Under the pieces are notes generated by a model. The model was not told the origin of the DNA. It saw nothing but the letters and a program-made list of their open reading frames with translations, and did not search any database. A DNA stretch of 18,317 nucleotides, taken from the IMG/VR virus record IMGVR_UViG_2519103024_000008; one strand, 5' to 3'. This document shows positions 1-18,317 of this stretch, piece by piece. The position numbers and the translations under genes are program-made. The number at the start of each line of letters is the position of its first letter. Positions within the stretch are counted from its first letter, which is position 1. This stretch comes from a virus. Taxonomy: Duplodnaviria > Heunggongvirae > Uroviricota > Caudoviricetes.

Positions 1-171
1 TCAATAAATCCCATCATTGCGATCAACCTCATCCTTAACCATTGATGCGAGCAGTTCTTCCAGTTTCTGCGCTGATAGCTTTACCTGGTGATCTTCAGCA
101 TCTTCCCGGGCTATTGTGGTTCGCGCAGTGGCTGATTTTGCTGACATCACCACAGGGGGCAGACGGACCAT
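1..171 (-). CDS. Hypothetical small protein, about 56 aa (48 aa if it starts at the ATG at 145-147)
   Basis: Minus-strand ORF ending with TGA at 1-3. ATG at 169-171 has GGAGG about 10 nt upstream (revcomp of 182-186). The longer 93-aa ORF in the track (to 282) would run through the hairpin at 238-270, so the shorter start is preferred. No recognisable family. Confidence 0.3.
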   Translation of the reverse strand: MVRLPPVVMSAKSATARTTIAREDAEDHQVKLSAQKLEELLASMVKDEVDRNDGIY

Positions 172-235
172 TGAACCATGGCCTCCGGAACAAATAAGGG
201 CAAAAATAACAACCACTATCGAAAGCTCACAAACT

Positions 236-451
236 AACCGCAGCACGTTCCTGCATACGACGTGTCTGCGGCATAATCCCAATGATTACTCCCTGACAGG
301 ATTTGCAGGCCACTCAATATCAGGTGCAGTTGATGTATCAACACGATTCAACAATACCCGATATTTATTCCATGCCTCCAGCAACGATCTTTCTTCCTCC
401 GTTGCGATTTCCAGATCTACAGCATCCTGCAGTGGCGCAATATACTCACTG
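236..451. repeat. Direct repeat copy A (about 215 bp): 3' end of a tfa-like gene plus downstream hairpin; partner at 1286-1500
   Basis: Aligned by eye to 1286-1500 at roughly 85-90% identity, with one indel in the hairpin arm. Both copies begin at a CCGCAGCACGT inverted-repeat element and extend through the last ~55 codons of a Tfa-family ORF. Confidence 0.7.
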
Positions 452-555
452 AATTCCTGGATGTAGAACTGTGTGGTGACGGTCTTCCAGCCATTCGGCT
501 CCTGCTGTATCGAAGCATACCAGGCTATTTCAATATCGCTATGCTGCGGCAGCAT
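286..555 (-). CDS. Tail fiber assembly protein family, truncated paralog (89 aa; C-terminal Tfa domain with an unrelated 35-aa N-terminus)
   Basis: The C-terminal ~54 aa ([51 protein letters not shown]) are near-identical to the C-terminus of the Tfa at 1335-1919. ATG at 553-555. The layout resembles tfaD-ybcY-tfaX of E. coli K-12 prophage DLP12 (from memory). Confidence 0.6.
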
Positions 556-582
556 TTAACCCCTTGTAATTCATCGCCATAA

Positions 583-611
583 TTGATTTAATTCACAAAT
601 AAAACTATAAC
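583..611 (+). promoter_or_regulatory. Putative sigma70 promoter for the methyltransferase gene (-35 TTGATT at 583-588, 17-nt spacer, -10 TATAAC at 606-611)
   Basis: Hexamers read directly from the sequence in the AT-rich region upstream of the plus-strand ORF. The predicted start site (~618) lies downstream of the ATG at 612, so the ATG at 624 may be the real start with a very short leader. Confidence 0.3.
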
Positions 612-1280
612 ATGGTGAAATCAATGAAAAAAAACACAGATGATGGGGCTAAAATTTACACACCACTTACCCTAAAGCTTTATGACTGGTGGGTTTTGGG
701 AGTATCAAATCGGCTTGCATGGGGATGTCCTACAAAGGAACACCTTCTTCCACACTTTCTGGAACATGTAGGTAACAACCATCTGGATATTGGTGTTGGA
801 ACTGGGTTTTACCTTACTCACGTACCTGAGAGTAGTCTGATATCTTTAATGGATTTGAACGAAGCTAGCCTGAACGCGGCATCTACAAGGGCTGGGGAAT
901 CAAAAATTAAACATAAAATTAGCCATGATGTTTTTGAACCTTATCCCGCGGCGTTACATGGTCAATTTGATTCCATTTCCATGTTTTACCTTCTTCACTG
1001 CCTGCCTGGAAATATATCTACAAAAAGCTGTGTAATACGCAATGCGGCGCAGGCCTTAACTGACGATGGAACTCTATACGGAGCCACAATTCTTGGCGAT
1101 GGAGTTGTGCACAATAGCTTCGGTCAAAAACTGATGCGCATTTACAATCAGAAAGGCATCTTTTCAAACACAAAAGATTCCGAAGAAGGCTTAACACATA
1201 TACTCTCAGAGCATTTCGAGAATGTTAAAACCAAGGTTCAAGGTACTGTAGTAATGTTTTCCGCTTCAGGGAAAAAATAG
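612..1280 (+). CDS. Class I SAM-dependent methyltransferase, YbcY-like prophage moron (222 aa; alternative start at 624)
   Basis: Glycine-rich motif I LDIGVGTGFY, followed by an acidic residue at the end of the next strand (SLISLMDLNE). Only plus-strand gene in the window, visibly AT-rich relative to flanking tail genes, and flanked by direct repeats. Position between two tfa-like genes matches ybcY of DLP12 (recalled). Confidence 0.7.
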   Translation: MVKSMKKNTDDGAKIYTPLTLKLYDWWVLGVSNRLAWGCPTKEHLLPHFLEHVGNNHLDIGVGTGFYLTHVPESSLISLMDLNEASLNAASTRAGESKIKHKISHDVFEPYPAALHGQFDSISMFYLLHCLPGNISTKSCVIRNAAQALTDDGTLYGATILGDGVVHNSFGQKLMRIYNQKGIFSNTKDSEEGLTHILSEHFENVKTKVQGTVVMFSASGKK

Positions 1281-1285
1281 CATCC

Positions 1286-1500
1286 AACCGCAGCACGTTC
1301 TTGCTTAAGACGTGCTGCGGCATAATCCCAATGATTACTCCCTGACAGGGTTCGTAGGCCACTCAATATCAGGTGCAGTTGATGTATCAACACGGTTCAG
1401 CAACACCCGATACTTTTTCCAGGCTTCCAGCAATGAGGTTTCTTCCTCCGTTGCAATTTCCAGATCTGCAGCATCCTGAAGCGGCGCAATATGCTCACTG
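1286..1500. repeat. Direct repeat copy B (about 215 bp): 3' end of tfa plus downstream hairpin; partner at 236-451
   Basis: See copy A. Covers tfa codons for ...[52 protein letters not shown] and about 49 nt downstream. Confidence 0.7.
1288..1320. terminator. Strong stem-loop between convergent methyltransferase (+) and tfa (-) genes; possible bidirectional terminator
   Basis: Perfect inverted repeat CCGCAGCACGT ... ACGTGCTGCGG (11 bp) with 3 further pairs inside the loop. On the minus strand it is followed within ~12 nt by TTTTTT (revcomp of 1272-1277). A degenerate copy lies at 238-270. Confidence 0.4.
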
Positions 1501-1919
1501 GCTACCTGCATCAGGTTGTTTTTTGTTTCTTCCGCCTCCCGGATCCGGAACATTTTTTCTGCTTCCGTATCCTTCACCCAGGCTGTGCCGTTCCACTTCT
1601 GAAACTCCCCTTCCGGCGATAACCAGGTAACATTTTCCGGTAACGGACCGAGTTCAGAAATAAATAACTCGTCCCCTGACGCTACGTCATAAACCGTTTT
1701 ACCCCGATGGTCTTCAACGAGATGCCACGATGCCTCATCACTGTTGAAAACAGCCACAAAGCCAGCAGGAATATCTGGTGGTGCAATATCGGTACTGTTT
1801 GCTGGCAGACCTGTATGAGGCGGAATATATGCGTCACCTTCACCAATAAATTCATTAGTTCCGGCCAGCAGATTATAAATTTTTATGGTCCGTGCTTGTT
1901 CACTCATTCTGAATGCCAT
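1335..1919 (-). CDS. tfa: Tail fiber assembly protein Tfa (194 aa)
   Basis: N-terminus [54 protein letters not shown] matches lambda Tfa as recalled. Its ATG (1917-1919) overlaps the stf stop TAA (1919-1921), implying translational coupling. Confidence 0.9.
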
Positions 1920-4900
1920 TATGCAAGCCTCACAATATAGTTAAATGCGATGTTTTTGACGGTGTTTTCCGCGTTACCAGCAGCGTTAACGGTGATGGTG
2001 TGTCCATGTGAACCAATCGCAACGGAGTGCGTATGCGCACCAATACCTACAGTATGTGCATGTGCGCCAGAACTTGCTGCAGTACCAGACAGCGAGTGGG
2101 TATGAGCACCTGCTGACTGTGTCTGAATACGTTGATAATACGATCTACGGGAAGAAGTCCCCGGGCTTACTTGATACTGTGAATCCTGGACATAAGTGAA
2201 CCCACCGCCATCATAAAATGCTAACGCAGAACCGCCGCCTCCTGGCCAACGAATACCATTACCATGAGTATGATCACCGGCAGACCCCGTAGAGCCACTC
2301 AGACTGTGCGTATGCGCCCCGGTGTTATTCGTGGATTTGGTTCCGTAATCAAACGACGATGTGTTTTTCGTCCCCAAATCCGTACTGGATGCGCTGGCGC
2401 TGTGGGTGTGCGATTTAATGCCGTCCTGTTCCTGAGACAATACGGCACGACCACTGGCGGGTTTGCCCTTAATCGTCCAGCCACGCATATCAGGGATCAC
2501 GCCTGACGGATAAGCGGCTGCAAGTTTTGGGTATGCAGATTTGTCAAAAGTCTGCCCCTGCATCAGGGCATAGCCAGACGGAACGGTATCTGATGGCCAC
2601 GGGATTGGTGCGCCAGGCGGATAAAACTGCTCTGATGGCGTATAGAGTGAATAAACTGTACCGTCCGTTAACCCTTCCGGCTTATTAGCAGAATATGCTG
2701 GTGACGTATGAATCGTCACGCTGGCATTACTGGTATAATCCCATTGAATATTTACACCAGTCGCATAATTTCCGATTGCAACGTAAATATCGTAAGTATC
2801 ACCAGATGTATTGACCCAGGCAAAATTTGTAAACCCTGTCGATGTGCGCTGCCATAAAGCACCAGTAATCCCCTTCGGATTACCATTACCTGCACGCAAA
2901 ACAAGTTCAGATATACCTGCCTGTTGAGGTGACCCCACGTTAAATCCCGCACCACCAATCAACGTAATTGAAACAACAGAACTCGCCTGTGGCATGGTTA
3001 CCGTTGCTAATTTGAACCAACCAGCACCACCGCTGAATGACATTGTTGTTGAGTTAAGCGTACCAATATCTTTCGGCGTCAGTGTTATATCCGCTGAAAG
3101 CGCCTTACCATTCACCTTACGGGCAGAAGGTACCCGACCATTCGCATTATTATTAGCTGCTTTCACTGCTTTCGGTGTCGCGGCAAGCGTTTCAGATGCG
3201 CTGTTNNNNNNNNNNNNNNNNNNNNNNNNNNNNNNNNNNNNNNNNNNNNNNNNNNNNNNNNNNNNNNNNNNNNNNNNNNNNNNNNNNNNNNNNNNNNNNN
3301 NNNNNNNNNNNNNNNNNNNNNNNNNNNNNNNNNNNNNNNNNNNNNNNNNNNNNNNNNNNNNNNNNNNNNNNNNNNNNNNNNNNNNNNNNNNNNNNNNNNN
3401 NNNNNNNNNNNNNNNNNNNNNNNNNNNNNNNNNNNNNNNNNNNNNNNNNNNNNNNNNNNNNNNNNNNNNNNNNNNNNNNNNNNNNNNNNNNNNNNNNNNN
3501 NNNNNNNNNNNNNNNNNNNNNNNNNNNNNNNNNNNNNNNNNNNNNNNNNNNNNNNNNNNNNNNNNNNNNNNNNNNNNNNNNNNNNNNNNNNNNNNNNNNN
3601 NNNNNNNNNNNNNNNNNNNNNNNNNNNNNNNNNNNNNNNNNNNNNNNNNNNNNNNNNNNNNNNNNNNNNNNNNNNNNNNNNNNNNNNNNNNNNNNNNNNN
3701 NNNNNNNNNNNNNNNNNNNNNNNNNNNNNNNNNNNNNNNNNNNNNNNNNNNNNNNNNNNNNNNNNNNNNNNNNNNNNNNNNNNNNNACTCGCGTCGTTGT
3801 CGTAGCGTCCTGAGCAGTATATTTCCCGTTAGCAAGGTCATAGGCTGCCTTTACCGACTTTGGCGTTGCCGCCAGCATTTCAGATGTGCTGTTGGTTGCA
3901 CTACTGAGCTGGACAATTCCTTTTTGTGCTGTCGTAGCGTCCTGAGCAGTATATTTCCCGTTAGCAAGGTCATAGGCTGCCTTTACCGACTTTGGCGTTG
4001 CCGCCAGCATTTCAGATGTGCTGTTGGTCGCGTTGCTAAGCTGAACTATCCCTTTCTGTGCTGTCGTTGCATCCTGTGCGGTGTATTTCCCGTTAGCCAG
4101 CTCATACGCGGCCTTAACGGCTTTTGGCGTTGCCGCCAGTGACTCGGAAGTGCTGTTAGTCGCACTGCTGAGCTGTACTATCCCCTTTTTCGTCGTGCTC
4201 GCATCCTCAAGCGCCACGGCGGATGCAATATCCTCTGCCCGTTTTGCCGCTGTCTCAGCGCGCGTTGCCGCGGATTCCGCCGTACTTTTGCTCTGAGCTG
4301 CCGCCGTCGCACTGCCAGCTGCCTCTGTCGCCTTCGTGGATGCCGTCGTGGCGCTGCCCTTTGCTGCTGACGCCTGTCTGGTCGCCTCATCTTTTGAAGC
4401 AGACGCAGATGATGCCGATGACGCCGCCGAACTGGCGGACGATGCGGCAGCCGTTTTTGAGGATTCTGCGCTGGTTTCCGACGCTTTCGCGTTCGTCTTG
4501 GATGTCTTCGCTGCGGAAGCAGACCTCGCTGCTGCGCTGGCCTGTACAGCGGCTTCGCCAGCCTTCGTTGTGGCTGTTGAAGCAGACGATGCAGCACTTT
4601 CTGCCGATTTTCCGGCGGCGGTGGCACTGGCTGAGGCCTGCCCGGCACTTGTTGACGCGGCACTGGCAGATAATGCAGCCGCTGTTTTTGAGTCTGCCGC
4701 AGCTGAGGCGCTCTGTCCCGCTGCCGTTTCAGAAGACCTGGCGTTCGTCTCGGACGTTTTTGCCGCCTTCGCAGAATTTGCTGCCGCCGTTGCCGAGGAA
4801 GCTGCGCTGCTGGCGCTCGAGGCTGCGTTCGTTTCTGATGATTTTGCCGCCTCTTTTGAAGCCGACGCATCCCGTGCTGAAGTGGCTGCTTCTGACGCTT

Positions 4901-5582
4901 TCGTGGTCGCGGTGGATGCAGAAGTGGCTGCTGATTGTTGTGACGCTGCGGCATTCGTTTCTGACGTTTTCGCGGCACTGGCGCTGGTAGCTGCCGCGCT
5001 TTTTGATGACTCTGCAGCAGCAGCACTTTTTGCTGCTTCACGGGCCTTTGTCGATGCCGTTCCTGCGCTGGAAGACGCTGACTGAGCCGACGACGCGGCC
5101 TGTCCGGCTGACGTGCTGGCGGCACGTGCTGAGGCTGCAGCATCGGTTGCATGAGTTGCCGCCTCGCTGGCTGATGCACTGGCATCGCTGGCTGATTTTT
5201 TCGCGGCTGCCGTATTCTGTGCAACCGCGGAGGCGTTACGTGACACCTCTTCCACCATCTGCTCAAAGCGGCGCAGTGCCTCCGGTCGGACATCATCCTC
5301 CGTCATGGCACCGAGAAAATCATTCAGCGTACCTGGTCTGGAACCTTCATAGACGGTAATGGTCCCGGCATGTGAAGGCGGAAAACCTTCAACCAGCAGG
5401 GTGACGCTGTACTGACCATGCTCAACATCCATGCTGTAACGTCCGGCTTCATCCGGATTTTCAGAGGCCACCGTGTTCACCACCACCGTGCTGCTGGTTC
5501 GTCTGGCCTTCAGCACAATGGTGCAGTTCTGTACTGGTTTTCCTGTGCCATCTTTAAGCACGCCAGAAATTTTTACTGTCAT
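1919..5582 (-). CDS. stf: Side tail fiber protein Stf, interrupted by assembly gap 3206-3786
   Basis: N-terminus [28 protein letters not shown], a long Ala/Ser/Thr-rich low-complexity region, 44-aa [44 protein letters not shown] repeats, and a His-rich C-terminus ([58 protein letters not shown]), all typical of lambda Stf / T4 gp37-type fibers. ATG at 5580-5582. Confidence 0.85.
3206..3786. other. Assembly gap (581 N) inside stf
   Basis: Run of N read directly from the sequence; it abuts a near-identical 132-bp tandem repeat array. Confidence 1.
3787..4196. repeat. Coding tandem repeat array in stf, unit 132 bp (44 aa), at least 3 units (3801-3932, 3933-4064, 4065-4196) plus a partial unit at the gap edge
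   Basis: Units 1 and 2 are nearly identical at DNA level; unit 3 is more diverged. A related motif ([17 protein letters not shown]) reappears on the far side of the gap near 3150-3205. Confidence 0.85.
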
Positions 5583-5593
5583 ACTTTTCCACC

Positions 5594-5628
5594 AATAAAA
5601 AAAGCCCGCAGCAGTGACGCCACGGGCT
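5594..5628 (-). terminator. Putative rho-independent terminator downstream of lom
   Basis: On the minus strand: stem AGCCCG/CGGGCT (5603-5608 pairing 5623-5628) followed by TTTTTTTAT (revcomp of the A-run at 5595-5602). The ~14-nt loop is long, so confidence is low. Confidence 0.35.
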
Positions 5629-5733
5629 TCAGGACAGTGTAACTTTACGTTTCCTCAAACGCAGTTCACCCCATAAAGTGGATGAACCTGCGTATCATAA
5701 CAATATTTACAGAAGATAAATCGGCGTCTGTTG

Positions 5734-6333
5734 TCAGAAACGGTATCCGATACCAACAATAAATGCATCCGTTCGCCAGTCGCCACTACCGGAACCTTCA
5801 TAAGCAAGGTCAATGGTCACGGATTCGGTCGGGTTAAACTGCACGCCAGCCCCCCACGCCAGAGACGTGTTGCTGTGGCGACCGTCATCACTTCCGGTCA
5901 GCACATCGTGCGTTTTCCCCTTGTTGTCAGTTACGCGGAGATAATCCCCGGAGAAAGTCGACACACGGCTGTAAGCCACACCCGCCATCGAATACGCGCT
6001 GAACCATTCATTCACGCGTACAGACGGCCCCGCCATCACGCTGAACCAGCGGTTACGCACGGAATCTTCATGCCAGCGGGTATCGCTGTAGTGCGTTTTT
6101 TGCTCATCCTCAGCATTGGCATAACTGAAGGACGTAATCAGCCCCAGCGCGTCCGTAAACTCATAACGGTATTTCACGTTAATCCCGTTCAGATTATCGC
6201 TGCCGGGAGCGTTCGTACGGGCATGAAGATACCCCGCGCTCAGTGTGGACTGATGTTCAGACGCCCATGCAGGCGCACCGGATACGGACAGACAGATGGC
6301 TGCGGACAAAATGACTGCACAAACTTTACGCAT
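5734..6333 (-). CDS. lom: Outer-membrane beta-barrel protein Lom (Ail/Lom family), 199 aa
   Basis: Signal peptide MRKVCAVILSAAICLSVSGAPAWA and C-terminal AYEGSGSGDWRTDAFIVGIGYRF ending in Phe, matching lambda Lom as recalled. SD GAGG upstream of the ATG at 6331-6333. Sits between J and stf as in lambda. Confidence 0.85.
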   Translation of the reverse strand: MRKVCAVILSAAICLSVSGAPAWASEHQSTLSAGYLHARTNAPGSDNLNGINVKYRYEFTDALGLITSFSYANAEDEQKTHYSDTRWHEDSVRNRWFSVMAGPSVRVNEWFSAYSMAGVAYSRVSTFSGDYLRVTDNKGKTHDVLTGSDDGRHSNTSLAWGAGVQFNPTESVTIDLAYEGSGSGDWRTDAFIVGIGYRF

Positions 6334-6354
6334 AATTACCTCTCGCTTTTCTGC

Positions 6355-6381
6355 AATAAAAAAGGCGCCATTTCTGGCGCC
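6355..6381 (-). terminator. Rho-independent terminator between J and lom
   Basis: Minus strand: GGCGCC-AGAAAT-GGCGCC hairpin (6364-6381) followed by TTTTTTATT (revcomp of 6355-6363), about 20 nt downstream of the J stop. Confidence 0.5.
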
Positions 6382-6400
6382 CGTATATGGGTTATAAAAT

Positions 6401-9400
6401 TCAGCTGATACTGATGCCTGCGGTGGCTTTCTTCATCACCACAACCAGCAAATCGCTGATACTTGCTGTGGGATACCAGTTATTCACCAGCCATGCTGAC
6501 ACCGAAAACTCCAGCGTCATGTGGCCGCGACCAGCTGGCATATCAATAACACCACTGTAAATCAGCGTATTATCCAGCGCGGTACGGTTATAAATTTCAG
6601 CACCGTTTTTCCGTACTATCAGGCGGCATGACGAATAAATATCGTTATTCTCCCGCTCATGTTTAGCGCCGCTGAATGCCACCGCCGGAATAACAATCTG
6701 CCGGTCAAACGGCTGATCGTCATAAACCCTGACGGTGATGGTCCCTGATGGCCACCGTTCCGGTGCACGGGAGTCCCGGGGGAAAGCTTTGCCCACTGTT
6801 TTAACGAGATCGCCTTCAATCTGGTTGGCGGACAATTTTCCCAGAACCCGACAGTTCTCGTTAATCGTGACGTTGTTGAGCGTCCCGGAGTTCGCATTCA
6901 CGTTACCGCTGATATCGGCATTTTTCGCCGTCAGCCGCCCGTCCGGTGTCAGGGAAAATGCCGGAGGATTACCGCCGCTGGTAATGGTCGGAGCCGTCAG
7001 GCGTTTCAGGAACACGTCGTTCATGAATATCTGATCGCCCTGACCAACAAACATCGGCTTTGTGTTGCCATTCGCAGGATTAATCATCGCAATCCGGTCA
7101 GCAGCCAGAAGCACCTGACTCTGCATACCTGCTGGCGTATTCTCAATACCGGCTCCGATACCCGCAATATAAAGGCGTCCGTCCTTCATCTGCTGCAGTT
7201 TCACGGCCCACATGCTGTTCAGGTTATTATTTGTATCAACCTGAACTTTCTGTATCTGCTGGATTGCCGCACTCTGGTCTTCCAGTTTTTTATTGACGGT
7301 CTGCGTGATTTCATTGCTGACATTCGTAATGGACGTCCTGATTTCAGCCAGGTCCGGCGCAAGCTGACCGTTATCAATCTGCGTCCACAACTCCTGGGCC
7401 AGATGTGTTTTCCCGATTTCTCCTTTGAAAAAATCCAGGTAACCTTCCGCATCATCGCTCGCCCGACCGACAGCCTCCACGAATGCCGATTTGCCAACGG
7501 TGTTCACACTGCGAACGTAAAAATAATAATCATGGCCCGGTTTGATATTGATACTGGCGGCTATCCAGTACAGCGCCGTACCAAGATAGCGGGCTGTGGT
7601 TTCAACCTGCCTGATATCGGTAATCCGCTTTTCCGAGAACCAGAACTCAAACTGTACCGTCGGGTCATAAACAGCAAGATGCGGCGTGGCGGTTATCTGA
7701 AAATAGCCCGGCGTCAGCTCAATCCTCGACGGTGCTGCCGGTGCGGCAATCCGGAACGATACCGACGCCGGATCGCCCTGCTGCCCCCGGGCATTTACCG
7801 CCCGGACTGTCAGCCTGTAGTTCCCCAGCGCCAGTTGCGTGAAGCGGTATGTGGTTTCCGTCGTCCGGGCCGTGCTGACCAGTCGCTCACTGCCGTCGTC
7901 CGCTGTTACGGTCAGACGGAGCAGGAAGCTCACGCCCTTCACCACCTTCGGTGTGTCCCATCGCGCCAGCACCTGATATTCCCCGCTGTCTGCAGTGACT
8001 TCGGCGGTCAGGTGCTGCACTGCTGGCGGCGTGACACCATTCACCGTGCCGCTCTGGTCACCGTCAAAGTGCGCCCCGTTATCCACGATGGCTTCTTTCT
8101 CCGGTACATGCTGCACGGCGGTGATGGCATACGTGCCGTCATCGTTCTCACGGATACTCACGCAGCGGAACAGGCGCTGGCGCAGCGTCGGCAGCTTCAG
8201 CCCCCACACGCTGTATTCTGCAACGCCGTCAGGAACACGGCTCACTTTCACCTTCACGCCGTCGGTGACGGACTGGACCTCCACGCTGACCGGATTACCC
8301 TGACCGTCAACCAGGCTTATCAGCGTGGTACCGGAGGATGGCAGCGTGATTTCACGGTCGAGCGTCAGCGTCCGGGTCTGGCTGTTCACCGCCAGCACGC
8401 GCCCGCCAATGCTGATCCCCGCATAGTCATCATCGCAGATTTCAATAACATCACCCGGTACATGGCGAAGCCCTTCTGCGCCGACGCTGAAATCCACGGT
8501 CTGCGTCTCCAGCAGTTCCGTTTAATCAGCCACAGCCCGGCGCGGTGTGCCTGCCCCCGGCTGGTCAGCCAAAGGCATCCATCTTCGTGACGTTACGACC
8601 GTAACGGGCAATGGCCTGCGTGTCCTCCACAGCTCTGTCNCCGTCTCCCAGCCGTTATCCGGTCAATCCAGTTCANNNNNNNNNNNNNNNNNNNNNNNNN
8701 NNNNNNNNNNNNNNNNNNNNNNNNNNNNNNNNNNNNNNNNNNNNNNNNNNNNNNNNNNNNNNNNNNNNNNNNNNNNNNNNNNNNNNNNNNNNNNNNNNNN
8801 NNNNNNNNNNNNNNNNNNNNNNNNNNNNNNNNNNNNNNNNNNNNNNNNNNNNNNNNNNNNNNNNNNNNNNNNNNNNNNNNNNNNNNNNNNNNNNNNNNNN
8901 NNNNNNNNNNNNNNNNNNNNNNNNNNNNNNNNNNNNNNNNNNNNNNNNNNNNNNNNNNNNNNNNNNNNNNNNNNNNNNNNNNNNNNNNNNNNNNNNNNNN
9001 NNNNNNNNNNNNNNNNNNNNNNNNNNNNNNNNNNNNNNNNNNNNNNNNNNNNNNNNNNNNNNNNNNNNNNNNNNNNNNNNNNNNNNNNNNNNNNNNNNNN
9101 NNNNNNNNNNNNNNNNNNNNNNNNNNNNNNNNNNNNNNNNNNNNNNNNNNNNNNNNNNNNNNNNNNNNNNNNNNNNNNNNNNNNNNNNNNNNNNNNNNNN
9201 NNNNNNNNNNNNNNNNNNNNNNNNNNNNNNNNNNNNNNNNNNNNNNNNNNNNNNNNNNNNNNNNNNNNNNNNNNNNNNNNNNNNNNNNNNNNNNNNNNNN
9301 NNNNNNNNNNNNNNNNNNNNNNNNNNNNNNNNNNNNNNNNNNNNNNNNNNNNNNNNNNNNNNNNNNNNNNNNNNNNNNNNNNNNNNNNNNNNNNNNNNNN

Positions 9401-9926
9401 NNNNNNNNNNNNNNNNNNNNNNNNNNNNNNNNNNNNNNNNNNNNNNNNNNNNNNNNNNNNNNNNNNNNNNNNNNNNNNNNNNNNNNNNNNNNNNNNNNNN
9501 CTGGATCTGAACCAGCAGGCGGACTTCCGACGGATTCCTGTCCTCCTTTGAGGTGGTTTCCACCAGTGCCTGCACACCGAAGGTAAAGCGCAGACGGTCG
9601 ATGTTTGCCGACGTGATGGTCCGGGTGATCGGCGTGTCATATTTCACTTCCGTACCCAGCACCGTCTCGGAGCCGGAGGATTCAAATCCCTCCGGCGGTG
9701 TCTGCTCCTGCTCACCTGCCCGGAACACCACCGTGACACCGGATATATTGGTATTCCCCTCACTGTCCAGCACCGGCGTACTGTTCAGCAGCACGCTTTT
9801 TAATCCGTCCACCGGACCTTCAACCGGCCCTTCGCTGATGGCATCGATCACACTCAGCAGCTGCGTGGACTTCAGGTTGTCCCTCGCTTCGCGCGGGGTA
9901 TGCCCCTTACTGCTTCCTTTACCCAT
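6401..9926 (-). CDS. J: Tail tip / host-specificity protein J (central tail fiber), interrupted by gap 8676-9500 and with frame breaks in 8498-8675
   Basis: N-terminus [54 protein letters not shown] and the long central region match lambda J as recalled. SD GAGGA precedes the ATG at 9924-9926. The last ~150 aa differ from lambda. The frame is restored by assuming 4 single-base deletions next to the gap. Confidence 0.85.
8676..9500. other. Assembly gap (825 N) inside J; isolated ambiguous base at 8640
   Basis: Run of N read directly from the sequence. Confidence 1.
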
Positions 9927-9940
9927 TCCTCACACTCCAT

Positions 9941-9968
9941 AAACAACAAAGCCGCCCAAAAGGCGGCT
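9941..9968 (-). terminator. Putative rho-independent terminator downstream of the lipoprotein gene, immediately upstream of the J ribosome-binding site
   Basis: Minus strand: 7-bp GC-rich stem (9950-9956 pairing 9962-9968) with 5-nt loop, followed by UUGUUGUUU (revcomp of 9941-9949). Confidence 0.45.
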
Positions 9969-9992
9969 CATGAGTTACGACAGGATTAACTA

Positions 9993-10331
9993 TTATTTAC
10001 ATGCATTAACACTATCAGCAAAAATTTTTGGCGTTAATGCTGGTACACGTTCATAAAGAGTAAAACTACTGCCATTTCCTGCTTTTTTGATATCAAGCAC
10101 AACATCATATCCCCCCATAGCCTGTGGAACTAAAAGGCTTACCCCATTCTCAATAGGAAGGGATGTTATAGGTGTTCCATTACCAGCCCATTGTCTGGAT
10201 ATGCAGCCTGACAATTCATCAATATTTTTTAATGAATTACCTTCCATTACAGGTTTTCCGGATTTTACGTAATCCAAAGATTTACATCCTGTTAAGGCAA
10301 TAATCGTGCAGAATAAAATCGTTTTGTTCAT
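9993..10331 (-). CDS. Small predicted lipoprotein (112-aa precursor), moron inserted between I and J
   Basis: From the ATG at 10329-10331: MNKTILFCTIIALTGC, a hydrophobic signal peptide with lipobox LTGC, giving a ~96-aa mature protein. The gene and both flanks are strongly AT-rich. The ORF track starts 4 codons earlier at a TTG. No family recognised. Confidence 0.6.
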   Translation of the reverse strand: MNKTILFCTIIALTGCKSLDYVKSGKPVMEGNSLKNIDELSGCISRQWAGNGTPITSLPIENGVSLLVPQAMGGYDVVLDIKKAGNGSSFTLYERVPALTPKIFADSVNACK

Positions 10332-10404
10332 ATAGCTAACCAATAGAATAATTATCAGTGTTCGATATAAATATTAAATTAGTTAGAACATGAGTAAAAT
10401 AATA

Positions 10405-11046
10405 TTACCGCCCAATTACCACAACCTGACCACCATCCCCTTCATCTGCCGTGCTGATCTCCTGAGATGCCACACGTGACCCCACGCGCATTTCACCGTA
10501 CAGAACAGGCAGGACATTGCCCTGGGCAACCATGTTATCCAGTGAGGAGAAATAGGTGTTCTGTTTGCCGTTATCCGTTGTCTGTGTACGGGGAGTTCTG
10601 GCTTTCGGTGCCAGCATCTGCGCCACACCACCAAGCGTCATCGCCGCACCCATTGAAAAGAGAATGTCACTGAAAGCGATACTGATCCCCGGCATCCAGA
10701 TTGCCGTAGCAATCAACGCCGCACCCAGCACCGCCTGAAACACACCGCCACTTTTTGCTCCCGCAAGACGCGGCACGATGTGGATCACGGCACCATTTGC
10801 CAGCGGCTCATTAAGACGGGATGATAATTCGGTTTCTCCTGCATCCCGCCCGGCAATCCGTACCTGATACCAGCCATCGCTCAGTTTCTGACGAAACGCC
10901 GGGAGCTGTGTGGCCAGTGCCCGGATGGCTTCAGCCCCCGTTTTCACACGAAGGTCGATGCGGCGGCCAAATCGTTGCAAATCCCCGTAAAGGCAGATGC
11001 GTGCCATTCCCGGTGACGCCAGAGGGAGTGTGTGCGTCGCTGCCAT
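10405..11046 (-). CDS. I: Tail assembly protein I (213 aa)
   Basis: Position between K and J, and N-terminus MAATHTLPLASPGMARICLYGDLQRFGRRIDLRVKTGAEAIRALA recalled as lambda gpI. Overlaps the 3' end of K in another frame; the exact start is uncertain (alternative ATG at 11005-11007). Confidence 0.8.
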   Translation of the reverse strand: MAATHTLPLASPGMARICLYGDLQRFGRRIDLRVKTGAEAIRALATQLPAFRQKLSDGWYQVRIAGRDAGETELSSRLNEPLANGAVIHIVPRLAGAKSGGVFQAVLGAALIATAIWMPGISIAFSDILFSMGAAMTLGGVAQMLAPKARTPRTQTTDNGKQNTYFSSLDNMVAQGNVLPVLYGEMRVGSRVASQEISTADEGDGGQVVVIGR

Positions 11047-11687
11047 TTGTCGGTATACCTCTCTCGTTTACTCAGTTGTTCAGGAATATGGTGCAGCAGC
11101 TCACCGTCGCCGCAGTAAATGGCGGCGTGATTCGGCACCGATGAACCAAAACAGCACAGCAGCACATCGCCCGGCTGCGCCTCTGTCAGTGCGACACGGT
11201 AAAAACCAGTAGCCTCCATATTGTCAAGATAGAGATTCTGACCGTGACGCCACCAGTCATCCCCGCGATGAAAATCCGGCATCTCAATCCCCGCCAGATG
11301 GTAAGCATCCCGGAACAGTGTGTAACAGTCTGTCACCCCGTACTCAAAGCGCCGCCCGGTGAGATGCGGCACACAGCGGAACTTGTGAATCGCCCCCCGG
11401 CAGACCAGCCACCACGGCAAATCGCTCTGCACCTGCAGCCGCCGGTCAGCCTCACTCAGCCAGGGCAGACCACCGGGGTGGCTGTGGACCAGCGCCACAA
11501 TCTCACCCTGCATCTCTGCCTGCAGCCAGTCCTCCGGAGCCATCCGGAAATACGCCTCCGGCTCACCGGAGATATTCACGCAGGGGAAATATCTTTCCCC
11601 CTCCGGCGTGCTTACCACGAAGCCGCACGACTCCGCTGGCGCACATCGCCGGGCGTGCGCCAGAATCGCTGATTCTGTCTCTGTCAT
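10944..11687 (-). CDS. K: Tail tip assembly protein K (JAMM/MPN plus NlpC/P60 domains), 247 aa from the ATG at 11685-11687
   Basis: MTETESAILAHARRCAPAESCGFVV N-terminus. JAMM motif HSHPGGLPWLSEAD (HxH-x7-S-x2-D) is intact, and NlpC/P60-type Cys (GVTDCYTLF) and His (SVPNHAAIY) are present. The ATG lies 5 nt after the L stop. Confidence 0.85.
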   Translation of the reverse strand: MTETESAILAHARRCAPAESCGFVVSTPEGERYFPCVNISGEPEAYFRMAPEDWLQAEMQGEIVALVHSHPGGLPWLSEADRRLQVQSDLPWWLVCRGAIHKFRCVPHLTGRRFEYGVTDCYTLFRDAYHLAGIEMPDFHRGDDWWRHGQNLYLDNMEATGFYRVALTEAQPGDVLLCCFGSSVPNHAAIYCGDGELLHHIPEQLSKRERYTDKWQRRTHSLWRHREWHASAFTGICNDLAAASTFV

Positions 11688-11691
11688 GGGA

Positions 11692-11788
11692 TTACTGCGA
11701 AAGTTTGTTAATGGAAAGGAAGCCGCCAAAGTTGCCGACGTTATTGCGAAACTTACAGCCGCTCAGGCATTTGCTGCATTTATCCTTC
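11692..11788 (-). CDS. L: Minor tail protein L, 3' end only (the rest lies in gap 11789-12542)
   Basis: Translation of the visible segment, KDKCSKCLSGCKFRNNVGNFGGFLSINKLSQ-stop, matches the Cys-rich C-terminus of lambda gpL as recalled. Stop TAA at 11692-11694. Confidence 0.7.
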
Positions 11789-12542
11789 NNNNNNNNNNNN
11801 NNNNNNNNNNNNNNNNNNNNNNNNNNNNNNNNNNNNNNNNNNNNNNNNNNNNNNNNNNNNNNNNNNNNNNNNNNNNNNNNNNNNNNNNNNNNNNNNNNNN
11901 NNNNNNNNNNNNNNNNNNNNNNNNNNNNNNNNNNNNNNNNNNNNNNNNNNNNNNNNNNNNNNNNNNNNNNNNNNNNNNNNNNNNNNNNNNNNNNNNNNNN
12001 NNNNNNNNNNNNNNNNNNNNNNNNNNNNNNNNNNNNNNNNNNNNNNNNNNNNNNNNNNNNNNNNNNNNNNNNNNNNNNNNNNNNNNNNNNNNNNNNNNNN
12101 NNNNNNNNNNNNNNNNNNNNNNNNNNNNNNNNNNNNNNNNNNNNNNNNNNNNNNNNNNNNNNNNNNNNNNNNNNNNNNNNNNNNNNNNNNNNNNNNNNNN
12201 NNNNNNNNNNNNNNNNNNNNNNNNNNNNNNNNNNNNNNNNNNNNNNNNNNNNNNNNNNNNNNNNNNNNNNNNNNNNNNNNNNNNNNNNNNNNNNNNNNNN
12301 NNNNNNNNNNNNNNNNNNNNNNNNNNNNNNNNNNNNNNNNNNNNNNNNNNNNNNNNNNNNNNNNNNNNNNNNNNNNNNNNNNNNNNNNNNNNNNNNNNNN
12401 NNNNNNNNNNNNNNNNNNNNNNNNNNNNNNNNNNNNNNNNNNNNNNNNNNNNNNNNNNNNNNNNNNNNNNNNNNNNNNNNNNNNNNNNNNNNNNNNNNNN
12501 NNNNNNNNNNNNNNNNNNNNNNNNNNNNNNNNNNNNNNNNNN
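11789..12542. other. Assembly gap (754 N) covering the M 3' end and most of L
   Basis: Run of N read directly from the sequence. Confidence 1.
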
Positions 12543-12826
12543 ATACTGACCTGCGACGACCATTTTGCGCAGGTCACCTTTATCTGCCTGTAACCATAAG
12601 GCGGCGTCCACAGAAAGGCCTTCCAGCCCCCGTGCTCAGCCAGAAACGACTCCAGCGCCGTGGCCTCCTCACGGGAGACAGACAGCGTCACGCTGTACGT
12701 TTTCAGGTCAGCGTTCAGCCCGGCAGGCGCACGCTGGGAATAGCCATCACCAAAGCGCACCTCCCTGACGGAAGGAGCCGATGTCACATCCATCCCGGGT
12801 TTCACTTTCCAGCGGAAGGTTTTCAT
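12543..12826 (-). CDS. M: Minor tail protein M, 5' portion (94 aa visible; 3' end in gap)
   Basis: MKTFRWKVKPGMDVTSAPSVREVRFGDGYSQRAPAGLNADLKTYSVTLSV matches lambda gpM as recalled. Its ATG (12824-12826) overlaps the H stop codon. Confidence 0.85.
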
Positions 12827-15397
12827 CGTCCACCTCCGGAGAACAGTCCACCATCACGCATCTGTGTCTGAATTTCATCACGGGCACCCTTGCGGGCCAT
12901 GTCATACACCGCCTTCAGAGCAGCCGGACCTATCTGCCCGTTCGTGCCGTCGTTGTTAATCACCACATGGTTATTCTGCTCAAACGTCCCGGACGCCTGC
13001 GACCGGCTGTCAGCCAGACTGCCCGGTGTACCGACATAACCACCGGTGGCATAGCCGCGCATCAGCCGATAGAGATTCCCCACGCCAATCCGGCTGGTTG
13101 CCTCCTTTGTGAAGACAAATTCACCACGGTGAACAATCCCCGCTGGCTCATATTTGCCGCCGGTTCCCGTAAATCCTCCGGTTGCAAAATGGAATTTCGC
13201 CGCGGCGGCCTGAATGGCTGTACCGCCTGACGCGGATGCGCCGCCACCAACAGCCCCGCCAATGGCGCTGCCGATACTCCCGACAATCCCCACCATTGCC
13301 TGCTTAAGCAGAATTTCTGTCATCATGGACAGCACGGAACGGGTGAATCCCCGCCAGTTCTGTTCGCTGCCGGTCAGCATCGCCGCCATATTCTGTGCAA
13401 TACCGTCAAAGGTCTGCGTGGCCACACTTTTAACCTGCGAAAAACTGTCCGTCGCACTTTCCGCCCACTCTCCCCAGCCGGACTTCATCCCGGCCATCCA
13501 GCTTCCACGAAGCTGCTCCTCCGCAGACCAGGTGTTCTTCAGTGCCGATGTGGCCTTCGCCAGCGCAGCCGGATTATCACCGTACACCTCACGAAGGCGC
13601 TGCTCTTCCGACTCCCGCTGCGCCTGACGGTCGGTGAGGCCGCGGGCTTTTGCGCTGATTGCCGCCTGCTTCGCGCTTTGCTGCTGTTCAAACCGCGCCG
13701 CCTGCTGTGCCAGCTCATTCAGCCGCTTCTGGTGTTCAATCTTGTCTCCCAGCTCAGCCAGCTGGCGTTTGTACTCCAGCGTCTCTTTCTCATGAGCCAG
13801 CAGGGATTTTTCCTGCTCAGATAACTGCCGTTTCGTGGCGGCCTCTTTCAGGACCACATACTGACTTTCCGCTTCCCATAAATCCCGGCGCTGCTGGCTG
13901 ATTTTCTCATTCACACCGCTGTGTTTTTCCAGCGTCCTGAGCTCGGTTTCAAGCGCCAGCAGGGCTGCATGCGCCCGGTCTTCCTGGCGCTCACCGGCAG
14001 ACACCTTCACACCTGACGGCTTTTTCAGCGTCGATTCATAATCCTTTTTTGCCGACGCCATCAGCGTGTTGTAATCCGCCTGCAGGATTTTTCCGTCTTT
14101 CAGGGCCTTATTCAGCTCTTTCTGACGGGCGGTATATTTATCCAGCGGCGTCTGCAGGCGCTCATACGCCTTCTGCGCCTCTCCGGTATACTTCAGCTGT
14201 GACGACTCACGCTCAGCCCTGTCCCTTGCCGCCAGTTCACCGGCTTTTTCCATATCCGACTGCAGCGTGGCCGCTGCCAGACCCAGACGGGCATTTTCCC
14301 GGTCATCCCATGCCCCCTGAAGGTTCGCACGAAAAGAGGAGGTCTTTCCCCGGCGCTGGCTCCGGCTCTGGTACCACTGCCATTTTTTATCCGCCTCATC
14401 AAATGCCTTCTGCGCACTGGCGAGCATATCCGCTGAGGATTCCGGACGACCGATATCCAGAATGGCATCCCACATCGATTTGAATGCCTTCCCTGTTTTA
14501 TCCGCCCAGGTCTCCAGTGTTCCCATGTTTTCTTTCAGGCGACGGGTCTGCTCATCAAAGCCTTTCGTGGCGATATCGTTCGCCGCCTGCAATGCCCCGG
14601 CCTCGTCTCCGGAACGCTGCAGCTGTGCAACATACGCAATCTGCTCTGCCGTCACGTTACGGAACTGGCGCGCCATCGCCATCAGTCCCGACGTCGGGTC
14701 AGTGGTCAGCTTCCCGAAGGCTTCAGCGACTTTATCCACCTCCACACCGGATGCAGACGCAAAACGCGCGACACTCTGGTTGATGGCATCAAACTGTTCA
14801 CCACCACGCACACCGGCATTCACCAGGGCTGCCAGTGACTCTCTCGCCTGGTTAAACGTCAGCCCTGCTGCCTGCCCGGCTCTTGAGAGCGTCAGCATAC
14901 GATCGGCAGTCAGTCCGGCCTGATTGCCGGAAAGGACCAGCGTTTTATTAAATTCTGAAAGCGTGGCGTCGCCCTGGTACCAGGCGTACGCCAGCGCACC
15001 TGTCGCCACCGCCAGCGAGGTGACCCCGACCATCGGCAGGGTGATCGCACCGGCAAGCCCCCTGAACATGGGGATCATCCCGCCGAAGGAGTCCTTCACC
15101 TGACCGCCCTGTTGCAGCAGGATCAACCAGGGATTCTGACCACCGGCAAGCTGCGTGGCGATATCCGTAAACTGTGCGGGCAGGGTTCGCATGGCCGCTT
15201 TATACTGCCCGGACGGAAATCCCGGCTTTTTGTGCAGCCAGCGCCTGGCGGCTCAGGCCCTGTTCAACAGCACTGGCGGTTTTTCTGGCGTCGGTATCCA
15301 GACCTGAAAAATGACGCCTTACCCGGCTCATCTGCTCATCGAAACGGACAGCATCCAGACTCAGGTCAATAACAAGATCACCAACCGGCTGGGACAT
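12823..15397 (-). pseudogene. H: Tail tape measure protein H, about 857 aa, broken by a +1 frameshift (extra C/G) at about 15208-15214
   Basis: Two adjacent ORFs (15200-15397, 65 aa; 12823-15192, 789 aa) jointly cover a lambda gpH-like protein (MSQPVGDLVIDLSLDAVRFDEQMSRVRRHFSG ... QTQMRDGGLFSGGGR). Removing one base from GTCCGGGCAG restores a continuous ...ISVGQYKAAMRTLPAQFTD... reading. May be sequencing error rather than true inactivation. Confidence 0.8.
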
Positions 15398-16249
15398 ATC
15401 TCACACCTCCCGGAATCCCCGCTGAAGCCATCATTAATGCGGCATCATCCACCATGACATCCGCCACATCCGCAGACGATAAAATATCGCGCCCTCCGTC
15501 CCCACCGAACCGGACGCCTCCGGCAAGTCCTGCCGCTTTCTGCATCAGCATTTTGTCCTCATCCGGCCTCTCCACCTGCTCTTCCTCATGCCGGGGGACA
15601 AGCAGACTGAAATCAGAGGGATGCATATCCGGATCGCAAAAAAACAGGCTGAGTACAGCGTACGTCAGCCCGGAAAAATGCATATCCAGCTGGGTATCCT
15701 GAAAATAATGCGTGCGGTAAAAACGGTGCCAGTCGGCATATTCGGTGGATGTCATCCCGGCAAGCATGGCGCGCCAGTCGGGTCTCCCCATCTCACGCGC
15801 CAGTCTGAGGGCAAAGTTCAGCTCGCCGTCGAAGACTTTCCCGCAGAAAAATCATCATCAGTCAGCGTGTTATTTTTCGCCACTTCAGTAATATCAGTAT
15901 CCGGACGAACAGCTTCGATCATCCCGGACAGGCACAACACCACGTCTTCCGCCCGGGCAATGGCATCGGCAGGCCAGGTGGTGAGCACTTCCTGCTCTAT
16001 CTTCATCACGGCCTCATTCATTGACGGTGACTGCGTTTTCTGTGGATGGTTATGCCACAGGGACATCGCCACCAGAAACGCGCCGGTTCTGACGAGATCT
16101 TCCACGCTTACCTGCAGGTTGCCGCAGGATTCTGCCTGTTCTGCACGCCGTTTCAGGAGGGCAAGATGCTCGATACGCTGCAGCGCAGACAATTCGGAAA
16201 GCGTGACAGACACACCGTTATATTCAAATTGTTCTGTTTTCAGAAACAT
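15378..16249 (-). CDS. T: Tail assembly chaperone G-T fusion made by programmed -1 ribosomal frameshift (T has no independent start)
   Basis: The -1 frame from the slippery heptamer reads GKVFDGELNFALRLAREMGRPDWRAMLAGMTSTEYADWHRF..., continuous with the T-frame ORF 15378-15791 and matching the lambda gpGT junction as recalled. Confidence 0.85.
15818..16249 (-). CDS. G: Tail assembly chaperone G (143 aa)
   Basis: MFLKTEQFEYNGVSVTLSELSALQRIEHLALLKRRAEQAE..., ending ...FSAGKSSTAS; position between V and H; contains the frameshift heptamer near its 3' end. Confidence 0.9.
   Translation of the reverse strand: MFLKTEQFEYNGVSVTLSELSALQRIEHLALLKRRAEQAESCGNLQVSVEDLVRTGAFLVAMSLWHNHPQKTQSPSMNEAVMKIEQEVLTTWPADAIARAEDVVLCLSGMIEAVRPDTDITEVAKNNTLTDDDFSAGKSSTAS
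15836..15842 (-). promoter_or_regulatory. Slippery heptamer G GGA AAG for the G/G-T -1 programmed frameshift
   Basis: Revcomp of 15836-15842 (CTTTCCC) is GGGAAAG, in the G frame as G GGA AAG (codons Gly-Lys of ...SAGKS...), identical to the lambda G-T slip site. Confidence 0.85.
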
Positions 16250-16262
16250 GTATTACCTCCGT

Positions 16263-17015
16263 TTACCCTGCAGCGCCCGCTTCAGTAACGGTGACTTCAG
16301 CCACTGCGGCGAACTGACCATTTCCGCTCACCACAGGGATCTGCACCTTACCTGTCGCCACGCCGTTTACCGTAATTGTCATATCTTTCACACTAATGGT
16401 GGCTTTCGACGGATCGGCGGAAACCGCTCTGAACGTCTTGTCGGTTGCACTTTCCGGCTCAAAAGAAACCGTCAGGGTGGTTGTTTTCCCTTTTGCCACC
16501 GTACCGGATGTCGGCGTCACCTTAATCGCACTGACCGGCGTAATTTTGCTGCGTTCTTCCGCTACAGAAGGTTTACCCACGTTAGTGACTTTCACCGTGC
16601 GGGTGATCACTTCTTTCGCCGTCACGGCCTTACCGATACTGCTGACCCAGCCACGAAACACATCCACCGTGCCATTCGGAAAACGGATTTTATAGGCCCG
16701 GACATCGCCGCTTTCAAACCAGCCTATAAGCCCTTTCTGGCCTTCCTCTCCCGGTTTCCAGGCCAGCGTAAAACTGGTATCACCTGCAGATTTCTGCCCC
16801 TGCCCGGTCGCGGTCCAGTCCGCGTCTTCATCATCCAGGTAGTTATCATCGTAGGATTCTGCCGTCATCTCGCCCGGCGTCAGATCCTTCACCTTAGCCA
16901 GTCGCTGCCAGTCATCGTCTGACAACGGGTTTGCATAAGCATCACCCTTGCCGTTGTAAACCCACAGAGTGGTACCGGCACCTTTTACCGGCTCAAGGGG
17001 ATTTGGTGTTGCCAT
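16263..17015 (-). CDS. V: Major tail tube protein V with C-terminal Ig-like domain (250 aa)
   Basis: Position between U and G, plus lambda gpV-like sequence with a C-terminal Ig-like region ([45 protein letters not shown]). SD GAGGA upstream of the ATG at 17013-17015. Confidence 0.9.
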
Positions 17016-17022
17016 ATCGTCC

Positions 17023-17418
17023 TCACATCTCGTATGTAATGGAATAAGTCAGATCTGCAGAACTCCATAACGCCATATCGTCATCACGACGATACTCATA
17101 GCCCTGCGTAACCATCGTGGTAATCAGTCCTGCCAGTGCCGGGATCGCGGTCATCGCCGGGTAAATCCGGCTTTCCATCCACTGATCAAGCTCTGAATCC
17201 GGTACCTGTGCCGGTAAAAACACCTCAATATGCAGCGTGGCCCGCCAGGTATCTGCATCCAGCTCTTCACCGGTATACTCTGCATCCGTCAGATAAACCG
17301 CGATCGCAGGAAAATCCTCTTCGTCAAAAACAACGGGGCGACCATCAAACAGCGTCGCCCCGTGTTCATGCTGCTCGAGTGCATCCAGCACTGCGGCACG
17401 AATGTCAGTGTGTTTCAT
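17023..17418 (-). CDS. U: Tail tube terminator protein U (131 aa)
   Basis: [43 protein letters not shown]..., recalled as lambda gpU. Start overlaps the Z stop (ATGA-type coupling). Confidence 0.9.
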
Positions 17419-17948
17419 CGTTTTATTGCAATCCTCAGTTGTTGTTTCAGCGCGTATGCCAGTTCTTTAGGCAGGCGTTCACGCCGGATACGGTCAACAT
17501 TCTCATCAAATGCCTGTTTCAGTGGGGCCGCCATCGGGATTTTCACCACATCAATGGGGTAACGGTTTTTCCCGGCCACACGCTGCATGACATGCCAGCG
17601 ACCATTTTTTAATCTCTGAATAAATGCCCGCTGATACCGATGCTGACCGGCTTTAAGTATGCTGTTCGGGCGACGCCCCAGCATCCTGATCCCCAGCTTA
17701 ATCACAGGGAGATCACCGCGGTTAACGATAATTCTGGCATTCGGATTTCTGACCGTCGCCCGTTTCAGTCTGGACCGTTCCTTAACCAGTTTCCGGCGAA
17801 CCTTTGTCTCCCGGGCAACCTGTGATGAAGACTGATTAATCGCCGTTGTGGCCACGCGGTTAATGGCCATTGCTGAAGCCGCCGGAATGGCGTTTTTACG
17901 AACCCGGCTCAGATTGTCAATCGCCTGATCAAGCCCTTTTATCGCCAT
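17415..17948 (-). CDS. Z: Minor tail protein Z (177 aa)
   Basis: MAIKGLDQAIDNLSRVRKNAIPAASAMAINRVATTAINQSSSQVARETKVRRKLVKERS..., recalled as lambda gpZ; position between FII and U. Confidence 0.9.
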   Translation of the reverse strand: MAIKGLDQAIDNLSRVRKNAIPAASAMAINRVATTAINQSSSQVARETKVRRKLVKERSRLKRATVRNPNARIIVNRGDLPVIKLGIRMLGRRPNSILKAGQHRYQRAFIQRLKNGRWHVMQRVAGKNRYPIDVVKIPMAAPLKQAFDENVDRIRRERLPKELAYALKQQLRIAIKR

Positions 17949-17963
17949 AATTTCACCCTGCGT

Positions 17964-18317
17964 TTATCGTCGCCGGTTAACTGCGGGTGGTTGACCACGG
18001 TTGAGCCAGAGATAACAGCTGCCCCCGTCATCCGGAGAAACACGATCCACCCAGAATATCTCACCATTAATGGTCAGCGTGTCACCACGCCGCACGGCAC
18101 GAACCGTATCCGTCCGCACAAATAATGACGGGCTGCTTCCTTCAATACGGACCCCGCCACCGGCAAACCCCAGCGACTCCGGATCATCAAAAACCCCCTG
18201 AACTTCGCTGCCACACTGTGCCCCCGAGGTGAACTGCGCACAGAGCCCCATCACTTCAACGATCGTACTGTCTACCCCGGCGAGGGCAGCATCAAAGGCA
18301 TTCTGAAAATCACGCAT
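17964..18317 (-). CDS. FII: Head-tail joining / tail attachment protein FII (117 aa); start codon is the last 3 bases of the window
   Basis: MRDFQNAFDAALAGVDSTIVEVMGLCAQFTSGAQCGSEVQGVFDDPE...GEIFWVDRVSPDDGGSCYLWLNRGQPPAVNRRR, recalled as lambda gpFII. Confidence 0.85.
   Translation of the reverse strand: MRDFQNAFDAALAGVDSTIVEVMGLCAQFTSGAQCGSEVQGVFDDPESLGFAGGGVRIEGSSPSLFVRTDTVRAVRRGDTLTINGEIFWVDRVSPDDGGSCYLWLNRGQPPAVNRRR

Follow-up and report, generated by a model that had tools for sequence, protein, structure and literature searches.

An intact ybcY-type methyltransferase gene between tail fibre assembly repeats at the end of a lambdoid Escherichia coli prophage

Described systems and comparison with the locus

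Phage morons have reportedly been defined for HK97/HK022 and lambda (e.g. lom, bor). Mosaic tail-fibre modules are likewise said to be common to lambda, P2, Mu and P1. Phage lambda carries tfa and a downstream hairpin without a methyltransferase gene. In E. coli K-12, the annotation of the prophage DLP12 lists tfaD, ybcY (as a pseudogene), tfaX, appY and ompT. No functional study was found in the literature on ybcY, tfaX and tfaD. In P2, the Z/fun hotspot located past the tail-fibre genes combines mixed cargo with fibre swapping (bioRxiv 10.1101/2024.10.15.618418).

The locus described here is part of a stretch of 18,317 nt (IMG/VR record IMGVR_UViG_2519103024_000008), which is referred to as the window. 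It is the lambdoid prophage end of a B2 E. coli. Positions 1-2000 are 100% identical to E. coli UTI89, S88, APEC O1 and other genomes, and full identity with the window was found for ST95-type genomes including UTI89. The gene order in UTI89 is J, lom, stf, tfa, methyltransferase, tfa fragment, DUF4376 pseudogene, ompW fragment and yciE-trp. Past the window start, the ompW fragment is followed by yciE-trp, indicating that this side of the window is the prophage end. The methyltransferase gene is located directly past the tail-fibre genes, and PGAP labels the locus as a class I SAM-dependent methyltransferase flanked by two tail fibre assembly features.

Compared to K-12, window positions 309-1773 align with tfaX-ybcY-tfaD of DLP12 at 96.9% identity (1465 nt, 2 gaps). 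A preliminary description of the locus had noted that its arrangement recalls tfaD-ybcY-tfaX. Based on this collinear alignment, the resemblance is true homology. The three genes (b0561-b0563 in K-12), their order and orientation and the ybcY promoter hexamers are the same in both loci. However, ybcY of K-12 is a dead gene, since its conserved ATG is changed to ATA and the preceding CAA to TAA, an in-frame stop. In addition, tfaX of DLP12 contains a nonsense codon and the left flank consists of appY-ompT. In the window, in contrast, the methyltransferase is intact, the tfaX homologue (tfa') has a lambda-type tail, and the flank is made up of a DUF4376 relic and, next to it, an ompW fragment. 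E. coli ybcY, which encodes a small-molecule-type class I SAM-dependent methyltransferase, is present in the window in its intact form.

An intact gene had been implied to be rare, but it turned out to be the common state. When a threshold of at least 95% identity was applied, the unique core of the locus (463-1285) was present in 3798 of 5426 complete E. coli genomes (~70%), with up to 4 copies per genome. This distribution makes the locus real but ordinary. The K-12 locus known from annotation is found here in its intact and widespread form. As a typical moron at a hotspot of tail-fibre recombination, it does not constitute a novel type of element. Its reading as a moron in the full sense, i.e. 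as an accessory gene that is transcribed autonomously, lies distally in the lambdoid late operon and recombines via repeats, is probably correct.

Like the morons of HK97/HK022 and lambda, the methyltransferase is an extra gene amid conserved neighbours, is missing in close relatives and deviates in base composition. It is absent between the same neighbours in lambda and in 20 E. coli genomes. The GC content over 501-1300 is 0.38-0.45 compared to 0.49-0.55 in the adjoining tail genes, and the gene is the sole plus-strand gene of the annotated tail region, which is in line with the opposite orientation and AT-rich DNA pointed out before. A candidate promoter of its own, a hairpin as putative terminator and transcription against or independent of the late operon would be further features in common with these morons. 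Unlike lom- or bor-type morons, the locus encodes an enzyme rather than an envelope protein and is bracketed by 227-bp direct repeats that stem from the neighbouring gene family. With the mosaic tail-fibre modules of lambda, P2, Mu and P1 it shares the use of tfa 3' ends as homology between unrelated phages.

Organisation of the locus and its repeats

The features identified are listed in Table 1.

Table 1 Features of the methyltransferase locus (window coordinates)
Feature	Position	Strand	Description and evidence
Left flank	1..235	-	DUF4376-type gene relic; PGAP: pseudogene with internal stop (UTI89 annotation)
Upstream direct repeat (U)	236..462	-	Weakened hairpin (238-271) and 3' part of tfa-like ORF; chimeric
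tfa' (tfaX homologue)	286..555	-	89-aa ORF, C-terminal Caudo_TAP segment alone; Pfam and PHROG 2341 matches
Candidate promoter region of the methyltransferase	556..611	+	Sequence, consensus scan, K-12 SELEX (PMC3946193)
ybcY-type class I SAM-dependent methyltransferase, intact	612..1280	+	Annotated start 612, likely true start 624
Downstream direct repeat (D)	1286..1511	-	Hairpin (1288-1320) and last ~55 codons of intact tfa
tfa, intact tail fibre assembly gene	1335..1919	-	194 aa, lambda Tfa type

The repeats U and D are ~227 bp long and ~89% identical, and each copy comprises the last ~55 codons of tfa and a strong hairpin. The repeat search yielded two pairs, 266-462 vs 1315-1511 (197 nt, 89%) and 236-264 vs 1286-1314 (29 nt, 90%), which are parted by a 1-bp indel alone, an extra T at position 265 in the upstream copy. 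In a MAFFT alignment, the repeats span 236/1286 to ~462/1511 with similarity decaying beyond. The preliminary description had proposed direct repeats of ~215 bp with 85-90% identity. Their direct orientation and identity were borne out, while the length needs to be corrected. The concern that the repeats might fail to align proved groundless, given an alignment that holds at ~89% with a single 1-bp indel.

As had been suggested, the downstream copy ends an intact tfa gene, the 194-aa product of which matches Caudo_TAP with an E value of 1e-44 (profile positions 1-130). The D copy reaches ~50 nt past the tfa stop codon and includes the hairpin. Folding energies of the D hairpin are -23 kcal/mol on the plus strand and -28.5 kcal/mol on the minus strand (z about -5.3). 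The U hairpin is weaker (-17.9 and -24.1 kcal/mol, respectively) because of the 1-bp indel. The D hairpin is common to the convergent tfa and methyltransferase genes and starts 8 nt after the methyltransferase stop codon (1278-1280). Termination of the methyltransferase transcript at this hairpin is assumed here, since a U-tract following it is absent from the plus strand.

The upstream copy ends the 89-aa tfa-like ORF, and the unrelated N-terminus ascribed to this ORF was confirmed. Residues 31-86 match positions 75-130 of the 131 positions of Caudo_TAP (E 6e-25), while the ~30 residues preceding this segment are unrelated; the ORF has neither a full-length Caudo_TAP match nor the N-terminal Tfa domain.

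The repeat search of the window yielded no inverted-repeat pair of relevance, and no invertase gene is annotated in the UTI89 region. With direct repeats and no invertase at the locus, a relic of an invertible segment of the Gin/Cin/Pin type is ruled out. The locus differs in the same respects from invertase-type fibre modules, and the expected outcome of recombination is therefore gain or loss, not switching.

Recombination at tfa 3' ends

The core was also found in 14 phage records, including 2G7b, ev243, PhiR26_1, PhiR29, PhiR30, PhiR49, Turner and Kati, and isolated temperate phages are among these carriers. Homology of the carriers to the window starts at 236, 309 or 331 and ends at 1320, 1455, 1773 or beyond 2000. 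As placed by the alignments, the mosaic boundaries of the carriers are all located inside the U or D repeats. In PhiR26_1, 2G7b and Turner, the unit lies within an arm with the order int-ompT-hydrolase-tfa'-methyltransferase, and in Turner it is found beside a DNA invertase and a different tfa. The tfa-methyltransferase-tfa' unit occurs in lambdoid as well as in P2-like prophages. A P2-like prophage beside smpB harbours the complete trio with a near-identical methyltransferase (dS 0.02), while the repeat part of its tfa' is another allele (dS 0.58). The P2-like trio and the mosaic joints are in line with the known recombination of unrelated phages at the ends of tail-fibre genes and with the cargo and fibre-swapping hotspot of P2.

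The origin of the upstream repeat was analysed by aligning the U and D copies of the window, two other ompW-site prophages, PhiR26_1, 2G7b and K-12. At 346-462, U differs from D by variants that are common to all aligned U copies in any phage context and are absent from the adjacent tfa. Hence, the tfa' segment moves with the methyltransferase. Left of ~309-331, the U copies vary by context, with a lambda-type tfa end and hairpin in the ompW-site prophages and unrelated sequence in PhiR26_1, 2G7b and K-12. Judged from this alignment, U is chimeric, with 236-~306/330 derived from the resident tfa 3' end and 331-462 from the methyltransferase-linked tfa' allele. A partial local duplication of the adjacent tfa, which had been put forward as a possible origin, was rejected because of the occurrence of the 346-462 variants in carriers of different phages and not in the adjacent tfa.

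The tfa' segment is carried on the side of the methyltransferase facing away from the tail genes, while the other side abuts the hairpin and the 3' end of the working tfa. Since many phages have conserved tfa 3' ends, the two segments constitute direct repeats of ~227 bp and 89% identity. In the mechanism we propose, these repeats would provide the homology that joins a unit of tfa', promoter, methyltransferase and hairpin to varied tail-fibre modules and prophage ends, and homologous recombination within them could also remove the unit. Conserved tfa 3' ends would thus act as portable homology, by which an accessory gene is moved between lambdoid and P2-like prophages and is gained or lost. 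The current view of phage genome mosaicism is unchanged by the locus.

Alleles without the cassette were searched for with a synthetic junction, consisting of the left flank and D, against E. coli genomes. It was matched in one piece in 20 complete genomes. Each match was 1 nt longer than the query, since the extra T of U is kept. The same left flank was found with the cassette in ~354 genomes. In the cassette-less genomes, the left flank (1-235) is fused straight to tfa via a single chimeric repeat. Nine of these alleles were fetched, all from the yciE/ompW site except for one next to uspF. Each of the nine has U-type sequence up to and including the hairpin and D-type sequence from 346 on. 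The switch from U to D falls within 266-300 in one allele (L011, strain EFF60) and within 307-345 in the other eight. These two segments, the latter 39 nt in length, are the only uninterrupted blocks of U/D identity longer than 30 nt. The position of the junctions in the two longest identity blocks points to homologous recombination. Presence/absence polymorphism with breakpoints inside the repeats had been anticipated in the preliminary description and was observed, so the related prophages do not all carry the identical arrangement. The joints in the repeats and the cassette-less alleles at the same site support its main interpretation, a cassette moved by recombination at tfa 3' ends.

Any direction given for individual gain and loss events is tentative, since no recent carrier/non-carrier pair was found; the closest fetched (L011 vs L021/L022; L012/L013 vs L001) are 1-4% diverged on both sides. 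For eight of the nine cassette-less alleles, an ancestral state that preceded one crossover with a PhiR26_1-like donor is an equally good fit. There is a considerable chance, which we nevertheless put below even, that the cassette-less state is ancestral and that the window arose by gain through a single crossover in 307-345, with deletion being rare or absent. In this case, the 3' end of the resident tfa would have recombined with the tfa' relic of an incoming PhiR26_1-like phage, from which tfa'-methyltransferase-tfa-stf would have been acquired as one arm. In its left part (236-~306), U agrees with the cassette-less alleles, and this part is missing in carriers from other contexts, in which homology starts at 309 or 331. 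A crossover at 307-345, where the eight alleles switch, would explain this match. 'U-like' states further right are also present in ordinary tfa genes (the D copies of PhiR26_1 and K-12), indicating shared polymorphisms and not conversion tracts. The divergence of 11% between U and D has persisted in all carriers and speaks against frequent exchange between the two copies.

However, the allele of EFF60 is not accommodated by gain in this form. It switches earlier, in 266-300, and is D-type at 301-306, and therefore does not represent an ancestor of the U copy of the window. Furthermore, the strains L021 and L022, which bear the cassette, have exactly the same Tfa protein as EFF60, as would be the case for a deletion product. 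Based on its sequence, EFF60 is better explained as such a product. The numbers of carriers and non-carriers with the same left flank given above also speak against gain alone. A possible loss of the unit by recombination between the repeats, in addition to its acquisition, is part of the reading we prefer.

The tfa' ORF carried along with the methyltransferase is most likely a relic, left over from an older tail-fibre assembly gene that has lost its 5' part. This interpretation is based on three independent lesions, on the lack of the N-terminal Tfa domain and on a search for longer proteins with the same N-terminus. In K-12, the ORF is interrupted by a nonsense codon, in the isolated phage 2G7b it is damaged by a 7-bp deletion, and in the plaque-forming PhiR26_1 its C-terminal tail is unrelated. 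Among 800 database matches, no full-length Tfa with the N-terminal 30 residues of the ORF was found, the longer ones being read-through artefacts. PGAP also calls tfa' a pseudogene. It is unlikely that tfa' is instead a working gene, the product of which acts together with the methyltransferase or as a short chaperone of tail fibres, and that the trio forms a functional unit. The ORF is intact in many genomes, constitutes its own PHROG family (2341, full-length match) and has been given a candidate tfaX promoter (Shimada et al., PMC3946193). The variant in the P2-like prophage (83% aa identity) has kept start, stop and length and shows an overall dN/dS of 0.21. However, the low ratio is confined to the repeat part (dS 0.58), where it is due to the swap-in of a different tfa 3' end, while the unique N-terminal part of this variant differs by 5 nonsynonymous and 2 synonymous changes.

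The predicted methyltransferase and its expression

The plus-strand ORF encodes 222 aa with motif I LDIGVGTGFY, matches Methyltransf_12/23/25/11 of Pfam and belongs to PHROG 2132, a family listed with no assigned function. Translation probably starts at ATG 624 rather than at 612, yielding a protein of 218 aa, since residue M5 is invariant in 35 homologues, the majority of homologues are 218 aa long and GGTGA is located 5 nt upstream of this ATG. The AlphaFold2 model (pLDDT 90.3, pTM 0.86) shows a Rossmann-type methyltransferase fold. Typical for class I SAM-dependent methyltransferases, a Rossmann-like seven-strand fold, a glycine-rich motif I and an acidic residue after strand 2 are present. 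Motif I, the Pfam matches and the predicted SAM-binding fold agree with the earlier assignment as an intact class I enzyme.

A structure-based search for relatives, as recommended in the preliminary description, was performed with Foldseek. The best PDB match was 8ys9, the bacterial phosphatidylethanolamine N-methyltransferase PmtA (E 5e-12, TM 0.62-0.68, 15-16% identity). Other top matches were juvenile hormone acid methyltransferase, NodS, CysG and SgvM. All of the solved structures nearest to the model belong to methyltransferases of small molecules or lipids, and tRNA/cap enzymes are confined to the flat tail of the scores. The Rossmann fold and motif I are shared with PmtA (8ys9), JHAMT (7ec0), NodS (3ofj), CysG/BelI (9g0k/9fce) and UbiG (4kdr). 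An N-terminal YD...N...W lid segment and a size of ~210-220 aa are further features in common with small-molecule class I methyltransferases. However, identity of the window enzyme to the named enzymes is just 13-21%. None of the family-specific NCBIfam models reached its threshold (PmtA 15.7/390, RquA 16.9/175 and CpaM 18/180, score/cutoff). The score of 15.7 bits against the equivalog cutoff of 390 places the protein outside the PmtA family.

The dN/dS values of the methyltransferase are 0.21 in comparison with a 90%-identical copy from Citrobacter and 0.11 with a 79%-identical copy from Salmonella. Values of 0.1-0.2 indicate that the gene is under purifying selection. A well-conserved methyltransferase under purifying selection is hence found in most E. 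coli genomes and in viable temperate phages. Copies with 68-90% identity are located in prophage-remnant or island settings beside DinI, sodC, PerC and tail fragments. Homologues at 56-65% aa identity were found in Salmonella, Enterobacter and Erwinia, where they occur singly on the chromosome and away from phage genes.

Based on the structural model and its matches, we conclude that the predicted enzyme is a small-molecule or lipid methyltransferase that constitutes phage-borne cargo. It would act on a small-molecule or lipid substrate and may confer some benefit on the lysogen. A more specific proposal, which we consider improbable, is that it serves lysogenic conversion by methylating an envelope lipid or some other small molecule of the host, and that its site beside the tail-fibre genes reflects selection. 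If this were true, phosphatidylethanolamine would be a candidate substrate, as for bacterial PmtA, and surface properties, phage receptor access or host interaction could be altered in ~70% of E. coli strains. The fixed place by the tail-fibre genes would then be more than a convenient insertion site, e.g. a means of fibre-matched superinfection exclusion.

It is highly improbable that the protein is a DNA or RNA methylase of an anti-restriction or defence system: orphan DNA methylases are frequent in phages, and a hotspot for cargo and defence genes is known past the tail-fibre genes of P2-like phages (bioRxiv 10.1101/2024.10.15.618418), but the (D/N/S)PP(Y/F/W) motif and a target-recognition domain are absent from the 222-aa sequence, no DNA methyltransferase family was matched in Pfam or NCBIfam, the top fold matches are all of the small-molecule or lipid type, and the lone homologues mentioned above have no restriction or defence partner. 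PADLOC yielded a faint mad2 match alone (E 0.009), and membership in a defence system was rejected.

Two candidate promoters precede the methyltransferase gene, TTGATT(583-588)-17-TATAAC(606-611) and TTAACC(556-561)-16-CATAAT(578-583). Consensus matches in the 556-611 region are not enriched over shuffled sequence, and therefore the promoter assignment draws mainly on the SELEX experiment in K-12. In this experiment, genomic SELEX with the RpoD holoenzyme gave a peak in the ybcY/tfaX spacer, for which ybcY promoter hexamers of TTGATT-17-TATAAC were reported (Shimada et al. 2014, PMC3946193). The same spacer was flagged as bound by H-NS (Shimada et al. 2014, PMC3946193). The methyltransferase may thus be expressed in lysogens from its own sigma-70 promoter and be modulated by H-NS. 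The K-12 microarray probe for ybcY shows a response.

Relics and polymorphism at the prophage end

At the end of the prophage, and extending to the left beyond the window, lies a DUF4376 pseudogene interrupted by an internal stop; it adds a third fibre-chaperone-type relic to this end. It is followed by an ompW fragment. The broken 3' ends of earlier fibre modules are stacked at the prophage end. In some prophages at the same site (the yciE/ompW prophage end), the DUF4376 relic and the ompW fragment are separated by an additional ash/Rha regulator pair, which represents a second presence/absence polymorphism at this end of the prophage.

Surroundings of the methyltransferase and its homologues

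A small hypothetical protein (WP_001309429.1, 45 aa) annotated by PGAP overlaps the 3' end of the methyltransferase gene, the hairpin and the stop codon of tfa; the annotation is probably spurious. In one P2-like prophage, the pair of methyltransferase and tfa' (the truncated tfa-like ORF) was found directly after gpD, with no intervening tail-fibre genes, which gives the unit a further rearranged setting. Genes for alpha/beta-hydrolases or carboxylesterases were observed near methyltransferase homologues in three unrelated settings, namely phages (2G7b, PhiR26_1 and Turner), an Erwinia chromosome and an Enterobacter chromosome. This proximity could be due to chance or could reflect a functional pairing.

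Tail genes and masked sequence

The N-terminal part of Stf features three tandem repeats of ~40 aa and a long Ala/Ser-rich stretch. Since masked sequence (runs of N) falls within stf and other tail genes, ORF calls across these runs are unreliable.

Positions of the features discussed (L-numbers, comparison loci from other genomes or phages in their own coordinates)
Feature	Sequence	Position	Strand
WP_001309429.1	window	1225-1362	-
DUF4376 pseudogene	window	1-189	-
DUF4376 pseudogene, continuation	L001	7920-8189	
Stf, N-terminal part	window	3192-5582	-
Masked sequence	window	3206-3786, 8640, 8676-9500, 11789-12542	
ash/Rha pair	L013	5045-5874	
ash/Rha pair	L016	446-1275	
Methyltransferase-tfa' after gpD	L031	2897-5270	
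Methyltransferase homologue near hydrolase/carboxylesterase	L002	2342-3736	
Methyltransferase homologue near hydrolase/carboxylesterase	L003	1614-3098	
Methyltransferase homologue near hydrolase/carboxylesterase	L030	2253-3737	
Methyltransferase homologue near hydrolase/carboxylesterase	L010	4281-5813	
Methyltransferase homologue near hydrolase/carboxylesterase	L006	7584-8414

Follow-up and report, generated by a model that had tools for sequence, protein, structure and literature searches.

A stem-loop with conserved pairing where tail-fibre genes of lambdoid prophages meet convergent genes, a probable RNA 3'-end element and mosaic junction

Genes and repeats at the locus

The window, by which we mean the whole 18,317-nucleotide stretch of DNA that was analysed (IMG/VR record IMGVR_UViG_2519103024_000008), is a lambdoid prophage of B2 E. 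coli, found for example in UTI89 and ATCC 11775. Its order of features, read from the tail-fibre genes towards position 1, is tfa, a hairpin (copy A), a methyltransferase gene, a tfa' remnant, a second hairpin (copy B) and a further Tfa remnant. The tfa gene (1335..1919, - strand), the last gene of the tail (late) operon, encodes a tail fibre assembly protein of 194 aa (PGAP; Pfam Caudo_TAP, E = 1.3e-44) that is 94% identical to lambda Tfa in alignment. Convergent on it is a moron-like cargo gene for a class I SAM-dependent methyltransferase of 222 aa (612..1280, + strand), a homologue of K-12 ybcY. The tfa' remnant (286..555, - strand) is 89% identical to tfa over its 3' 177 nt (286-462), and its reading frame continues to 555 with an unrelated N-terminus. 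The last remnant, a third tail-fibre-assembly-like (DUF4376) pseudogene (1..189, - strand), is annotated by PGAP in the identical region of ATCC 11775 and runs off the window toward the prophage end in ompW'.

Copy A occupies positions 1288..1320. Its outer arms (1288-1298 and 1310-1320) form an 11-bp stem that is 100% complementary with 11 nt between the arms, and RNA folding adds three inner pairs (1300-1302/1307-1309), a 1-nt bulge at 1299 and a 4-nt loop at 1303-1306; the near-perfect 11+3 bp hairpin described in the earlier note is thus confirmed. So is its siting between convergent genes: copy A lies 14 nt 3' of the tfa stop codon (1335-1337, - strand) and 7 nt 3' of the methyltransferase stop codon (1278-1280, + strand), a single hairpin common to two convergent 3' ends. 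It is the longest perfect stem with a 3-15 nt loop in the window, and stems of this kind with at least 11 bp are expected 0.075 times per dinucleotide-shuffled window (reached in 11 of 200 shuffles). Folding of both copies, as the earlier note had proposed, gave -23.0 kcal/mol (+ strand, z -5.3) and -24.4 kcal/mol (- strand, z -4.2) for copy A, with none of 200 shuffles folding as stably, and -17.9 (+) and -21.6 (-) kcal/mol for copy B. Of 5426 complete E. coli genomes, 2528 (about half) carry a 41-mer with copy A in its exact form.

Copy B (238..271) has the stem of copy A with one extra base, and its loop is of the CGTATGCAGGA type. The arms read CCGCAGCACGT (238-248) and ACGTG-T-CTGCGG (260-271); the extra base is T265 on the + strand, a bulged A on the tfa-sense strand. 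It had been described as a degenerate copy with a 1-nt insertion at 238-270. The insertion is real and the true span reaches 271, but the label "degenerate" is misplaced, since the family, lambda included, shows the bulged stem more often than the unbulged one of copy A.

Both hairpins are parts of direct repeats (repeat families D1 and D4). The left copy (236..462) carries hairpin B and the 3' end of tfa', and the right copy (1286..1511) hairpin A and the 3' end of tfa. Identity is 90% between 236-264 and 1286-1314 and 89% between 266-462 and 1315-1511, so the repeat copies are homeologous rather than a recent duplication. The repeat ends 2 nt outside the stem, which bears out the placing of the hairpin at the repeat boundary.

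On the far side of the hairpin from tfa there is normally a conserved 62-nt block, (T/C)TGGCTGGTGAACTTTCGATAGTGCGAGTATTGAATGATTTCCAGCCGTTACCGATTTTAC, hereafter D3. Following copy A, the first 7 nt of this block (TTGGATG; 1281..1287, - strand) are present and the block is then cut off by the methyltransferase stop codon. Following copy B, a diverged version of its first 25 nt (TTAGTTTGTGAGCTTTCGATAGTGG; 213..237, - strand) leads into the junction with the third Tfa-like remnant.

The stem-loop belongs to a family shared by lambda and E. coli prophages

The earlier note suggested a search for the same inverted repeat at the 3' ends of tfa genes in other prophages. The search showed that the hairpin is one copy of a stem-loop common to phage lambda and thousands of E. 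coli prophages, with roughly 16,000 places counted in 5,239 E. coli genomes. We define here a lambda-type tfa-downstream stem-loop family by a stem 14-15 nt after a lambda-type tfa stop codon together with homologous flanks; its alignment comprises lambda, DLP12 and more than 40 variants, and the window hairpin belongs to it with its CCGCAG(N)CACGT...ACGTGCTGCGG-type stem and homologous flanks. Since the best 120 Tfa homologues listed were all at least 78% identical, diversity was taken from a genome-contig scan and from DNA-pattern scans.

In lambda the stem-loop lies at about 22,573-22,606 (arms GCCGCAGAAACGTT...AACGTTCTGCGG; -21.2 and -15.5 kcal/mol), 14-15 nt after tfa and facing the convergent gene ea47, which takes the place of the methyltransferase gene of the window. 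No feature is annotated there in NC_001416, OM418625 or JQ086376, and literature searches found no named lambda terminator after tfa. The lambda element is homologous to that of the window, in the same position and with the same CCGCAG/CTGCGG base and ACGT core, and it shares with copy B the place of the bulge and the downstream tail TTAGTT. It differs in pair 7, which is A-U and not C-G (a compensatory change), in having one extra inner pair, and in its loop. The tfaD-ybcY hairpin of K-12 prophage DLP12 (NC_000913.3, 582112-582144) has the same order of tfa, hairpin, methyltransferase and tfa remnant (tfaX) and the same loop; it differs by one G-to-A change, seen as C.A in the RNA of tfaD sense and as G.U in that of ybcY sense, and ybcY itself is frameshifted.

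Conservation of pairing was analysed in 44 distinct variants anchored by tfa or by the D3 block downstream, not by the stem sequence. A second set of variants, which had been selected on stem sequence, was for that reason kept out of the covariation analysis and used for the flanks only. Many of the variants come from decaying prophages, and part of the covariation signal derives from a few related lineages. Across the 44 variants 91.1% of the pair cells are paired; sliding the partners lowers this to 19-48%. Changes on both sides of a pair affect 4 of the 11 pairs, with 10 such cells compared with 2.3 in shuffles (0 of 500 shuffles as high), and at the same place some loci have wholly different stems, GCAGCCTGT/ACAGGCTGC and CCGCAGTA/TACTGCGG. 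The compensatory changes and the replacement stems argue for selection for pairing across the family. The position of the extrahelical base is conserved and its identity varies among A, C, T and G. Counts of wobble pairs favour neither strand: 19 cells are G.U in the tfa-sense strand, and 19 are A.C there and would be G.U in the other. These equal counts fit use on both strands, and they fit a DNA-level or neutral palindrome equally well.

A palindrome that persists only through its linkage to the 3' end of tfa, a functionless passenger that has not yet decayed, would account for the lack of wobble strand bias and of a mapped 3' end, and single-mismatch variants are indeed frequent in cryptic prophages (K-12 and loci L015 and L053). 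We consider it unlikely: the compensated pairs and the replacement stems indicate that pairing has been selected for across the family, the hairpin is kept while both of its flanks are replaced, and analogous terminators follow unrelated tfa genes. The latter were seen with distant Tfa homologues (33-66% identity; Salmonella, Erwinia, Kosakonia, Enterobacter), where unrelated canonical hairpin-plus-U terminators come right after the stop codon.

The same covariation bears on a role of the double-stranded DNA, namely as operator for a dimeric protein, to which a perfect palindrome would be suited. Pairing is preserved rather than sequence, and both loop and bulge vary. Equally, the hairpin might be part of a 45-aa open reading frame (1225-1362, - strand) that is annotated through it in RefSeq genomes (PGAP "hypothetical/nucleocapsid protein"), but this frame has no Pfam or NCBIfam match and cannot persist in the many contexts with other flanks. 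Operator or coding sequence, either explanation is extremely improbable.

A probable role at RNA 3' ends

Copy A has the stable GC-rich stem and short loop of an intrinsic terminator, and the earlier note proposed a bidirectional one, with a T-run following on the minus strand. That run is the complement of an A-run (1272-1277) made up of the Lys-Lys codons AAA AAA before the methyltransferase stop codon (1278-1280), 10 nt from the stem. No U-rich tract was found 0-2 nt 3' of the copy A stem on either strand, and the terminator scan made no call there; the tails are UUGGAUGC (3/8 T, tfa-sense) and CAUAAUCC (2/8 T, methyltransferase-sense). Copy B has on the - strand the tail TTAGTTTG, i.e. UUAGUUUG (5/8 T), a moderate to marginal U-tract at which the terminator scan does call it. 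The arrangement of an A-tract upstream and a U-tract downstream, which gives both strands a hairpin plus U, is present in neither window copy; it is found in full or in part in other family members, e.g. L053, L083, L086 and L096. With an A-rich upstream flank, UUUUUC or UUUUCUUU follows the hairpin on the opposite strand, a canonical terminator for the leftward unit.

In K-12, transcription in the sense of the methyltransferase gene ybcY is reported to end about 110 nt beyond the hairpin, in a zone of Rho-dependent termination. No 3' end bearing the hairpin is listed in the MG1655 Term-seq tables (Adams et al.), where DLP12 is cryptic and poorly expressed. Given the missing adjacent U-tract, the coding nature of the T-run and the Rho-dependent zone in K-12, copy A is not a canonical bidirectional intrinsic terminator. 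What stands of the earlier proposal is a structure-conserved stem-loop between convergent genes, with covariation, homology to lambda and analogous terminators after distant tfa genes.

Bidirectional terminators between convergent genes likewise consist of a GC-rich stem-loop common to two convergent 3' UTRs, and the window hairpins depart from them in that copy A lacks an adjacent U-tract and copy B has a moderate one on the tfa-sense strand only. Protective stem-loops without U-tracts at Rho-dependent 3' ends are an established class in E. coli (Dar and Sorek 2018, PMC6061677); the window hairpin resembles them as a stable stem-loop without a U-rich tract and with Rho-dependent termination just downstream in K-12, a likeness drawn from sequence, structure and the K-12 Rho zone. 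REP elements are also repeated intergenic palindromes able to stabilise upstream mRNA. A REP-like identity was rejected, as the sequences are unrelated and the window hairpin is confined to prophage tail-fibre ends and forms no clustered BIME-type arrays.

Taken together, we think it probable that the element is an RNA 3'-end stem-loop at a convergent-operon boundary, serving as a weak bidirectional terminator or exonuclease barrier, and at the same time a homology island and mosaic junction. The structure and position of the hairpin, its homology to lambda and DLP12 and its covariation are direct results, and from these we infer the mechanism. The stem-loop would be transcribed into both convergent RNAs, tfa-sense from the - strand and methyltransferase-sense from the + strand. 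It would there act as a weak, U-tract-poor intrinsic terminator, as a block to 3'-to-5' exonucleases once Rho-dependent or collision-induced termination has occurred further on, or as both. In this way it could fix and stabilise the two mRNA ends and limit antisense read-through into the neighbouring unit, and it would mark where the lambda-like rightward late (tail-fibre) operon ends and meets leftward accessory or early genes. Transcription complexes modified by Q (late) or by N (pL) are resistant to intrinsic terminators, so termination proper is perhaps minor in lytic growth.

Coding genes are exchanged on both sides of the hairpin

The earlier note also raised the possibility of a recombination or site-specific element that defines the junction of the methyltransferase cassette. 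Among 97 distinct contexts sharing the hairpin, flank homology stops 0-7 nt from the stem in 73% of pairs upstream and in 56% of pairs downstream, which supports the mosaic junction. The flanks fall into 19 upstream and 9 downstream classes, in 29 combinations, and the neighbours across loci are dinI, int, GIY-YIG, pin, GGDEF or methyltransferase genes. At one locus (L182) the hairpin and the 62-nt D3 block abut the lambda sib/tI-attP-int module directly, which places the hairpin exactly at the meeting point of convergent operons. The intergenic element has been kept while the coding genes on either side were exchanged, and this points to a homology island and a recurrent mosaic junction; with the genes on both sides swapped around it, the hairpin itself appears as a largely ordinary element.

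D3 is 90-99% conserved across 66 distinct sequences, and the coding genes beyond it differ. Locus L012 matches the window exactly as far as TTGGATG and diverges beyond it; its hairpin passes directly into D3, and the locus is a candidate empty site for the methyltransferase gene. Morons of lambdoid phages (Juhala et al. 2000, as cited in PMC4104026) are extra transcription units of deviating composition that have a promoter and a terminator of their own and lie between genes which are neighbours in relatives. The methyltransferase gene resembles it in having a GC content of 0.38-0.45 (0.46-0.55 in the flanks), a hairpin at its 3' end, the candidate empty site, and a sigma-70-like promoter candidate (556..583, + strand; TTAACC-16-CATAAT), the last being a consensus match only, at 9 of 12 positions. 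A difference is that the stem-loop did not arrive with the moron: it is part of the resident tfa module and shared with it.

Does a dedicated recombinase act at the hairpin, either on an attC-like folded hairpin or at an invertase crossover, so that it defines the methyltransferase cassette? Several features invite this reading: the hairpin sits precisely on the edge of the direct repeats and at mosaic breakpoints in most comparisons, the stop codon of the cargo gene is just 7 nt away, the extrahelical base with its conserved position and varying identity recalls the extrahelical bases of attC, and GTTGGAT after copy A on the - strand fits the attC R' consensus GTTRRRY. Copy B, lambda and the D3 consensus do not fit GTTRRRY, however (GTTAGTT, GTTGGCT), and its same-strand partner RYYYAAC is absent. 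Integron attC sites, at 57-141 nt, are not known to be as short as the 33-nt element. No recombinase is encoded beside the hairpin in the window, and the neighbours vary widely across loci. The copies are direct repeats, flanked on one side by 197 nt of tfa coding sequence that is homeologous between them, which is what the joining of two tfa modules gives, and they bear no similarity to hix, gix or cix. We regard a site- or structure-specific recombination site as very unlikely.

Two definite candidates were rejected on these and related grounds. An integron attC site does not agree with the 33-nt length, GTTRRRY at copy A only, the missing RYYYAAC partner and the absence of an integron integrase. 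A Hin/Gin/Cin/Pin crossover site (26 bp, AAACC-NN-GGTTT core) does not agree with copies in direct orientation and has no core match at the hairpins; the sole hix-like near-match, a single 12-mer placed at 1226-1237 or 1228-1239, is at chance level. No resolvase or invertase open reading frame was found within 1-2400. The site-specific part of the earlier suggestion is thus not upheld: with no recombinase, no attC- or hix-like features and a homeologous tfa repeat of 227 nt on one side, the evidence points to ordinary recombination between modules. The arrangement in the window would then reflect stacked module joins between homeologous units of about 89% identity, each a tfa 3' end plus hairpin, with no dedicated site-specific system.

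D3 and similarity to a small RNA

Compared with Rfam, the window and 26 related loci gave two families only, CssrB, at the terminal helix, and IS009, which corresponds to tfa coding sequence; neither the element nor D3 is covered by a known RNA family. The - strand of copy A is identical to the 3' terminal helix and loop of CssrB (RF02799, chromosome-encoded Shigella sRNA B). CssrB, an RNA of about 180 nt, was seen on Northern blots of S. flexneri, and its 3' end was placed at this terminator by prediction, not by mapping (PMC3071730); the RNA also counts in favour of a 3'-end role of the hairpin. Only the terminal helix aligns in the window, at 32.6 bits, far under the gathering score of 76, leaving the other ~145 nt of the model unmatched. 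A closer partial match is L086 (44 bits), in a different upstream context.

The hairpin might be the terminator or Hfq-binding module of a small RNA, either a CssrB-like one in tfa sense or an opposite-strand, 3'-UTR-derived RNA of about 100 nt made up of D3, hairpin and U-tail; the latter concerns only family members with the full 62-nt D3 and an A-rich upstream flank, loci such as L053 or L086 being examples of the full module. Beyond the Rfam identity and the Northern-detected RNA, the conservation of D3 and the reading of antisense D3 and hairpin into a canonical U-tail in many contexts speak for such an RNA. D3, however, has no Rfam family of its own, and no promoter was found within or beside the conserved block. 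It also lacks informative covariation: when hairpin and D3 together were folded with RNAalifold, in either orientation, the hairpin was the one structure with support, the columns of D3 in this test being invariant partly from how the sequences were collected. Of the prophage small RNAs already known, none lies at this site (svsR is at cI, the Pas sRNAs at holin/lysozyme, and AgvB/AsxR at the pR' moron site). In the window only 7 nt of D3 remain beside copy A and 25 nt beside copy B, and the + strand has no U-tail, so that a small RNA of either kind is not intact there. As the function of the hairpin, a small-RNA module seems improbable to us.

Significance

Taken alone, the element is a routine regulatory hairpin, and its value lies in annotation and in phage evolution. 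In addition to the 3'-end role at the convergent boundary that we favour, we tentatively propose, as possible though not probable, that the hairpin and the 62-nt D3 together make up a portable intergenic module, about 95 nt long, and that this module defines the cargo slot at the lambdoid tail-fibre end. Such a module may have been kept for double duty, as terminator or insulator and as homology linker for RecA or Red-type swaps. Through the linker, tail-fibre modules may be exchanged to one side of it and cargo to the other side (methyltransferase, dinI, GGDEF, GIY-YIG, the whole lambda b region, sib-attP-int); where the flank is A-rich, the module may also be the source of a small RNA derived from a 3' UTR.

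The analysis recognises an unannotated, structure-conserved element in phage lambda itself, the tfa-ea47 stem-loop. It also offers an explanation for the stacked tfa remnants and the ybcY-type methyltransferase cassette in DLP12 and B2-lineage prophages, and it provides a precise, testable landmark for the exchange of tail-fibre (host-range) modules and cargo genes. Should the stem-loop and D3 act as a recombination linker or insulator, they would help in engineering lambdoid phages and in predicting cargo slots.

Structure and gene context of the hairpin

The hairpin at 1288-1320 (hairpin A) has two perfectly complementary arms, CCGCAGCACGT (1288-1298) and ACGTGCTGCGG (1310-1320), spaced 11 nt apart; in the RNA of either strand the stem continues past a one-base bulge with three more pairs, closed by a 4-nt loop. 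The inverted repeat noticed from the sequence is thus real. The plus-strand RNA folds with -23.0 kcal/mol (z = -5.3) and the minus-strand RNA with -24.4 kcal/mol (z = -4.2), values matched by 0 of 200 shuffles. It is the longest perfect short-loop stem of the window, with 0.075 such stems expected per dinucleotide-shuffled window and 11 bp reached in 11 of 200 shuffles. The second-longest perfect short-loop inverted repeat (10-bp stem, 11-nt loop) lies at 17333-17363, in the head/tail gene region.

A second copy (hairpin B) spans 238-271, one base more than the earlier note gave, and carries the 1-nt insertion described there: an extra base, T265 (plus strand), interrupts its 3' arm. Hairpin B folds with -17.9 and -21.6 kcal/mol. 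As had been noticed, the hairpin marks the boundary of a direct repeat (236-462 versus 1286-1511), which stops 2 nt beyond the stem on one side and 190 nt into the coding sequence of the tail fibre assembly gene tfa on the other. The repeat copies share only 89-90% identity and their loops differ; rather than arising from a recent duplication, they are homeologous modules with separate origins.

Over its first 2.4 kb the window matches, at 100% identity, a chromosomal stretch shared by ATCC 11775, UTI89, S88, APEC O1 and many other strains; this is where a lambdoid prophage that sits in ompW, with yciE and trp adjoining, has its right end. The minus-strand order is J, lom and stf, then tfa (1919..1335, minus strand; Pfam Caudo_TAP, E = 1e-44; 94% identity to lambda Tfa), hairpin A, a convergent class I SAM-methyltransferase gene (612..1280, plus strand), a tfa 3' remnant (555/462..286, minus strand), hairpin B and a third Tfa-like (DUF4376) remnant (from 189, minus strand). 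Hairpin A follows both stops, that of tfa at a distance of 14 nt and that of the methyltransferase gene at 7 nt. The lower GC content of the methyltransferase gene (0.38-0.45 versus 0.46-0.55 in the flanks) and a promoter-like site at 556-583 are moron-like features. Runs of N (3206-3786, 8640, 8676-9500 and 11789-12542; 2161 bases in total) mask parts of stf, J and other tail genes, where ORF lists are unreliable.

The intact tfa is followed by two successive Tfa-type 3' remnants, at 286-555 and 1-189 (both minus strand), which suggests at least two earlier replacements of the tail-fibre module at this prophage end; the tfaD/ybcY/tfaX region of K-12 DLP12 has the same pattern. Matches to the Rfam family IS009 (RF02111; gathering score 117) at 1378-1576 (223.8 bits) and 329-532 (112.5 bits), both on the minus strand, fall within the coding sequence of tfa and its remnant, and what this "RNA family" picks up here looks like conserved coding DNA of tfa, not a separate RNA.

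Evidence for selection on the pairing

The set used for covariation was gathered independently of the stem sequence, from loci anchored on Tfa and on the conserved block downstream of the hairpin. In the resulting alignment of 44 distinct hairpins, standard pairs filled 91.1% of pair cells, versus 19-48% when the 3' partners were slid by one to three columns. Both sides had changed in 4 of 11 pairs. Doubly changed cells numbered 10, against 2.3 in column shuffles, and none of 500 shuffles reached that number. Readings of the hairpin as a neutral relic or as an operator are less likely rivals. More divergent stems, CCGCAGTA/TACTGCGG and GCAGCCTGT/ACAGGCTGC, occupy the same position. Read in the tfa sense (minus strand), the alignment holds 19 G.U and 19 A.C cells, and therefore does not indicate the strand of use.

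The common state of the family has one unpaired base (A, C, T or G) after the sixth pair of the tfa-sense 5' arm. Hairpin B, called degenerate in the earlier note, therefore has the typical form, and the perfect hairpin A is the rarer, unbulged variant.

A coding role is a further reading. An ORF of 45 amino acids at 1225-1362 (minus strand) crosses the hairpin and is annotated by RefSeq/PGAP as "hypothetical protein", or as "nucleocapsid protein" in K-12-type records. It is probably spurious, since it gave no Pfam or NCBIfam match and could not be conserved across the variable flanks.

Homologues in lambda, DLP12 and CssrB

The same inverted repeat follows tfa in other prophages. Phage lambda carries it (GCCGCAGAAACGTTgtatgaaatAACGTTCTGCGGT; -21.2 and -15.5 kcal/mol) 14-15 nt after tfa, with the convergent ea47 opposite; it has an A-U pair where the window has C-G, its bulge lies in the same place as that of hairpin B, and three lambda-type records annotate no feature there. 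K-12 DLP12 retains the whole arrangement of tfaD, hairpin (582112-582144 in NC_000913.3, one mismatch), ybcY (a frameshifted methyltransferase gene) and tfaX. Of 5426 complete E. coli genomes, 2528 carry the exact 41-mer around hairpin A. A lambda-identical tfa (94% to the query) was also seen on short contigs of low coverage from unrelated genera, among them Bradyrhizobium, Paenibacillus, Streptomyces, Shewanella and Veillonella (L087, L089-L095, L097-L104, L109-L112 and others among the retrieved loci), most likely through contamination of these assemblies with lambda DNA.

An Rfam search bears on the reading of the hairpin as part of a small RNA. In the tfa sense it coincides exactly with the terminal 3' helix of CssrB (RF02799), but the remainder of the model is unmatched in the window (32.6 bits versus a threshold of 76). 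Northern blots of S. flexneri 301 showed CssrB as a ~180-nt RNA, whose 3' end was assigned from a prediction of a Rho-independent terminator (PMC3071730).

The hairpin at mosaic junctions

A stem-anchored scan, together with copies in loci already retrieved, yielded 264 hairpin instances. The 255 with full flanks combine 19 upstream with 9 downstream classes in 29 combinations. Upstream lie tfa genes of several types, at a gap of 14-15 nt, and a gene for a pin-type invertase; the convergent genes downstream include methyltransferase (gap 7), dinI-like (gap 68), GIY-YIG, integrase, ea47 and GGDEF-type genes. In an ungapped comparison of 97 distinct 333-nt contexts (4656 pairs), homology ended 0-7 nt from the stem in 73% of pairs upstream and 56% downstream; the corresponding values are 1.4% and 17% at 15-29 nt, and 0.9% and 11% at 55-69 nt. 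The link with mosaic junctions proposed from the sequence is real. The site-specific element proposed with it was not borne out: no recombinase, attC-like boxes or invertase-site features were found around the hairpin. Within the methyltransferase gene, AAAACCAAGGTT (1226-1237, plus strand) has the same sequence as the core of invertase crossover sites of the hix/gix type. It occurs once and no invertase lies near it; one match of this stringency would arise by chance (0.42 expected per window), and we rejected it as such a site.

The partner met most often downstream is D3, a non-coding block of ~62 nt that comes after the hairpin in most lambdoid contexts; its consensus is (T/C)TGGCTGGTGAACTTTCGATAGTGCGAGTATTGAATGATTTCCAGCCGTTACCGATTTTAC, and a D3-anchored scan added 124 further rows, also used in the covariation set. 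Its conservation (90-99% over 66 distinct sequences) exceeds that of the stem; it gave no Rfam family match and no informative covariation. Examples from three retrieved loci are L053:4682-4743, L086:4782-4843 and L182:3664-3725. Past D3, homology breaks at the stop codon of whichever convergent gene comes next. In one viral contig, L182, D3 directly adjoins the lambda sib/tI-attP-int module (L182:3630-3960 versus lambda 27,535-27,815, which is L371:336-615), and hairpin plus D3 therefore mark the left edge of the lambda b-region slot; in lambda itself this slot, bounded by the hairpin on the tfa side and by sib, is filled by the whole b region (ea47, ea31, ea59).

With truncated D3 remnants at both hairpins, the window shows module joins stacked at this boundary. 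At hairpin A, 7 nt of D3 (TTGGATG, 1281-1287) are left before the methyltransferase stop; the related locus L012 is identical to the window through TTGGATG and continues into D3 and dinI. At hairpin B, ~25 diverged nt (213-237) precede the next Tfa remnant. In L086, a close tfa relative is followed after its stop by a different, 17-bp hairpin (L086:3085-3135, GAACTGCAGGATATTATAtgggaTAATATTCTGCAGTTT), then a GGDEF-type cargo gene, then the CCGCAG hairpin with D3, so that the cargo lies between two terminator-like elements.

Terminator features

The bidirectional terminator proposed in the earlier note stands as a conserved stem between convergent genes, but hairpin A is poor in U-tracts on both strands: its tails are UUGGAUGC in the tfa sense (3/8 U) and CAUAAUCC in the methyltransferase sense (plus strand; 2/8 U), and a simple terminator scan called it on neither strand. 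The supposed minus-strand T-run is the A-run 1272-1277, where two lysine codons directly precede the stop codon of the methyltransferase gene; being coding and 10 nt off the stem, it is no terminator tail. Hairpin B, with UUAGUUUG in the tfa sense (5/8 U; 2/8 U in the methyltransferase sense), was called on the minus strand. In many other members the upstream flank is A-rich and the opposite strand reads hairpin plus UUUUUC or UUUUCUUU, which for the leftward unit is a canonical terminator. More distant homologues of Tfa (33-66% identity; Salmonella, Erwinia, Enterobacter, Kosakonia) have unrelated canonical terminators directly after their stop codons, and a terminator-type element is thus a recurring functional feature of this position.

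In direct RNA-seq of K-12, carried out both with bicyclomycin and without it, a Rho-dependent termination region maps to 582001 (minus strand), with upstream/downstream coverage of 78/17 reads without and 452/310 with the drug (PMC7815308, supplementary file 2). In NC_000913.3 this position is ~110 nt beyond the DLP12 hairpin when read in the direction of ybcY, antisense to tfaD, so ybcY-sense transcription reads through the hairpin in K-12. The K-12 MG1655 Term-seq tables list no 3' end with the hairpin sequence; DLP12 is cryptic. E. coli has an established class of stable stem-loops that have no U-tract and shield RNAs ended by Rho against 3' exonucleases (PMC6061677).

Biological role

The best-supported reading is a structure-conserved RNA stem-loop where the late tail operon meets leftward or cargo transcription, serving as a 3'-end element for both RNAs. 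Because the window hairpin is U-tract-poor, weak intrinsic termination at most would be expected of it; Rho or polymerase collision would end transcription beyond it, and the stem would block exonucleases. The mosaic-junction association is real; its best explanation combines selection for junctions that fall in a retained intergenic element with homologous exchange through that element. We consider it unlikely that hairpin and D3 form a portable insulator or recombination linker, or a source of small RNA. Only the D3 module and the role as a cargo-slot boundary are mildly new: the kind of element is already known, while this specific family is unannotated but widespread, phage lambda included.

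Follow-up and report, generated by a model that had tools for sequence, protein, structure and literature searches.

The question raised by this locus is what kind of tail fibre tip it encodes, and what role may be played there by a glycine-rich segment found among repeated His-x-His (HxH) motifs. The window analysed here is the whole stretch of 18,317 nucleotides from the Caudoviricetes virus record IMGVR_UViG_2519103024_000008. The coding strand of the fibre gene, stf, is the minus strand. The stretch 3205..1922 is open throughout and translates into 428 amino acid residues, followed by the stop codon TAA at 1921..1919. Position 3205 borders on 581 consecutive N within stf and is not a domain boundary. 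Residue numbers below refer to this 428-residue fragment unless another protein is named.

Identity of the gene and domain organization

The features of the locus, from the N-terminus of the fibre to the gene that follows it, are:

3787..5582, minus strand: N-terminal 598-599 residues of Stf, with the PF08400 attachment domain, an Ala/Ser-rich shaft and Phage_fiber_2 repeats
3206..3786, no strand: run of 581 N inside stf, masked sequence or an assembly gap
3125..3205, minus strand: end of the last Phage_fiber_2 repeat, residues 1-27 (PF03406, E=1.1e-07)
2621..3145, minus strand: domain X, residues 21-195, predicted beta-sandwich (AlphaFold2 and Foldseek)
2471..2614, minus strand: phage tail collar domain, residues 198-245 (PF07484, E=2e-12)
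2264..2431, minus strand: descending strand of the needle, residues 259-314, with HxH1-3 and an SFDYGTK Phage_fiber repeat (aligned to 2XGF)
2105..2263, minus strand: head (tip subdomain), allele A, residues 315-367, 53 residues (position of the T4 tip subdomain)
1922..2104, minus strand: ascending strand of the needle and C-terminal collar piece, residues 368-428, with HxH4-7 (spacing as in T4)
1335..1919, minus strand: tfa, tail fibre assembly chaperone (Caudo_TAP, PF02413, E=1.3e-44)

A sequence-only reading of the same DNA had assigned the gene to the side tail fibres (Stf) of the lambda type, and this assignment is correct. The gene is located between lom and tfa, downstream of J; its N-terminal tail-attachment domain is recognized by Pfam (PF08400, E=2.5e-70), and the N-terminus is 84% identical to residues 1-286 of lambda Stf. 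The N-terminal part contains three full 44-residue Phage_fiber_2 repeats (three matches to PF03406) and the start of a fourth. The Pfam families found in the whole protein are PF08400, PF03406, PF07484 and PF03335. The order J-lom-stf-tfa is the same in Ur-lambda, where Stf (orf-401 and orf-314) is also accompanied by Tfa. However, lambda Stf has no domain X, a single Phage_fiber_2 repeat and a 45-residue head. The start codon of tfa overlaps the stop codon of stf (TAATG), and the Tfa protein is 94% identical to lambda Tfa.

The reading that explains all of these observations best, to which we give a probability of about 0.85, is that 3205..1922 encodes the last 428 residues, the distal half, of a lambda-type Stf of an E. 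coli prophage, and that this half carries a needle of the gp37 type with a cassette head; the trimer, the iron, the contact with the receptor and the specificity are parts of this reading that we infer. Among E. coli prophages the gene is frequent and has been annotated before, and its mosaicism is of a familiar, ordinary kind.

The N-run and the state of the window copy

The N-run interrupts the gene in the window, and the reading frames on its two sides differ by 1, so that this copy is at most putatively intact. In E. coli ATCC 11775 no more than 36 nt separate the two flanks, which are in frame there and give an intact protein of 1035 residues, and the part 3787..5582 matches the stf of this strain identically over 1785 nt. 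A second intact full-length stf, of 991 residues, is found in CEA212U. Of the 175 nt preceding the N-run, all but the final 11-12 nt can be matched in complete genomes, and the last 11 nt have no match in the complete E. coli genomes or, by an exact junction scan, in genome_contigs. The run falls in 132-nt tandem repeats, which are present in 3 to 7 copies. Tandem repeats of variable copy number are a classic assembly problem.

It is important to consider whether this copy could be a dead relic of a defective prophage, in which case the fibre would not be made and the head would have no current function. The interruption of stf with a change of frame, the 11 unmatched nucleotides and the further tfa gene fragments found downstream in relatives would all be in keeping with such a relic. 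The position of the run inside the variable repeats speaks against it, and so do the flanks themselves, which are identical to, or 1 nt off, the intact 1035-residue genes of complete genomes. In addition, 720 genomes have preserved the head with at least 95% identity, and the three nucleotides by which the head of phage 204576 differs from that of the window all change amino acids while the reading frame remains open. A relic is therefore improbable.

The HxH motifs and the needle

The first reading had counted six HxH motifs in the C-terminal part of about 200 residues. The repetition stands, but there are seven motifs, all confined to the last ~165 residues of Stf. These are HTHS at residue 266, HTHS at 298 and HTHG at 312 (HxH1-3; 2402-2410, 2306-2314 and 2264-2272), and HTHS at 368, HAHT at 382, HTHS at 391 and HGHT at 400 (HxH4-7; 2096-2104, 2054-2062, 2027-2035 and 2000-2008). 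Of the 15 histidines in the fragment, all but one belong to these motifs. The number is far above chance: in 100,000 shuffles of the 428 residues, or of the last 170, seven was never reached, and the maxima were 5 and 6.

The last 248 residues (181-428) match the crystallized tip of T4 gp37 (PDB code 2XGF, chain residues 15-242) with E=6.5e-83 in a phmmer search of the PDB, and every HxH motif of Stf is aligned to its T4 counterpart. The spacing of the motifs, 32 and 14 before the head and 14, 9 and 9 after it, with a further 28 residues to the C-terminus, is the same in both proteins. Only the distance from HxH3 to HxH4 differs, 56 in Stf vs 37 in T4. Identity to lambda is 90% both in the collar with the descending strand and in the ascending strand; to T4 it is 81% in the former and 75% in the latter. 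The 16 residues of the C-terminal end are identical in T4 and lambda. The likeness to a T4 gp37-type needle, already noticed from the motifs, is thus borne out, and homology of the HxH region to the metal-coordinating needle of T4 gp37 is supported by these alignments.

The T4 gp37 tip (domains D10/D11 of 2XGF) likewise has a collar, seven HxH motifs and a head after HxH3, and it depends on a chaperone gene downstream. What precedes the tip in T4, however, is the distal half fibre of the T-even phages, and the chaperone is gp38, whereas here the tip belongs to a lambda-type Stf with a lambda-type Tfa. A lambda-like phage has been named as the source of the 3' end of T4 g37 and of g38 (PMC3157838). 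In lambda Stf itself there are eight HxH motifs, with an extra 9-residue HxH unit and an extra 10-residue FDYGTK unit, and the needle is one layer longer.

By homology to T4 gp37, each chain of the needle would run down through HxH1-3, turn in the 53-residue head and run back up through HxH4-7, so that three chains would form a six-stranded needle. In each layer the three HxH motifs, with six histidines, would bind one iron octahedrally, giving seven ions in total. The homotrimer and the octahedral iron sites of six histidines are what we infer from homology and from the register of the motifs. An AlphaFold2 model of the tip as a monomer (residues 181-428, alignment of 36 sequences) has a mean pLDDT of 54 and a pTM of 0.21, with almost no secondary structure and values below 50 in the head. 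The model is unusable, as is to be expected of a single chain taken from an intertwined trimer.

The head segment

The stretch between HxH3 and HxH4 (2105..2263) consists of 53 residues, with eight aromatic residues and 11 glycines, nine of which are within the first 22 residues. The glycine-rich segment of 47 residues that had been quoted from the translation is found verbatim at residues 317-363 (2117..2257, minus strand). It had been said to interrupt the HxH array; in fact it occupies the canonical head site, which all members of the family have, lambda and T4 among them, and which is equivalent to the tip subdomain of T4 gp37, residues 932-959. The suspicion that the segment is absent from lambda proved right: the 45 residues that lambda Stf has at this position are different ones, with 27% identity in a forced alignment as against 90% in the flanks. 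In T4 the corresponding stretch is 34 residues long and of unrelated sequence, the head of Stf being 24% identical to it against 75-90% for the flanks with respect to T4 and lambda. A foreign insertion, an intein and a target of a diversity-generating system were considered for this segment and rejected, in view of its canonical position, the existence of discrete head classes and the lack of any extra element.

In T4, whose needle contains seven irons, the subdomain 932-959 is inserted into the stem and binds OmpC and LPS (PMC6957217). It is rich in glycine and these glycines are essential; single substitutions in the tip swap the use of OmpC and LPS or alter the host (PMC6957217). From this correspondence, 2105..2263 is presumed to be the receptor-binding apex. 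Contact with the cell surface would be made by three heads jointly, as the apex of the fibre, and they would mediate the reversible first step of adsorption, as in T4.

The high content of glycine near its start and a pLDDT below 50 could also suggest that this part of the chain is a flexible linker or insertion of low complexity without a fold of its own, and that the receptor is bound by domain X, which resembles modules of tailspikes and depolymerases, or by Tfa. This is very improbable. The low pLDDT extends over the entire monomer model, the needle included; the segment has eight aromatic residues and is strongly conserved; and it lies exactly at the turn of the hairpin where T4 has a folded, glycine-rich tip subdomain (PMC6957217).

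Exchange of heads among related fibres

The exchangeable character of the head is seen in related proteins. Among the best 150 cluster representatives, the scaffold with three HxH motifs before the head and four after it carries at least 15 distinct head classes, from 32 to 53 residues in length, and the head present here, head A, is the longest of them. In the same representatives head A follows several kinds of upstream part, and domain X occurs with three other heads. At the DNA level, identity to lambdoid relatives is at background until residue ~200, rises to ~90% or more over residues ~200-310, falls again to background over residues ~311-370 and is high once more from residues ~365-400 into tfa. 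The left edge of the block conserved in lambda and T4 coincides with the collar domain at residue ~200. On the right-hand side, the breakpoints near residues 365, 382, 383 and 400 coincide with HxH4, HxH5 and HxH7 or lie close by. This profile agrees with the earlier proposal of a mosaic receptor-binding tip, and the mosaic structure of the Stf tip is supported by it.

Judged from these sequences, the head is a unit that is swapped as a cassette. The near-invariant DNA of the HxH boxes on both sides would provide a foothold for homologous recombination, by which lambdoid, P1-like and T-even phages would exchange heads and leave the register of the needle as it is. A similar pattern was reported for more than 200 T4/lambda-like receptor-binding proteins by Magaziner and Salmond (2022), in which the divergence falls exactly at the head site (PMC9659904). 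As in the present protein, members of that family have a conserved distal tip of ~215 residues, divergence at the equivalent of T4 932-965 and a linked chaperone (PMC9659904), but head A is not among the characterized ones. The host range of fibres of the T2/T6 type is likewise altered by modular exchange between conserved tip motifs (PMC3157838). In T2/T6, however, the receptor is bound by a separate protein, gp38, which remains attached to the tip, whereas the gene downstream of stf here codes for a Caudo_TAP chaperone. The DNA of tfa is 90-100% identical across relatives with different heads. Since the chaperone is near-invariant across head alleles, the determinant of specificity would be carried by the fibre itself, and Tfa probably aids the folding of the conserved part of the tip.

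Distribution of head A

Of 5,426 complete E. coli genomes, 720 (~13%) carry head A with an identity of at least 95%, and it also occurs in E. albertii. Its carriers include ExPEC of the ST95 type (UTI89, S88, APEC O1), one ETEC strain and one ST648 strain. In the collection of 50,697 phage records it is present in two, both unannotated. A tblastn search of these records for more distant relatives, with E up to 10, gave only the two near-identical records, the rest being noise. Head A is thus without detectable relatives among the heads of these phages, and a function cannot be transferred to it by homology. The literature search found no receptor assignment for head A or for the related PhiR and mEp phages; the subject of PMC12502783 is the central fibre and not Stf.

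Possible receptors

Fibre tips of the gp37/Stf type are a main determinant of host range. Ur-lambda Stf binds OmpC (PMC12617516), and the PhiNP member of the T4/lambda-like family (ORF6) uses the GlcII residue of LPS (PMC9659904). From what is known of this family, the receptor of head A is most likely the surface of an outer-membrane porin or a sugar of the LPS core, and its target probably differs from the exact target of lambda. A specificity different from that of lambda, as the sequence-only reading had suggested, is plausible on the same grounds.

It is possible, though we consider it the less likely case, that the class of receptor is the same as in lambda and T4, namely OmpC, and that the head merely follows OmpC alleles or LPS shielding among E. 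coli lineages. The scaffold is shared, and the net charge of the head is +2 per chain, like that of the lambda head. Such a charge would fit the reported docking of the Ur-lambda Stf tip into a negatively charged cavity of OmpC, into which T4 gp37 was docked as well (PMC12617516). The spread of head A carriers over many lineages and into E. albertii also points to a conserved receptor. However, the head has no alignable similarity to those of lambda and T4 (24-27% by forced alignment), single substitutions in the T4 tip are sufficient to change the use of OmpC and LPS or the host (PMC6957217), and LPS core sugars are used by other members of the family (PMC9659904).

A further reading, which we regard as rather unlikely, starts from the observation that head A is the longest head, and the richest in glycine and aromatic residues, on a needle of T4 register. 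The apex might then be enlarged by an additional layer of beta-hairpin, and head A might recognize a receptor new for tips of the gp37 type, which may be another outer-membrane protein or a type of LPS core typical of ExPEC. If this were true, T4 g37 or Ur-lambda stf could receive head A as a cassette, and the particles would be retargeted to such strains. Such a transfer would rest on the flanks, whose register is exactly that of T4.

With conserved HxH boxes on either side, heads lend themselves naturally to use as plug-in cassettes, and screens of prophage Stf domains as lambda chimeras for DNA delivery are already under way (PMC11338833; bioRxiv 10.1101/2025.02.28.640725). Being present in ~13% of complete E. 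coli genomes and nearly absent from the phage collection searched, head A is a reasonable candidate for such a screen. The architecture, the metal-binding motifs and the mosaic variation are all established, and beyond this use in screening the locus teaches nothing new.

Domain X and the overall architecture

The order of parts along the fibre would be the attachment domain, the shaft, the 44-residue repeats, domain X as a spacer, the collar and the needle of the gp37 type. Domain X (residues ~21-195) is absent from lambda Stf. It is a second non-lambda module, which the first reading had missed. The domain has no match in Pfam or in a sequence search of the PDB, and it matches PHROG 3299/21552/6722. 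Its AlphaFold2 model is all-beta, with a pLDDT of 77.7 and a pTM of 0.72. In a Foldseek search the model resembles WceF (PDB code 6TGF, TMq 0.60, E=7e-7) and tailspikes of Acinetobacter phages, and its fold matches in BFVD are tail fibres and EPS depolymerases. On the evidence of this model, domain X is a beta-sandwich fibre module. The stf of the P1-like phage JL22 has it as well, and many proteins combine it with other tips.

Architecture of the distal fibre

The distal part of the Stf fibre is a textbook tip of the gp37/Stf type with a swapped head, encoded by a common gene that is already annotated. The product carries the RefSeq label 'prophage tail fiber N-terminal domain-containing protein' (WP_000216497.1, WP_016230679.1). 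The long stf gene begins at position 5582 on the minus strand, and the fragment of 428 residues described here, numbered from the edge of a run of N, is its 3' part. The relevant features are:

3205..1922, minus strand: distal Stf part, 428 codons without a stop; TAA at 1921..1919
2621..3145, minus strand: domain X, a beta-sandwich of about 175 residues (approximately 21-195)
2105..2263, minus strand: head A, the stretch between the third and fourth HxH motifs, 53 residues with 11 Gly and 8 aromatic residues
1919..1335, minus strand: tail fibre assembly protein (tfa), Caudo_TAP; its start overlaps the stf stop as TAATG

In the 5' part of stf, a 'prophage tail fibre N-terminal' domain precedes three Phage_fiber_2 repeats; the fragment contains the end of a fourth one, followed by a tail collar domain and then a Phage_fiber repeat. 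Since lom and J are located upstream, the N-terminal 286 residues of Stf are 84% identical to those of lambda, and Tfa is 94% identical to lambda Tfa, this stf is truly of the lambda type and belongs to a lambdoid prophage.

The HxH motifs and the needle

Seven His-x-His (HxH) motifs are found in the fragment, at residues 266, 298, 312, 368, 382, 391 and 400, and 14 of its 15 histidines fall inside them. The sequence-only reading had noticed multiple motifs of this kind; the observation holds and lies far beyond chance, since seven were never reached in 100,000 shuffles of the whole fragment or of its last 170 residues. It had counted six, however, one HTHS having been overlooked. Its interpretation, a likeness to the metal-coordinating tip of T4 gp37, is essentially right. 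In a search of PDB sequences, the T4 gp37 receptor-binding tip (PDB code 2XGF) was matched over residues 181-428 with E=6.5e-83, and every HxH of the fragment pairs with a T4 HxH in the alignment.

The spacing of the motifs is the same in both fibres: 32 and 14 residues before the head, then 14, 9 and 9 after it, with 28 residues to the C-terminus. Lambda Stf, in contrast, has eight HxH motifs, with one extra FDYGTK unit of 10 residues in the descending strand (HxH1-3) and one extra HxH unit of 9 residues in the ascending strand (HxH4-7). The needle register is thus T4-like rather than lambda-like. The extra lambda units lie at residues 283-292 and 386-394 of the alignment with the window; paired in this way, they would add one layer to the needle, both strands staying in register.

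In the T4 needle, seven iron ions are held by the HxH histidines (PMC6957217). The AlphaFold2 model of the tip, a monomer, was unusable (pLDDT 54, pTM 0.21), and trimer formation and metal geometry therefore rest on homology and register. From these, the Stf tip is predicted to be a trimer with metal-coordinating HxH layers.

The head

The Gly-rich segment pointed out from the sequence is present verbatim at residues 317-363. It had been described as interrupting the fibre; by alignment it is instead the head, placed exactly at the position of the T4 tip subdomain. In T4 this subdomain (residues 932-959) is a stem insertion directly after a histidine motif that includes H929, and it binds OmpC and LPS (PMC6957217). 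The segment had also been thought absent from lambda, and this is borne out by the alignment of Stf and gp37 homologs: the head is only 27% identical to the lambda head, compared with 90% in the flanks. Its identity to the T4 head is 24%, both head values coming from a forced alignment.

Several receptors have been assigned within the family: OmpC and LPS glucose for T4 (PMC6957217), OmpC (PMC12617516) and perhaps also unmodified O16 antigen (PMC11990801) for Ur-lambda, and LPS GlcII for PhiNP (PMC9659904). The Gifsy-1 Stf, a possible further member reported to be 51% identical to that of Ur-lambda, binds LPS core Gal II (PMC12312913). No receptor assignment for head A was found in the literature searched.

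The head of phage 204576 differs from that of the window by three nucleotides, all non-synonymous (D341N, R353Y). Within head A, the few polymorphisms between the window, phage 204576 and E. albertii NBRC 107761 alter residues, and two or three positions recur (Q340K, D341N, G349E, R353S/Y). Changes of this non-synonymous kind may mark residues that contact the receptor.

Mosaicism of the tip

The proposal that the tip is mosaic holds. The collar and descending strand are 81% identical to T4 and 90% to lambda, and the ascending strand reaches 75% against T4 and 90% against lambda, so that flanks at 75-90% enclose a head at 24-27%. The borders are sharp in the DNA. When 30-nt bins are compared with lambda, ev099, PhiR26_1 and PhiR29_1, the identity stays at background to residue ~200, is ~90% or more to ~300-310, at background again over ~311-370, and then high to the stop and across tfa. 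Phage 204576, with the same head, is near-identical to the window from residue 200 on. The right-hand borders, read ungapped from the 3' end, fall at residue ~365 for ev099, 382-383 for PhiR26_1 and PhiR29_1, and ~400 for the P1-like phage JL22, which places them in or near HxH4, HxH5 and HxH7. These positions fit an exchange by homologous recombination within conserved HxH-coding boxes. Such an exchange corresponds to the 'His box' idea that Tetart, Krisch and colleagues proposed for T-even fibres.

In a profile-free search, 2,235 matches were found among 1.84 billion cluster representatives. In the best 150 of these, 15 distinct head classes of 32-53 residues are found on the same 3+4 HxH scaffold, the window head being the longest. 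Proteins 86-89% identical over the whole 428 residues differ essentially only in the head (RDGRRFNPSVF..., KSSGAFGGTNTS..., TVPLRRPNSGG...), and head A is also joined to several different upstream parts. Head, tip and upstream domain thus assort independently.

Distribution of head A

Of 5,426 complete E. coli genomes, 720 contain the 159-nt head at no less than 95% identity, and 3,945 have flanks of this tip type. Among the E. coli carriers are UTI89, S88, APEC O1, IHE3034, NU14 and ATCC 11775, the type strain, together with one ETEC and one ST648 strain; outside E. coli, the head is found in the type strain of E. albertii. Only 2 of 50,697 phage records have it, both unannotated, by DNA and protein search. 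Head A has modest practical value: it is a widespread, uncharacterised cassette set on a needle with exactly the T4 register. A degenerate head scan of the genome_contigs set found E. albertii only, and missed E. coli ATCC 11775 despite its 100% head in the ecoli_genomes set; either the stretch is masked in genome_contigs or another genome stands for E. coli there.

The run of N and the fibre repeats

Position 3205 is a masking or assembly edge and no domain border, because a run of N, 581 long (3206..3786), interrupts stf there. The window and the ATCC 11775 stf are identical over 1785 nt upstream of the run, with a single mismatch in the 1287 nt downstream. In ATCC 11775, 36 nt join the two parts in frame to give 1035 residues. 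In their place the window has 11 nt (ACGACGCGAGT) and then the run, across which the reading frame shifts by 1. For these 11 nt, complete E. coli genomes and genome_contigs gave no match. The run falls in 132-nt tandem repeats, with 3 to 7 copies among relatives. An artefact of assembly or masking is the most probable explanation; an insertion that disrupts stf is less probable. Further N runs occur within tail genes at 8640, 8676..9500 and 11789..12542.

Otherwise near-identical Stf proteins differ in their number of 44-residue (132-nt) Phage_fiber_2 units (window 3787..4150 and relatives): CEA212U has 3 and ATCC 11775 has 4, while two more proteins from E. coli have 6 and 7. As the copy number varies, fibre length varies in steps.

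Domain X and the prophage end

For domain X, no lambda counterpart, Pfam family or PDB sequence relative was found. Its AlphaFold2 model is an all-beta sandwich (pLDDT 77.7, pTM 0.72). The Foldseek neighbours of this model are the WceF tailspike-like protein (PDB code 6TGF; TMq 0.60), part of which the fold resembles, Acinetobacter phage tailspikes, and many tail fibres and EPS depolymerases. The domain is shared with the stf of JL22 and is joined to many different fibre tips. It appears to be an unremarkable spacer or knob module of the fibre.

Directly downstream of tfa, on the opposite strand, is a gene for a class I SAM-dependent methyltransferase (612..1280, plus strand; the area 1..555 is also concerned), labelled YbcY-like in PhiR phage records. 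The gene is probably a moron at this end of the prophage. Relatives have further tfa gene fragments after it and an ompW remnant beside yciEFG and trp; this remnant may mark the integration site.

Follow-up and report, generated by a model that had tools for sequence, protein, structure and literature searches.

The stretch of DNA analysed here, referred to as the window, is 18,317 nt in length. Its minus strand carries the tail half of a lambda-type prophage, with the genes in the order head-tail joining, Z, U, V, G, T, tape measure, M, L, K, I, a small ORF, J, lom, side tail fibre and tfa; the plus strand bears a gene for a SAM-dependent methyltransferase. Prophages that have been annotated beside yciE-trpA in E. 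coli APEC O1, ATCC 11775 and GON1437 are collinear with it over this region. Gene J lies where it is found in a lambda-type tail module (tape measure, M, L, K, I, J, lom, side tail fibre), and the gene calls of the source record concur.

That record is HE572566.1 (GCA_000285375.1), a gapped, scaffold-level draft of an E. coli chromosome of 4,989,509 nt. It was identified through exact protein matches to two ORFs of the window, the 698-amino acid remainder of J and the 789-amino acid remainder of the tape-measure gene. The window corresponds to its final 18 kb, positions 4,971,150-4,989,466, such that nucleotide 1 of the window is 4,971,150 of the record. HE572566.1 ends 43 nt past the window, within the head-tail joining region of the prophage. 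Since it terminates inside a prophage, the record evidently represents an ordered scaffold rather than a circle that was closed.

There are three long runs of N in the window, together with one isolated N (Table 1). The lengths of the runs are unequal to those of the corresponding sequences in APEC O1, and thus they are size-estimated scaffold gaps; the same mismatch in all three rules out the reading of the runs as masks of equal length. The gap at 3206-3786 falls where the side tail fibre gene has a 132-nt tandem repeat, present as 3.4 copies in APEC O1. Its 581 N against 36 nt would be accounted for either by a strain with about four extra repeat units or by a misestimated gap size. Through the gap at 11789-12542, gene M loses its 3′ end and gene L the greater part of its length; both edges of this gap are clean.

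The intact J homologue of APEC O1 (WP_000515772.1) comprises 3,480 nt and encodes 1,159 amino acids. In the window the gene is broken by the 825-N gap and by a cluster of errors adjoining it, and it was annotated as two genes, of 142 and 698 amino acids, in the source assembly. As deposited, J is therefore not the single uninterrupted ORF of ~1,130-1,160 codons, being interrupted by the gap and by four frameshifts; the addition of four bases restores the ORF. The GpJ set of Pfam domains is nevertheless found across the two pieces. The 142-amino acid piece matches FNIII-A_GpJ, and the 698-amino acid piece matches Ig_J, Ig_J_second, Phage_Tail_Tip and Ig_GpJ_C. The domain Phage-tail_3 is located at amino acids 330-496 of the intact APEC O1 homologue, a section that spans both the gap and the error cluster.

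Table 1. Positions of gene J, the sequence defects and the gaps (window numbering; sequence changes are given in the sense of the gene; edge, the gap edge at 8675)
Feature	Position	Strand	Remarks
Gene J (lambda-type tail tip / host specificity protein)	6401..9926	-	blastn to APEC O1 gpJ WP_000515772.1; Pfam
Sequenced 5′ part of J, 142 codons	9501..9926	-	one private change at 9544
Scaffold gap (N-run) within J	8676..9500		825 N; stands for 775 nt in APEC O1
698-aa ORF, very probably artefactual: 3′ part of J that stays in frame past the last deletion	6401..8497	-	
Error cluster: four 1-nt deletions and one N	8521..8663	-	J codons ~405-455, inside the Phage-tail_3 domain
Deletion 1: CCC>CC (GACCCGG>GACCGG; window GG, reference GGG)	8661..8662	-	13 nt from edge
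Single ambiguous base N	8640	-	C in all references; 36 nt from edge
Deletion 2: TT>T (GCTTGTG>GCTGTG)	8631	-	44 nt from edge
Deletion 3: GTA>GA (CTGTACC>CTGACC), outside homopolymer	8565..8566	-	110 nt from edge
Deletion 4: AAAA>AAA (ATTAAAAC>ATTAAAC)	8521..8523	-	152 nt from edge
Tape-measure ORFs split by +1 C	15200-15397 and 12823-15192	-	
N-run	3206-3786		581 N; 36 nt in APEC O1
N-run	11789-12542		754 N; 647 nt in APEC O1

Four deletions and an uncalled base beside the gap in J

The first-pass annotation, made from the letters of the sequence, had followed the J reading frame between the gap and the downstream ORF through a succession of segments in shifting frames. Translation of 8400-8676 in the three frames of the minus strand gives exactly these five segments, the first two being NWID and DNGWETXTEL, in the frame order 0>2>1>0>2 with one -1 shift between each segment and its neighbour. 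The annotation had also proposed an alignment at the nucleotide level to an intact J homologue. We placed the sites by such alignment to the intact J genes of APEC O1, ATCC 11775 and phage 2H10, and from lists of differences obtained using blastn. Aligned with these three sequences, this part of the window exhibits four single-base gaps and the N, with no further difference. All four aligned deletions fall within the short ranges that had been estimated from the translated segments, and three of the four lie in runs of 2-4 nt, the GTA>GA deletion being the exception, again as had been described. The ambiguous base and the adjoining gap are likewise present as reported, as a single N at 8640 and an N-run at 8676-9500.

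The T removed by deletion 3 opens the 3-nt loop of a short inverted repeat, GGCTG-TAC-CAGCC. It is a matter of speculation that this repeat could render the position prone to error.

The whole window was compared with the APEC O1 locus using blastn. The 16,156 called bases align in four blocks with just eight differences, and the list of differences from ATCC 11775 is the same. Five of the eight lie no more than 152 nt from the gap edge at 8675, and a sixth, at 9544, is 44 nt from the edge on the far side of that gap; the remaining two are an additional C at ~15212 and a G>A change at 2528. For the occurrence of five of eight differences in one given stretch of 152 nt the binomial probability is P ~4e-9, or ~9e-7 when corrected for the choice of that stretch, and for six of eight lying no more than 152 nt from any of the six gap edges P ~8e-7. 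The defects thus adjoin a scaffold gap, and the distances in Table 1 indicate that they become denser nearer to it, as would be expected for an artefact of assembly.

Repair of the cluster requires the insertion of C, T, T and A, and the replacement of the N by C. The resulting 2,279-nt 3′ part of J is the same as that of APEC O1 base for base, and the 759 amino acids that it encodes are identical. There are consequently zero substitutions in the repaired 2,279 nt, with no rise in substitutions in the sequence flanking the deletions.

The change at 9544 is a G>A in the sense of the gene that is private to the window. It converts GGGGG to GGAGG within a run of five G, giving G128E in J. It was absent from all 8,584 of the 8,584 homologous sites in complete genomes, and is probably a contig-end error too. 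Elsewhere, the 11 nt at 3787-3797 that adjoin the gap at 3206-3786 align to no complete E. coli genome, although the adjacent 103 nt are 100% identical. The edges at 3205, 11788 and 12543 are clean, and hence of the six gap edges two or three are dirty. Taken together, the clean and dirty edges are consistent with errors at contig ends, yet the assembly does not show dirty ends throughout.

Two differences lie away from the gap in J. An extra C at ~15212 (CGTCGGG>CGTCCGGG in the sense of the gene) splits the tape-measure gene on the minus strand into ORFs of 65 and 789 amino acids. It was found in 0 of 3,428 homologous sites of complete E. coli genomes, and lies 2,670 nt from the nearest gap. 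We regard it as probably a further assembly error, in this case without a contig end to explain it. The second, at 2528 and 678 nt from a gap, is a G>A change relative to both APEC O1 and ATCC 11775; it falls towards the 3′ end of the distal side tail fibre gene. All other differences in the window are either indels or near a gap edge.

Occurrence of the deletions in other genomes and assemblies

The sequence of 8300-8676 (377 nt) was used as a megablast query against phage records and 5,426 complete E. coli genomes, where 376 query bases align with 380 subject bases. The four deletions were found in none of 8,932 homologous sites, distributed over 4,431 of the 5,426 complete E. coli genomes. 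No site is 99% or more identical to the query. The best identity among these genomes is 98.7%, which corresponds exactly to the four gaps plus the N; in the light of this, the lack of any homologous site at 99% identity means that the deletions are shared by none of the near-identical copies in these genomes. The cluster is thus confined to a single assembly, with independent genomes that are nearly identical being free of it, as would be expected of an artefact.

We also searched for the deletions by exact pattern. No contig among the 2.9 million of IMG/VR matched the exact pattern of deletion 1, 2 or 4. Site 3 is intact in at least 120 IMG/VR contigs, and the deleted form was matched once, in IMGVR_UViG_2531839476_000019; the deletion-3 sequence had no match in genome_contigs. 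The matching sequence is an unrelated draft contig that carries a different J allele. Between 10280 and 10338 it has four indels and three mismatches in 58 nt when compared with the closest complete genome, while the rest of the 640-nt stretch is identical. Given this local patch of errors, the contig is a second draft containing errors, and provides no independent confirmation of deletion 3. It suggests that this stretch of J is prone to trouble in assembly or sequencing.

Observation of GTA>GA in two unrelated assemblies could be taken to indicate a recurrent mutation. On that reading the loss of T from the loop of GGCTG-TAC-CAGCC would be a real and recurring mutation of lambdoid J genes, and J would be truly inactivated. 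With the second occurrence lying inside an error patch, we give this a minimal likelihood.

Most E. coli genomes contain more than one copy of J-like sequence. Using the 377-nt query there is a median of 2 and a maximum of 8 sites per genome, and APEC O1 contains 5. Repeats of this kind are a usual cause of contig breaks, and the likely reason for the break here is that prophages of the same genome share the 5′ part of J as a repeat. Many of the IMG/VR contigs with an intact site 3 terminate within a few hundred bases of the J site. This would fit with J being a common point of contig breakage in draft E. coli assemblies.

Origin of the frameshifts in J

Indels at contig ends and in regions of low coverage are familiar in draft scaffold assemblies, arising from homopolymer undercalls in pyrosequencing or from the degraded 3′ tails of capillary reads. 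We conclude with high confidence that the four frameshifts and the N in J are base-calling errors at a ragged contig end, i.e., an assembly artefact. The first-pass annotation had favoured error at a contig end over the decay of a pseudogene, and that view is supported by the zero substitutions in 2,279 nt, the increase in density towards the edge, the existence of other dirty edges, the absence of the deletions from complete genomes and the gapped scaffold from which the sequence comes.

The errors probably arose in the following manner. The contigs of HE572566.1 are joined by N-runs of estimated length, and one such contig has its ragged end in the ~150 bases of 8521-8675, a section probably covered by a single poor-quality read or very few. 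The base caller or the consensus step would then have lost one base at each of four places, in three of them shortening a homopolymer of 2-4 nt, and would have failed to call one more. In all likelihood the true sequence is identical to J of APEC O1 and ATCC 11775.

The spectrum of errors comprises one-base miscalls of homopolymer length, one undercall of 1>0, an N, and an isolated +1 C elsewhere, and would be compatible with either low-depth pyrosequencing or the degraded tails of capillary reads. From the pattern alone we infer a technical cause, whether low coverage as such, a read tail or undercalling of homopolymers in pyrosequencing. Some observations do not fit so readily with an artefact. 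GTA>GA is outside any homopolymer, and occurs also in an unrelated IMG/VR contig; moreover three of the six gap edges are clean.

The deletions might instead be real, with J a decaying pseudogene of a defective prophage and the proximity of the gap a coincidence. The reading frame of J as deposited is truly broken four times, the frameshift in the tape-measure gene at ~15212 is far from the gaps and would fit a prophage undergoing inactivation, and one of the four deletions is present in another assembly. Real decay of prophage genes, however, introduces substitutions alongside indels, is spread over the gene, and is common to related strains. Here there are four indels in 152 nt compared with zero substitutions in 2,279 nt of J and two in the other ~14 kb. 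The cluster adjoins a gap edge, is densest near that edge and includes an N, and the deletions are seen in none of the ~8,900 homologous sites of complete genomes. Outside the cluster the prophage corresponds to apparently intact copies in APEC O1 and ATCC 11775. Thus the substitutions, the spread along the gene and the inheritance by related strains that would mark a decaying pseudogene are all lacking. Four frameshifts without a substitution, and private to one assembly, lead us to reject pseudogene decay, which we consider very unlikely.

The contig end might also be a consensus of several slightly different copies of J, derived from prophages of the same genome or from a mixed culture, so that the indels and the N would result from the collapse of repeats. 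The multiplicity of J-like sequence in most E. coli, and the termination of many IMG/VR contigs near the J site, could both be accommodated. Yet a consensus of mixed copies should yield substitutions or ambiguity codes at the positions where the paralogues differ, and every called base is that of the APEC O1 allele. Moreover, the affected sites are invariant in the aligned J alleles, with 8640 being C in all. On the strength of the match to a single allele and the invariance of the affected columns, we judge a consensus of collapsed paralogues to be extremely unlikely. Programmed frameshifting is improbable, as it would require four consecutive -1 events, which are conserved in no homologue.

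Returning to error at a contig end, it follows that J is probably intact in the organism and identical to WP_000515772.1, judging from the sequence that was called; the 775 nt inside the gap are unsequenced, and a disruption could lie there.

Curation of J and comparison with known systems

The observed defect is almost certainly an assembly artefact instead of a real feature, and there is no new biology in it. Its value lies in curation. There is no basis here on which to score J as a pseudogene or the prophage as defective, and the 142- and 698-amino acid 'genes' are pieces of one gene. Indel errors occur at contig ends of the assembly and probably, as the tape-measure frameshift illustrates, at some positions away from them, and caution is therefore required over other frameshifts in HE572566.1.

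In common with the pseudogenes of cryptic lambdoid prophages, J in the window is a structural gene in which the frame is broken several times. Unlike them, it lacks accompanying substitutions, the breaks are not spread along the gene, and they are not shared by related strains. The resemblance to the known pattern of contig-end errors is much more extensive. The single-base deletions mostly shorten short homopolymers, they are accompanied by an uncalled base, and they fall in the last ~150 nt before a gap of estimated size. They are denser towards the edge and private to one assembly, with flanks that are otherwise perfect. The one departure from the typical pattern of homopolymer undercalls is the deletion that lies outside a homopolymer.

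Lastly we may compare J with the lambda gpJ of lambdoid prophages, using WP_000515772.1 and the genomes of APEC O1 and ATCC 11775. The deposited gene differs in consisting of a 5′ piece of 142 codons, a gap, a stretch of ~150 nt with four frameshifts and an ORF of 698 codons, and unlike WP_000515772.1 it has the private G128E change adjoining the gap. In other respects the two are alike. The gene order (K, I, small ORF, J, lom, side tail fibre, tfa) and the Pfam domains agree, and once the four bases are restored the sequenced nucleotides are identical.

Follow-up and report, generated by a model that had tools for sequence, protein, structure and literature searches.

Which receptor does a lambdoid prophage recognise when the C-terminal end of its J protein no longer resembles that of lambda? 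The question is raised by a stretch of 18,317 nucleotides (IMG/VR record IMGVR_UViG_2519103024_000008), which is called the window below. It is the tail region of an E. coli lambdoid prophage, carried on the minus strand, with the gene order Z/U/V/G/T/H, M, L, K, I, a small lipoprotein ORF, J, lom, stf and tfa. Among genomes, it is matched best by prophages that have ompW as their integration site, such as the one in strain GON1437 (97.8%). J runs on the minus strand from its start at 9926 to its end at 6404, and a peptide of J quoted in an earlier note on this DNA is correctly translated from the minus-strand ORF 6401..8497. The features discussed in the following are collected in Table 1.

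Table 1. Features of the J locus and its surroundings, in coordinates of the window
Feature	Position	Strand	Description
lom (Ail/Lom outer-membrane protein), downstream of J	5734..6333	-	Pfam PF06316, E=3e-126
Terminator-like hairpin between J and lom	6363..6382	-	8-pair stem (6 G-C), then T-run TTTTTATT
J stop codon	6401-6403	-	end of ORF 6401..8497
J receptor-binding module, class A	6404..6877	-	C-terminal Ig-like domain and last preceding fibre turns; delimited by identity drop
Pfam PF12421 (Ig_GpJ_C), gpJ C-terminal receptor-binding domain	6404..6796	-	E=1e-38
Variable loop region 4	6461..6493	-	aligns with phi330 A1015-P1020 (ANNWTP); unlike lambda RHSADIPPYTF
Variable hairpin 2, HERENNDIY	6635..6661	-	5 residues shorter than class B hairpin
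Variable loop 1, RDSRAPERW	6752..6778	-	4 residues longer than class B 'RTS----TY'
Lower central straight fibre	6878..7057	-	lambda-conserved
Second mosaic block, phage-21 type	7058..7417	-	alpha-helical shaft and upper fibre
Lambda-like hub and two FNIII/Ig domains of J	7418..8497	-	90-100% nucleotide identity to lambda; Pfam Ig_J, Ig_J_second
J N-terminal part	8498..9926	-	broken in assembly by N runs and homopolymer indels
Small lipoprotein, putative moron, 112 aa, between I and J (MNKTILFCTIIALTGC...)	9993..10331	-	GC 34-39% vs 55-60% in the flanks

How far does J depart from lambda, and where? The 698-residue C-terminal fragment of J was aligned to lambda J (NC_001416), and the identity was calculated for each lambda domain. 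Over lambda residues 462-808 the two proteins are 96.8% identical. The identity is 29.6% in the alpha-helical shaft (809-861), where the window protein has 28 extra residues, 77.4% in the central straight fibre (862-976), and 43.6% in the receptor-binding domain (977-1132). At the nucleotide level, the identity to lambda falls from 88-90% at 6878-7057 to about 50% at 6401-6877, with a sharp break at about 6878. The earlier note had claimed that the last 150 or so residues of J differ substantially from lambda, and this holds: the last 150 residues are 42.0% identical, the nucleotide break is sharp, and the high C-terminal identity that had been named beforehand as the contrary result does not appear on alignment. 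Since the divergent block by nucleotide identity is 6401-6877, the interval 6401-6900 to which the divergence had been assigned fits almost exactly.

There is a second divergent block, missing from that note, at 7058-7417. Its nucleotide identity is 24-65% to lambda and 90-95% to phage 21, and the helical shaft that lies in it is 96.3% identical to phage 21 at the protein level. The fibre block between the two divergent blocks retains a Phe equivalent to lambda F924. The J proteins of phage 21 and the window share 94-96% identity across the whole J body (lambda 462-976), and only in the terminal domain do they part (65%). The segment 6404-6877 is a receptor-binding module that was swapped in, and the swap is a routine mosaic one.

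Is the divergent block still a receptor-binding domain? The Pfam order in the J fragment is Ig_J, Ig_J_second, Phage_Tail_Tip (residues 411-539) and Ig_GpJ_C (residues 568-698), and the last match covers positions 1-135 of the 135 in the profile with 132.9 bits against a cut-off of 26.2. The C-terminal 159 residues match positions 999-1163 of the NCBIfam profile lambda_TipJ. Among solved structures, the fragment is matched by sequence to 9wca/9wcb, named 'A8 gpJ 713' (E=3.7e-69), and to lambda gpJ 8xcj (E=1.5e-47). Judging by these matches, the divergent block has remained a genuine receptor-binding domain of gpJ.

Comparison with other J proteins divides such domains into discrete classes, namely A, B, lambda, 434 and HK97. 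An alignment with J proteins of known receptor had been suggested in the earlier note; when it was run, the window fell into class A, and the nearest other class was B (62-67% identity), which includes A8 and phi330, both OmpC users. Besides the window, class A contains 2G7b, Stx2a_WGPS2, the PPompW phages, 640R1, PhiR55_1 and others, at 92-100% identity to the window domain, and the copies in GON1437 and ATCC 11775 lie in the same range. Class B (phage 21, BP-4795 and phi330) is 62-65% identical to the window domain, below the about 77% needed for membership. A 4-residue insertion and a 5-residue deletion in the window separate the two classes, and these indels fall exactly at the receptor-facing loops. 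The lambda class (lambda) stands at 44%, the 434 class (phage 434) at 42% (42.1%) and the HK97 class (HK97) at 20%, and the window domain belongs neither to the lambda type, from which all four loop regions differ, nor to the 434 type.

How common is each class in nature? About 470-490 nt of DNA per domain class was searched by megablast against 5,426 complete E. coli genomes. Class A was found in 3,383 of them (62%), at 7,603 places (2 copies in the median genome, 10 at most). The 434 type was found in 2,112 of the 5,426 genomes at 2,858 places, and the phage 21 type in about 1,086 records when at least 90% identity is required. The lambda type was found in 98 of the 5,426 genomes (1.8%), for which the examples listed come mostly from K-12 and BL21 lines. 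In the phage collection, the lambda-type domain is present in 22 records only, and all others have less than 80% identity to it. The window thus carries the class that is most frequent in nature among E. coli prophages. With the lambda type in 98 genomes and class A in 3,383, divergence from lambda is the norm.

The variable loops give some indication of how such a domain may meet its receptor. Loop 1 is unlike that of lambda in sequence and shorter than that of 434, and its counterpart in phi330, T918-Y921, has been discussed as a receptor-facing loop (PMC12502783). At hairpin 2, HERENND-----IY of class A corresponds to HENFNSNNQQSYWY of class B, in which ENFNSNNQQS is phi330 E953-S962; the authors predict that this hairpin enters the OmpC barrel. 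By analogy, hairpin 2 of the window is likely the porin-inserting hairpin. Its tip is the most polymorphic spot in class A, with RENND in the window, KEHTD in 1A2, and also REHTD and QDHTD. As for loop region 4, its phi330 counterpart A1015-P1020 is predicted to contact the rim of OmpC.

What, then, is the receptor of a class A domain? Brödel et al. (Nature 2024, PMC11338833) took two natural C-termini of prophage gpJ, named 'A8' and '1A2', and joined each to lambda J at residue 964. The DNA of both was taken from the OCR'd supplement of that paper and compared by frameshift-tolerant alignment. 1A2 and the window are identical at 151 of 161 readable codons, without gaps and with equal loop lengths; because the OCR'd sequence carries frameshifts, this identity (at least 93.8%) is a lower bound for readable codons only. 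Most of the mismatches look like OCR errors. There are about five real differences over 169 residues: KEHTD vs RENND, AGHGH vs AGRGH and GITIS vs GISIS (1A2 first). Near-identical to the window in sequence and equal to it in loop lengths, 1A2 is a member of class A, with a hairpin tip of its own. The tip in which they differ belongs to the hairpin that is the best candidate for porin entry. A8 is a class B domain, 95.7% identical to phi330.

The published measurements are of transduction by lambda chimeras, not of adsorption by native phages. In ΔlamB ΔompC MG1655 supplied with OmpC alleles, the 1A2 chimera gave at least 76% delivery at the top MOI with 20 of 23 alleles and failed with alleles G1, G2 and G40 (PMC11338833). 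It failed with MG1655 (K-12) OmpC, whose figures match those of G1 (PMC11338833). In LamB+ wild-type MG1655, delivery by 1A2 was 5% at MOI 50, while wild-type lambda gave 98% at MOI 174 (PMC11338833). The 1A2 figures used here come from the main text of that paper and from the data behind its Extended Data Fig. 1; in the source data of its Extended Data Fig. 2, panel C repeats the 1A2 and A8 columns of panel B. In a later paper, the group again names OmpC, not LamB, as the target of 1A2. For receptor data on class-A phages in GenBank (PhiR55_1, PhiR46_1, PhiR49_2, 2G7b, 640R1), the SNIPE paper gives ManYZ dependence only. Frazão et al. 2019 named ompC and lamB as candidate loci only.

The receptor of the window module is most likely OmpC, because the near-identical 1A2 used OmpC alleles and failed on LamB+ K-12. 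We put the probability at about 80% that the module binds OmpC in an allele-restricted way, poorly with the K-12 allele, and does not bind LamB. We infer that the exact variant in the window shares the behaviour of 1A2, although its tip is RENND and not KEHTD. The receptor of a near-identical module is already established; the divergence is correctly described, but it is an ordinary feature. Under this reading, the J module would form an Ig-like trimeric domain of the lambda fold family, with downward loops that differ in length and sequence. OmpC, a trimeric porin, would take the place of LamB as the site where the J trimer docks these loops, and most natural OmpC alleles would be recognised, with the exception of the K-12 allele. 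Docking would then lead to fibre rearrangement and tail opening, as described for lambda on LamB, where four bottom loops of the Ig-like domain enter the receptor.

Could the domain bind LamB after all? The earlier note had argued that a J so divergent from lambda probably does not use LamB. The claim itself is supported by the published experiments on the near-identical 1A2 and not by the divergence, and the reasoning fails on phage 21 (OL657228), whose domain is equally far from lambda (45% identity) yet natively uses LamB. As class B spans users of both LamB and OmpC, a receptor cannot be read from how far a domain lies from lambda. Phage 21 also belongs to the class that comes next after class A in similarity to the window (65%), and its J body is nearly the same as that of the window, so a domain that binds LamB as that of phage 21 does would have a close precedent. 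However, 1A2 entered LamB+ K-12 at only 5% even at MOI 50, it worked in ΔlamB cells given a suitable OmpC, and class A and phage 21 are set apart by insertions or deletions in two of the loops that face the receptor. LamB as the receptor is therefore highly improbable. A change of porin within class A deserves somewhat more weight, in that the RENND subtype might have shifted to another porin (OmpF, or one of the NmpC/PhoE type) or to a range of OmpC alleles quite unlike that of 1A2. The polymorphic tip aligns with the phi330 hairpin predicted to lie inside the barrel, and J proteins are known to shift: few J mutations take lambda and phage 21 to OmpF or OmpC, and in phage 21 the single J change I1025T adds OmpC. 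Such a shift is nonetheless unlikely for the window, which has only about five real differences from 1A2 and the same loop lengths; moreover, as 1A2 tolerates 20 of 23 OmpC alleles, recognition is not very allele-sensitive.

The residual doubt on the OmpC call concerns the polymorphic hairpin tip, the ease of porin shifts by J, and the integrity of J in the assembly. On the last point, an N run of 825 bases lies at 8676-9500 and a single N at 8640 within the assembled J. Set against the copy in E. coli ATCC 11775, which is otherwise 99.8% identical, it also lacks a single base at four homopolymer sites. Defective prophages are frequent among the lambdoid ones of E. coli, and such damage would suit a relic gene in one of them, with a domain that has no current receptor function. 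But the deletions sit in homopolymers directly beside the N run, as is typical of assembly artefacts, and both they and the N run look like products of assembly or masking. The near-identical prophages in ATCC 11775 and GON1437 have an intact J of 1,159 residues and the full set of tail genes, and the protein sequence of the window domain recurs unchanged in other genomes, NMBU-W12E19 being one of the strains with an identical J domain. A relic is thus very unlikely. The part that carries the domain, 6401-6900, is free of assembly defects, and its protein is 100% identical to the C-terminus of ATCC 11775 J. We infer that J is intact in the source prophage, and OmpC binding is kept as the preferred reading.

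There is a further question, whether the small lipoprotein gene between I and J is connected with the receptor of J. The gene has a terminator-like hairpin at 9969-9949 and has the marks of an AT-rich moron. Searches of its product against Pfam and PADLOC gave no match and against NCBIfam no meaningful one. The product is assigned to PHROG 914 (function unknown), and its single-sequence AlphaFold2 model has a pLDDT of 35.6. HK97 carries unrelated morons at the same I-J site; kinship with HK97 gp22 was considered and rejected, as the two are not homologous despite the same position. The lipoprotein gene occurs in 337 of the 5,426 genomes, the class A domain in 3,383, and in the phage collection the lipoprotein has two matches only, at about 30% identity. 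All 57 class-A phage records lack it, so no coupling to the domain is apparent. Among 10 sampled carriers of the gene, the J domain is of class A in 8 and of the 434 type in 2. A coupling to domain class was rejected on this ratio, which is about that of the background, 7,603 class A against 2,858 434-type places. The idea that the lipoprotein masks the receptor recognised by the J domain therefore gains no support from its distribution.

In all 10 of the sampled carriers, the J domain is of an OmpC type. The lipoproteins Cor and Llp are known to block FhuA. It is conceivable, but quite improbable, that the RENND subtype uses another OmpC allele set or another porin than 1A2 and that the lipoprotein moron (9993-10331) is a porin-directed superinfection-exclusion factor. 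If this were true, the lipoprotein would be the counterpart of Cor and Llp for OmpC-binding lambdoid phages.

What do these results mean for other prophages? In annotation, a J divergent from lambda should be taken as the norm, and the lambda type with its LamB receptor as the exception. The receptor of a lambdoid prophage ought to be called from the class of its J domain (A, B, 434 or lambda) and not from how far that domain has diverged from lambda, though even class-based calls are limited, since class B covers both LamB and OmpC. For the lipoprotein next to J in the window, the receptor that matters to the masking idea is OmpC of a non-K-12 allele, not LamB or FhuA. Beyond these two points, the divergence in the window, a routine mosaic swap, raises no new question.

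How does the window compare with the known systems? The lambda domain, with LamB as its receptor (PDB 8xcj/8xck), has the same Pfam domain at the same position in the protein, while the two domains share 43.6% identity and differ in all four loop regions; loop insertion into a trimeric porin is presumably common to both. The domain of phage 434 is of the same family and also binds OmpC, and it forms a separate class, with 42% identity to the window and longer loops 1 and 2. Phage 21 J has a body and a long helical shaft like those of the window, together with a class B receptor-binding domain of 65% identity. The position of its I1025T change is Leu in the window, and an annotated terminator of phage 21 lies at a position equivalent to that of the hairpin between J and lom. 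A8 and phi330, of class B, share the fold family and a C-terminal motif with the window at 62-67% identity, and differ from it by a loop 1 that is 4 residues shorter and a hairpin 2 that is 5 residues longer. OmpC was established as the receptor of phi330 by Keio knockout and complementation, and PDB 9wcb contains three chains each of 'A8 gpJ 713' and OmpC, with A8 gpJ alone in 9wca. A8 works on K-12 OmpC, whereas 1A2 does not. The closest system is gpJ 1A2, which has the same class A domain as the window, of the same length and with the same loop lengths. It was tested on lambda J, whereas the window module sits on a phage-21-like J body; its graft point, lambda residue 964, and the mosaic break of the window, near lambda residue 976, lie in the same conserved stretch of the fibre.

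Do the shaft and the receptor domain of J travel together? The alpha-helical shaft and upper fibre form a second mosaic block, which shares 90-95% nucleotide identity with phage 21 against 24-65% with lambda, and is 28 aa longer than its lambda counterpart. The J of phage 2G7b pairs a lambda-type shaft with a class A receptor domain, the type found in the window and near-identical to that of gpJ 1A2. This pairing indicates, at the level of the compared sequences, that shaft and receptor modules assort independently.

Variation is also found within class A. In the window and at loci L012, L015, L018 and L021, which carry other copies of the domain, the presumed porin-entering hairpin has a hypervariable tip (RENND, REHTD, KEHTD, QDHTD), while outside the tip the compared copies are 93-100% identical. 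Such a pattern is consistent with selection that diversifies how OmpC alleles are recognised. In E. coli ATCC 11775, the J domain of one prophage is 100% identical to that of the window, and the J domain DNA of a second prophage is that of phage 21, again at 100% identity (locus L014, and NZ_CP033092.2 at ~2.84 Mb). Thus two J classes coexist in a single genome, in separate prophages.

One observation concerns the published data on 1A2 and on A8, a gpJ of the phage 21 class. Supplementary file 10 of PMC11338833 holds the source data of Extended Data Fig. 2, in which panel C (EDL933 OmpC) gives the same 1A2 and A8 columns as panel B (MG1655 OmpC). This duplication conflicts with the main text of that paper, and the file appears to hold an error.

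Features of the window discussed here, with positions and strand
Feature	Position	Strand	Remarks
Class I SAM-dependent methyltransferase gene	612-1280	+	annotated in the homologue of E. coli GON1437
N run	3206-3786		581 bases
GC-rich hairpin, then T-run	6363-6382	-	between J stop codon and lom
Presumed porin-entering hairpin, J class A domain	6635-6661	-	compared with L012, L015, L018, L021
Motif QIFMNDVFL in J	~7010	-	Phe equivalent to lambda F924
Second mosaic block of J	7058-7417	-	nucleotide identity compared, lambda vs phage 21
N run in J	within 8520-9500		825 bases
AT-rich lipoprotein moron	9993-10331	-	at the I-J site; lipobox LTGC; GC content 34-39%
N run	11789-12542		754 bases

The J of the window retains the Phe at the lambda F924 position. 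In lambda J this residue reportedly triggers HepS, a prophage-encoded abortive-infection nuclease, and Gifsy prophages have Ile at the equivalent position and so avoid self-triggering (PMC13043305). As assembled, J is out of frame, since its N run stands in place of 775 bases in ATCC 11775. There is also a single N at 8640, and four 1-base homopolymer deletions relative to ATCC 11775 all fall in the ~160 bases before the J run. The N runs, deletions and frame break probably arose as artefacts when the sequence was assembled or masked.

The methyltransferase gene lies past tfa at the prophage end, on the strand opposite to the tail genes, and is probably cargo. Downstream of J, the hairpin and T-run occupy a position matching that of an annotated terminator in phage 21, which suggests that lom is transcribed apart from the late tail operon. 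The moron lipoprotein, with Lys at +2 and two more Cys, is encoded by a gene with its own terminator-like hairpin (9969-9949). Of 5,426 E. coli genomes, 337 carry this gene, which is nearly missing from sequenced phages. In HK97 the same I-J site is also occupied by morons, but these are unrelated to the lipoprotein gene of the window.

What the first reader, a model, noticed from the sequence alone, without database searches (positions are those of the whole stretch)
9941..10404. AT-rich lipoprotein moron inserted between I and the receptor-binding gene J
In lambda, I is followed directly by J. Here a ~460-bp AT-rich island sits between them and carries a 112-aa predicted lipoprotein (signal peptide plus lipobox LTGC), with an AT-rich upstream region containing a possible -10 GATAAT (revcomp of 10351-10356) and a hairpin terminator just before the J ribosome-binding site. 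That is the classic self-contained moron layout, expressed from the prophage and read through during late transcription. I do not recognise the protein. By analogy with the T5 lipoprotein Llp, which is encoded next to the receptor-binding gene and masks FhuA, and with the Cor proteins of phi80/N15, a plausible role is masking the outer-membrane receptor recognised by this phage's J or Stf (superinfection exclusion). A virulence or envelope-fitness role is equally possible.
Basis: partly seen in the sequence, partly recalled or inferred. Interest (0 to 1): 0.7.

Follow-up and report, generated by a model that had tools for sequence, protein, structure and literature searches.

The report
Uncharacterised lipoprotein gene in tail module
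A lambda-like prophage of E. coli carries an extra, AT-rich gene between tail genes I and J that encodes a small outer-membrane lipoprotein of an unstudied family; relatives of this gene recur inside the tail-tip gene cluster of related phages, so it is a reasonable but unproven candidate for a new phage-exclusion protein.

Summary
Window 9927-10404 is a 478-bp gap of 35% GC between tail genes I and J; lambda and its relatives have 60 bp there. It carries a real 112-aa gene (9993-10331, minus strand) with a canonical lipoprotein signal (LTG|C). The gene is under purifying selection (pN/pS about 0.16). It gives a confident predicted alpha/beta fold and matches PHROG 914 (unknown function). It has no Pfam, NCBIfam, PADLOC or PDB sequence match. 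It occurs in about 6% of complete E. coli genomes and is always annotated hypothetical. No close copy exists in 50,697 phage records.

Two parts of the interpretation need correcting.
- **Hairpin:** the hairpin before J is ancestral. Lambda has the same one, so the insert did not bring it.
- **Receptor link:** the lipoprotein is not tied to J's receptor-binding end. Identical copies sit beside at least three J C-terminal alleles, and the same allele occurs without the insert.

It is unrelated in sequence and fold to Llp, Rtp45 and Bor, and matches no other PHROG or Pfam family (Cor was not compared directly). Homologues at 27-59% identity lie mostly between K and I, and some lie in the HK97 gp15 slot. 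Best guess, about 0.4: an envelope-acting exclusion factor. The function is untested.

The parts
10405..11046 (-). Tail tip assembly gene I, the upstream neighbour. The longest ORF starts at 11046. By offset from the NCBI (PGAP) annotation of UTI89, the annotated start corresponds to about 10980 (191 aa).
   Evidence: Pfam Lambda_tail_I at E 4.4e-24; UTI89 annotation.
10332..10404 (-). A 73-nt AT-rich spacer between the I stop codon and the lipoprotein ATG. It holds the candidate -10 GATAAT at 10351-10356. The Shine-Dalgarno sequence is weak (TTGGTTAGCTAT before the ATG).
   Evidence: Sequence. No sigma-70-like site was called on this strand. The GATAAT hexamer does not vary in 61 copies.
9993..10331 (-). 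Lipoprotein gene of 112 aa (WP_001332187.1, 'hypothetical protein'). The stop codon is at 9993-9995.
   Evidence: ORF. PHROG 914 at E 7e-33. Homologues. pN/pS about 0.16. AlphaFold2 pLDDT 83.6.
10284..10331 (-). Signal peptide plus lipobox, MNKTILFCTIIALTG|C. The lipidated Cys16 codon is at 10284-10286, and residue +2 is Lys.
   Evidence: Read directly from the sequence. C16, C43 and C111 are invariant in 44 diverse members.
9939..9969 (-). GC-rich hairpin (9949-9969) with a T-rich tail, shaped like an intrinsic terminator. It is ancestral to the I-J gap and did not arrive with the insert.
   Evidence: Terminator scan and fold. The homologous hairpin is present in lambda, PhiR49_1 and PhiR47_2, with a compensatory change.
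6401..9926 (-). Tip attachment and host-specificity gene J, the downstream neighbour. Its Shine-Dalgarno sequence GAGGA is at 9927-9931. Part of the gene is masked by N (8676-9500).
   Evidence: Pfam FNIII-A_GpJ. UTI89 annotation and coordinate mapping.
10389..10395 (.). One copy of a 7-bp direct repeat (CATGAGT on the + strand). The other copy is at 9969-9975, 420 bp away. The pair brackets the presumed insert. This is weak evidence for a junction duplication.
   Evidence: the repeat finder family D8. About seven such 7-mers are expected by chance in 491 bp, so this is only suggestive.

Best explanation
**What is shown.** Window 9970-10404 is a horizontally acquired accessory insert in the tail-tip operon of a lambda-like prophage. 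The prophage is 99.7-99.97% identical to the UTI89 prophage next to ompW/trp over the unmasked blocks. The insert's one gene encodes a Sec/Lol-exported lipoprotein of about 96 mature residues, anchored by Cys16. The absence of Asp at +2 predicts the inner leaflet of the outer membrane. The gene belongs to an uncharacterised family (PHROG 914) that is a recurrent cargo of siphophage tail-tip modules in Enterobacteriaceae. Family members always lie on the tail-gene strand and are always followed by a hairpin and a T run. Most lie between K and I, this one lies between I and J, and some lie between T and the tape-measure gene.

**What is inferred.** The gene can at least be transcribed with the late tail operon. 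Whether it also has its own promoter in the lysogen is unknown. The most likely job is to act in the envelope of the lysogen or infected cell to stop infection by other phages (superinfection exclusion). This would happen at a step that does not depend on the receptor-binding end of J. Two candidate steps are a conserved outer-membrane or periplasmic component, and the periplasmic passage of the ejected tail-tip or tape-measure proteins.

The stated confidence refers to this functional guess. The anatomical part is near certain.
For: **A real, selected gene.**

**An insert relative to lambda and 150 or more related phages.** GC is 35% against 58% in the flanks.

**Accessory, not structural.**
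- It occurs in 337 of 5,426 complete E. coli genomes.
- It occupies about 349 of about 7,660 matching I-J junctions.
- There is no close copy in 50,697 phage records.

**Persistent link to the tail-tip module across deep divergence.**
- Between K and I: Klebsiella P0013; Yersinia P0022; P0021; P0027 and P0028; P0030; phage Fraca; Kluyvera; IMG/VR loci.
- Between T and H: Enterobacter, Citrobacter and Salmonella prophages. This is the slot of the HK97 gp15 moron, a proven exclusion protein (PMC3594210).

**Precedent.** Phage-encoded outer-membrane lipoproteins that exclude phages are established: Llp with FhuA (PMC9586334) and Rtp45 with LptDE (PMC12685063).
Against: - There is no experimental or expression evidence of any kind.
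- There is no sequence or fold relation to any known exclusion protein.
- The gene is uncoupled from the J receptor-binding allele. In Klebsiella the identical protein sits beside J genes of 3,104-3,367 aa.
- The family also has a non-prophage chromosomal member, in Shimwellia blattae next to ecotin. A general envelope function is therefore possible.
- Tail-operon gaps may simply be permissive sites for any cargo.
Confidence: 0.4

Rival explanations
1. The lipoprotein binds the periplasmic face of the outer-membrane receptor recognised by this phage's J or Stf and allosterically masks it, as Llp does with FhuA and Cor does.
For: It is a small phage-encoded outer-membrane lipoprotein lying next to the J gene. 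There is precedent from Llp and Rtp45 (PMC9586334; PMC12685063).
Against: - Identical lipoprotein copies occur with at least three J C-terminal alleles, at 97-100%, about 60% and about 41% identity over the last 150 aa.
- The same J allele occurs without the lipoprotein.
- The gene lies 3.4 kb from the receptor-binding 3' end of J, so the two are not inherited as one module.
- Homologues sit next to K, I or H rather than next to receptor-binding genes.
- There is no similarity to Llp or Rtp45, and no match to any other family.
Confidence: 0.15
2. A lysogenic-conversion factor for host fitness or virulence, of the Bor/Iss or Lom type. It would be an envelope lipoprotein that alters serum resistance, adhesion, stress tolerance or membrane homeostasis, and would have nothing to do with phages.
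For: - It is present in many extraintestinal pathogenic strains (UTI89, S88, APEC O1, IHE3034, NU14) and in O104:H4.
- Lambda's own lipoprotein moron Bor works this way (PMC3594210).
- The closest solved fold is Flpp3, a Francisella virulence lipoprotein.
- A chromosomal homologue exists outside prophages.
Against: - There is no Pfam Lambda_Bor match.
- Strict residence inside tail-tip operons from E. coli to Yersinia, on the late-gene strand, is not explained by a host-fitness role.
- The fold match is generic, at 6-9% identity.
- The same protein also occurs in environmental and commensal isolates.
Confidence: 0.22
3. A late-expressed helper of the phage's own lytic cycle. It would be read only as part of the late tail transcript. 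It would protect progeny from adsorbing to debris or vesicles, or would modify the envelope before lysis. On this view it is not a prophage-expressed moron.
For: - It is co-oriented with the late operon in every locus.
- No promoter was detected.
- In one relative the start codon overlaps the stop of K, leaving no room for an intergenic promoter.
- The downstream hairpin is the ordinary lambda one, which late transcription reads through.
Against: - It is dispensable. Most relatives, and every isolated lambdoid phage found here with this I-J junction, lack it.
- AT-rich upstream spacers with -10-like hexamers are present.
- The debris-protection version overlaps mechanistically with exclusion.
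Confidence: 0.15

Closest known systems
HK97 gp15 moron (inner-membrane superinfection-exclusion protein, YebO-like)
   Same: - Both are small accessory envelope proteins encoded inside the siphophage tail operon.
- Homologues of the window protein in Enterobacter, Citrobacter and Salmonella occupy exactly the gp15 slot, between the T chaperone and the tape-measure gene (PMC3594210).
- Both families have non-prophage chromosomal relatives.
   Different: gp15 is an inner-membrane protein, not a lipoprotein, and there is no sequence relation. The window copy lies between I and J. An exclusion function is not shown here.
T5 Llp (FhuA), and Cor of phi80, N15 and T1
   Same: All are phage-encoded lipoproteins with a Cys-anchored signal, encoded near tail or receptor-binding genes.
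   Different: - Llp is much smaller (an 83-residue chain in 8a60_B), against about 96 mature residues here; Cor is also recalled as small (own knowledge).
- The only match to Llp (8a60_B) is the signal peptide, at E 0.66.
- There is no match to any PHROG other than 914 and no Pfam family match. Cor was not compared directly.
- The gene is not co-inherited with the receptor-binding allele.
Rtp45 (LptDE-binding exclusion lipoprotein of phage Rtp)
   Same: It is a phage lipoprotein acting from the periplasmic side of an outer-membrane protein (PMC12685063).
   Different: Rtp45 is about 6 kDa and unrelated. There is no PDB sequence match at E up to 10, and it is not among the listed fold matches.
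Lambda Bor / Iss lipoprotein moron
   Same: It is an AT-rich single-gene lipoprotein insert in a lambdoid prophage, of about 100 aa.
   Different: There is no Lambda_Bor Pfam match. The location differs: Bor lies in the lysis region and this gene in the tail-tip operon. Serum resistance has not been tested.
Flpp3 / DUF3568 (Francisella lipoprotein) and the BamC N-terminal domain
   Different: Identity is 6-13%. No Pfam DUF3568 hit was found in 44 family members. The fold class is generic (TBP-like, helix-grip, KA1-like), so it gives no functional inference.

Membership tests
Moron (Juhala/Hendrix definition) | Extra DNA between two genes that are adjacent in related phages | tested here: met
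   The I-J gap is 478 bp, against 60 bp in lambda, PhiR49_1 and PhiR47_2. The best-matching records listed among 154 in the phage collection lack the insert and cover only 59-72% of the query.
Moron (Juhala/Hendrix definition) | Nucleotide composition deviating from the flanks | tested here: met
   GC is 35-36% in the insert against 58-59% in the flanks.
Moron (Juhala/Hendrix definition) | Own promoter | tested here: inconclusive
   No sigma-70-like site was called on the coding strand. GATAAT at 10351-10356 exists but has a poor -35 element. The region is AT-rich, so -10-like hexamers are expected by chance.
Moron (Juhala/Hendrix definition) | Own terminator | tested here: inconclusive
   A hairpin with a T tail follows the gene, but it is homologous to the hairpin in lambda's own I-J gap. 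In the K|I and T|H homologues a hairpin with a T run also follows the gene, in places where lambda has none.
Moron (Juhala/Hendrix definition) | Expression from the repressed prophage | not testable with these tools
   This needs RNA-seq or 5' RACE of a lysogen. No paper mentions the protein.
Bacterial lipoprotein (PROSITE PS51257 / lipobox) | A positive n-region, an uncharged h-region and [LVI][ASTVI][GAS]C, with the Cys within residues 15-35 | tested here: met
   MNKTILFCTIIALTG|C16, read from the sequence. The Pfam LPAM_1 model hits some members. SignalP and LipoP were not available.
PHROG 914 (unknown function) | Full-length profile match | tested here: met
   E 7.3e-33, with residues 1-112 matched to profile positions 1-118 of 118.
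Llp (T5) exclusion lipoprotein | Sequence or fold similarity of the mature domain | tested here: not met
Llp/Cor-type receptor-masking module | Co-inheritance of the lipoprotein with the cognate receptor-binding domain | tested here: not met
   One lipoprotein occurs with three J C-terminal alleles. The same allele occurs without the lipoprotein.
Llp/Cor-type receptor-masking module | Blocks adsorption by binding the receptor | not testable with these tools
   This needs plating and adsorption assays, or co-folding and pull-down experiments.
Lambda Bor (PF06291) | Pfam profile match | tested here: not met
   No Pfam family matched at E up to 1, and none matched in 44 members beyond signal-peptide models.
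Structural tail component | Conserved presence in related virions and cytoplasmic assembly | tested here: not met
   It is absent from lambda and from the isolated relatives. It carries an export and lipidation signal, which is incompatible with cytoplasmic tail assembly (inference).
Known anti-phage defence proteins (PADLOC-DB) | Profile match | tested here: not met
   No hits for the window protein or for four homologues at E up to 1.

The most novel reading that the evidence does not exclude
PHROG 914 is a new, structurally distinct family of exclusion lipoproteins linked to the tail-tip module. Instead of masking the receptor read by J, these proteins would intercept a conserved post-adsorption step from the inner face of the outer membrane. 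A candidate step is the periplasmic transit or membrane insertion of ejected K, I or tape-measure proteins. They would therefore exclude whole classes of lambda-like and HK97-like siphophages, whatever receptor those phages use.
Probability: 0.2. Interest if true: 0.65.

Novelty: new member of a known kind. Interest (0 to 1): 0.4.

Why it matters
- **A testable candidate.** If the protein excludes phages, it would add a fourth unrelated family of phage lipoprotein exclusion factors to Llp, Cor and Rtp45. This family is common in clinical E. coli (ST95-type uropathogenic and avian strains, and O104:H4), Klebsiella, Enterobacter and Yersinia, so it bears on host-range prediction for phage therapy.
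- **An unusual property.** Independence from the J receptor-binding allele would point to a target other than the primary receptor.
- **A reusable method.** Even if the function differs, the persistent K-lipoprotein-I-J arrangement marks accessory slots in siphophage tail-tip operons that can be mined systematically.
- **Current standing.** As it stands this is an ordinary-looking hypothetical prophage gene with a solid anatomical description and no functional data.

Tried and rejected
**Explanations rejected**
- **Homology to Llp, Rtp45 or Bor, or to any named family (which would include Cor).** Rejected.
- **Structural tail protein.** Rejected, because it is absent from relatives and carries an export signal.
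- **A small RNA or other RNA element in the island.** The Rfam gathering scan found none there. The only weak hit was GcvB at 19.6 bits against a gathering score of 42, driven by the terminator. The prophage sRNA svsR described in PMC12803456 lies at cI and not here.
- **Tail-assembly-interference defences (Tai, Tab).** Tai genes lie elsewhere in phage genomes, and these defences are presumed to act in the cytoplasm, so they were rejected.
- **Insertion by an IS or MITE-like element.** No convincing terminal inverted repeats were found. The 7-bp flanking direct repeat (9969-9975 and 10389-10395) is no more than chance would give in 491 bp.
- **Plus-strand ORFs inside the island** (10087-10272 and 10172-10303). 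No evidence supports them, and they are antisense to a conserved gene.

**Searches that led nowhere**
- Literature searches for WP_001332187 and phrog_914.
- The afdb50 fold library was unavailable.
- The search for related loci with the diverse alignment failed.
- The genome-contig scan returned only one locus.
- Several distant family members lay on contigs too short to show their context.
- A search for an exact empty site in E. coli genomes was uninformative, because the occupied sites outrank everything else.

Full report
**1. The observation**

The window is the late (tail) region of a lambda-like prophage read on the minus strand. Its unmasked blocks are 99.7-99.97% identical to the prophage next to ompW/trp in E. 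coli UTI89. Gene I (10405-11046, Pfam Lambda_tail_I at E 4e-24) and gene J (start 9926, FNIII-A_GpJ at E 3.5e-13) are separated by 478 bp. In lambda, PhiR49_1 and PhiR47_2 the same gap is 60 bp.

The gap holds one ORF, 9993-10331 on the minus strand, of 112 aa. Its N-terminus is MNKTILFCTIIALTG|CK. This satisfies the PROSITE lipoprotein rule: a Lys in the n-region, six uncharged residues, then A-L-T-G-C16. Lys at +2 predicts Lol sorting to the outer membrane under the established E. coli rule.

**2. It is a real gene**

- It matches PHROG 914 ('unknown function') end to end at E 7e-33.
- The word-indexed search found 50-62% identical full-length proteins in Klebsiella, Enterobacter, Kluyvera and Jejubacter.
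- The exhaustive HMM search found 125 clusters at E below 1e-3, nearly all of 105-125 aa.
- Across 44 diverse members exactly three Cys are invariant: the lipidated Cys, C43 and C111. The last two may form a periplasmic disulfide, which is an inference.
- Among 61 full-length copies of the E. coli island, the variable CDS sites are 11 synonymous and 6 non-synonymous, giving pN/pS of about 0.16.
- AlphaFold2 on a 12-sequence alignment gives pLDDT 83.6 and pTM 0.75. The model has helices packed on an antiparallel sheet of roughly five strands.

**3. What it is not**

- There is no Pfam hit, including Lambda_Bor. The only NCBIfam hit is a sub-threshold signal-peptide match to VirB7 (E 0.08, 12.7 bits against a cut-off of 60). 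There is no PADLOC hit.
- A family profile against all PDB sequences matches only signal peptides. T5 Llp (8a60_B) is hit over residues 1-20 only, at E 0.66.
- Neither Llp nor Rtp45 is among the listed matches.
- Among predicted viral structures, only an uncharacterised Pseudomonas phage protein matches well.
- Every database name for the protein is 'hypothetical protein', 'Lipoprotein' or 'Phage protein', and no paper mentions it.

**4. The hairpin**

The hairpin at 9949-9969 (GAGCCGCC-TTT-GGGCGGCTT plus a T-rich tail) is real. Lambda has AAACCGCC-TGC-GGGCGGTTT plus a T-rich tail at the same place in its 60-bp I-J gap, and so do PhiR49_1 and PhiR47_2. The window differs by a compensatory A-T to G-C pair.

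The hairpin is therefore an ancestral I-J feature, and the insert landed upstream of it. The insert proper is roughly 9970-10404. It is bracketed by a 7-bp direct repeat 420 bp apart, but repeats of that size are expected by chance in this much sequence.

No sigma-70-like promoter was called on the coding strand. Autonomous expression is therefore undecided.

**5. Distribution**

- The island is in 337 of 5,426 complete E. coli genomes, at 349 places and 95-100% identity. These include UTI89, S88, APEC O1, IHE3034, NU14, the type strain and O104:H4.
- The junction itself matches about 7,660 places in 4,086 genomes, so roughly 1 junction in 20 is occupied.
- None of 50,697 phage records has a close copy. 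Only two Hendrixvirinae phages, Fraca and LMessi, have homologues, at 29-31% identity.
- Some copies are frameshifted (P0002, P0007, P0017, P0018), as expected in decaying prophages.

**6. Context of relatives (the main new finding)**

The family lives inside siphophage tail operons, always on the tail-gene strand, in three slots.

| Slot | Where seen | Identity to the window protein |
|---|---|---|
| I\|J | E. coli only; 58 IMG/VR loci, plus two truncated ones, the window and L095 | 92-100% |
| K\|I | Klebsiella P0013; Kluyvera; Yersinia P0022; metagenomic P0021, P0027, P0028, P0030; phage Fraca; several IMG/VR loci | 27-59% |
| T\|H | Enterobacter, Citrobacter and Salmonella prophages | 51-52% |

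- The T|H slot is the position of the HK97 gp15 moron, a proven exclusion protein (PMC3594210).
- In every phage copy inspected except L078, a GC hairpin with a T run follows the gene.
- In one relative the start codon overlaps the stop of K, and that gene is not AT-rich.
- One member, in Shimwellia blattae at 38% identity, is chromosomal. It lies between a YidB-like gene and ecotin, has native GC content and has no phage genes nearby.
- Four distant members lay on contigs too short to judge.

**7. Test of the receptor-masking idea**

If the lipoprotein masked the receptor read by J, it should travel with J's receptor-binding C-terminus, as llp does with pb5. It does not.

- Among IMG/VR loci with 99-100% identical lipoprotein, the last 150 aa of J are 93-100% identical to the window's in most loci. 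They are about 60% identical in five loci and about 41% in six.
- Conversely, the window's J C-terminal allele (97% or higher) occurs in phages whose I-J junction lacks the insert: vB_EcoS-640R1 and PhiR55_1, and also VT1-Sakai and the PPompW phages.
- In Klebsiella the identical lipoprotein sits beside J genes of 3,104-3,367 aa.

The alleles might share a receptor, and accessory genes need not be universal.

**8. Most likely mechanism**

*Shown:* the island is a horizontally acquired single-gene accessory insert. It encodes an exported, lipid-anchored protein of an uncharacterised family that is persistently associated with tail-tip genes.

*Inferred:* the protein is anchored in the inner leaflet of the outer membrane. 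It is transcribed at least with the late operon and possibly also from the prophage. Its likeliest role is superinfection exclusion at a step that does not depend on J's receptor-binding end. That step could be a conserved envelope component, or the periplasmic passage of ejected tail-tip or tape-measure proteins, by analogy with gp15, whose slot some homologues occupy.

I put this at about 0.4. The rivals are:
- a Bor-like host-fitness lipoprotein, about 0.22;
- a late-only helper of the phage's own cycle, about 0.15;
- Llp-like masking of the J receptor, about 0.15.

**9. Novelty and interest**

The kind of element is well known: a lipoprotein-encoding accessory gene in a prophage late operon. 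The family has no assigned function, is unrelated to the known exclusion lipoproteins, and shows an unusual fidelity to the K-I-J region over deep divergence. That makes it a reasonable experimental candidate, but not a surprise to a specialist. The gene is already in databases as a hypothetical protein in hundreds of genomes. Interest 0.4; novelty 'new member of a known kind'.

Noticed in passing
window 1378-1576 (-): A full-length Rfam IS009 match (RF02111, 223.8 bits against a gathering score of 117) lies inside the tail-fibre-assembly ORF at 1335-1919.
   Followed up: no
window 612-1280 (+): A 222-aa ORF on the strand opposite to the tail genes, just beyond the tail-fibre assembly gene, is annotated in UTI89 as a class I SAM-dependent methyltransferase. 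It looks like a second accessory gene at the prophage end.
   Followed up: no
window 5734-6333 (-): An Ail/Lom-family outer-membrane protein gene lies between J and the side tail fibre gene, as in lambda.
   Followed up: no
window 3206-3786, 8676-9500, 11789-12542: The N-masked runs do not preserve length relative to UTI89. For example, 825 N stand where UTI89 has 775 bp, and a 592-bp span (581 of it N) stands where UTI89 has 36 bp. Reading frames of stf, J and L/K cannot be followed across them in the window.
   Followed up: partly
window 9949-9969; L100 (lambda 15380-15540): The I-J intergenic hairpin with a T tail is conserved from lambda to this prophage, with a compensatory A-T to G-C change. 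This suggests a selected RNA or terminator element in the late operon, independent of the insert.
   Followed up: partly
L010-L012, L080-L085 (Enterobacter-type prophages), gene at 5001-5342: Homologues of the lipoprotein occupy the slot between the tail chaperone T and the tape-measure gene in HK97-like prophages. This is the position of the HK97 gp15 exclusion moron.
   Followed up: partly
L015 (Shimwellia blattae CP001560) 5001-5339: A 38%-identical family member lies in a non-prophage chromosomal context between a YidB-like gene and ecotin, near copCD/yebY. Its GC content is native, at 62%.
   Followed up: partly
L089-L091 (Yersinia prophages) 1000-4000: In these prophages the stretch upstream of the lipoprotein gene and gene I carries an Arc/Mnt-Ant-Bro-KilA-type cassette. 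The stretch upstream of I therefore appears to be a general cargo hotspot.
   Followed up: no
L099 3053-3424: In one metagenomic relative the lipoprotein start codon overlaps the stop of K. The gene is not AT-rich there (52% GC against 54% for the locus). It looks like an integrated operon member rather than a recent insert.
   Followed up: no

What the first reader, a model, noticed from the sequence alone, without database searches (positions are those of the whole stretch)
15195..15225. +1 frameshift splits the tape measure gene H away from any gap
H is read as a 65-aa N-terminal ORF and a 789-aa ORF that together span a lambda-like tape measure protein. A single extra base in GTCCGGG (15208-15214) accounts for the break; deleting it restores ...ISVGQYKAAMRTLPAQFTD.... 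Unlike the J indels, this one lies in the middle of a contig. If real, the prophage cannot build tails and is defective, which would imply the morons are retained for host benefit. If it is an error, the prophage may be fully functional.
Basis: partly seen in the sequence, partly recalled or inferred. Interest (0 to 1): 0.5.

Follow-up and report, generated by a model that had tools for sequence, protein, structure and literature searches.

The report
Likely sequencing error in phage tail gene
One extra base splits the tail-length (tape measure) gene of a lambda-like prophage in a gapped draft genome of E. coli HM605; no other public sequence has that base, so it is most likely a sequencing or assembly error and says little about whether the prophage works.

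Summary
On the minus strand, lambda-type gene H is split into a 65-aa ORF (15397..15200) and a 789-aa ORF (15192..12823) by one extra C (GTCGGG becomes GTCCGGG; + strand 15211/15212). Removing it gives an 857-aa protein identical to the H protein of APEC O1 and UTI89, colinear with lambda gpH.

The extra base is unique to this record, HE572566.1, the gapped draft pseudo-chromosome of E. coli HM605.
- None of 3,727 matching records from complete E. coli genomes carries it.
- Seventeen complete genomes match the whole 5,775-nt contig except for this base.
- The frameshifted 32-mer has no hit in the viral, metagenome or species-representative contig collections.
- The two split products occur in no other assembly.

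The same record has four single-base deletions and an N at a nearby contig end. The site is far from a gap, but dozens of independent assemblies end contigs within about 10 nt of it.

Verdict: about 70% sequencing or assembly artefact and about 27% genuine, very recent, strain-private mutation. Programmed recoding is rejected. In either case nothing follows about selection on the prophage's moron genes. Interest is low.

The parts
12823..15397 (-). Lambda-type tail tape measure gene H, 2,575 nt here against 2,574 nt in relatives. It is interrupted by one extra base. The restored product is 857 aa.
   Evidence: The restored protein is identical to APEC O1 WP_000082348.1. It aligns over residues 1-857 with residues 1-853 of lambda gpH (PDB 8iyk chain H), E=0. 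Pfam TMP_2 covers residues 54-256 and Tape_meas_lam_C covers 631-705.
15200..15397 (-). Upstream fragment: a 65-aa ORF comprising H residues 1-62 plus an out-of-frame RAV and a TAA stop at 15202-15200. A GGAGG Shine-Dalgarno sequence lies at 15410-15406.
   Evidence: This exact product is found only in record HE572566.1.
12823..15192 (-). Downstream fragment: a 789-aa ORF starting at the internal Met69 codon of H (the M of ...KAAMRTL...). Its ATG lies 7 nt after the upstream TAA and has no clear Shine-Dalgarno sequence.
   Evidence: This exact product is found only in HE572566.1. The Pfam TMP_2 match starts at profile position 17, so the domain is truncated.
15211..15212 (-). The extra base: one of these two G's on the + strand (CC on the coding strand, H nt 186/187). 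All relatives have a single C here.
   Evidence: No occurrence in 3,727 matching records from complete E. coli genomes, nor in the viral, metagenome or genome contig collections.
15818..16249 (-). Tail assembly chaperone gene G (143 aa).
   Evidence: Pfam Phage_TAC_2. Annotated as gpG in UTI89 and APEC O1.
15836..15842 (-). G GGA AAG slippery heptamer, the expected programmed -1 G/GT frameshift site, six codons before the G stop.
   Evidence: The role of G/GT is described in PMC5009743. Function here is inferred by identity with the lambda motif and was not tested.
15378..15791 (-). T open reading frame (137 aa as called), expressed in lambda as the C-terminal part of gpGT. It overlaps the H start by 20 nt.
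   Evidence: Pfam Phage_tail_T. Annotation.
8524..8663 (-). Cluster of four single-base deletions (8663, 8632, 8566, 8524) and an N (8640) in gene J, all within 152 nt of the contig end at 8675. These show the record's local error level.
11789..12542 (.). The assembly gap nearest to the frameshift: 754 N, where APEC O1 has 647 nt.

Best explanation
The extra C is most likely an error in the consensus of a gapped draft assembly, the HM605 pseudo-chromosome HE572566.1, and the real gene is an intact lambda-type tape measure gene H.

The gene encodes the 857-aa protein that sets tail length. It sits behind the G/GT chaperone pair, which has its normal -1 slippery site, and ahead of M-L-K-I-J. That layout matches sister prophages of ST95-type strains such as APEC O1 and UTI89.

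The proposed cause of the error is inferred, not shown. The site lies at the start of a DNA block that is nearly identical among the H genes of co-resident lambdoid prophages. Reads from paralogous copies pile up there and assemblers branch. A one-base length miscall (C read as CC, next to GGG) could then survive into the consensus.

The identity and normal function of the gene are shown by homology. The artefact status is inferred from uniqueness and from the quality of the record.
For: (1) Uniqueness. The best of 3,732 matching E. coli records is 420/421. With a 71-nt query, 0 records reach 100% and 1,610 match at 70/71. Seventeen complete genomes are identical over all 5,775 nt of the contig except this base.
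(2) The frameshifted 32-mer has 0 hits in 2.9 M viral contigs, 241 M metagenome records and 185,579 species-representative genomes. The intact 31-mer hits at least 120 viral contigs.
(3) Both split products occur in a single record among 153 billion gene positions.
(4) Over 19.8 kb against APEC O1 the same record shows 5 single-base indels and 1 N but only 3 substitutions. Four of the five indels change the length of a run of identical bases.
(5) The record is a draft with N runs whose sizes do not match the reference, and it ends inside this prophage.
(6) Independent assemblies end contigs at H nt 180-194, around the extra base at nt 186/187. These appear in 61 and 35 index blocks. Distant tape measure genes start to align just upstream of the site.
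(7) There is no secondary decay: the rest of H is identical to the intact allele.
Against: No reads are available, so the call cannot be verified.

The site is 2.7 kb from a gap, and a 1-to-2 length change is not the most typical homopolymer error.

HM605 appears to be a truly distinct lineage. Its two mid-contig substitutions are private, synonymous third-position changes, so a private real indel is plausible. My rough estimate, not a computed result, is about 0.3 real indels expected in these 20 kb.

Real or apparent frameshifts do occur in this prophage elsewhere: the lysozyme gene is annotated as frameshifted in APEC O1.

The sequencing platform could not be confirmed, because the genome announcement is not in the library. 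My recollection that it was 454 pyrosequencing is unverified.
Confidence: 0.7

Rival explanations
1. The insertion is real: a very recent, strain-private single-base insertion that inactivates gene H in the HM605 prophage. Ribosomes would terminate after 65 aa. At best, inefficient reinitiation at the ATG 7 nt downstream would give an H protein lacking residues 1-68 and part of the TMP_2 domain. The prophage would probably be unable to assemble normal tails.
For: The site is mid-contig, 2.7 kb from any N run. HM605 carries private, synonymous and therefore probably genuine SNPs in the same 20 kb. Duplication of a neighbouring base is a normal replication-slippage mutation. Prophage genes do decay by frameshift in this lineage, for example the APEC O1 lysozyme annotated as 'frameshifted'. 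The break falls inside the conserved TMP_2 domain, so it would plausibly be inactivating.
Against: It is absent from every other genome, phage, metagenome and assembly examined. No further decay is seen in H or its neighbours. The same record has demonstrable single-base errors. The site is a recurrent assembly break zone.
Confidence: 0.27
2. The split is bridged during expression. Either a programmed +1 ribosomal frameshift at GUC CGG G (with the rare CGG codon in the A site) or transcriptional slippage would produce full-length H from the interrupted gene.
For: CGG is a relatively rare Arg codon in E. coli (my own knowledge). Slow A-site codons can stimulate +1 shifts, and compensatory frameshifting on indels is a known phenomenon (PMC5009743).
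Against: A recoding site should be conserved, yet every homologue, including lambda and Stx phages, has the uninterrupted in-frame sequence. The P-site tRNA-Val cannot re-pair from GUC to UCC, unlike the CUU-U sites of prfB and Ty1 (sequence; the mechanism is from my own knowledge). There is no long A or T run to support transcriptional slippage.
Confidence: 0.01
3. The extra base comes from a chimeric join between two different prophage H alleles in the assembly, that is, a mis-join rather than a base-call error.
For: The site sits where allele classes share a conserved block and assemblies branch.
Against: The sequence on both sides of the site is the same APEC O1-type allele with zero mismatches over 5,775 nt. 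No allele switch is visible, so a mis-join would have to be between identical flanks.
Confidence: 0.02

Closest known systems
Bacteriophage lambda tape measure protein gpH (PDB 8iyk, 8iyl, 8k35; Pfam TMP_2 PF06791 and Tape_meas_lam_C PF09718)
   Same: The restored 857-aa product is colinear with the 853-aa gpH from end to end (E=0, 1487 bits). It has the same two Pfam domains and the same gene order (Z-U-V-G-T-H-M-L-K-I-J-lom).
   Different: In this record the ORF is interrupted at codon 62/63 by one extra base. The central region (about residues 330-400) differs from lambda, as is usual for mosaic lambdoid phages.
H gene of the ompW/yciE-adjacent lambdoid prophage of ST95-type E. coli (APEC O1 APECO1_RS06895, UTI89 UTI89_RS07255; WP_000082348.1)
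   Same: 100% identical protein after removing the base. The DNA of the whole 5,775-nt contig is identical to APEC O1 and 16 other complete genomes apart from this base.
   Different: Those genomes have GTCGGG and an intact 2,574-nt ORF.
Single-base indel artefacts in draft bacterial assemblies (run-length miscalls, low-quality contig ends, repeat-boundary consensus errors)
   Same: The change is private to one draft record. It alters the length of a one-base run next to GGG. The same record has four more single-base indels and an N at a contig end. The site lies in a repeat block where assemblies break.
   Different: It lies 2.7 kb from a gap. The platform and read depth are not known to me from any tool result.
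Programmed -1 frameshift of lambda G/GT
   Same: It is present and apparently normal just upstream (GGGAAAG at 15842..15836).
   Different: It is a separate, conserved recoding event in the neighbouring gene. The H interruption is a +1-type break with no slippery motif and no conservation.

Membership tests
Lambda-type tape measure protein (gpH) | Full-length colinear similarity to lambda gpH | tested here: met
   The restored protein aligns over residues 1-857 with residues 1-853 of 8iyk_H, E=0. This holds only after removing the extra base.
Lambda-type tape measure protein (gpH) | Pfam TMP_2 and Tape_meas_lam_C domains above the gathering score | tested here: met
   233.7 bits (cut-off 30.2) and 75.5 bits (cut-off 23).
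Lambda-type tape measure protein (gpH) | Position downstream of the G/T chaperone genes with their slippery site and upstream of M-L-K-I-J | tested here: met
   Gene lists and annotations. Heptamer.
Lambda-type tape measure protein (gpH) | One uninterrupted reading frame | tested here: not met
   Split into 65-aa and 789-aa ORFs in this record. Uninterrupted in all relatives examined.
Sequencing or assembly artefact | Variant confined to a single record while otherwise identical sequences lack it | tested here: met
Sequencing or assembly artefact | Independent signs of base-level errors in the same record | tested here: met
   Four 1-nt deletions and an N within 152 nt of a contig end. The indel-to-substitution ratio is 5:3 over 19.8 kb. 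N-run sizes are inconsistent with the reference.
Sequencing or assembly artefact | Reads or independent resequencing contradict the consensus | not testable with these tools
   No reads are available. No complete HM605 genome was recognisable in the E. coli collection, since none shares its private SNPs.
Genuine prophage pseudogene | The same lesion in independent isolates or assemblies of the lineage | tested here: not met
   0 of 3,727 records from complete genomes and no other assembly in the 153-billion-gene index.
Genuine prophage pseudogene | Accompanying decay (further stops, indels or excess substitutions) in the gene or operon | tested here: not met
   Zero other differences over 5,775 nt against 17 genomes. 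This does not exclude a very recent event.
Programmed +1 ribosomal frameshift | The interrupted frame arrangement is conserved among homologues | tested here: not met
   All homologues are in frame.
Programmed +1 ribosomal frameshift | A shift-prone motif that allows P-site tRNA re-pairing in the +1 frame | tested here: not met
   The site is GUC CGG G, and GUC to UCC does not re-pair (sequence; the rule is from established knowledge of the prfB and Ty1 sites).

The most novel reading that the evidence does not exclude
The insertion is real, and HM605 carries a freshly inactivated tape measure gene, or a split one rescued by termination-reinitiation at the ATG 7 nt downstream. That would make this otherwise pristine prophage tail-defective in one Crohn's disease isolate only.
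Probability: 0.27. Interest if true: 0.12.

Novelty: not a real feature. Interest (0 to 1): 0.07.

Why it matters
It matters mainly as a caution. A frameshift in a draft genome is not made trustworthy by lying far from an assembly gap. This one sits in a conserved block shared by co-resident lambdoid prophages, where assemblers routinely branch.

Calling the HM605 prophage defective, or building arguments about domestication and moron retention on it, would be unsafe. If the base were real, it would be an ordinary, very recent pseudogenising mutation in one strain.

Tried and rejected
- Programmed +1 recoding or transcriptional slippage: rejected. There is no conservation, no re-pairing motif and no long homopolymer.
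- Chimeric join of two H alleles: rejected. Both flanks are the same allele with zero mismatches.
- A twin or resequenced HM605 among complete genomes: none found. None shares the private SNPs at 2528 or in trpB, so no same-strain check was possible.
- Genome-wide error rate of the record: I could only reach 3.6 kb beyond the window, because look-ups are limited to window-encoded proteins.
- Confirming the sequencing platform: accession searches found nothing. The strain was identified through the assembly name. The genome announcement (Clarke et al. 2011, J Bacteriol 193:4540) is not held. One literature search was badly designed and uninformative, and another paper's 454 work concerned a different strain.
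- Why contigs end exactly at nt 180-194: the k-mer logic was not fully resolved. I report the break zone as an observation and the repeat-boundary cause as an inference.

Full report
**1. What is in the sequence.**

The feature lies on the minus strand. An ORF from 15397 to 15200 encodes 65 aa (MSQPVGDLVIDL...AQKAGISVRAV*). It is preceded by a GGAGG Shine-Dalgarno sequence at 15410-15406. The +1 frame reads ...GQYKAAMRTLPAQFTDIATQLAGGQNPWLILLQQGGQ across the same stretch. The 789-aa ORF from 15192 to 12823 starts at the internal Met of ...KAAMRTL..., 7 nt after the upstream TAA.

**2. Which base is extra.**

Base-by-base comparison with the syntenic prophages of UTI89 (L001) and APEC O1 (L017) gives GGATTTCCGT-CGGGCAGTAT in both references. 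The window has GGATTTCCGTCCGGGCAGTAT. So a single C has become CC on the coding strand (+ strand 15211/15212; H nucleotides 186/187).

Deleting it gives an 857-aa ORF identical to WP_000082348.1, the H protein of APEC O1 and UTI89. That protein aligns end to end with lambda gpH (PDB 8iyk chain H, 853 aa, E=0). It carries Pfam TMP_2 (residues 54-256) and Tape_meas_lam_C (631-705), so the break at residue 62/63 is inside the TMP_2 domain.

The gene order around it is the lambda tail module: FII, Z, U, V, G, T, H, M, L, K, I, J, lom, tail fibre. The lambda-type G GGA AAG slippery heptamer lies six codons before the G stop, at 15842..15836. Its role in G/GT expression is reviewed in PMC5009743.

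**3. Where the window comes from.**

Exact look-up of both split products finds them in one record only, HE572566.1 of assembly GCA_000285375.1, a 4,989,509-bp molecule. The window sits at the very end of that record, which stops 43 nt beyond the window, inside gene FI.

I inferred the assembly name ASM28537v1 from the accession using NCBI's default naming. That name is listed for E. coli HM605, an adherent-invasive Crohn's disease isolate (PMC12306157). HM605 is phylogroup B2, O1:H7 (PMC7232551), which fits the near-identity to APEC O1 (O1:K1:H7). The genome was announced as 154 WGS contigs, CADZ01000001-154 (PMC3236047).

The window contains three N runs (581, 825 and 754 N) and a lone N. 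The run lengths do not match the amounts of sequence missing relative to APEC O1, which are about 36, 775 and 647 nt. This is therefore a scaffolded draft. I could not read the announcement. My recollection that it was a 454 pyrosequencing project is unverified.

**4. Is the extra base seen anywhere else? No.**

- A 421-nt query matched 3,732 records from 3,711 of 5,426 complete E. coli genomes. The best hits are 420/421, differing by a single gap.
- With a 71-nt query centred on the site, no record reaches 100%, and 1,610 records match at 70/71.
- Seventeen complete genomes (APEC O1, SF-468, SF-088, HS13-1 and others) are identical over the whole 5,775-nt contig apart from this base.
- The frameshifted 32-mer has no match in IMG/VR viral contigs, JGI metagenome contigs or the GTDB species-representative genomes.
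- In an alignment with APEC O1, lambda imm434, two kinds of Stx phage and a Stx2 phage whose tape measure N-terminus is unrelated, all five others read GT-CGG(G/A)CAG.

**5. Quality of the record.**

Against APEC O1, 19,793 aligned bases of the record show 3 substitutions, 1 N and 5 single-base indels. Four of the indels (8663, 8632, 8566, 8524) and the N (8640) lie within 152 nt of the contig end at 8675 and wreck gene J. Three of those four, plus the H insertion, change the length of a run of identical bases. With only five events, that proportion is not statistically remarkable.

An indel-to-substitution ratio of 5:3 is the opposite of what real divergence between close E. coli relatives gives (established knowledge). 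It shows that the consensus contains base-level errors.

**6. 'Away from any gap' is true but less reassuring than it sounds.**

The 90% cluster containing the 65-aa fragment holds many in-frame 'partial' H N-termini that end at residues 60-67 and were seen on dozens of contigs. Look-ups confirmed that these are contig ends, listed in 61 and 35 index blocks. They come from NCBI isolate assemblies, Logan assemblies and ENA metagenomes, which use different assemblers and k-mer sizes. The ends fall at H nt 180, 181, 182, 192, 193 and 194, and the contigs that reach that far carry the intact GTCGGG. The extra C at nt 186/187 lies in the middle of this zone.

The likely reason is inferred, not shown. 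Distant tape measure genes (HK225, HK639, Serratia and Klebsiella phages) begin to align only from about H nt 126-188. The alignment shows a block, from about nt 140 on, that is nearly identical among otherwise different alleles. E. coli genomes carry a median of two such genes and up to eight. Reads from paralogous prophages therefore merge here and assemblers branch. I did not fully work out why the ends fall at exactly these nucleotides.

**7. Weighing error against a real mutation.**

For error:
- complete uniqueness of the base;
- demonstrable errors in the same record;
- a branch-prone location;
- no secondary decay.

For real:
- the mid-contig position;
- the fact that HM605 seems to be a genuinely separate lineage.

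On the second point, all three substitutions are private to this record. The two mid-contig ones are synonymous third-position changes (CCG to CCA in the tail fibre gene, CTG to CTA in trpB), which looks like real drift. The third (GGG to GAG in J) lies 44 nt from a gap and is ambiguous. With about 1e-4 private substitutions per site, a few tenths of a real private indel might be expected in 20 kb. That figure is my rough estimate, not a computed result. APEC O1 also carries an annotated frameshift in the lysozyme gene of the same prophage.

I put the artefact at about 0.70 and a real private mutation at about 0.27. Only reads or resequencing can decide.

**8. Other readings.**

Programmed +1 frameshifting or transcriptional slippage is rejected. 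No homologue shares the interrupted arrangement. GUC CGG G offers no +1 re-pairing for the P-site tRNA, and there is no long A or T run.

A chimeric join of two alleles is unlikely, because both flanks are the same allele without a single mismatch.

**9.

If the base is an error, H is intact and nothing here argues that the prophage is defective. The draft cannot show that it is functional either: J carries apparent errors, three gaps are open, and the record end cuts the prophage.

If the base is real, H would be truncated after 62 native residues. Reinitiation at the downstream ATG is mechanistically possible, but there is no Shine-Dalgarno sequence, and the product would lack the start of the TMP_2 domain. 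Loss of tail assembly would then be the likely outcome, though that is an inference.

Even then the event would be private and very recent, given zero other differences over 5.8 kb from 17 genomes with intact H. It would therefore say nothing about long-term retention of lom or other morons for host benefit.

**10. Verdict.**

The feature is most probably not real. At best it is an ordinary pseudogenising mutation in a well-known gene family. Interest is low.

Noticed in passing
window 15836-15842 (-), within G (15818-16249) and upstream of T (15378-15791): The canonical lambda G GGA AAG -1 slippery heptamer sits six codons before the G stop. G and T are called as separate ORFs, but this is the expected programmed G/GT frameshift, not a defect.
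   Followed up: partly
window 8524-8663: Four single-base deletions (8663, 8632, 8566, 8524) and an N (8640) in gene J lie within 152 nt of the contig end at 8675. They are absent from APEC O1 and UTI89, and this looks like a low-quality contig end.
   Followed up: yes
window 3206-3786, 8676-9500, 11789-12542: N-run lengths disagree with the sequence missing relative to APEC O1: 581 N plus 11 nt against about 36 nt, 825 against 775, and 754 against 647. The first gap lies in the internally repetitive tail-fibre gene and is either grossly oversized or hides extra repeat units.
   Followed up: partly
L004:1-43, just beyond window position 18317: Record HE572566.1 ends 43 nt past the window, inside head gene FI. 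The prophage is therefore cut by the end of the pseudo-chromosome, and its head, lysis and regulatory half must lie elsewhere in the record or be missing.
   Followed up: no
H nt 180-203 = window 15195-15218; loci L005-L016: Dozens of independent assemblies (NCBI isolates, Logan, ENA metagenomes) end contigs here. It is a recurrent assembly break zone at the start of the most conserved DNA block of lambda-type tape measure genes.
   Followed up: partly
window 2528; window 9544; L004:21481 (trpB): Three substitutions against APEC O1. The 2528 and trpB changes are absent from all 5,426 complete genomes; 9544 was not checked that way. Two are synonymous (CCG to CCA, CTG to CTA). One is Gly to Glu in J, 44 nt from a gap. 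All three are G-to-A changes on the coding strand.
   Followed up: partly
window 8402-8483: A cluster of 11 substitutions against UTI89, mostly at three-base spacing, in J. It is shared exactly with APEC O1, so it is a mosaic or recombinant J segment and not an error.
   Followed up: yes
L017:5687-6221 (APEC O1, same prophage): RefSeq annotates the prophage lysozyme of APEC O1 as frameshifted, whereas the UTI89 copy (rrrQ) is intact. This is either real decay or an error in another genome of the lineage.
   Followed up: no
window 236-451 and 1286-1500: Two copies of a tail-fibre-assembly gene segment, about 90% identical and on the same strand (same orientation in the alignment). One is a truncated remnant next to a DUF4376 pseudogene. 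They flank a class I SAM-dependent methyltransferase gene (612-1280, +), a probable moron.
   Followed up: no
L004:18664-18789, about 300 nt beyond window position 1: An N-terminally truncated ompW remnant abuts the prophage end next to yciE/yciF in APEC O1 and UTI89. This indicates integration into ompW, the same site named in the Stx2 phage record 'PPompW'.
   Followed up: no
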